In this document: piece by piece, positions 1 to 32,000 of the stretch | Layout: every line of letters starts with the position of its first letter | Position numbering within the stretch: position 1 is the stretch's first letter | From: Patescibacteria group bacterium | GTDB lineage: Bacteria; Patescibacteriota; Patescibacteriia; UBA2591; UBA6264 | Assembly (NCBI GenBank): GCA_028713575.1 | Contig: JAQTOB010000006.1 | Coordinates: forward strand, 1 to 32,000 | Direction: 5' to 3' | Length of the DNA: 32,000 nt | Notes under the pieces: model-generated | The model's input: the letters and a program-made list of their open reading frames with translations, nothing else | Told to the model about the DNA's origin: nothing | Databases searched by the model: none | Position numbers and translations under genes: made by a program

Positions 1-29
1 TTGACATCCGGAAAATAAAATGATAATCT
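1..29 (+). promoter_or_regulatory. candidate sigma70-like promoter (TTGACA / 17 nt / TGn-TAATCT)
   Basis: TTGACA at 1-6, TG at 21-22, TAATCT at 24-29, 55 nt upstream of the ATG at 85. Sequence match only. Confidence 0.3.
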
Positions 30-84
30 TATTTTATCTTATCGTAAATTTATTTGGTTTTTTATTGTAATTTCATTTATCTAT

Positions 85-1167
85 ATGAAAGGATTGGAAA
101 AGGATTTTCCCTGGACGCTGTCCAAGACGAAAGTCAGGGGATTGAATAAGAAATTCGATTTGGCCAACGTGGCCGACCGGCAAAGATATTTCAAAGCTAA
201 GGCCGGCAAGGAAATAGAAAAATTGAAAGAGTATTTTAATCAGAATACTTTTATTGCCTATTGGTTAGGAAAGAAAAATTCCGGTAAAGGAACTTATTCC
301 AAATTAATGGTGGAAATTTTTGGACAGGACAGGATTAGCCATATTTCCGTGGGAGATGTGGTCAGGGACGTGCACATGGAAGTAGCGGATGTCGGAAAAA
401 GAAAAAAGCTGGTGGATTATTTAAAACAAAACTATCGTGGCTATATTTCCGTCGACGAAGCGATAAAATCGCTTTTAAACAGGGGGACAAAGTTCCTGCT
501 GCCCACGGAATTCATCCTGGCTCTGGTCAAGAGGGAGATAGACAAGATGCCGAAAAAGACCATTTTTATCGATGGTTTTCCTCGGGGTATGGATCAGGTT
601 TCTTATTCCCTTTATTTTAGGGATTTAATTAATCATCGCGACGATCCAGACGTTTTCATTATTATTGACATCCCAGAAGAAATAATAGACCAAAGAATGA
701 AATATCGGACGATTTGTCCCAAATGTCACACCTCTAGAAGTATAAGGTTTTTGCCTACACAGAACATTGGTTATGATAAAACAAAAAAAGAATTCTATTT
801 GATGTGCGACAATCCAGAATGCAATAAAGCGCGCATGGTCGCCAAAGAAGGGGACGACCTGGGTATAGAATCAATTAGAGAAAGACTGAATCTTGATGGT
901 GAATTGATAAAAAAAGTGGCGGTTTTGCACGGCATCCCGAAAATCCTATTGCGAAATGCCGTTCCGGCCAAAAAAATTAAATTTTTAGTTGATGATTATG
1001 AGATTACGCCTGAATATGATTATAATTTAGATAATAATAAAAAAATAAAAATTATTGAAAAGTCATGGATAATTAAGAACGACGAAGGTCAAAAATCTTA
1101 TAGTCTCTTGGCGCCACCAGTAGTTGTTTCTTTAATTAAACAATTGAAAAAAGTTTTAATCGGATAA
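85..1167 (+). CDS. divergent adenylate-kinase-like NMP kinase with N- and C-terminal extensions (360 aa)
   Basis: P-loop GKKNSGKGT, ISVGDVVRD, IDGFPRGMDQ and a Cys4 LID-like CPKC...CDNPEC. It has about 50 extra N-terminal and 90 extra C-terminal residues relative to the canonical adk at 14073. Confidence 0.6.
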   Translation: MKGLEKDFPWTLSKTKVRGLNKKFDLANVADRQRYFKAKAGKEIEKLKEYFNQNTFIAYWLGKKNSGKGTYSKLMVEIFGQDRISHISVGDVVRDVHMEVADVGKRKKLVDYLKQNYRGYISVDEAIKSLLNRGTKFLLPTEFILALVKREIDKMPKKTIFIDGFPRGMDQVSYSLYFRDLINHRDDPDVFIIIDIPEEIIDQRMKYRTICPKCHTSRSIRFLPTQNIGYDKTKKEFYLMCDNPECNKARMVAKEGDDLGIESIRERLNLDGELIKKVAVLHGIPKILLRNAVPAKKIKFLVDDYEITPEYDYNLDNNKKIKIIEKSWIIKNDEGQKSYSLLAPPVVVSLIKQLKKVLIG

Positions 1168-1192
1168 AAATTGACATTGTGGAAAAGTAATG

Positions 1193-1220
1193 TTGCTAAA
1201 TAAAATAATTATGATATACT
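1193..1220 (+). promoter_or_regulatory. candidate tuf promoter (TTGCTA / 16 nt / TGa-TATACT extended -10)
   Basis: TTGCTA at 1193-1198, TG at 1212-1213, TATACT at 1215-1220, 85 nt upstream of the tuf ATG. Sequence match only. Confidence 0.4.
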
Positions 1221-1305
1221 ATTTGGGATCTTAATTAGGTAATATAGTTCGCAAATTTTTATATTTTTTATTTAATAATTAGTTTGCGAAAATGAGGTAA
1301 TTAAT

Positions 1306-2511
1306 ATGGCAGAAAAAGCAAAATTTGAAAGAGACAAGCCGCACATCAATGTGGGAACCATTGGTCATGTTGATCACGGAAAAACCACTTTAACCGCGGC
1401 GATATTAAAATGTTTAAAAAGTGCGGGGAAAAAAGCAGAAGAAAGGTCTGTTGACCAGATTGATAATGCCCCGGAAGAAAAAGAAAGAGGGATTACCATT
1501 GCTCTTTCTCATGTTGAATATGAAACAGATAAGCGTCATTATGCGCATATTGATTGTCCGGGACACGCCGATTATATTAAAAATATGATTACTGGCGCGG
1601 CTCAAATGGACGGATCAATTTTGGTTATTTCCGCGAGTGACGGACCAATGCCACAAACTAGAGAACACATTCTTTTATCTAGGCAGGTCGGAGTTCCGGC
1701 CATCATTGTCTTTTTAAACAAGACAGATATGGTAGAGGACAAGGAATTGGTTGACTTAGTTAAAGAAGAAGTAAAAGATTTATTGAAAAAATATGAATTT
1801 CCCGGCGATGAACTTCCCATTATTGAAGGCTCGGCTTTAAAGGCCTTGGAATGCGGTTGTGGCAAGGCAGATTGTCCTCATTGCGGACCAATTCTTAAAT
1901 TAGTAGAAGCGCTTGATAGCTATATTCCTGAACCAAAAAGAGACACAGAAAAGTCATTTTTAATGCCAATTGAAGATATTTTTACCATTGAAGGGAGAGG
2001 AACAGTAGTGACGGGTAAAATTGAAAGAGGTATTGTAAAAATAAACGAAGAGGTGGAAATTGTCGGTTTACGACCAACACAAACAACCGTAGTAACCGGA
2101 ATTGAGATGTTTAGAAAATCATTAGATGAAGGCGTAGCCGGAGATAATGCAGGAATTCTTTTGCGCGGAATTAAAAAGACCGACGTGGAAAGAGGACAAG
2201 TGATTGCTAAGCCAAAAACCGTTACTCCACACACTGAATTTGAAGGACAAATCTATATTCTCTCCAAAGAAGAAGGGGGTCGTCATACCCCGTTTTTTAA
2301 TGGTTATAAACCGCAATTTTATATCCGGACCACTGATGTTACCGGCGACGTTACTTTGCCGGAAGGAACAGAGATGGCTATGCCCGGGGACACGCTTAAC
2401 ATTAAAGTTAAATTAAATAAAGAAATTGCCTTAGAAGATCAAATGAGATTTGCCGTTAGAGAAGGAGGAAAGACTGTAGCTTCAGGCGTTGTGACCAAGG
2501 TGGTTAAATAA
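1306..2511 (+). CDS. tuf: translation elongation factor Tu
   Basis: [18 protein letters not shown] and NKTD G-motifs. Full-length similarity to bacterial EF-Tu. GAGG 8 nt upstream of the ATG. Confidence 0.98.
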
Positions 2512-2579
2512 TTCACAATTAGCGGGACATTGGACGGGTTAATTAATTTTTCAATACTCAAATAGTTCTTTGTAATGTA

Positions 2580-2954
2580 ATGATTGAAAAAAAGTCCGCT
2601 TCTGGCGGAAAACAAAAAACAGAAAAAGAACAAGAAAAAGAGGCTAAATATCAGCCGAGGATTAGAATTAAAGTAAGGTCTTATGATCATCGAGTCATTG
2701 ATGAGGCGCTAAAAGGTATTATTGAGGCCGTTTCCAGGACAGGAGCAAAGGTTATTGGCCCGATTTTTCTTCCAACAGAAAATAAAAAATATACTGTTTT
2801 AAGATCTTCCTTTGTACATAAAGATTCTCGCGATCAATTTGAAAAAAGAATTCACAAAAGGTTAATTGATATTGTTGATTTTAGCTCTCAAACACTGGAG
2901 ACATTAACAGGCCTTCATTTGCCGGCTGGCGTGGACGTAGAAATAAAAATGTAA
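2580..2954 (+). CDS. rpsJ: 30S ribosomal protein S10 with about 20-aa K/E-rich N-terminal extension
   Basis: RIRIKVRSYDHRVIDEA core and position after tuf. 2580 is the only in-frame ATG after the upstream stop at 2544. Confidence 0.93.
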   Translation: MIEKKSASGGKQKTEKEQEKEAKYQPRIRIKVRSYDHRVIDEALKGIIEAVSRTGAKVIGPIFLPTENKKYTVLRSSFVHKDSRDQFEKRIHKRLIDIVDFSSQTLETLTGLHLPAGVDVEIKM

Positions 2955-3069
2955 ACAGTCAAGAAAAAAAGAATTAAAAGTGAACCTTAAAGGGTTATCG
3001 TTTAATTATATTTTTCTTAATCTTGAGGTTTAAAATTTTCTAATTTTAAAAACAATTTAAATTTATTTA

Positions 3070-3114
3070 AAAACGGGTTTTTGAGTTAGGGAATTTATCT
3101 TTGCCCGTTTTTTT
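3070..3114 (+). terminator. terminator/attenuator-like hairpin inside the rpsJ-rplC spacer
   Basis: AAAAACGGG (3070-3077 region) pairs with CCCGTTTTT (3104-3111) and is followed by a T-run. The loop is about 26 nt, so this is weak as an intrinsic terminator. Confidence 0.3.
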
Positions 3115-3205
3115 AGTTGCTCGTCCGAAATTTGTGAACTAAAAAGGAGAGGAACTCATAATTGTAGCAAAAATTTTTTCATTACGTTTATAAATTTTAA
3201 TAATT

Positions 3206-3820
3206 ATGGTAAAATATATTTTAGGAAAAAAAATAGGAATGTCCCAAATTTTTAAAGAAGAAAAAGTGATTCCCGTCACTAAAATTCAGGCGGGCCCTTG
3301 TTTAATTACCCAAGTAAAAACATCAGACAAAGAAGGCTATTCAGCAATTCAAATTGCCTTTGATAAAAAAAGAAAAATTAATAAGCCTCTACTTGGGCAT
3401 TTAAAAAAAATTCAAGGAGAAAAAGAGCATAACCGATATTTAAGGGAATTTAGAACAGGAATAGATAATTTAAAAGCAGGGGATAAAATAACGGTTGACA
3501 TTTTTCAACCAGGCGACAAAGTAAAAGTCTCAGGAATTTCTAAAGGAAAGGGTTTTCAGGGCGTGGTGAAAAGACATGGTTTTCACGGCTCTCCGGCCAC
3601 CCATGGACATAAAGATCAGTTAAGAATGCCCGGTTCAATCGGCGCCGGTGGAGTAGCTCGGGTTTTTAAGGGTCAGAAAATGGCTGGTCATATGGGAGCG
3701 GAAAGAGCGACAATTAAAAATTTGGAAATTATAGAAATAGACTCCGCGACCAACACGATTTTAATCAAAGGCGCGGTTCCGGGAATTAAAAATAGTCTTT
3801 TAGAAATAGTTCAAGAATAA
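3206..3820 (+). CDS. rplC: 50S ribosomal protein L3
   Basis: KVSGISKGKGFQGVVKRHGF motif and operon position. Confidence 0.97.
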   Translation: MVKYILGKKIGMSQIFKEEKVIPVTKIQAGPCLITQVKTSDKEGYSAIQIAFDKKRKINKPLLGHLKKIQGEKEHNRYLREFRTGIDNLKAGDKITVDIFQPGDKVKVSGISKGKGFQGVVKRHGFHGSPATHGHKDQLRMPGSIGAGGVARVFKGQKMAGHMGAERATIKNLEIIEIDSATNTILIKGAVPGIKNSLLEIVQE

Positions 3821-3821
3821 T

Positions 3822-4469
3822 ATGTTAAATGTTCCTGTTTATAATCAAGAGGGGAAAATAGTGGGTAAAGAAAAATTGGATTCTCAAATTTTTGGTTTGC
3901 CGCCAAAACCAGAGTTAATTCATCAAGTTGTGGTTTCTCTCTTAGCCAACCAAAGACATCCTTTTGCGCATACAAAAACAAAGGGAGAAATTCGCGGTGG
4001 CGGTCGCAAACCTTGGCGACAAAAAGGAACAGGTCGAGCCAGGGCCGGCTCAATCCGTTCTCCTCTTTGGCGGGGCGGAGGAATTGTTTTTGGTCCGAAC
4101 AAAGAAAAAAATTATAATAAAAAAATAAACAAGAAAATAAAAAAACAGGTTTTTTATATGTGCCTTTCCGATAAGGTTAAAGATAAAAAATTCATTGTTT
4201 TAGATACTTTTGAATTAAAAGAAATTAAAACAAAGACTTTTTTTACTATTTTAAGTAAATTAATTCCCGACAGAGAGAAAAATGAAAAAATAAAAATTCT
4301 TCTTAGTTTATCGGAAAACAATTTAAATACCATTAAGTCGGCCCGAAACATAAAAAATTTAAAAACAATGCCGGTAACAAAATTAAATATTTTAGATTGT
4401 TTGAGGTCAAATTATTTAATTACCACTCTTAAGGGGCTAAAGATTATTCAAGAACATTTTAAAAAATAA
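3822..4469 (+). CDS. rplD: 50S ribosomal protein L4
   Basis: RGGGRKPWRQKGTGRARAGSIRSPLWRGGG motif. Starts 1 nt after the rplC stop. Confidence 0.97.
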   Translation: MLNVPVYNQEGKIVGKEKLDSQIFGLPPKPELIHQVVVSLLANQRHPFAHTKTKGEIRGGGRKPWRQKGTGRARAGSIRSPLWRGGGIVFGPNKEKNYNKKINKKIKKQVFYMCLSDKVKDKKFIVLDTFELKEIKTKTFFTILSKLIPDREKNEKIKILLSLSENNLNTIKSARNIKNLKTMPVTKLNILDCLRSNYLITTLKGLKIIQEHFKK

Positions 4470-4550
4470 ATATATTTATTTTTGCCCCGTTTAGGAATTT
4501 AATAATGGGGAAGAAATCACTAACTTTATATTAAAGTAAAAATATTCTTT

Positions 4551-5006
4551 ATGACAGAAAAAGGAATAAAAAAATTTTTAACAGGACTGAAGAAAAAAAC
4601 AAAAATTGACGATAAAAAAACGGAATCGGTTTCTTTGGCGGACAAAAAAGAGAAAATTGATGTTAAGGAAGAGAAAAAAAAATTACCGGAAATAAAAACC
4701 GACGATAGATTAAAAATGGAATTAAAAACCGACACCACAGTTTTGGTTAGGCCTGTTATTACGGAAAAAGCGACAACTCAGCAAGCCGTTGGATGTTATA
4801 CATTTGAAATAAATAATCGAGCAAATAAATTTTCCATTATGCAGGCAATTAAGGAGATTTATCATGTTGAACCATTAAAAATTAATATTATTAAAACAAA
4901 AGGGAAAAAAGTGCGCTATGGTCGGTCAAGCGGCACAACAAAATCAAAGAAAAAGGCCCTGGTTTTTTTAAAGAAAAACGATAAAATAGAATTTGTGAAA
5001 AAATAA
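4551..5006 (+). CDS. rplW: 50S ribosomal protein L23 (long ORF; alternative start at 4716 gives a canonical-length protein)
   Basis: VLVRPVITEKAT core. The first 55 codons are lysine-rich low complexity, and the internal ATG at 4716 (MELKTDTT...) would give 96 aa. Confidence 0.9.
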   Translation: MTEKGIKKFLTGLKKKTKIDDKKTESVSLADKKEKIDVKEEKKKLPEIKTDDRLKMELKTDTTVLVRPVITEKATTQQAVGCYTFEINNRANKFSIMQAIKEIYHVEPLKINIIKTKGKKVRYGRSSGTTKSKKKALVFLKKNDKIEFVKK

Positions 5007-5008
5007 AT

Positions 5009-5854
5009 ATGCTTAAGATATATAAACCAACAACACCGGGAAGAAGAAATATGACTTCAGTTAGTACAAAATCCTTATCTAAGACAAGGCCTTTAAAACG
5101 TTTGATAGTTATAAAAAAATCAAAAGCAGGCAGAAGCAAAAAAGGAAATATTACAGTTAGGCATCAAGGAGGGGGAGAAAAAAAGTTTTATCGGAAAATA
5201 GATTTTAAACAAGATAAATTTGAAATTCCCGCAAAAGTAAAATTTTTAGAATATGACCCCAATCGTTCAGCTTGGATCGCTTTAATTTATTACGCAGATG
5301 GAGAGAAAAGATATATTATTGCGCCGGAAGATATTAAAATAGACGACAAGATTTTAACTTCAAAAAATCAAATTTCTACAGAAATTGGCAATCGTCTGCC
5401 CTTGAAATACATGCCCATTGGAACAAAAATTCATAATATTGAATTAGTGCCGAATCAGGGCGGGAAAATTGTTCGGTCAGCTGGAAATGCGGCAGTCTTA
5501 ATGGCTATTTCTAATGGTTTGGCTCAGATTAAATTGCCCTCCGGGGAAAGACGGCTGGTTAAAGAAGATTGTTTCGCTTCTTGCGGTTCAGTCGGTAACG
5601 CAGATTGGCGTTATGTAAATTGGGGTAAGGCGGGAAGAAAGAGACACAGGGGAATCAGGCCATCGGTTAGGGGGAAGGCCATGGCGCCAGTCGCTCATCC
5701 GCACGGCGGAGGAGAAGGACATTCGCCGATTGGTTTAGTGCATCCTAAAACACCATGGGGAAAGCCGGCCTTAGGGGTTAAAACCAGAAAAAAGAAAAAA
5801 TGGACAAATAAATATATTATTCAAAGAAGAATTAAAAAAAGAAGAAAGCGTTAG
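5009..5854 (+). CDS. rplB: 50S ribosomal protein L2
   Basis: KPTTPGRRNM and HPHGGGEG motifs. Confidence 0.98.
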   Translation: MLKIYKPTTPGRRNMTSVSTKSLSKTRPLKRLIVIKKSKAGRSKKGNITVRHQGGGEKKFYRKIDFKQDKFEIPAKVKFLEYDPNRSAWIALIYYADGEKRYIIAPEDIKIDDKILTSKNQISTEIGNRLPLKYMPIGTKIHNIELVPNQGGKIVRSAGNAAVLMAISNGLAQIKLPSGERRLVKEDCFASCGSVGNADWRYVNWGKAGRKRHRGIRPSVRGKAMAPVAHPHGGGEGHSPIGLVHPKTPWGKPALGVKTRKKKKWTNKYIIQRRIKKRRKR

Positions 5855-5943
5855 GTAGTCGGGCAATGGGGCAATCGGACAATCAGGGAACCAACCTCTA
5901 ATCCCCAATCCCCAGCGCCCAATTAACTAATTAATCAATTTAT

Positions 5944-6243
5944 ATGGCAAGAAGTTTAAAAAAAGGTCCTTGGGTTGATCCTAAGTTATTGAAAAAAATT
6001 TCCAAATTATCATCAGACGATAAAACAATTATTAAAACCTGGTCAAGAAGTTCCACTATTGTGCCGGAAATGGTTGGTTTTACAATTGGGGTTCATAACG
6101 GAAAAACTCATGTTCCAGTATTTATTGTGGAAAATATGGTAGGACATAAACTGGGAGAATTTTCTTTAACCAGGAAATTTGTTAGACATGGGGGGAAAAT
6201 GCAAAGAGAGATAGAATCAGCGGCCGCAACTAAGAATAAATAA
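5944..6243 (+). CDS. rpsS: 30S ribosomal protein S19
   Basis: [12 protein letters not shown] ... GHKLGEF. Confidence 0.97.
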
Positions 6244-6261
6244 AAAGCAGTTGAATAAAAT

Positions 6262-6789
6262 ATGGAAATTAAAGCCAAAGGAAAATATTTAAAAATATCA
6301 CCAAAAAAAGCAAGACTGGTTATTGATTTGATTAGAAATAAAGATGCTTCAGAGGCCTTGGATTATTTAAAGTTTATTCCCAAAAAGGCCAGTCATTTAA
6401 TTGCCAAGGTTTTAAAATCGGCCATTTCCAATGCTGAACATAACTTTAATTTAAAGAAAGAAAATCTTTTTATAAAAGAAATTTTTATCAATCAAGGTCC
6501 GGTTCTCAAGCGTTGGCGAGCCAGAGCCTTTGGTCGGGCAGCAGAAATACGCAAAAAAAGTTCTCATTTAGAAATTATTTTGAAAGAAAAAGTTCCTAGC
6601 CCGAAAATTAAATCAATAAAACAGAAACAAGAAAAACCGGTTTTAGAAGAAAATTTAGAAATAAAATCAAAAGAAGAAATTCACGACCAAGAAATATCTC
6701 ATTTCTCAGAAAAAGAAAAAAAACAGGGAAAAATTAAAAATAAAAAAACAGGTGCTTTAAAAAAGATTTTTAGAAGAAAGAGTATATAG
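6262..6789 (+). CDS. rplV: 50S ribosomal protein L22 with about 65-aa K/E-rich C-terminal tail
   Basis: AKGKYLKISPKKARLVIDLIRNK and RWRARAFGRA core. The tail begins near 6590. Confidence 0.95.
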   Translation: MEIKAKGKYLKISPKKARLVIDLIRNKDASEALDYLKFIPKKASHLIAKVLKSAISNAEHNFNLKKENLFIKEIFINQGPVLKRWRARAFGRAAEIRKKSSHLEIILKEKVPSPKIKSIKQKQEKPVLEENLEIKSKEEIHDQEISHFSEKEKKQGKIKNKKTGALKKIFRRKSI

Positions 6790-6805
6790 AATAAATTTAA
6801 AAATT

Positions 6806-6927
6806 AAAATGACAGTTCAAAGTTCAAAGTTAACAATAAATAATAAATTTCCGCTTGGCGGAATACCTAAATTTTGCATTTTGTTTGTTGACATAAACAA
6901 GCATTTAGCATTTAGCATTTAGCGAAG
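6806..6927 (+). repeat. spacer element copy A (mini-ORF 6809-6922, hairpin 6849-6863, GCATTTA x3, AGCGAAG 6921-6927)
   Basis: Homologous to 7598-7705 and 10802-10872 by direct alignment. Contains an open 37-codon frame, MTVQSSKLTINNKFPLGGIPKFCILFVDINKHLAFSI. Confidence 0.85.
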
Positions 6928-6932
6928 TATTT

Positions 6933-7577
6933 ATGGGAAGAAAAGTAAATCCAAAAATTTTTCGTACGCCGTTAATTAGAGATTGGGATTCAAAATGGTT
7001 TGCCAAAAAGTATAAATTTAGATTTTTATTAAAAGAAGATTTACAAATTAGAAAATTTTTAGAAAAAAAATTAAAAAATTGCGGCGTAGCAAGAATTAAT
7101 ATTGAACGGATGGCTAACACGATTAAAGTTATTATTTATACAGCCAAACCGGGCTTGATTATTGGTCGGGGGGGGGTGGATATAGAAAAATTAAAAGAAG
7201 AGATAAAGAAGTTTTTATCGCAAGATATGATTTTAGAAGTAAATGTTTTGGAAGAAAAATCGCCGGCGATTTCTTCAATGGTTGTTTTAGAAGGAGCTAT
7301 TTCCGAGTTAGAAAAAAGAATTCCTTTTCGTCGGGTAATGAAAAAAATAATAAAGCAAGTTCAGGTCGGAGGCGCCAAGGGAGTTAAAATTATTGCTAGT
7401 GGTCGTTTAGGCGGAGCCGAGATTGCTCGTTCAGAAAAATTAATTTGGGGTAGTCTTCCATTACAAACATTAAGGGCGGAAATTGATTATGCCCGCGGGA
7501 CTGCTTTTACAATTTACGGAACCATTGGCGTAAAGATTTGGATTTATAAGGGTGAGAAATTTAATAAAGAAAATTAA
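6933..7577 (+). CDS. rpsC: 30S ribosomal protein S3
   Basis: MGRKVNPKIFR N-terminus and KH-domain GLIIGRGG. Confidence 0.98.
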   Translation: MGRKVNPKIFRTPLIRDWDSKWFAKKYKFRFLLKEDLQIRKFLEKKLKNCGVARINIERMANTIKVIIYTAKPGLIIGRGGVDIEKLKEEIKKFLSQDMILEVNVLEEKSPAISSMVVLEGAISELEKRIPFRRVMKKIIKQVQVGGAKGVKIIASGRLGGAEIARSEKLIWGSLPLQTLRAEIDYARGTAFTIYGTIGVKIWIYKGEKFNKEN

Positions 7578-7597
7578 CAATTTAAAAATCAAACATC

Positions 7598-7705
7598 AAA
7601 ATGACAATTAAAAATTTAAAATTAATAATAAATAATGAATTTTTGCGGAGTGGAATGCCTAAATTTTGCATTTTGCATTTTATACTTTGCATTTAATGAG
7701 CGAAG
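7598..7705 (+). repeat. spacer element copy B (mini-ORF 7601-7696, TTGCATTT words, AGCGAAG 7699-7705)
   Basis: About 80% identical to copy A over the first 75 nt from the ATG, with no indel. Open 31-codon frame MTIKNLKLIINNEFLRSGMPKFCILHFILCI. Confidence 0.85.
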
Positions 7706-7714
7706 CGAGCGCAT

Positions 7715-8125
7715 ATGTTAATGCCCAAAAAACAAAAACACCGGAAAAGTCATAAGGGCCGGCATAGAAAAAAGGGAAACTCAACCAGAGGGATAAGCCT
7801 TGCTTTTGGTGAATACGGTTTAAAAAGCTTGGAACATAAATGGATTACTGCCAGACAAATTGAGGCGGTACGCCGCACCCTTACTCGTGTTTTCAAAAAG
7901 AAAGGAAGAATTTGGGTTAGAATTTTTCCTCATAAACCAGTAACCGCCAAAGGAGCAGAAGTCCCCATGGGCAAGGGGAAGGGAACGGTTGATCATTTTG
8001 TCGCCACAGTTAGGCCGGGAATGATTCTTTTTGAAATGACCGGAGTGCCGGAAGACGTGGCTAAAAAATCTTTTAAATCAGCGGCTCATAAATTACCGAT
8101 TAAAACGAAATTTATTACCAAATGA
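7715..8125 (+). CDS. rplP: 50S ribosomal protein L16
   Basis: MLMPKKQKHRKSHKGR ... ITARQIEAVRR. Confidence 0.98.
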   Translation: MLMPKKQKHRKSHKGRHRKKGNSTRGISLAFGEYGLKSLEHKWITARQIEAVRRTLTRVFKKKGRIWVRIFPHKPVTAKGAEVPMGKGKGTVDHFVATVRPGMILFEMTGVPEDVAKKSFKSAAHKLPIKTKFITK

Positions 8126-8310
8126 AAATGAAAATAAAAGAATTGAAACAAAAAAGCAAACAAGAATTAGAAAAATTATTGAGAGAAATAAAAGAAAATT
8201 TAAGGTTTTTAAATTTTGATTTACAATTAAAACAATCAAAAAACGTAAGAGAAATAAGAAAATCAAAAAAACTAATCGCAAAAATTCTTACTATTATTAA
8301 CCAAAAATGA
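8122..8310 (+). CDS. rpmC: 50S ribosomal protein L29
   Basis: ATGA overlap with the rplP stop. 62-aa helical K/E-rich protein (ELKQKSKQELEKLL) in the conserved position. Confidence 0.92.
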   Translation: MKMKIKELKQKSKQELEKLLREIKENLRFLNFDLQLKQSKNVREIRKSKKLIAKILTIINQK

Positions 8311-8350
8311 GTCCGCTTTAATGGAGTTTCACATAAATTAATATTTATAT

Positions 8351-8605
8351 ATGTCAAAAAAAAATTTTAACAAGGCAAATAAAAAAAGATTATTTAAGGG
8401 GACAGTAGTTAGTAATAAGATGGATAAGACAGCAGTGGTTAAAATAGATAGAATAAAAATTCATCCGGTTTATAAAAAAAGATATAAAGTAAGCAAAAAA
8501 TATAAAATTCATGACCCCAAAAATGAGGCCAAGATAGGGGACCAGGTAGTTTTTGAGGAATGCCGCCCTTTATCAAAGGACAAAAGATGGCGTTTGGTAA
8601 AATGA
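8351..8605 (+). CDS. rpsQ: 30S ribosomal protein S17
   Basis: [18 protein letters not shown] ... [13 protein letters not shown]. Confidence 0.96.
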
Positions 8606-8634
8606 ATACTCAAGAATTTAGAGGCGAATAAAAT

Positions 8635-8651
8635 ACGAATTACAAATTCGT
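8635..8651 (+). promoter_or_regulatory. perfect 7-bp hairpin ACGAATT-ACA-AATTCGT within a cluster of CGAAT/ATTCG arms
   Basis: Read directly from the sequence. Additional ATTCGT copies follow at 8653-8658 and 8663-8668, and GCGAAT precedes at about 8623. Confidence 0.5.
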
Positions 8652-8697
8652 GATTCGTGGAAATTCGTTAAGAATTCATAAAAATTAATTTATTTAT

Positions 8698-9069
8698 ATG
8701 ATTCAACCGAGAACAATATTAAAAATTATTGATAATACTGGAGCCAAAGAAATAATGTGCATTCATGTTTTTGGCGGTTATAAAAAACGTTATGCCTATC
8801 TCGGTGATATTATTACGGCGACGATTAAAAAAGCGACCCCTCATACTTCGGTTAAAAAGGGGCAAATAGTTCACGCCGTTATTGTCAGAACAAAAAAAGA
8901 ACATCGCCGACGCGACGGAACATATATTCGATTTGATGATAACGCGGCCGTGATAATTGATAAAAAAAATAAAGAACCGAAAGGAAATAGGCTTTTTGGC
9001 GCCGTCGCCAGAGAATTAAGAGAAAAAGGTTTTATTAAAATAATTTCGTTAGCGCCAGAAGTTTTGTAA
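8698..9069 (+). CDS. rplN: 50S ribosomal protein L14
   Basis: [17 protein letters not shown]. Confidence 0.98.
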
Positions 9070-9081
9070 GTTAATAAAATT

Positions 9082-9390
9082 ATGAAAATTAAAAAAGGAG
9101 ATACAGTGCAAATAATCAGTGGCAAAGATAAAGAAAAAAAAGGAAAAGTTCTTAAAGTTTTGCCTAAAAACAACAAGATAGTTGTTGAGGGTTTAAATTT
9201 AGTAACTAAACATGTTCATTCGCGACGGGCGGGAGAAAAAGGACAGCGAATTAAAATGGCGATGCCCTTGACCGTTTCAAATGTTTTACTGATTTGTCCG
9301 CGTTGTAAAAAATCAATCAGGGCTGGTTATAAAGTTTTGGCTGACGGAGTAAAAAAAAGATTTTGCCGGAAATGCAAAGACGTTTTTTAA
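9082..9390 (+). CDS. rplX: 50S ribosomal protein L24 with C-terminal CxxC...CxxC
   Basis: KIKKGDTVQIISGKDKEKKGKV KOW motif. Cys at residues 72, 75, 95 and 98. Confidence 0.96.
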   Translation: MKIKKGDTVQIISGKDKEKKGKVLKVLPKNNKIVVEGLNLVTKHVHSRRAGEKGQRIKMAMPLTVSNVLLICPRCKKSIRAGYKVLADGVKKRFCRKCKDVF

Positions 9391-9447
9391 AAATTAATTT
9401 TGAAAATGACCGCGTGAAATTAAAATTGACATATTTTACACTTTATT

Positions 9448-9993
9448 ATGAATTTAAAAGAACATTATTTTAAAAAAGTAATTCCGAAATTAACTGAAAT
9501 TTTTGAATATAAAAACAAACATGCTATCCCTAAAATAGATAAAGTAATAGTTAACGTTGGTTTAAATCGGGCAATGACAGAAAAAGATCAAAAATATATA
9601 GATTTGGTAATGGAAACAATTTCTAAAATTACCGGACAAAGACCAGTTGTTAATTTGTCTAAAAAATCAATTGCGGGCTTTAAAATAAGAGAAGGAATCC
9701 CCGTAGGGATGCACACGACATTGAGGGGACAAAAAATGTATGATTTTATGGGAAAATTGATTAATATTGCTTTAGCAAGAATTAGAGATTTCCGCGGCTT
9801 AGACCAAAGAAATATTGATCAAAAAGGCAATTTATCCATTGGACTAAGAGAGCAAACCATTTTTCCGGAAATACTTCAGGAGAGCATTGAAAAGACCCAT
9901 GGATTACAGGTGGTAATTACCACTACAGCCAAAAGGAGAGAAGAGGCCATAGAATTGTTTAAATTATTAGGATTTCCTTTTAGGAGAGAATAA
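9448..9993 (+). CDS. rplE: 50S ribosomal protein L5
   Basis: Full-length similarity (NVGLNRA..., RDFRGL). Confidence 0.97.
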   Translation: MNLKEHYFKKVIPKLTEIFEYKNKHAIPKIDKVIVNVGLNRAMTEKDQKYIDLVMETISKITGQRPVVNLSKKSIAGFKIREGIPVGMHTTLRGQKMYDFMGKLINIALARIRDFRGLDQRNIDQKGNLSIGLREQTIFPEILQESIEKTHGLQVVITTTAKRREEAIELFKLLGFPFRRE

Positions 9994-10059
9994 TTTCTAT
10001 TTAGGAGTATAATATTTAGGACTATAAATTGAAAATTCAAAATAAATAGTGAAGTATTT

Positions 10060-10245
10060 ATGTCTACTAAAGCGCAAGCTAATAAATCAAAAAGAAAACC
10101 AAAATACCAAACAAGAATTGTTCGCCGTTGTTGGCGTTGCGGACGAAGGCATGGTTATATGAGAGAGTTTGATCTTTGTCGGATTTGTTTTAGAGAATTG
10201 GCGAACAAAGGGGTTATCCCCGGCGTCAGAAAATCTTCTTGGTAA
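10060..10245 (+). CDS. rpsN: 30S ribosomal protein S14, zinc-binding Z type (61 aa)
   Basis: [23 protein letters not shown], i.e. CxxC...CxxC, and short form. Confidence 0.96.
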
Positions 10246-10367
10246 GGGATGCAAGTTAAAACGTTTATTTGAATTAAAATAAATTTATAGATAAAATTTA
10301 ACTTTAATTGATGTTAAAATTAATGTTAAATTGTTTCAATTTTAAAATGTTAAAATGAATTTACATT

Positions 10368-10775
10368 ATGACTGATCCAATCGCTGACATGTTAACAAGA
10401 ATTCGCAATACTCTGATGGTTAAAAAAACAGAGGTAGTTTTGCCTTATTCAAAAATTAAATTTGCTTTAGCGAAAATTTTAGAACAAGAAAAGTGGATAG
10501 AAAAAGCGGAAGTTTTTGGCCCCGGAGACGAAGAAAAAAAATTTATTAAAAAAATAAGGATTGTTTTAAAATACGAAGAAAATGGTCAATCATTGATTAA
10601 AACTATTAAAAGAATCAGCAAACCAGGCCGTCGAGTTTATGTAAAAAAAGATAAGATTAATAAGGTTTTAAACGGACAGGGAATTAATGTTTTGTCTACT
10701 TCACAGGGATTAATGATTGGCCAAAGAGCGAAAGAAAAAGGATTGGGAGGAGAAGTAATTTGCGAAATATGGTAA
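10368..10775 (+). CDS. rpsH: 30S ribosomal protein S8
   Basis: MTDPIADMLTRIRN. Confidence 0.97.
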   Translation: MTDPIADMLTRIRNTLMVKKTEVVLPYSKIKFALAKILEQEKWIEKAEVFGPGDEEKKFIKKIRIVLKYEENGQSLIKTIKRISKPGRRVYVKKDKINKVLNGQGINVLSTSQGLMIGQRAKEKGLGGEVICEIW

Positions 10776-10801
10776 TAAATTCAATCCGTCAACTAACGGA
10801 C

Positions 10802-10872
10802 AAAATTAAAATTAATGATAAATAATAAATTTCCGCTTGTCGGAATACCTAAATTTTGTATTTAGCAAAACA
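10802..10872 (+). repeat. spacer element copy C (truncated; mini-ORF 10815-10865, hairpin 10831-10845)
   Basis: The 45-nt core at 10818-10862 matches copy A 6836-6880 with 2 mismatches. The 3' end TATTTAGCAAAAC is a degraded GCATTTAGCGAAG. Confidence 0.85.
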
Positions 10873-10875
10873 TTT

Positions 10876-11424
10876 ATGTCAAGAATAGGCAAAAAACCAA
10901 TTTCTATTCCAGAAAAAACAGAAATAAAAATTGAAGACCAACAAATATCAGTTAGGGGACTAAGGGGAGAGTTAAAACAAACTTTGCCGAAATTTTTAAA
11001 GATAGAAATAAAAGAAAATCAATTGAATATTTTTGTTGAAAATCCAGAAGAAAAAAATCAACGTTCTTGTTGGGGTACGTTTAATGTTTTAATTTCCAAT
11101 ATGATTCATGGCGTTAACCAAGGTTTTGAAAAAAAATTGGAATTAGTCGGCGTTGGTTATCGGGCAAAAACAGACAATGACAAATTAATTCTTAATATTG
11201 GTTTTTCTCATCCTGTTGAATTTATTTTACCGGTCGGGATTAAAGCGATTGTTGAGCAAAATATTATTACAATTCAAGGCATTGATAAGCAATTAGTGGG
11301 AGAAATTGCGGCCCAAATTAGAAAGTTAAAAAAACCAGAACCTTATAAAGGGAAGGGAATAAAATATATTGATGAAATAATAAGAAGAAAATCAGGCAAA
11401 AAAGCCGCCACCAGTTCTTCTTAA
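10876..11424 (+). CDS. rplF: 50S ribosomal protein L6
   Basis: The canonical N-terminus MSRIGKKPI starts at ATG 10876. The ORF-track TTG at 10837 reads through repeat copy C and is unlikely to be the start. Confidence 0.95.
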   Translation: MSRIGKKPISIPEKTEIKIEDQQISVRGLRGELKQTLPKFLKIEIKENQLNIFVENPEEKNQRSCWGTFNVLISNMIHGVNQGFEKKLELVGVGYRAKTDNDKLILNIGFSHPVEFILPVGIKAIVEQNIITIQGIDKQLVGEIAAQIRKLKKPEPYKGKGIKYIDEIIRRKSGKKAATSSS

Positions 11425-11437
11425 AAAGTGAATATTT

Positions 11438-11809
11438 ATGAAAAAAATATTAAAATATATAAAAAGACAAATGCGCCATAAACGCATTAGGAAAAAAATT
11501 AAAGGAACGGCCGAGTGTCCGCGAGTTAGTATTTTTCGTAGCAATAAGTATATTTATCTTCAGTTGATTGATGACGAGAAGAGAAGAACTTTGGCCGCAG
11601 TTGATGATAGAAATTTAAAATTAAAAAACGAAAAAAAGAATGAATTATCAGAAAAAATAGCCAGTGCTTTTGTCGCCGGCAAGTTATTGGCGGAAATGGC
11701 TAAAAAACAAAAGTTAAAAAAAATAGTTTTTGATCGTGGCGGGTACAGATATCACGGACGGATAAAAGCAGTTGCCGACGGCTTGCGCGAGGGAGGATTG
11801 GAATTTTAA
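11438..11809 (+). CDS. rplR: 50S ribosomal protein L18
   Basis: RVSIFRSNKYIYLQLIDD ... FDRGGYRYHGRIKAVADGLREGGL. Confidence 0.97.
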   Translation: MKKILKYIKRQMRHKRIRKKIKGTAECPRVSIFRSNKYIYLQLIDDEKRRTLAAVDDRNLKLKNEKKNELSEKIASAFVAGKLLAEMAKKQKLKKIVFDRGGYRYHGRIKAVADGLREGGLEF

Positions 11810-11832
11810 TGTTTTTATTATAAACGATTATT

Positions 11833-12318
11833 ATGGTTAAAGAAAAAAGAATTAAAAGTAAATCTTTGCCCGGCTTAAGAACAGAGCCAGAATTTGCTCA
11901 GCAGTTGGTAGATTTGGCTAGAGTAACTAGGGTGGTTAAGGGAGGAAAACGTTTAAGTTTTCGAGCCTGTATTGTTATTGGCAATCATAAAGGAGAAGTG
12001 GGAACGGGAATCGCCAAAGGAATGGATGTCTCCATTGCGGTTGAAAAAGCGGTGAGAAAAGCCAACAAGAATTTAATTAAAATTCCCATCATTAACGATA
12101 CTATTCCGCATTGGGTAAAAGCAAAATATGGCGCGGCAAAAGTTTTATTGCGGCCGGCCAGCAAAGGGCATGGAATTGTCGCCGGTGGAGCAGCGAGAAC
12201 AGTTCTCTTATTAACGGGGATTAAAAATATCACCGCTAAGATATTGGGGTCAAAAAATAAAATTAATAATGTTCAAGCGACATTAAAAGCCCTAGAAATG
12301 TTAAAACTTAAAGAATAA
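11833..12318 (+). CDS. rpsE: 30S ribosomal protein S5
   Basis: VTRVVKGGKRLSFRA ... GTGIAKG. Confidence 0.97.
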   Translation: MVKEKRIKSKSLPGLRTEPEFAQQLVDLARVTRVVKGGKRLSFRACIVIGNHKGEVGTGIAKGMDVSIAVEKAVRKANKNLIKIPIINDTIPHWVKAKYGAAKVLLRPASKGHGIVAGGAARTVLLLTGIKNITAKILGSKNKINNVQATLKALEMLKLKE

Positions 12319-12325
12319 TAAATTT

Positions 12326-12778
12326 ATGTCTATTCAATTATCTAATCTAAAACCGAATCCTAAATCAAAGACCAGACGCAAAAGAGTTGGGCGCGGCAAT
12401 AATGCTTCTGACCCGGGTAATTATTGTGGTCGGGGAATGAAAGGACAACGCTCAAGAAGCGGAGGGAAAAAAGGATTAAAAATTAAGGGCCTAAAAAACG
12501 TTTTAAGAAGCTTTCCCAAGACAAAAGGATTTAAATCCAAAAATTTAAAATTTAAGATAATTAATTTATCCGTGATAGAAAAAATATTTAATGACAATGA
12601 TTTAATTGATGCGAATAAATTAACACAAATTAATTTAATTAAGAATAAAAATGATAAAATTAAAGTTTTGGCCAAGGGAGAATTAAAAAAGAAATTAACG
12701 GTTAGGGCCCATGCTTTTTCTCAAAAGGCGGAAGAATTAATTAAAAAAGCTGGAGGAAAAGTAATTAAAATTCAATAA
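12326..12778 (+). CDS. rplO: 50S ribosomal protein L15
   Basis: RKRVGRGNNA...GRGMKGQRSRSGG. It follows rpsE directly with no L30 gene between them. Confidence 0.96.
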   Translation: MSIQLSNLKPNPKSKTRRKRVGRGNNASDPGNYCGRGMKGQRSRSGGKKGLKIKGLKNVLRSFPKTKGFKSKNLKFKIINLSVIEKIFNDNDLIDANKLTQINLIKNKNDKIKVLAKGELKKKLTVRAHAFSQKAEELIKKAGGKVIKIQ

Positions 12779-12788
12779 ATAATTTAAA

Positions 12789-14063
12789 ATGTTTGAGAAA
12801 ATAAAACAAATTTGGCAAATTAAAGACTTAAAAAAAAGTTTTTTATTTGTTTTGGGTATGTTGGTTATTTTTCGCATTGCCGCCCATATCCCTATCCCCG
12901 GCATTAACATAGAAAATTTAAAAGAACTTTTTAGCCGTAATGAAATGTTGGGAATGTTAAATATCCTCTCCGGCGGCGCCATGGCCAATTTTTCTTTAGT
13001 TGCCATGGGCGTTGCGCCGTATATTACCGCTTCAATTATTATTCAGCTTTTAACCATGATTATTCCTCGTTTAGAAGAGTTAAGCAAAGAGGGGGCGACC
13101 GGTCATCAAAAAATAAATCAATATTCTCGATTATTAACCGTACCCTTGGCGATTTTGCAATCTTACGCCATGATTATGATTTTTCGTCAATCTGGGCAAG
13201 AGATTGTCGGCTCTTTATCAAAATTTGAGTTGTTTAATGTGGTTATGGTTATGACGGCAGGAACGATTTTTTTGATGTGGCTTGGCGAATTAATCACGGA
13301 GAAAAAAATAGGTAATGGAGTTTCTTTGCTTATTTTTGCCGGAATTGTGGAAAAAATTCCTACTTCAGTACAACAAACAATCGCCACCTTTTCCAATGAC
13401 CAAATATTTAATTTATTGATTTTAATTGTTTTGTCTTTAATTACTATTGCCGGGGTGGTGGTTATTACGGAAGGACAAAGAAATATTCCAGTTACTTATG
13501 CTCGTCGTATTCGCGGCAATCGCATGTATGGAGGAACAGACACTTATTTGCCGTTGAAAGTAAATCAGGCCGGGATGATTCCAATTATCTTTGCCATTTC
13601 CATTGTTTTGTTTCCGGGCTTGATTGGACAACTAATGTCCCGTTCCGGTTCAGTATTTATAAATAAATTGGGACAAATTTTTATGACTTTTACCCAAAAT
13701 CAATTGATTTATGGGTTGTTGTATTTTATTTTAGTGGTTGCCTTTACTTATTTTTATACCAGCATTATATTTCATCCAACTCAGATTGCGGATAATTTAC
13801 AAAAACAAGGAGGATTTATTCCGGGCTTAAGGCCCGGTCAGCCGACAGCCGACCATTTGAGCGCCATTAGTACCAGAATTATGTTGGTGGGCGCTTTGTT
13901 TTTGGGATTAATCGCAGTTTTGCCGATTATTACGCAAAATATTTTTAAATTTTCAACTTTTGCTGTTGGTGGCGCCGCCATTTTAATTGTGGTTAGCGTA
14001 GTTTTAGAAACAGTAAAACAGATTCAAGCGCAGATTTCTATGCATGAATACGAAGGGATATAA
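12789..14063 (+). CDS. secY: preprotein translocase subunit SecY
   Basis: 10-TM profile with GINIENL, GVAPYITASII and GNGVSLLIF motifs. Confidence 0.97.
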   Translation: MFEKIKQIWQIKDLKKSFLFVLGMLVIFRIAAHIPIPGINIENLKELFSRNEMLGMLNILSGGAMANFSLVAMGVAPYITASIIIQLLTMIIPRLEELSKEGATGHQKINQYSRLLTVPLAILQSYAMIMIFRQSGQEIVGSLSKFELFNVVMVMTAGTIFLMWLGELITEKKIGNGVSLLIFAGIVEKIPTSVQQTIATFSNDQIFNLLILIVLSLITIAGVVVITEGQRNIPVTYARRIRGNRMYGGTDTYLPLKVNQAGMIPIIFAISIVLFPGLIGQLMSRSGSVFINKLGQIFMTFTQNQLIYGLLYFILVVAFTYFYTSIIFHPTQIADNLQKQGGFIPGLRPGQPTADHLSAISTRIMLVGALFLGLIAVLPIITQNIFKFSTFAVGGAAILIVVSVVLETVKQIQAQISMHEYEGI

Positions 14064-14072
14064 TTTTTCATT

Positions 14073-14792
14073 ATGTTTGAGCAAGACAAGGGAAAAATTA
14101 GAAAATTAAAAATTGTTTTTATCGGTCGACCTGGTTCTGGCAAGGGAACGCAGGTTGATTTATTACACAAGAGATTAGGATTGATTTTAATTCCTTCACC
14201 AGGAGAAATTTATCGCGACCAGGAATTTAGAAAAACAGAATTGGGCAAAAAAATTTTTCCTCTTATTGACCGGGGAGAATTTGCGCCAAACGAAGTGACT
14301 AATCAATTGATGAAGGAAAAAATATTGAAGTTGACAGAGAATAATACTAAGGGTTTTATTTCTGAAGGATATCCTCGGACTTTAGGACAAGCGGAATTTG
14401 CCGACAAGGAAATCGGAATTGATTTGCTGATTAATTTAGAGGTGCCGGAAAAAGAAATTATTCAAAGATTATCTAATCGCCGCATTTGTCCGAAATGTAA
14501 AGTTAATTATAATTTAATTAAGAAACCGCCAAAAAAGGAAAATATTTGTGATTTATGTCAGGTTCCGTTAATTCAGAGAGATGATGATAAGAGAAAGGCG
14601 GTTGAAAATAGAATGAAAGTTTATCGTGAGACCGCGGAGCCAACCATTGCTTATTATCGCCGGCAAGACAAGGTGATTGATGTTAATGGAAACCAGTCTG
14701 TAGATAATGTTTTTGAAGAAATAATTTCCTTATTGCGCGAGAAAACAACAGATAGCAAAACAGAAATGATTCCGGGCAACCATAGGGCATAA
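14073..14792 (+). CDS. adk: adenylate kinase (zinc-LID form)
   Basis: GRPGSGKGTQ, EGYPRTLGQA and CPKC...CDLC. Confidence 0.95.
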   Translation: MFEQDKGKIRKLKIVFIGRPGSGKGTQVDLLHKRLGLILIPSPGEIYRDQEFRKTELGKKIFPLIDRGEFAPNEVTNQLMKEKILKLTENNTKGFISEGYPRTLGQAEFADKEIGIDLLINLEVPEKEIIQRLSNRRICPKCKVNYNLIKKPPKKENICDLCQVPLIQRDDDKRKAVENRMKVYRETAEPTIAYYRRQDKVIDVNGNQSVDNVFEEIISLLREKTTDSKTEMIPGNHRA

Positions 14793-14838
14793 ATTTTTTC
14801 TGAGATTACTTGGGATTTTAAAAGGTCAATTATTTATT

Positions 14839-15110
14839 CCGGGGCCTGGGGTCTTTCCGGGGCCTGGGGTCTGACCCCATAAACAAGCCCCCCAAAATCC
14901 GCATCAATAAAGGTTTATAGGGCGAAATTTTAAAAATGGCGTAATTTTGACCCCTTTTTACAAATTAATTTATTCTATTTATTCTGGGGTCTGACCCCAT
15001 AAACAAGCCCCCCAAAATCCGCACCAATAAAGGTTTATAGGGCGAAATTTTAAAAATGGTGTAATTTTGACCCCTTTTTACAAATAAATCCTTTTTATTC
15101 CGGGGTCTTC
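14839..15110. repeat. 120-bp tandem repeat, two full units (14864-14965 and 14984-15085) plus boundary fragments
   Basis: The units differ at 2 of 102 positions (14904 T/C, 14940 C/T). The boundary word TTATTC(C/T)GGGGTCT occurs at about 14834, 14978 and 15096. An 18-bp mini-duplication CCGGGGCCTGGGGTCT(TT/GA) lies at 14839-14874. Confidence 0.9.
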
Positions 15111-15157
15111 ACAAATTCCAAGCACCAAATTACAAACAATATCCAATGACCAAAATT

Positions 15158-15211
15158 CTAATGACCGAAATCCAAAATTTAAAATAAGAAAGTTTGAAAT
15201 TTTAAGCGAAG
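15158..15211 (+). repeat. degenerate copy D of the spacer element (5' ATGACC...AAAATTTAAAAT and 3' AAATTTTAAGCGAAG modules, middle missing)
   Basis: Hand alignment to copy B. AGCGAAG at 15205-15211 lies 8 nt before the map ATG. Confidence 0.55.
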
Positions 15212-15219
15212 CGATTTAT

Positions 15220-15984
15220 ATGATTTTGATTAAAACGTCTAAAGAAATTGAAATTATGCGTCAGGCGGGAAAAATTCTGTCTGAGGTAATGAAAAAAATT
15301 GTCCCGCATGTTCATCGGGGCGTTTCTACTTTAGAATTGGATAAATTGGCGGAAAAATTAATTAGAGAAAATGGAGCTGAACCAGGATTTAAAAATTATG
15401 AGAGTTATGGCCGATTTTATCCCGCTACTCTTTGTACTTCAATTAATAATCAGGTAGTCCATGCCTTGCCAAAAAAAAATAAAATTTTAAAAAACGGAGA
15501 TATTATTGGTCTTGATTGCGGTGTTAAATATAAGGGTTATTACTCAGACATGGCTTTGACTGTCGGAGTGGGGGAAATTTCTTTTCAGGCAAAAAGACTC
15601 ATTCAAATAACCAAAGAATCATTAGAAATAGCCATTAAGAACATAAGACCAGAAATTCATTTAGGAGATATTTCTTGGCCGATTCAGTCATTTGTTGAAA
15701 AAAACAGACTCTCAGTGGTTCGTCAGCTTTGCGGGCACGGAATAGGAAAAGAATTACATGAAGAGCCCAATGTTTTTAATTATGGTGATAGGGGAACGGG
15801 CTTAATTTTGAAACCGGGGATGGTTTTAGCCATTGAACCCATGGTAAACGAGGGAGACTGGAGGATAGAGACCCTGGATGACGAATGGACGATTGTTACC
15901 AAAGATGGTTCTCTGTCCGCTCATTTTGAACACACGATTTTAATTACGAAAACAGGAGCTGAGGTTTTAACTAAAATCAATTAA
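15220..15984 (+). CDS. map: methionine aminopeptidase type I
   Basis: Full-length similarity and metal ligand context (GLDCG, HGIG, LAIEP, FEHT). Confidence 0.96.
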   Translation: MILIKTSKEIEIMRQAGKILSEVMKKIVPHVHRGVSTLELDKLAEKLIRENGAEPGFKNYESYGRFYPATLCTSINNQVVHALPKKNKILKNGDIIGLDCGVKYKGYYSDMALTVGVGEISFQAKRLIQITKESLEIAIKNIRPEIHLGDISWPIQSFVEKNRLSVVRQLCGHGIGKELHEEPNVFNYGDRGTGLILKPGMVLAIEPMVNEGDWRIETLDDEWTIVTKDGSLSAHFEHTILITKTGAEVLTKIN

Positions 15985-16013
15985 CCTAATCAAAATCCAG
16001 AAAAATTGAAAAA

Positions 16014-16041
16014 GAAAGCGGTTAAAGCAGTCGCTTTTTTT
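16014..16041 (+). terminator. weak intrinsic terminator after map
   Basis: GAAAGCG / 11-nt loop / CGCTTTC-like stem followed by a T7 run. Confidence 0.4.
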
Positions 16042-16049
16042 ATTTTTGG

Positions 16050-16058
16050 TGCTATAAT
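16050..16058 (+). promoter_or_regulatory. extended -10 element TGcTATAAT, 6 nt before the ATG (possible leaderless transcript)
   Basis: TG at 16050-16051, TATAAT at 16053-16058, ATG at 16065. Confidence 0.35.
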
Positions 16059-16064
16059 GGGAAT

Positions 16065-16379
16065 ATGACAAAAAACAAAACAAAATTATTATTATGGAGT
16101 TTGGCCAATTCCCTGGGGACAGTACTATATGTTTTTATTATCTCCCAGATTCTTCTTTCCGGAGAAAAAATTTTTGGCAAAATGGAAGATTTATGGGGAC
16201 CTTTTATTTTTCTCCTTTTATTTGTTTTTTCCGCGGCGATTGTCGGCCTTTTGATTTTTGGAAAGGCGATACACCTTTATTTGGATAATCAAAAGAAAGA
16301 AGCCTTCAAATTATTGTTTTGCACTATCGGCTGGCTGTTTTTGGTCGTGGTTATTTTTTTGCTAATCTGCGTTCTCTAA
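16065..16379 (+). CDS. hypothetical small membrane protein (104 aa, about 3 TM segments)
   Basis: The ORF has three long hydrophobic stretches. I recognise no family. Confidence 0.6.
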   Translation: MTKNKTKLLLWSLANSLGTVLYVFIISQILLSGEKIFGKMEDLWGPFIFLLLFVFSAAIVGLLIFGKAIHLYLDNQKKEAFKLLFCTIGWLFLVVVIFLLICVL

Positions 16380-16427
16380 CACGGGCAAAACCTTTATTAT
16401 AAAAGGGGCCTGTCCCCCAAAAATATT

Positions 16428-16470
16428 CTTCTAAAAGTCTTATCAGTAAAGCGTTTTAGAAGGATTTTTT
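16428..16470 (+). terminator. intrinsic-terminator-like hairpin
   Basis: CTTCTAAAA (16428-16436) pairs perfectly with TTTTAGAAG (16454-16462), with a 17-nt loop and then GGATTTTTT. Confidence 0.45.
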
Positions 16471-16633
16471 AAATTTAGAACTATTTTGACTACTTTTATG
16501 AAAATTAGATTTTTATGGAAAATATACTTTTTACGGTTTTTTAACGGGTATAATTGACAAAAAAAATAAATTTGTTATCATAATCTTAACAATTTAAATC
16601 TTTGACAATCTAAGAGACAAATCAAACCAAGAA

Positions 16634-16640
16634 AAGGAGG
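16634..16640 (+). promoter_or_regulatory. canonical Shine-Dalgarno AAGGAGG
   Basis: 5 nt upstream of the TTG start at 16646. It is the only full SD I can find in the window. Confidence 0.6.
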
Positions 16641-16645
16641 AAAAA

Positions 16646-17077
16646 TTGAAAGAAATAAAAGAAGAGACAAGGTCAACGGCAATATTTGCCGGCGTTTTTT
16701 TAACCGTTACCTTTGCGACTCGCTATCAGCCAGGAGCGGTAATCCTGGGCTGCCTGGTGGCGCTTCTCATTTTTTTTCTTTCCATTATGGGAAAGAAGAT
16801 TCCCTGGACAATTTTTATGGTTGTTAATCCGTTTTTAGCAGCCATTATGATCCAGATAATAAAACAAGAAAATGCCGGAGTATTTGATATCATTTTTTTA
16901 GGAATACTGACGGTAATCTTAATTCTTTCCTTTAATTTCTGGGCCCTCTCTATAATGAATAGAGTAAGGGAGAGATATTACCCCAGAAAACCGGACCAGG
17001 GGAGAATGAAAAAAAGATTTTTTCTTTGCCAGGGATTGCTTTTTATTCTTCTGGCAATTATTTCATTGATATTATAA
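16646..17077 (+). CDS. hypothetical membrane protein (143 aa, about 4 TM segments), TTG start
   Basis: ORF with a strong SD and a hydrophobic profile. I recognise no family. Confidence 0.65.
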   Translation: MKEIKEETRSTAIFAGVFLTVTFATRYQPGAVILGCLVALLIFFLSIMGKKIPWTIFMVVNPFLAAIMIQIIKQENAGVFDIIFLGILTVILILSFNFWALSIMNRVRERYYPRKPDQGRMKKRFFLCQGLLFILLAIISLIL

Positions 17078-17094
17078 ATTAGTATTTATATATC

Positions 17095-17124
17095 AAAAAA
17101 AAGGACCTACAACAGGTCCTTTTT
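17095..17124. terminator. bidirectional intrinsic terminator
   Basis: AAAAAAAAGGACCT / ACAAC / AGGTCCTTTTT. A perfect 7-bp GC-containing stem flanked by an A-run and a T-run, sitting between convergent units. Confidence 0.75.
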
Positions 17125-17137
17125 AATTATAAAAAAG

Positions 17138-17210
17138 GGGTGGCTAACGGGGGTTGAACCCGTGATAAGACTTCCACAGAGTCTTGTGTTACCGCTACAC
17201 TATAGCCACC
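17138..17210 (-). tRNA. tRNA-His (GTG)
   Basis: Manual cloverleaf on the reverse complement. Anticodon stem AGACT/AGTCT, loop CTGTGGA, T-arm ACGGG-TTCAACC-CCCGT, encoded G-1 opposite C73. CCA is not fully encoded. Confidence 0.9.
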
Positions 17211-17215
17211 ATAAA

Positions 17216-17290
17216 TGGTACCCCCAAGAGGAGTCGAACCTCTGTCCAGAGTTTAGAAAACTCTTGTTCTGTCCGTTGAACTATGGGGGC
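17216..17290 (-). tRNA. tRNA-Arg (TCT)
   Basis: Manual cloverleaf. Acceptor GCCCCCA/TGGGGGT, anticodon stem AGAGT/ACTCT with loop TTTCTAA, T-arm AGAGG-TTCGACT-CCTCT, CCA encoded. Confidence 0.92.
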
Positions 17291-17327
17291 TTGTAATTTA
17301 GGATTTGGGATTTAGGATTTGCGAGTC

Positions 17328-18212
17328 TTAAATTTTTCTTAAAGCAGAGATTCTTTTTTCAATTGGCGGATGTGTGCTAAAAAGATTGGCGGTAAAGTTT
17401 TTTACTTGGCCGAAAGGACTGGCAATATAAAGATGGGCGATGGCGCCATTGGCCCTTTTTAAGGGTTGATTGTATTGGGATATTTTTTCTAATGCCCGAG
17501 CTAATCCCTCGGGATAACGAGTCAATAAAGCGCCGGAAGCATCGGCCAAATACTCTCTTTTTCGGGAAATGGCCAGTTTAATTAACTGAGCAACCAAAGG
17601 AGAGAGAATAATGAGAGCCAATCCTAGAAGAAAAAAAATAATACTGATTGAACCCGCTTTATTATCCCGACTGCGGTTACCAAGGGAACCAATTCTAAAA
17701 AACCACTGGCTTAAAATGCTGACTATTCCTACCAACACGACCACCAAGGTCATTAATCTGATATCATAGTTTTTTATATGTGATAATTCATGAGCAATTA
17801 CTCCTTCTAATTCTTCATTTTCTAGATTTTTAATCAAGCCAGTAGTTAAGGCAATAGAAGCATGTTTTGGGTCGCGGCCAGTAGCAAAAGCATTGGGAAC
17901 CGGGTCGTCAATGATGTGTATTTTAGGCACAGGAATGCCGGCGGTAATACAAAGATTTTCTACAAGATTAAAGACATAAGGATTGTGTTCCTTTTTTATT
18001 TCTTTGGCGCCGGCAGTCCAAAGAGCCACTTTATCGCCGGAATAATATCCGCTTAAACTCATAATTAAGGCGATAATTATCGCCACAATTAAACCAGTAT
18101 AACCAGTATTACTAAGACGAGTGAAAATCCAACCAAGAAAAATAATAAAAAAAACAAAGATGATTGTGAAAATAAATGATTTTCTTTTATTATTGTCTAT
18201 TTGAGAGTACAT
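17328..18212 (-). CDS. htpX: M48-family zinc metalloprotease HtpX
   Basis: HELSHIKNYD (HExxH), N-terminal TM pairs and a C-terminal STHPP motif. Confidence 0.92.
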   Translation of the reverse strand: MYSQIDNNKRKSFIFTIIFVFFIIFLGWIFTRLSNTGYTGLIVAIIIALIMSLSGYYSGDKVALWTAGAKEIKKEHNPYVFNLVENLCITAGIPVPKIHIIDDPVPNAFATGRDPKHASIALTTGLIKNLENEELEGVIAHELSHIKNYDIRLMTLVVVLVGIVSILSQWFFRIGSLGNRSRDNKAGSISIIFFLLGLALIILSPLVAQLIKLAISRKREYLADASGALLTRYPEGLARALEKISQYNQPLKRANGAIAHLYIASPFGQVKNFTANLFSTHPPIEKRISALRKI

Positions 18213-18378
18213 AAAATAAATTTAAAATGCAAAAATCAATCCCATTAGAAATTTTTATAATTGGTGTTTGTGCTATTATATTTTAGATAATTTTTATTAA
18301 AGGGATTTCTAACGGGATTAAAATGTAAAATTATTTAAAATAACCAATAATTAAGATACAAGATACAAACAAATTCCA

Positions 18379-18394
18379 TCCGCCAGCTGGCGGA
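18379..18394. terminator. perfect 16-bp palindrome TCCGCCAGCTGGCGGA between xerC-like stop and htpX start
   Basis: Read directly from the sequence. On the minus strand it follows the recombinase stop by about 110 nt. It has no strong U-tract, so terminator function is uncertain. Confidence 0.35.
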
Positions 18395-18505
18395 CAATAG
18401 TCAAACAATTTGGTTATTCGATTATTGGTCATTGATTATTGTTTGGTTATTGTTTCTTGTATTTTGTGTCTTTTTGATTGTTTTTTTTGTTTATGTTCCC
18501 ATGTT

Positions 18506-19459
18506 CTAATGTTCCCTGCGTTGGCGGCCATGAAAAGCTTGATAAACTTCTTTCAGGTGTTGATCCGTAACATGCGTGTATATTTGGGTGGTAGTAATAT
18601 TTTTATGGCCGAGCATTTCCTGCACTGCTCTTAAATCGGCGCCGCCGGAAAGAAGGTCGGTAGCAAAAGAATGACGCAAGCTGTGAGTTGTTATTCTTTT
18701 GGTTAATCCGGCGACTTTAGAGTATTTTTTTACGAGGCGTTGGATAGAGCGAGGGGTTAGACCTTTTTCTTCTGCGTTTTTACCAACGGATTTTTCAGCC
18801 CCTTCCGCCGCTCGGTCATATCTGATAAAAAGATGACTTCCAACGTCGGTTCGCGATTCCAGATATTTTTTTAACCAGTAAAGGGCTTGATTAGAAAGAA
18901 AAACCACTCGCCAATGGCCGCCTTTCCCTCGCACGCTGAATTCGCTTTTTTTTAAATTGATGTCTTCTTTTTTCAGATTGGCCAATTCAGAGACCCGCAA
19001 ACCGGTAGAAAAAAGAAGTTCCAGAATGGCTTTATCGCGAAGTTTGATAATGTCTTCTTGTTTAATCTGGAATGGCGCGGCCAGTAATTTTTCCAAATCA
19101 TTGCCTTCTAAAAAAGAAATTTGTCGTTCCCTGATTTTGGCCAAATCTATTTTTTCCGGGGACAGAACTTTAATATCTCTTTTGGCTAAATATTTTAAAA
19201 ATACGCGTAAAGCGATTAAGTGATAATTAAGCGTAGATGAAGAAAGATTGCCGCCACGAGGGTTTTTTAGGCGAGATAACCAAAGTCGGTATTTTCTTAC
19301 TGCTTCGGCGGTAATTTGTTCCGGAGAATCAATTTGGGATTGTTTTAAAAATCTTTTTAAATAAAGATTATAATTTCGGACAGTTAATTGACTGGAACCC
19401 TTTTCAATTTCCAAATATTCTAGAAATTCGGTGATTAAATTTTTTAAATCCCAAGGCAT
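18506..19459 (-). CDS. tyrosine recombinase, XerC/XerD type
   Basis: RHSFATDLL and LGHKNITTTQIYTHV catalytic region, plus an N-terminal SAM-like core-binding domain (FLEYLEIEKGSSQLTVRNY). Confidence 0.9.
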   Translation of the reverse strand: MPWDLKNLITEFLEYLEIEKGSSQLTVRNYNLYLKRFLKQSQIDSPEQITAEAVRKYRLWLSRLKNPRGGNLSSSTLNYHLIALRVFLKYLAKRDIKVLSPEKIDLAKIRERQISFLEGNDLEKLLAAPFQIKQEDIIKLRDKAILELLFSTGLRVSELANLKKEDINLKKSEFSVRGKGGHWRVVFLSNQALYWLKKYLESRTDVGSHLFIRYDRAAEGAEKSVGKNAEEKGLTPRSIQRLVKKYSKVAGLTKRITTHSLRHSFATDLLSGGADLRAVQEMLGHKNITTTQIYTHVTDQHLKEVYQAFHGRQRREH

Positions 19460-19503
19460 AATTTTTTAAAAACAAAGTAATAATAACATTTTTATTTATC
19501 TTG

Positions 19504-19872
19504 TCAAGATTTTGCGACGCAAAATTTATTTTTTATTTTCCACCAATAACCTAGTAAAATGCCGGCCGAATCAAAACAAACATCAGCTAAGGCCATATTT
19601 CTGCCTGGAACAAAATTTTGGTGGAATTCATCAAGAATAGAATAAAAAATAGAAATAAAAATAGCCCATTTTAGTGATTTATTTAAGGGGCGCGACAGGA
19701 GAAGAAATAAAATCCCATATTCCAGTAAATGGGCGATTTTTCTTAAAACAAGGTCATAGATTTTTTCCAGTCCGCTTTGCAAATTGGGAATAGAAGAAAG
19801 AAAAAAAATAAAAGTCATCCAAATGACCACAGGCAACCATAAATTGATAAGTTTAAAAATTTTTTTATTCAT
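19504..19872 (-). CDS. VanZ-like family membrane protein
   Basis: KIAHLLEYGILF and DEFHQNFVPGRNMALADVCFDSAGILLG motifs. Confidence 0.75.
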   Translation of the reverse strand: MNKKIFKLINLWLPVVIWMTFIFFLSSIPNLQSGLEKIYDLVLRKIAHLLEYGILFLLLSRPLNKSLKWAIFISIFYSILDEFHQNFVPGRNMALADVCFDSAGILLGYWWKIKNKFCVAKS

Positions 19873-19959
19873 ATTCCAATTCTATTTTAAATATCCGTTT
19901 AGTCAAGTTTTTAAGTTGCCTTTTTTCTGATTTTATGTTAAAATACGGTCAGTCAAAAT

Positions 19960-19987
19960 TTGCCATCCCGGGGCAAAATGTTATAAT
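19960..19987 (+). promoter_or_regulatory. candidate rpsO promoter (TTGCCA / 16 nt / TGt-TATAAT)
   Basis: TTGCCA at 19960-19965, TG at 19979-19980, TATAAT at 19982-19987, 21 nt before the ATG. The spacer contains the inverted repeat TTTGCC...GGCAAA. Confidence 0.5.
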
Positions 19988-20008
19988 AATAATCAGTAAA
20001 AAATAATT

Positions 20009-20284
20009 ATGTCTAAAGCAAAAAATAGTAAAAAAGAAGACAAAAAAAAGATTGTCAATAATTTTCAAATCAATGAAAAAGATACCGGTTCGGCCGAAGT
20101 GCAAATCGGTCTTTTAACTAAGGAAATAAAAGATTTAACTGAACACTTAAGGGTTCATATTCATGACCATTCTTCACGTCGAGGTTTGTTAAAAAAAGTT
20201 AGTTTGCGTCGAAAATTTTTGAAATATTTGCAAGCAGATAGTCCGCAAAGATATGAGAAAGTAGTCAAAAAAATTAAAAAATAA
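20009..20284 (+). CDS. rpsO: 30S ribosomal protein S15
   Basis: GSAEVQIGLLTKEIKDLTEHLRVHIHDHSSRRGLLKKV. Confidence 0.96.
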   Translation: MSKAKNSKKEDKKKIVNNFQINEKDTGSAEVQIGLLTKEIKDLTEHLRVHIHDHSSRRGLLKKVSLRRKFLKYLQADSPQRYEKVVKKIKK

Positions 20285-20289
20285 AATTT

Positions 20290-20793
20290 ATGATGAAACA
20301 TAAAGACCAGCGTGTAGGCATTTTTGTTGACGCTCAGAATATGTATCATTCTGCTAAGAATTTGTATAAGGCGAACGTCAATTTTGCTAAAATTTTAGAA
20401 ACCGCCATTGCCGACCGAAAAGTAATCAGAGCCATCGCTTATGTTATTAGGTCAAAAACCAGAGAAGAACAAGGATTTTTTGAAGTGATTGAAAAACAAG
20501 GATTTGAGTTAAAAATAAAGGATTTGCAAATTTTCCCCGGCGGTATGAAAAAGGGCGATTGGGACGTCGGTTTAGCCGTTGATGCAATTAAAACCGCGGA
20601 TAAATTAGACGTGGTAATTTTAGTTACCGGCGACGGAGATTTTATTCCTTTAATTTCTTATTTAAGAGAAAATAAGGGTTGTTTAGTTGAGCTTTTGGCG
20701 TTTAGTGAAACAACATCAGCCAAATTAATTGAAACAGTTGATGAATTTATAGATTTAAGCAAGAACAAAAGGAAATTTTTAATTAAGAAGTAG
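20290..20793 (+). CDS. NYN-domain (LabA/DUF88-like, PIN-fold) putative ribonuclease
   Basis: VGIFVDAQN, DWDVGLAVDA and ILVTGDGDFIPL acidic-residue motifs typical of NYN/LabA proteins. Confidence 0.8.
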   Translation: MMKHKDQRVGIFVDAQNMYHSAKNLYKANVNFAKILETAIADRKVIRAIAYVIRSKTREEQGFFEVIEKQGFELKIKDLQIFPGGMKKGDWDVGLAVDAIKTADKLDVVILVTGDGDFIPLISYLRENKGCLVELLAFSETTSAKLIETVDEFIDLSKNKRKFLIKK

Positions 20794-20815
20794 CGATACA
20801 AATTAACACGAGCCA

Positions 20816-20876
20816 AACATACGAATACAACAAAATGTATGTAAACAGCTACAAATATTCGCAGTATTCGTATGTT
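20816..20876 (+). promoter_or_regulatory. pnp leader stem-loop (13-bp perfect stem, 35-nt loop)
   Basis: AACATACGAATAC (20816-20828) is the exact reverse complement of GTATTCGTATGTT (20864-20876). It ends 37 nt before the pnp ATG. Confidence 0.55.
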
Positions 20877-20912
20877 ATTCGTAGATTAGCATTGCTTTAA
20901 GCGAAGTGTTTT

Positions 20913-23114
20913 ATGGAATTTAAAAAACAAATAAGCGAGAAACAGTTAATTGTTAAAATTGGAGATTTGGCCAGGCAATCCAATGGTAGTTGCGTGGTAC
21001 AATATGGTGAAACAACGGTTTTGGCGACCGCGGTTTTGGGCGCAGAAGAAAAAGAATTAGATTATTTTCCTCTTTCTGTTGAATATGAAGAAAAATTTTA
21101 TGCCGCGGGCAAAATTAAAGGTTCACGTTTTATTAAAAGAGAAACTCGTCCGCCTGACGAAGCGGTTTTAACCGGACGTTTAATTGACCGTTCTATTAGG
21201 CCTCTTTTTAGTCAAGAATATCGTCGCGCTGTTCAGGTAATTTTAACCGTTCTTTCAGTTGACCAAGAAAACGACCCAGATATTGTGGCCTTATGGGCCG
21301 CTTCTATTGCCTTAAGTATTTCTGACATCTCTTGGAACGGACCGATTGCCGGGGTGCGGGTGAGTCGTTTTTTAGAGAACAATGAAAGCAATTGGGTTAT
21401 TAATCCGTCTTATGAAGTTCGCGCCAAAAGTGACCTTGATTTGGTTGTTTGCGGAGCACAAGGAAGAGTCATTATGGTGGAAGCCGGAGCCAAAGAAATA
21501 AAAAACAATGAGATGGCCGAGGCGATTAAAATCGGATTGGAACATTTAGGAGAAATAAATGATTTTATTAAAGAAATTCAAGTTAATGTCGGAAAGCAAA
21601 AAATTCCCTTAGTGGCTGATTTAACCGATGAAGAAGTTTTGGCCAAAGCGGAATTAAGAAAGATTACAGAAGACATTGTTAAAGAACAAGCGCCAAAATA
21701 TTTATTTGAAAAACATTTAAAAACAAAAGAAGAGAGAATTGCGGCTGCGGAAAAGATTAGGGCTAAACTGGACGAAATTCTTTTAGAAAAGCAAATTGGG
21801 AAAGAAAAAAGAGTTAAAGCTATGGAATATGCTAATAAATTAATTTATCAACAGGTAAGTTTGGGTATTTTGAATAATAACCAGCGGATTGATGGACGTA
21901 ATCTTGACGAGATAAGACCGATTGATTGTCAGGTGAGTGTTTTGCCCCGAGTGCACGGATCAGCGATTTTTAGTAGAGGAGAAACCCAAGTGCTTTCCAT
22001 TGTTACTTTGGCCGCTCCCGGTTCAGAACAATATCTTGATACGATGGAAGAAAGCGGACGTAAACGTTTTATGCATCATTATAATTTTCCGCCTTTTTGT
22101 TCAGGCGAGGTTAAACATTTGAGTTCAACTGGTCGTCGTGAAATCGGCCATGGTGCTTTAGCAGAAAAGGGCATTATTCCAGTTTTACCGCCTAAAGAAA
22201 ATTTTCCGCATACGATTCGTATTGTTTCCGAAGTGCTTTCTTCAAATGGTTCAACATCTATGGCTTCTGTTTGCGCTTCAGTTTTATCTGCTATGGACGC
22301 AGGCATTCCTTTGTCTAAGCCAGTGGCCGGCATTGCCATTGGGTTAGCTTCAGAAGAGGACGAAAAAGGATTTAAACGTTATAAAATTATTACTGATATT
22401 CAGGACTTAGAAGATGGTCCGGGCGGCATGGACTTTAAGGTTGTCGGCACTGACCAGGGAATTACCGCCGTTCAAATGGATACCAAAACTAAAGGCTTAA
22501 CACTTCCCATGATTGATGAAATATTAGACGCGGCAAGTAAGGCGAGATTGGAAGTTTTAAATAAAATGAGACAAGTATTAGAAAGTCCAAGACCAGAATT
22601 ATCTCCTTATGCTCCACAGGTGATAATATTTAAAATTAATCCTGATAAAATACGAGATGTTATTGGTCCGGGAGGAAGAGTGATTAACGATATTATAAAT
22701 CACACCGGGGCCATGATTGATATTGAACAAGACGGCAGCGTTTCTGTTACTTCACCTAATAAAGAATCTTTACAAAAAGCGGTTGAATGGATTAAAAATT
22801 TAACCCGGGAAATAGTGGCAGGAGAAGTTTTTGAAGGGAAAGTTACTAGAATTATGGATTTTGGCGCTTTTGTGGAATTAATTCCCGGACAAGAAGGAAT
22901 GGTTCATGTTTCTGAAATGGACTATCAAAGAGTTGAACATCCTAATGATTTGGTTAAAGTTGACGATTTAGTTAAGGTAAAAGTGATGGAAATAGATAAA
23001 CAGGGAAGAATTAATCTTTCCATGAAAGCCCTAAAAACCCCACCGGAGGGCTTTAGTGGAAATTATGTTCCGCGAAAGCGTCCGGCTAGACGACCATTCC
23101 GTTCATCTCGTTAG
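20913..23114 (+). CDS. pnp: polyribonucleotide nucleotidyltransferase (PNPase)
   Basis: Two RNase PH domains, a KH domain (VIGPGGRVINDI) and an S1 domain (GKVTRIMDFGAFVEL). Confidence 0.97.
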   Translation: MEFKKQISEKQLIVKIGDLARQSNGSCVVQYGETTVLATAVLGAEEKELDYFPLSVEYEEKFYAAGKIKGSRFIKRETRPPDEAVLTGRLIDRSIRPLFSQEYRRAVQVILTVLSVDQENDPDIVALWAASIALSISDISWNGPIAGVRVSRFLENNESNWVINPSYEVRAKSDLDLVVCGAQGRVIMVEAGAKEIKNNEMAEAIKIGLEHLGEINDFIKEIQVNVGKQKIPLVADLTDEEVLAKAELRKITEDIVKEQAPKYLFEKHLKTKEERIAAAEKIRAKLDEILLEKQIGKEKRVKAMEYANKLIYQQVSLGILNNNQRIDGRNLDEIRPIDCQVSVLPRVHGSAIFSRGETQVLSIVTLAAPGSEQYLDTMEESGRKRFMHHYNFPPFCSGEVKHLSSTGRREIGHGALAEKGIIPVLPPKENFPHTIRIVSEVLSSNGSTSMASVCASVLSAMDAGIPLSKPVAGIAIGLASEEDEKGFKRYKIITDIQDLEDGPGGMDFKVVGTDQGITAVQMDTKTKGLTLPMIDEILDAASKARLEVLNKMRQVLESPRPELSPYAPQVIIFKINPDKIRDVIGPGGRVINDIINHTGAMIDIEQDGSVSVTSPNKESLQKAVEWIKNLTREIVAGEVFEGKVTRIMDFGAFVELIPGQEGMVHVSEMDYQRVEHPNDLVKVDDLVKVKVMEIDKQGRINLSMKALKTPPEGFSGNYVPRKRPARRPFRSSR

Positions 23115-23139
23115 GAATTGGTTTTTATAATAGAAGTTT

Positions 23140-23166
23140 TCAAGCAGGGCCTTTCTTGATTTTTTT
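23140..23166 (+). terminator. intrinsic-terminator-like hairpin after pnp
   Basis: TCAAG / 10-nt loop / CTTGA followed by a T7 run. Confidence 0.45.
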
Positions 23167-23203
23167 GATAAAATGAAGAATAAAAAATTTAAATAATAAA
23201 TTT

Positions 23204-24259
23204 ATGAACCAGGAAAAAACAAAAAAATTTTATCCCGGTGAAGTAAAAAATATTTTAATTACTGGCGGCGCCGGATTTATTGGGTCACATTTATGCGACC
23301 GTTTAATCAAGGAAGGAAACGTTATTTGTTTGGATAATTTTATTGGCGGAGACGTTAATAACATAAAACATTTATTGCAAAAACCGAATTTTCGTTTTAT
23401 TAAACACGACATCAATCAACGTTTTGACCTTGAAAATTTTCATGAAATAAAAGATTTTCGCGTTGATATTCATGGGATTCAGGAAATTTATCATTTAGCT
23501 TGTCCGACCTCAGCGAGGAATTTCAATCAGTTAAAAATGCAAACACTACAAACTAATTCAATCGGAACAATCAATATTTTAGAATTAACCAAATTTTATA
23601 AAGCCAAATTACTTTTTACTTCTTCCTCAGTAGTTTATGGCCCCAAAAAGGCTAGTGGTTCGTTTAAAGAAAATGAGTCTGGCGTTGTAAATTTTATTGG
23701 ACCGCGGGCTTGTTATGATGAAGGAAAGAGATTTTCTGAAACGGCGATTATCACTTATCGCGATTTATATGGATTAGAAGCAAAAATTGTCAGAGTTTTT
23801 AGAACTTATGGACCGCGAGAAGTCCTTTTTGACGGGCAAATGGTGCCTGATTTTGTTTTACAGGCCCTAAGCAATAAACCGTTGGTAATTTATGGAGATG
23901 AAAGTTTTTCTACTTCACTTTGCTATATTAGCGATTTAATAGAAGGTTTAATTAAAGTTATGGAATCAAAAGAAAATGGCCCGATTAATTTAGGACACTC
24001 ACAAGAATATAAATTGTTTGATTTGGCTCAAAAAATTATTGATTTGACTGGTTCGCAATCTAAAATTGAATTTTTACAAGCCTTACTTTTTATGACTCCC
24101 TTGGGCATGCCAGACATATCTTTAGCTAAAGAAAAGTTGGGATGGTATCCTATTGTTAGGATTGAAGACGGGTTAAAAGAGTTAATTGATTATGTCAAGG
24201 CCAATTGGATGTTGCTTAAACCTTTAGTGAATAGGTACGAACAGAAAGAGAATTATTAG
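23204..24259 (+). CDS. NAD-dependent epimerase/dehydratase, UDP-glucuronate decarboxylase (UXS)-like
   Basis: ITGGAGFIGSHL Rossmann motif, LDNFIGG, and CYDEGKRFSET (YxxxK). Confidence 0.8.
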   Translation: MNQEKTKKFYPGEVKNILITGGAGFIGSHLCDRLIKEGNVICLDNFIGGDVNNIKHLLQKPNFRFIKHDINQRFDLENFHEIKDFRVDIHGIQEIYHLACPTSARNFNQLKMQTLQTNSIGTINILELTKFYKAKLLFTSSSVVYGPKKASGSFKENESGVVNFIGPRACYDEGKRFSETAIITYRDLYGLEAKIVRVFRTYGPREVLFDGQMVPDFVLQALSNKPLVIYGDESFSTSLCYISDLIEGLIKVMESKENGPINLGHSQEYKLFDLAQKIIDLTGSQSKIEFLQALLFMTPLGMPDISLAKEKLGWYPIVRIEDGLKELIDYVKANWMLLKPLVNRYEQKENY

Positions 24260-24310
24260 ATTAACTAACTTAGATTAACCCTTAATCTCAATTTAAATCA
24301 ATTTAACCCA

Positions 24311-24437
24311 AATTAACCTAATTAATCTAATTTCTAATTGACCTAATAAAATCCCAATAATCAATAGCTGAATAACCAAGAATTTTTAGACATTGGGGTT
24401 TGGAAATTGGGCATTTATTAGAATAATTAGGTTAATT
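24311..24437. repeat. 21-bp inverted repeat (1 mismatch) flanking 85 bp
   Basis: AATTAACCTAATTAATCTAAT (24311-24331) versus ATTAGAATAATTAGGTTAATT (24417-24437). The inner 14 bp are perfectly complementary. Confidence 0.8.
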
Positions 24438-24558
24438 AGAATAATTTAGTCATTGATGGGGACGCACCTCATCAGTATGAAATGCCAAATGTCAAATCAA
24501 TGTTAAATGACTAAATGTCAAATAAAAGTTTGGATTTTGGAATTTATAGATTTAGAAT

Positions 24559-25257
24559 ATGGGAACATTGGGACACAAAAAGGTGATAGTTATTATCCCG
24601 GCTTATAATGAAGAAGAAAAAATTGCCACGGTTATTAAAGAAGTAAAACCAAATGTTGATGAAGTGGTCTTGGTTGATGACGGTTCAGACGACCGGACGG
24701 CTGAATTAGCGCAAAAACAAGAAGTTATTGTTTTAAGGCATTTATTTAATCGCGGTCAAGGGGCGGCCTTAGAAACGGGGAATCAATATGCTTTAAAACA
24801 AGGAGCAGACATTATTGTTCATTTTGACGCCGACGGGCAATTTCTAGCCGGAGAGATAAAAAATATTATTAAGCCAATAGAGAACGGTGAAGCAGAAGTA
24901 GTTTTAGGCTCTCGTTTTATGGGGAAAAAATCAAATATTCCTTGGCTCAAAAAAAATATCATTTTTCCTTTAGCCAGAAAGGTAAATAGGCTTATGGGTA
25001 TAAATTTAACAGATCCGCAAAGCGGTTTTCGGGCTTTTAGTCGTCGGGTTAACGAACAATTAAGAATTGGACAAGACGGTTCGGCTCATTGCAGCGAAAT
25101 ATTAAATAAAATTTTTTATTATAAATTTACGGTGAAAGAAATTTCCATTACCGTAATTTACAAAGATTTTGGTCAATCTTTTTTTCGCGGGAAAGGACGG
25201 GGGATGGGGGGAATCAGAATTGTTAAAGACCTAATTTTAGCCAAACTAATAAATTAA
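24559..25257 (+). CDS. family 2 glycosyltransferase (polyprenol-phosphate sugar synthase-like)
   Basis: VIIPAYNEEEKI, VDDGSDDRT and HFDADGQ. Confidence 0.88.
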   Translation: MGTLGHKKVIVIIPAYNEEEKIATVIKEVKPNVDEVVLVDDGSDDRTAELAQKQEVIVLRHLFNRGQGAALETGNQYALKQGADIIVHFDADGQFLAGEIKNIIKPIENGEAEVVLGSRFMGKKSNIPWLKKNIIFPLARKVNRLMGINLTDPQSGFRAFSRRVNEQLRIGQDGSAHCSEILNKIFYYKFTVKEISITVIYKDFGQSFFRGKGRGMGGIRIVKDLILAKLIN

Positions 25258-25263
25258 TTTTTT

Positions 25264-25590
25264 ATGTTACAAAGAATTTTAGCTTTAATTATAATTGTTT
25301 TCTTCATTTCTCGCGTTTTTTGGCAGAAACGGAAAAAACAAATTCAAGTTAATGAATTTGTTTTTTGGCTTGTTTTTTGGGCTTTGGCCGGAATTCTGGT
25401 TTTATTTTTAAAACAGATTGACAAATTTGTTTCTTATTTGGGATTCTCTGCTTCGGGGATAGACATTCTGCTCTATTTAGGAATAGCCATTTTATTTTAT
25501 TTTATTTTTCGTTTGCGACTTAAATTGGCAAAAATAGAAAAAGACATCACTGTTATTGTCAGAAATATAGCCCTAAAAGACGAGAAATAA
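25264..25590 (+). CDS. small membrane protein, possibly the DUF2304-type partner of GT2 enzymes
   Basis: 108 aa with 3-4 TM segments, immediately downstream of the GT2 gene. The family assignment is from memory of this synteny and is not verified. Confidence 0.55.
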   Translation: MLQRILALIIIVFFISRVFWQKRKKQIQVNEFVFWLVFWALAGILVLFLKQIDKFVSYLGFSASGIDILLYLGIAILFYFIFRLRLKLAKIEKDITVIVRNIALKDEK

Positions 25591-25600
25591 TTTTATATTT

Positions 25601-26203
25601 ATGGAAAATTTTTCCGAACAAATAGAAAATAAAAATCAAAAAAAATTTCTCTCTCCATTCTCTTCGTTTATTTTTGATTTGATAAAATTGGTTGTTCTGG
25701 CTTTTATCATTGTTTGGCCAATTCACCGTTTTGTTTTTCAGCCGTTTTATGTTTCTGGTCCGTCCATGGAATCCAATTTTTACAATAATGATTATTTGAT
25801 TATTGAAAAAATTACTTATTATTTTCGTCAGCCGCTTCGGGGCGAAGTGATAATTTTTCAATCACCGATTAATTCTAAAGACCACTTGATTAAAAGAGTT
25901 ATTGGATTGCCCGGGGAAAAAATTGCGATAGAAAAAGGACAAATCATTATTTATAATCATCAATTTCCGCAGGGAATAATTTTAAAAGAAGAATATTTAA
26001 CTCCGGGAACAGGCACGCCCGGACAAACAACAATTGAGCTAAAAGAAGATGAGTATTATGTTTTGGGCGATAATCGTAATATGAGTTTAGATTCCCGGTC
26101 GTTTGGCACAATTAAAGAAAAAAACATTACGGGACGAGCCTGGTTTAGAGGATTACCGACAAGAAACGCCGGTTTGGTTAAAACACCAATTTTTATTTAT
26201 TAA
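25601..26203 (+). CDS. lepB: signal peptidase I
   Basis: SGPSMESNF (catalytic Ser), IKRVIGLPGEKI (Lys box) and VLGDNRNMSLDSR. Confidence 0.93.
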   Translation: MENFSEQIENKNQKKFLSPFSSFIFDLIKLVVLAFIIVWPIHRFVFQPFYVSGPSMESNFYNNDYLIIEKITYYFRQPLRGEVIIFQSPINSKDHLIKRVIGLPGEKIAIEKGQIIIYNHQFPQGIILKEEYLTPGTGTPGQTTIELKEDEYYVLGDNRNMSLDSRSFGTIKEKNITGRAWFRGLPTRNAGLVKTPIFIY

Positions 26204-26219
26204 TTTATTAGATAAATAT

Positions 26220-27716
26220 ATGATGAAGAAGAAACAGAAGAGAAAACCAAAAATTAAATTACAAAAAACTAAAAAAATTTTAAAAAAATCTAAAGAAATT
26301 AAAAAGAATAAATTTAAAAAATTAAAAACAAAAAAACAAAAAAATAAAGAGCCAAGAAAAAAGGGAAAATACTCGCCTAAAATTTTAAGAGGGATGAAAG
26401 ATATTCTTCCCGAAGAAACGAAAATTTGGGATTTTGTTTGTAAAAGATTGACAGAATTGGCGGAAAGCTATGGTTTTCAAAAAATAGAAACGCCTGTTTT
26501 GGAAGAGAGAGCTCTTTTTGAAAAATCTACCGGCTTAAGTTCAGATATTGTGGAAAAACAGATGTATCAATTTACAGACCGAGGAGGAAATAGCGTGGTG
26601 ATGCGTCCGGAATTTACCCCCGGAATAGTTCGTTCTTATATTGAACAGGGGATGTTCAATTTGCCACAACCGATTAAATTCTTTTGTTTTGGCCCCCTTT
26701 TTCGTTATGAAAGACCGCAAGCCGGGAGATTAAGACAACTCCACCAATTTAATTTTGAAGTTTTAGGTTCAGCCAAACCCGTGGTTGATGCCCAGCTTAT
26801 TTTGTTTTCACAGGCATTTTTTAACACTTTGGGATTAAAAGTAAATATTCAAATTAATAGTTTAGGTTGCCCTTCTTGCCGAAAATCTTATCGTTCAAAG
26901 TTAATGAATTATTTTCGTGCCAAGCAAAAATGGCTTTGCCCGGATTGTCAGCGAAGATTAAAAACAAATCCTTTAAGAATTTTAGATTGTCAAAATCCAG
27001 ATTGTCGGGAATTAATCACTCGCGCGCCACAGTTAGTTGATGATTTATGTTCCGAGTGCCAAAGTCATTTTGTGAAAGTTTTGGAATATCTTGATGAAGC
27101 AAATGTTATTTATAAATTAAATCCCTATTTAGTTAGGGGCCTTGATTATTATACTCGCACGGTTTTTGAATTTTGGCCGGAGCGGCCAGAAAAGCCAATC
27201 AACGATTCCTTATTGCAAGGAGAAGAAGAAAAAAAAATAACAAATGAATTACAAGAAAAAGAAAAAGAACTTTTTTCTTCACCCAGTGCTTTAGGCGGGG
27301 GCGGAAGATACGACAATTTAGTGGAGAGTTTGGGAGGGAGGCTGACTCCGGCCGCTGGTTTTGCCTATGGTTTGGACAGAATTATTGAAGAAATAAAAAT
27401 TCAAGACCTTAAGGTTTTGAAAAGTAAATCTCCACAAATTTTTTTAGCGCAAATAGGTGAAGTCGCTTGTCGTCGAGCATTAAAATTATTTGAAGATTTG
27501 CGTAAACAGGGATTTAAAGTGGGAGAAAATTTAGCCAAGGATAGTTTAAAAGCGCAAATGGAAATGGCCAATAAATTAGGCGTCAAATTAACTTTAATTC
27601 TCGGACAACAAGAAATTCTTGATAAAACTATTATTATTCGCGATATGCACTCGGGTAATCAGGAAATAGTTGATCAAGAAAAAATAATCAAAGAATTAAA
27701 AAAACGGTTGAAATAA
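26220..27716 (+). CDS. hisS: histidine--tRNA ligase with about 52-aa poly-Lys N-terminal extension
   Basis: LRGMKDILP, class II motifs (FRYERPQAGRLRQ, GGGRYD). The start is set at ATGATG 26220, because the ORF-track start at 26103 overlaps lepB. Confidence 0.93.
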   Translation: MMKKKQKRKPKIKLQKTKKILKKSKEIKKNKFKKLKTKKQKNKEPRKKGKYSPKILRGMKDILPEETKIWDFVCKRLTELAESYGFQKIETPVLEERALFEKSTGLSSDIVEKQMYQFTDRGGNSVVMRPEFTPGIVRSYIEQGMFNLPQPIKFFCFGPLFRYERPQAGRLRQLHQFNFEVLGSAKPVVDAQLILFSQAFFNTLGLKVNIQINSLGCPSCRKSYRSKLMNYFRAKQKWLCPDCQRRLKTNPLRILDCQNPDCRELITRAPQLVDDLCSECQSHFVKVLEYLDEANVIYKLNPYLVRGLDYYTRTVFEFWPERPEKPINDSLLQGEEEKKITNELQEKEKELFSSPSALGGGGRYDNLVESLGGRLTPAAGFAYGLDRIIEEIKIQDLKVLKSKSPQIFLAQIGEVACRRALKLFEDLRKQGFKVGENLAKDSLKAQMEMANKLGVKLTLILGQQEILDKTIIIRDMHSGNQEIVDQEKIIKELKKRLK

Positions 27717-27802
27717 TTTAATGTAAAACTTAGAGAAAATTTCTAATTGCATTTTGAGATTTAAATTTTAAATTAACAATGTTTTAATGTTCTAATGTTT
27801 TT

Positions 27803-29026
27803 ATGACAGTTTGTTTTTATACCTTTGGCTGCAAATTAAATCAAGCAGAAACAGAAGAATTAAAAGAAAAATTTTTAAAACAAGGATGGGAGATAAAACA
27901 AGGAAACATTAAGGCCGACCTTTATGTAATTAATGCTTGTGCTGTTACACAAAAAGCGGAGAAAGAGGTAAGACAATTAATTCATCGTGTTAAGAAAAAT
28001 TATCCCCGTTCTTTGTTAGCCGTAATCGGATGTTTTACGTCAGAAATTAAAAAAACGGAGAAGAAAGTTGATTTTTGGATTAATAATTTTGAAAAATATA
28101 ACATTCTTAAGATTATTTCTTTAAAAACCAGGCGGCCCAAAAAGGCTTTTAATAAAATTGAAAGACGAAATCGTTTTTTAATTAGAATACAAACAGGTTG
28201 TCAGCATTATTGTTCTTACTGCATTGTGCCCTTTTTTAGGCCAAAGATATTTAATCGGCCGCTGAAGGAAATTATTAAGGAAATAAATGAAAAAGAAAAA
28301 CAGGGCTGTCAAGAAGCGGTTTTAGTGGGGACAAACATCGGCTTATATAGAGAAAAAGAATTTAATTTTGTTGATTCTTTAAGGGAGATTTTAAAAAAAA
28401 CAGCTATTTCTAGAATTCGTCTTTCTTCTCTTTGGCCGACGAATATTGATCAAGACTTGCTTTCTTTATTTAAAAATAAAAGACTGTGTCCGCATTTTCA
28501 CTTATCAATTCAATCCGCTAGCGATAGAATTTTAAAATTGATGAACAGAGAATATACTCGGGCCGATTTAGAAAAAATAATTAAAGGAATCAAAAAGATT
28601 CCGGCTGTCGGATTAACCGCTGATTTTATTGTTGGTTTTCCCGGAGAAAAGGATATTGATTTTCAAAAAACAAAAAATTTTATTAAATCGGCCGGCTTTT
28701 TAAAGATTCACGTTTTTCGTTTTTCTCCTCGGCCACAAACAGCGGCGGTCAATTTTAAAAATCAAATAACAGAGAGGATAAAACAAGAAAGAAGCCAAGA
28801 GTTAATTGAATTAGGCAAAAAAATAGGAGAAAATGAAAAAAATAAATTATTAAAAACAAGAAATGAGGTTTTGATTGAGTCAAAAATTAATTCTTATTGG
28901 CAAGGATGGACGGGTAATTATTTAAAGGTTTTTGTTCAAAATTCTCGTTGCTTGATTAATAAAATCGTTAAAGTTAAATTAATTAAACGCTTCAGAGAAG
29001 GATTTATTGGTCAAATAATAGAATAA
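27803..29026 (+). CDS. radical-SAM methylthiotransferase, MtaB-like (MiaB/RimO family)
   Basis: N-terminal TFGCKLNQAETE, radical-SAM GCQHYCSYCIVP and a C-terminal TRAM-like segment. Confidence 0.85.
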   Translation: MTVCFYTFGCKLNQAETEELKEKFLKQGWEIKQGNIKADLYVINACAVTQKAEKEVRQLIHRVKKNYPRSLLAVIGCFTSEIKKTEKKVDFWINNFEKYNILKIISLKTRRPKKAFNKIERRNRFLIRIQTGCQHYCSYCIVPFFRPKIFNRPLKEIIKEINEKEKQGCQEAVLVGTNIGLYREKEFNFVDSLREILKKTAISRIRLSSLWPTNIDQDLLSLFKNKRLCPHFHLSIQSASDRILKLMNREYTRADLEKIIKGIKKIPAVGLTADFIVGFPGEKDIDFQKTKNFIKSAGFLKIHVFRFSPRPQTAAVNFKNQITERIKQERSQELIELGKKIGENEKNKLLKTRNEVLIESKINSYWQGWTGNYLKVFVQNSRCLINKIVKVKLIKRFREGFIGQIIE

Positions 29027-29042
29027 AAATTAATTTATATTT

Positions 29043-29870
29043 ATGATTAAATCAACGGCAAAAAATCCTAAAGGAGAGAATAATTGTCAATATCATATTG
29101 CTTGCCGAAAAAATGAATTGGCTTCTTATGCTCTTTTGCCCGGCGATCCGGGCAGGGTTTTGAAGATAACAAAAAACTGGGAAAAGAAAAAACAAATTGC
29201 TTTTAATAGAGAATATCGTTCAATAACTGGATATTTTAAAAATTTGAAAATTTCTTGTGTTTCCACCGGCATTGGCGCGCCTTCTGCCGCCATTGCCATA
29301 GAAGAAATGATTCGTTTAAATGTTCACACTTTTATTCGAGTTGGGAGTACCGGGGCGATTCAAAAAGGCATTAATCCCGGAGATTTAATTATTAATATCG
29401 GGGCCGTACGTTCAGATGGAACCTCAAAAAGTTACATTCAACCAACTTATCCGGCCTTAGCCAATTACGAAGTAGTGATGGCCTTAATTGAGGCCTGTGA
29501 AAAATTGTCCATTAAATACCATTTGGGCATTTCCGCCTCTACGGACGCTTTTTATGTCGGCGAAGGGCGTTTAGGATTCAGGGGATATAATCAGGCCGCC
29601 CTTAAAAATATTGTCCCGGATTTGCAAAAAGCAAATGTTATTAATTTGGATATGGAAAATTCAATTATTTTTACTTTGGCCAGCCTTTATAATTTTCGCG
29701 CTGGAGCAATTTGCGTTGTTTTTGACAATTTAATAACCAATAAATGGATAGTTAAAGGAGAGGAAAAGCTCGGCAAAGTCGCCTCGGAGTCAATGGTTAT
29801 TCTTAATCAATGGGATAAAATAAAGAAAAAAAGAAAAAAGAAATATTTTTATCCTTCTTTAATATATTAA
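29043..29870 (+). CDS. nucleoside phosphorylase (uridine phosphorylase / PNP-UDP family)
   Basis: LLPGDPGRV, GIGAPSAAIAIEE and RVGSTGA motifs. Confidence 0.82.
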   Translation: MIKSTAKNPKGENNCQYHIACRKNELASYALLPGDPGRVLKITKNWEKKKQIAFNREYRSITGYFKNLKISCVSTGIGAPSAAIAIEEMIRLNVHTFIRVGSTGAIQKGINPGDLIINIGAVRSDGTSKSYIQPTYPALANYEVVMALIEACEKLSIKYHLGISASTDAFYVGEGRLGFRGYNQAALKNIVPDLQKANVINLDMENSIIFTLASLYNFRAGAICVVFDNLITNKWIVKGEEKLGKVASESMVILNQWDKIKKKRKKKYFYPSLIY

Positions 29871-29890
29871 TAAATTTAAAACAAAAATTT

Positions 29891-30139
29891 ATGTCAAATT
29901 TGAAAAAATTTTTAAAAATTGGAGCAATTGGAACAGCAATCGGCTCATTAATTGGTTTGCTTTGCGCCAAAAAATCAGGAAAAGAAACAAGGGCGGAATT
30001 AAAAGAAAAGATAAAAGAAACAAAAGACAAGGCTATTGATTTGGCGGAAAAAACGGCCGACCAAGTTAAAGAAATTAAACAAGAGGTTGAAGAAGATTTT
30101 GGAAAAGTCAAAGAAATTTTTAAAGACAAAGAAGAATAA
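29891..30139 (+). CDS. YtxH-like small protein
   Basis: N-terminal GAIGTAIGSLIGLLCAKKSGKETR followed by a K/E-rich coiled segment. Confidence 0.7.
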   Translation: MSNLKKFLKIGAIGTAIGSLIGLLCAKKSGKETRAELKEKIKETKDKAIDLAEKTADQVKEIKQEVEEDFGKVKEIFKDKEE

Positions 30140-30143
30140 ATAT

Positions 30144-30377
30144 ATGTTTAAAACTTTCTTAGACAAAGAAAAATGCATTGGTTGCGGAACCTGTGTCGCG
30201 GTTTGTCCTGCTAATTTTGAAATAGATGACGACGGGAAAGCAAAGGTCATTAAAGAAGAGACTGAAACCATGGGATGTAATAGATTAGCAGAAGAAAGTT
30301 GTCCGGTTAAAGCAATTAGTATTAAAGTTGATAAAAAGCCGAACGAACCGGAATCAACAGAAATTAAAAAAGAATAG
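30144..30377 (+). CDS. small 4Fe-4S ferredoxin
   Basis: CIGCGTCVAVCP ... CPVKAI. The start is placed at ATG 30144, because the longer ORF-track frame overlaps the YtxH-like gene. Confidence 0.82.
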   Translation: MFKTFLDKEKCIGCGTCVAVCPANFEIDDDGKAKVIKEETETMGCNRLAEESCPVKAISIKVDKKPNEPESTEIKKE

Positions 30378-30426
30378 AAAATACTGAGATTAGACTTTTC
30401 TAAATTTTTTACATTTTTATGTTTTC

Positions 30427-30816
30427 ATGATAGTTGAAGTTAATAAATTGATTAAAAACCAGGTCAGTAAAAATTTTATAATTTCAGTTATAAAACAAGC
30501 AGGCAAAAAATTAAAATGCGATTTTATCCTTTCCGTCGCTCTAGTGGACAACAAAACAATAAAAAAGTTAAACCATCAATATTTAAAAATCAATCAAACA
30601 ACAGATGTTTTGTCTTTTTCTGAACCAGCGGAAATTATCATTTCTTGGCCAATGGTAATAACTCAAGCTAAAAAGCAGAAACATAGCCAAAAAAAAGAAT
30701 TAACATTTTTACTTATCCACGGCTTATTGCATATTCTCGGCTATGACCATAAAACAAAAAGGCAACAAGACATTATGGAAAAAAAATTTAAACAAGTAAT
30801 TTCTTTTCTAAAATAA
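30427..30816 (+). CDS. ybeY: rRNA maturation endoribonuclease YbeY
   Basis: HGLLHILGYDH metal-binding motif. Confidence 0.92.
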   Translation: MIVEVNKLIKNQVSKNFIISVIKQAGKKLKCDFILSVALVDNKTIKKLNHQYLKINQTTDVLSFSEPAEIIISWPMVITQAKKQKHSQKKELTFLLIHGLLHILGYDHKTKRQQDIMEKKFKQVISFLK

Positions 30817-30880
30817 AAAAAATTTTTGTTAAAGGTGGATTCGCCTTTAGCGGAAAAATAAGAATATAATTTTATTTTTT

Positions 30881-32000
30881 ATGTCCCGTTTACCAATTAT
30901 TACTGGCATTGATTTAGGCTCATCAACCATTAGAATCGCAGTAGGAGAAATCAGGCCAGAGGGAGACCTTCATATAACTGGATTAGGAGAAGGACCGTCT
31001 GAAGGAATTAGCAAAGGAGTGGTTACCAGTATTGAAGATACGGTTTCCAGCATTTCCGCTTGTGTAGAACAAGTAGAAAGGATGACCGGTAATTCAATTG
31101 AGACCGCCTATATTGGCATTTCCGGCAGTCATATTATTTCTCAAGAAAGTCGAGGCGTGGTGGCTATTTCTGGCGCTGACGGAGAAATTAAACACGAAGA
31201 CGTGGAAAGAGTTTTAGAGGCGGCAGAAAAAGTGGCGACCCCGGCCAATTATGAAATAATTCACGTTTTGCCCAGAAATTTTTCTGTTGACAATCAGGTT
31301 GGGATTATAGATCCAGTTGGAATGACGGGCGTTCGTTTAGAGGTGGAAGCGCAAATTATTTTGGGATTGGCCAATCAGATTAAAAATCTTAATAAATGTC
31401 TTTATCGAGTGGGAATAGACGCCAAAGAAATAGTTTTTACCGCTCTTTCTACGGCGGAAGCGGTTTTGAACAAAAGACAGAAAGATTTAGGTGTCTTGGT
31501 TCTCAATATTGGCAGTACGACTACGAGTTTTGCCGTTTTTGAAGAAGGAGATGTTTTAACCGCTAAAGTTTTACCTATTGGTGCTCGGCATATTACCAAC
31601 GATATTGCTATCGGATTACGCATCCCGGTTGATTTAGCTGAAATAATTAAAATAAATTATGGTACTTCTTTAATAGAAAAGGCTAGTAAAAATAAAATTA
31701 TAAATTTTAAAGATTTGGACGAAAAAGAATCAGGGACAGTTTCACAGAAAGAGGTGGCAAAAATTATTGAAGCTCGGTGCGAAGAAATTTTTAAAATGAC
31801 AGACAAAGAATTGATTCACGTTGACCGGAATGGTAAATTGCCGGCAGGCGTGGTTTTAACTGGCGCTGGAGCTAAATTAGACGGCTTAACAGAAACGGCT
31901 AAAAAAATTTTTAAAATGCCGGCTTCTTTAGGAGTTCCTCAAGGATTTGTTAGTGGCATAAATAAGGCCTTTGACCCGAGTTTTTCCACCGCCGTTGGTT
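30881..32000 (+). CDS. ftsA: cell division protein FtsA (3'-truncated by window end)
   Basis: My own translation reads MSRLPIITGIDLGSSTIRIAVGE...GISKGVV...IGISGSHI. The frame stays open to position 32000. It is absent from the ORF track because no stop codon is reached. Confidence 0.9.
   Translation, partial: MSRLPIITGIDLGSSTIRIAVGEIRPEGDLHITGLGEGPSEGISKGVVTSIEDTVSSISACVEQVERMTGNSIETAYIGISGSHIISQESRGVVAISGADGEIKHEDVERVLEAAEKVATPANYEIIHVLPRNFSVDNQVGIIDPVGMTGVRLEVEAQIILGLANQIKNLNKCLYRVGIDAKEIVFTALSTAEAVLNKRQKDLGVLVLNIGSTTTSFAVFEEGDVLTAKVLPIGARHITNDIAIGLRIPVDLAEIIKINYGTSLIEKASKNKIINFKDLDEKESGTVSQKEVAKIIEARCEEIFKMTDKELIHVDRNGKLPAGVVLTGAGAKLDGLTETAKKIFKMPASLGVPQGFVSGINKAFDPSFSTAVG

Follow-up and report, generated by a model that had tools for sequence, protein, structure and literature searches.

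Copies of a probable new family of interspersed mosaic palindromic repeats fill spacers in a Patescibacteria ribosomal-protein operon

Three spacers in a ribosomal-protein operon of a Patescibacteria group bacterium are each filled, from the stop codon of one gene to the start codon of the next, by related elements, here called copies A, B, and C (Table 1). The window analyzed is a stretch of 32,000 nucleotides of contig JAQTOB010000006.1. It is likely that A, B, and C are remodelled copies of a new interspersed mosaic palindromic repeat family of Patescibacteria, approximately 100-140 nt in length, which by analogy would resemble the ERIC, RPE, and Correia MITE-like elements and REP/BIME in kind. 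Members occupy the stop-to-start space of adjacent genes in conserved operons, in either orientation. A preceding sequence-only reading of this DNA had described the first two copies and listed a REP-like selfish element among their possible roles. This role is now the best supported, the core having been found in approximately 20 contexts, in both orientations and with variable occupancy. Copy C was absent from that reading and was found in the follow-up.

Table 1. Positions in the window of the three copies, the parts of copy A, and the two mini-ORFs
Feature	Position	Strand	Remarks
Copy A	6790-6932	+	Fills entire rplV-rpsC spacer; CM R1 66 bits at 6842-6883
Copy A, A-rich left arm	6806-6848	+	AAAATGACA module 6806-6814; ATAAATAATAAAT 6836-6848
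Copy A, GC hairpin TTCCGC-TTG-GCGGAA (TTCCGCTTGGCGGAA)	6849-6863	+	-7.3 kcal/mol; family covariation
Copy A, invariant core GGAATACCTAAATTTTGCATTT	6860-6881	+	
Copy A, small hairpin insert TTGTTTGTTGACATAAACAAGC	6881-6902	+	A-specific; absent in B, C, and the relative's copies
Copy A, three AGCATTT heptads, then AGCGAAG tail (6921-6927)	6900-6927	+	
Copy B	7578-7714	+	Fills entire rpsC-rplP spacer; CM R1 38.9 bits
Copy C	10776-10876	+	Fills entire rpsH-rplF spacer; CM R1 58.4 bits
Mini-ORF A	6809-6922	+	37 aa; judged incidental
Mini-ORF B	7601-7696	+	31 aa; judged incidental

The coordinates and sequences given in that reading were all confirmed. The rplV-rpsC spacer lies between the end of rplV at 6789 and the start of rpsC at 6933, and the rpsC-rplP spacer between the end of rpsC at 7577 and the start of rplP at 7715. 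These spacers, of 143 and 137 nt, are homologous, as had been claimed: they align ungapped from 6809 and 7601 with 61 of 75 identities, as against a mean of 35.8 and a maximum of 42 for the best 75-mer when A is compared with 200 dinucleotide shuffles of B. A MAFFT alignment of A and B has 80% column identity. The modular layout proposed for the two spacers was also confirmed, with a whole hairpin in A and a degenerate one in B (7641-7655), a core in each (7652-7673 in B), TGCATTT heptads in B (7667-7694), and AGCGAAG at 6921 in A and 7699-7705 in B. In copy A this tail lies 5 nt upstream of the rpsC ATG, the hairpin has a fold energy equalled by 0.3% of shuffles, and ATAAATAATAAAT places stop codons in two frames. 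No 16S rRNA sequence, the 3' end of which might pair with AGCGAAG, is present in the loci examined. The AAAATGACA module is common to A, B, the relative described below, and loci L039, L042, and L046. In copy C it is replaced by a separate 5' hairpin, CCGTCAACTAACGG (10786-10799), followed by the hairpin TTCCG-CTTGT-CGGAA at 10831-10845 and the core at 10842-10863. The source genome contains only these three copies in 50.7 kb, all of them in one ribosomal-protein operon.

The family as a whole comprises an A-rich left arm of iterated words containing AAAATGACAAT, a GC hairpin of 5-8 bp in which pairing is kept while the sequence changes, the invariant core GAATACCTAAATTTTGCATTT on the 3' side of this hairpin, and a T-rich heptad arm; an AGCGAAG tail adjoining the start codon is frequent. 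Full-length members are long, imperfect hairpins of approximately 115 nt, in which the A-rich and T-rich arms are joined by a GC-clamped tip. Folding z scores for the full-length members L013, L016, L009, L019, L034, and L012 are -3.7 to -5.6, to which the A-left/T-right composition contributes. The corresponding values for the window copies are -1.0 (A), +0.05 (B), and -0.5 (C), and whole-spacer RNA folds of all three, on both strands, are not better than those of shuffles. In the window copies, which have been remodelled, what is left of this plan is the left arm, the invariant 21-mer, and, except in B, the tip hairpin; TGCATTT heptads and an AGCGAAG tail abutting the ATG take the place of the right arm.

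The tip hairpin is retained with differing stem sequences in 19 of 22 variants, and is lost in B and in the L042 copy. Stems include CGC/GCG, GCC/GGC, CGAC/GTCG, CCGG/CCGG, and others, such that sequence conservation is confined to ATTC..GAAT and the 3' flank. Pairing is nevertheless kept in 90.6% of cells, compared with 75% in shuffles, and four of the seven pairs have changed on both sides. The covariation score is 0.293; shuffles give 0.089, none of 500 reaching the observed value, and sliding the partners lowers it to at most 0.025. Differences in fold energy between the two strands, which arise from G-U pairs, gave a mixed and uninformative picture of which strand is functional.

The exact core 21-mer occurs at two genome loci and 32 metagenome loci. 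After removal of duplicates and five chance in-gene matches these represent approximately 20 distinct elements, with a module order common to all. The family is present at no fewer than 17 junctions between conserved-operon genes in metagenomic Patescibacteria, and every copy lies between co-directional genes of conserved operons (flanking genes identified by Pfam). The element has the orientation of the genes at L22|S3, S3|L16, S17|L14, S14|S8, S8|L6, L15|SecY, PilT|PilC, and MraY|MurD, and is opposite to them at PilB|PilT, DnaK|DnaJ, MreB|MreC, MraZ|RsmH, and DprA|TopA. All ribosomal-protein operon copies (14 in seven genomes) are in gene orientation. Viral contigs contain no exact match to an 18-mer of the core, and a search of the literature on intergenic repeats or MITEs of CPR/Patescibacteria found nothing relevant.

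Genes of the S10 operon normally abut, as the sequence-only reading had stated, and relatives have 4-9 nt at the same junctions. The S3|L16 junction is 137 nt in the window and 9 nt both in a relative with approximately 75% nucleotide identity and in L039; L22|S3 is 143 nt in the window and 4 nt in L038; S8|L6 is 101 nt in the window and 4-5 nt in L038 and L039. The same relative has four copies, at L22|S3, S17|L14, S14|S8, and S8|L6, and the L22|S3 junctions of L039, L040, and L041 are occupied by unrelated elements. Copies within the relative are 83-92% alike among themselves, compared with 70% to the orthologous window copy, and two left-arm variants are found at different junctions in the window genome and in the relative. 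The element is gained, lost, replaced, or homogenized faster than close relatives diverge. Four-fold degenerate sites are saturated between window and relative (39-52% identity), whereas identity reaches 93% over 83-85 nt of the element.

The copies are presumably co-transcribed with the operon, and would be tolerated because initiation appears to need neither a Shine-Dalgarno sequence nor tight coupling; an AU-rich, weakly structured stretch before the ATG seems to be sufficient. Any effect would probably come from the small GC hairpin within AU-rich single strand, acting as an exonuclease barrier or an endonuclease site. Effects of this type are known for REP and ERIC elements, the analogy used here. 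Spread by transposition in trans, or by recombination or gene conversion between the word-iterated arms, is possible. Arguments against reading the family as a mobile repeat are the shared gene orientation of the ribosomal-operon copies, the presence of only three copies in 50.7 kb of the source genome, and the retention, in nearly all ribosomal-operon copies, of some sense ORF, either with 10-18 nt between its end and the next start codon or overlapping that codon.

In common with ERIC/IRU, Correia (NEMIS), and Rickettsia palindromic (RPE) elements (MITE-like palindromes of 100-150 nt), the family has the same size and, in full-length members, a long imperfect hairpin, and its copies are dispersed over presumably transcribed intergenic regions, in both orientations, at junctions that are filled or empty. 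A neighboring ORF is sometimes extended into the element: S17 of the relative reads 21 codons into it, and L15 of L039 apparently does likewise (184 aa compared with 150 aa). For such repeats, occasional extension of an ORF into the element has been reviewed, and ERIC is reported to be able to introduce into transcripts a site cut by RNase E, leading to upstream mRNA decay (PMC3184786). However, the family described here has no sequence similarity to these elements and a Patescibacterium as host, with termini that are not conserved, a central 21-mer beside a sequence-variable hairpin, and arms built of iterated 7-nt words. As in MITEs, there are several dispersed copies (three in the window, four in the relative) and both filled and empty sites. 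No clear target-site duplication (TA or other) is recognizable between filled and empty junctions, which have low-complexity, AT-rich flanks and outer arms that differ between copies, and no transposase partner or autonomous version with the same ends was found in approximately 300 kb of loci. Since the conserved part is central and not terminal, the family is unlike classical MITEs.

REP stems are conserved in sequence, with a GTAG head. The family shares with REP/BIME an intercistronic position in operons, a small GC-rich stem-loop, a mosaic modular build, and occurrence in both orientations, but here the stem sequence varies while the flank is conserved, and no fixed-head palindrome was found. 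MIRU units are tandem, as exploited in MIRU-VNTR typing, whereas the elements described here are single units, in both orientations, in which only the 7-nt heptads vary in number. Likeness to MIRU extends to a position between genes of polycistronic operons, probable transcription with them, small ORFs, and sites filled or empty depending on species. MIRU ORFs overlap the flanking stop and start codons; by contrast, mini-ORFs in the window start 19-23 nt past the stop of the upstream gene and leave 10-18 nt before the next start, and overlap in operon orientation was found only in L004, as ATGA. In its passages on these repeats, PMC3184786 traces REP back to its original description as a regulatory element between the cistrons of operons (citing Higgins 1982 and Stern 1988), and presents MIRU as co-transcribed in operons, with small ORFs and sites that are filled or empty between species (citing Supply 1997).

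An A-rich tract, GC hairpin, and T-rich tract are also the elements of an intrinsic (bidirectional) terminator, but the sense U-run begins 8 nt past a weak stem, and a conserved 21-mer is not a terminator feature. A sense-strand intrinsic terminator was rejected on account of the weak stem and the lack of a U-tract directly after it (in copy A, the -7.3 kcal/mol stem is followed by ACCUAAAUUUU; copy B is stemless), and termination is unlikely because the element lies inside the S10-spc operon. In a terminator scan, A and C gave terminator-like matches on the antisense strand only. The S10-L3 spacer of this genome does contain a canonical terminator, consisting of a strong stem and a T-run.

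For the suggestion that the spacers are internal promoter modules, no -35/-10 pair is consistent across members. ATGACA-N17 is followed by AACAAT, AATAAT, AACGAT, TATTCG, CATTCC, and so on, differing by member, and the region has no excess of promoter-like hexamers (55, compared with 45.6 expected from shuffles). Candidates tried and rejected were ATGACA-N17-(A)ATAAT, which fits the window subfamily only; TTGCAT-N17, which has no -10 hexamer; a sigma-54 promoter, in which the GG/GC spacing is 14 and not 11; and TTGACA in copy A as a -35 element, which has no usable -10 at 16-18 nt. Rfam searches of the whole window at the gathering threshold returned two tRNAs only, and the best E-value between 6700 and 7800 was 0.95. 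A Tas-associated TIGR array was also considered and rejected. Such an array is tandem, with two alternating repeats of 8-12 nt and 9-nt spacers, beside a tas gene (PMC12045711); the elements here are single, dispersed, and inside a ribosomal-protein operon, and no such array is present.

Purifying selection for some host function might account equally well for a 21-mer kept exactly in different lineages and for 93% identity alongside saturated synonymous sites. It is conceivable, though on balance unlikely, that the element is chiefly a functional intercistronic RNA, its hairpin and 21-mer bound by a host factor or nuclease and its mobility secondary. Within operons, such an RNA would control how stable individual mRNA segments are, how they are processed, or whether transcription partly terminates. 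Initiation at the downstream SD-less gene would then take place in a region made up of the U-rich arm and a GCGAAGC mini-hairpin. Such a role is consistent with the exactness of the 21-mer at 17 or more junctions of different lineages, the covarying hairpin, conservation far above that of synonymous sites, and the occupation of dnaK|dnaJ, mreB|mreC, and pilB|pilT, where the neighbors are plausibly expressed unequally. It also agrees with the placement of AGCGAAG in the window (five times on the + strand and 0 on the - strand, with four of the five 5-9 nt before a start codon) and with TTGTCA-N17-TACA(T/G)T on the gene-read strand of four opposite-orientation members, 11-13 nt before the next ATG in the three with a known downstream start. 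On the other hand, close relatives manage with 4-9 nt at the same junctions, unrelated elements can fill the same junction, both orientations occur, and the B and L042 copies persist without the hairpin. This hairpin is weak in any case (-4 to -10 kcal/mol) and has no direct sense-strand U-tract, the promoter-like hexamers are neither enriched nor consistent among subfamilies, and Rfam gives no match.

A further reading, and quite an unlikely one, is that the family serves SD-less Patescibacteria as an intercistronic cassette for expression that is specific to their lineage. Its layout would be A-rich arm, GC hairpin, U-rich arm, GCGAAGC mini-hairpin, and AUG, perhaps in other spacer families too, and the next gene would receive ribosomes or processed mRNA ends from a translated relay ORF or from a factor bound to the 21-mer. 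It is proposed that such a cassette would spread because it is functional wherever it lands.

That a translated mini-ORF acts as a relay is improbable. Ribosomes coming from rplV or rpsC would restart on it, cross the hairpin and core, and end 10-18 nt before the next ATG, keeping coupling through the act of translation and not through the peptide. The mini-ORFs of A and B do exist as first described, with stops 10 and 18 nt upstream of the next ATG. Eight copies with 'INNK..PKFCIL' (five genomes) keep the ATG and an open frame 0, while the other forward frames have 1-5 stops each, and the frame survives a 3-nt indel in the ORF region and post-core hairpin inserts (copy A, L046). The stop positions would suit a relay, as would the TGA that overlaps the rpsC ATG in L004, and shorter ORFs in the same frame end 10-11 nt before the ATG in L043 S14|S8 and copy C. 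Crude neutral simulations of stop avoidance give approximately 1e-4 to 4e-4 under a star tree. These were discounted because the copies are related, copy C and L043 L22|S3 were left out, and antisense ORFs are equally long.

As originally worded, the proposal that uORFs deliver ribosomes to SD-less cistrons does not hold, given that Shine-Dalgarno sequences are absent nearly genome-wide (present in 3 of 41 genes here) and that rplP and rpsC orthologues are expressed from spacers of 4-9 nt. The ORF is moreover limited to one subfamily. Others have ATGACAATGTAA, with a stop after three codons, or carry the core in a different frame; copy C is without the 5' half and its AAAATGACA start and has an in-frame ORF of just 16 codons, from 10816; and the L043 L22|S3 copy is broken by ATG to ACG and an in-frame CAA to TAA. 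Differences by codon position are flat (24/30/25), with no bias, and antisense ORFs cover the family spacers at least as fully as sense ORFs do (0.61 compared with 0.47). The heptad arm is stop-free in every frame because of its composition. The mini-ORF is most likely a by-product of stop-poor, low-complexity sequence. In the JGI annotation, a 33-aa antisense gene is called inside copy A.

Neutral local duplication of one spacer is scarcely credible: A, B, and C do lie within 4 kb of each other in one operon, but the same element, with its covarying hairpin, occurs at non-orthologous junctions and in both orientations in many Patescibacteria, and the checks for further copies and for orthologous conservation that the sequence-only reading had proposed were both positive (copy C; approximately 20 contexts in other Patescibacteria), which argues against such an origin.

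The preferred reading, a dispersed repeat family, bears on how Patescibacteria genomes are viewed. These CPR genomes are small and streamlined, yet their most conserved operon hosts several repeat families and GIY-YIG genes. This raises the question of how small genomes tolerate insertions between normally coupled genes, in which SD-independent initiation is probably involved. Genome annotation is affected because the spacers yield spurious small ORFs on both strands, and ribosomal-protein blocks serve as phylogenetic markers and binning scaffolds, uses on which the repeats also bear. It is interesting to speculate that the conserved 21-mer, if it has a true host function, would open a new way into the post-transcriptional control of an uncultivated phylum.

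Many other junctions of the window operon hold unrelated spacer elements, and at least five other spacer families were seen. In the same operons, GIY-YIG genes occur with the ends of a different spacer family on either side, at junctions that differ by genome.

Copies A (rplV-rpsC spacer), B (rpsC-rplP) and C (rpsH-rplF) are, on sequence comparison, remodelled members of an apparently undescribed interspersed family of mosaic palindromic repeats in Patescibacteria. The window, from a Patescibacteria (CPR) genome (34% GC), holds tuf together with ribosomal-protein genes of the S10-spc-alpha cluster and matches contig Ga0378408_0000012 (517 kb) of JGI metagenome 3300037067. The sequence-only reading had placed the spacers around rpsC exactly (rplV runs to 6789, rpsC from 6933 to 7577, and rplP from 7715), and the A/B homology it described was reproduced, with 61 identities over 75 ungapped nt from 6809 and 7601. 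Against 200 dinucleotide shuffles of B, the best 75-mer match to A averaged 35.8, with a maximum of 42. Every module ascribed to the two spacers was found in them. Copy C shares with A and B ATAAATAATAAAT, the hairpin (TTCCG-CTTGT-CGGAA) and the adjoining invariant core; its 5' end is a different small hairpin, and AAAATGACA is absent. Across 50.7 kb of source-genome sequence (window plus flanks L044 and L045; other three-digit L numbers denote loci of other Patescibacteria), a hairpin-plus-core profile detected these three copies and no others.

A search for further copies in other genomes, which had been proposed, located the core in many other Patescibacteria loci. Two species-representative genomes of the phylum, one of them a Portnoybacteria MAG, contain an exact match to GGAATRCCTAAATTTTGYATTT, and a pattern one base shorter occurs in 32 metagenome loci, including five chance matches within genes and several duplicates. 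After their removal, ~20 distinct elements are left, with identical order of parts. An A-rich arm of iterated ~7-nt words (e.g. AAAATGT, AAAATGC, AAATATC), nearly always including AAAATGACAAT, is followed by a short GC hairpin, the invariant (G)AATACCTAAATTTTGCATTT, a T-rich arm of iterated heptads (TGCATTT or TGATTTT/TGAATTT) and, in many copies, a AGCGAAGCGCTT-type tail that runs up to the next gene's ATG.

The hairpin stem varies between copies (TTCCGC/GCGGAA, ATTCGCC/GGCGAAT, TCCGAC/GTCGGA, TCCGG/CCGGA, GTCGC/GCGAC), and 19 of 22 variants fold better than their shuffles; the hairpin is lost from copy B and from the L042 copy. A covariance model comprising hairpin and core aligned 24 matches (22 distinct), in which 90.6% of cells pair vs 75% with shuffled partners, and four of the seven pairs have changed on both sides. 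The covariation score, from an alignment fitted to the model itself, is 0.293 vs 0.089 in shuffles (0/500 reach the observed value), and falls to 0.025 or less when the 3' partners are slid by 1-3 columns. Full-length copies (L013, L016, L009, L019, L034, L012) form imperfect hairpins of 110-120 nt (z -3.7 to -5.6). The copies of the window and its closest relative do not fold in this way (z -1.6 to +0.05), since heptads and tail have taken the place of the right arm.

Pfam scans of the flanking ORFs place every copy between co-directional neighbours in a conserved operon, where it fills the entire stop-to-start gap, in either orientation.

Positions of repeat copies and associated features
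Feature	Locus	Position or junction	Orientation	Remark
Copy A	Window	6790-6932		rplV-rpsC spacer
Copy B	Window	7578-7714		rpsC-rplP spacer
Copy C	Window	10776-10876		Third copy; whole rpsH-rplF spacer
Family member	Window, 88%-S3 relative, L042, L043, L046, L004	L22-S3	Same as genes	
Family member	Window, L046	S3-L16	Same as genes	
Family member		S17-L14, S14-S8, S8-L6, L15-SecY, PilT-PilC, MraY-MurD	Same as genes	
Family member		L13-S9	Same as genes	Assigned by sequence reading, without Pfam scan
Family member		After TrmD; before YqeY	Same as genes	
Family member		PilB-PilT, DnaK-DnaJ, MreB-MreC, MraZ-RsmH, DprA-TopA	Opposite to genes	
Family member		Before HolB	Opposite to genes	
Other word-iterated hairpin spacers	Window	5855-5943, 8606-8697, 10246-10367, 18213-18505, 20794-20912, 24260-24558		
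Small GIY-YIG gene	L040	2450-2745		L23-L2
Small GIY-YIG gene	L047	8867-9161		S19-L22
Small GIY-YIG gene	L047	13229-13560		L5-S14
AGCGAAG(C/T)G	Window	6921, 7699, 15205, 20900, also 26950	+	
AGCGAAG(C/T)G	Relatives	L039 6108, 15534; L040 9978; L041 11464; L042 13591; L043 7423, 9989		

Occupancy of these junctions is variable among relatives retrieved through S3 homologues. The closest (L015 plus L007; S3 88% identical, genes 73-80% identical in nucleotides) has four near-identical copies, at L22-S3, S17-L14, S14-S8 and S8-L6, and its S3-L16 spacer is TTTTGCAAT alone. L038 (S3 84% identical) has 4 nt at both L22-S3 and S8-L6; L039 (80%) has 9 nt at S3-L16, an unrelated 93-nt element at L22-S3 and a short family member at L15-SecY. 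Other elements occupy L22-S3 and S3-L16 in L040 and L041; in L046 (86%), each of these two junctions holds a family copy. Although the window and its closest relative are saturated at four-fold degenerate sites (39-52% identical), the element is 93% identical over 83-85 nt. The relative's copies are 83-92% identical among themselves vs 70% to the orthologous window copy. The left-arm variant GTyCAAA.. lies at L22-S3 in the window, and ATTAAAAAT.. at S3-L16 in the window but at L22-S3 in the closest relative. Judged from these comparisons, the pattern is consistent with gain, loss, replacement or conversion, and is at odds with a fixed regulatory site that is simply passed on by vertical descent.

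Among known repeats, ERIC, RPE and Correia elements and REP/BIME come closest, and MIRU is similar in some respects. Of the roles suggested from the sequence, a REP-like selfish element is the best supported: variable occupancy, both orientations and recurrence as a family speak for it. The context also favours a selfish-element reading, as operon junctions of this clade carry at least five further spacer families, with elements of 50-250 nt. All share one general build, in which a word-iterated arm leads through a hairpin to a complementary arm, and a short tail adjoins the ATG. One family, with ends ACCCAGCCCTCTA...TAGAGGGCTGGGTGCTCGAAAATTAAT (also given as the inverted pair ACCCAGCCCTCTA..TAGAGGGCTGGGT), encloses a GIY-YIG gene at L23-L2 in L040 and S19-L22 in L047; the second L047 gene, at L5-S14, has CCCGCACCT and AGGTGCGGG as its inverted ends. 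Elsewhere these ends border spacers with no ORF, a relation like that of an autonomous element to its miniature derivatives. Families in other window spacers (e.g. GGGCAAT..CCCCAAT, ACGAAT..ATTCGT, ATGTTAAAATG) recur at other junctions in L038-L043 and L047.

Gene fusions with small bacterial repeats are already known (PMC3184786). In the closest relative, the original stop codon of S17 is gone; its frame continues for 21 codons within the left arm and closes in the ATAAATAATAAAT module. L039 L15 (184 aa vs 150 aa in the window), with the left arm within its 3' end, likewise appears to read into the repeat. The TrmD ORF of Portnoybacteria locus L002 (26-709) has low-complexity inserts, FKVQSSKLQSKSKKL and SLKSDFKDSPKSDF, resembling word-iterated repeat DNA in translation; the element there is followed by an N-terminal fragment of rpiB.

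A minor rival is that translation of the mini-ORF carries ribosomes to the next gene. All 14 ribosomal-protein-operon copies are in gene orientation, nearly all keep some sense ORF stopping 10-18 nt before the next start, and the stop of the L004 ORF (TGA) overlaps the start of rpsC within ATGA. The frame from ATG through KFCIL is open in one subfamily (window A and B, the closest relative's four, L039, L042 and both L046 copies); crude star-tree neutral simulations gave p = 1e-4 to 4e-4, values that omit the disrupted copies (C and the L043 L22-S3 orthologue) and overstate independence since subfamily copies are closely related. Against this, in the L043 orthologue the ATG has become ACG and an in-frame CAA has become TAA, copy C is missing the 5' half, and other subfamilies read ATGACAATGTAA, use another frame for the core or are without the ATG. 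Differences are even over codon positions (5/5/4 for A vs B, 24/30/25 in the subfamily), the heptad arm cannot hold a stop in any frame, and antisense ORFs cover the family spacers no less well than sense ORFs (0.61 vs 0.47). Orthologous rpsC, rplP and rplF of relatives start 4-9 nt past the preceding gene. Nor is a uORF specific to SD-less downstream cistrons upheld, that state being genome-wide: across the window, 3/41 genes have an SD-like motif (GGAG/GAGG/AGGA/GGTG within 20 nt upstream), and ATTT or TTTAT precedes most starts. The mini-ORF is real as an ORF and is judged incidental from its sequence. On the - strand of copy A (6817-6918), the JGI annotation of the source contig includes a gene of 33 aa, which is probably spurious.

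For an internal promoter, also proposed, no -35/-10 pair is consistent among members, and promoter-like sites are not enriched. Four opposite-orientation members carry TTGTCA-N17-TACA(T/G)T aimed at the downstream gene (11-13 nt before the ATG in the three with known gene start), which counts as one observation since the four are mutually homologous. A sense-strand terminator was rejected, the hairpin being weak and not followed by a U-tract; the antisense strand is terminator-like in A and C only. The repeats match no Rfam family. TIGR arrays, considered because they are present in CPR, are ruled out by their definition as tandem, alternating 8-12 nt repeats adjoining tas genes (PMC12045711).

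The copies would be co-transcribed with the operon and may be tolerated because initiation proceeds without a Shine-Dalgarno sequence; by analogy with REP or ERIC, an effect on mRNA segment stability is possible. All five window occurrences of AGCGAAG(C/T)G, which contains the mini-hairpin GCGAAGC, are on the + strand, and four of them precede a start codon by 5-9 nt (those of rpsC, rplP, map and pnp). Relatives' spacers of unrelated families also end in it. It occupies the usual Shine-Dalgarno position in a genome without such sequences.

The rpsJ-rplC spacer (2955-3205 in the window; 180-380 nt) is conserved in relatives (AAAAGTGAACC..GGTTATCGTTT..CTTAATCTTGAGGTT), matches no Rfam family and has at its end a GC hairpin plus T-run of canonical form; its sequence makes it a candidate S10-L3 attenuator or regulatory leader. 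In the adk-map spacer (14793-15219), a ~120-nt unit with GGGGTCTGACCCC palindromes is tandemly duplicated at 14864-15099 (94% identical), and 15110-15169 forms a 60-nt inverted match (75%) with 18409-18468.
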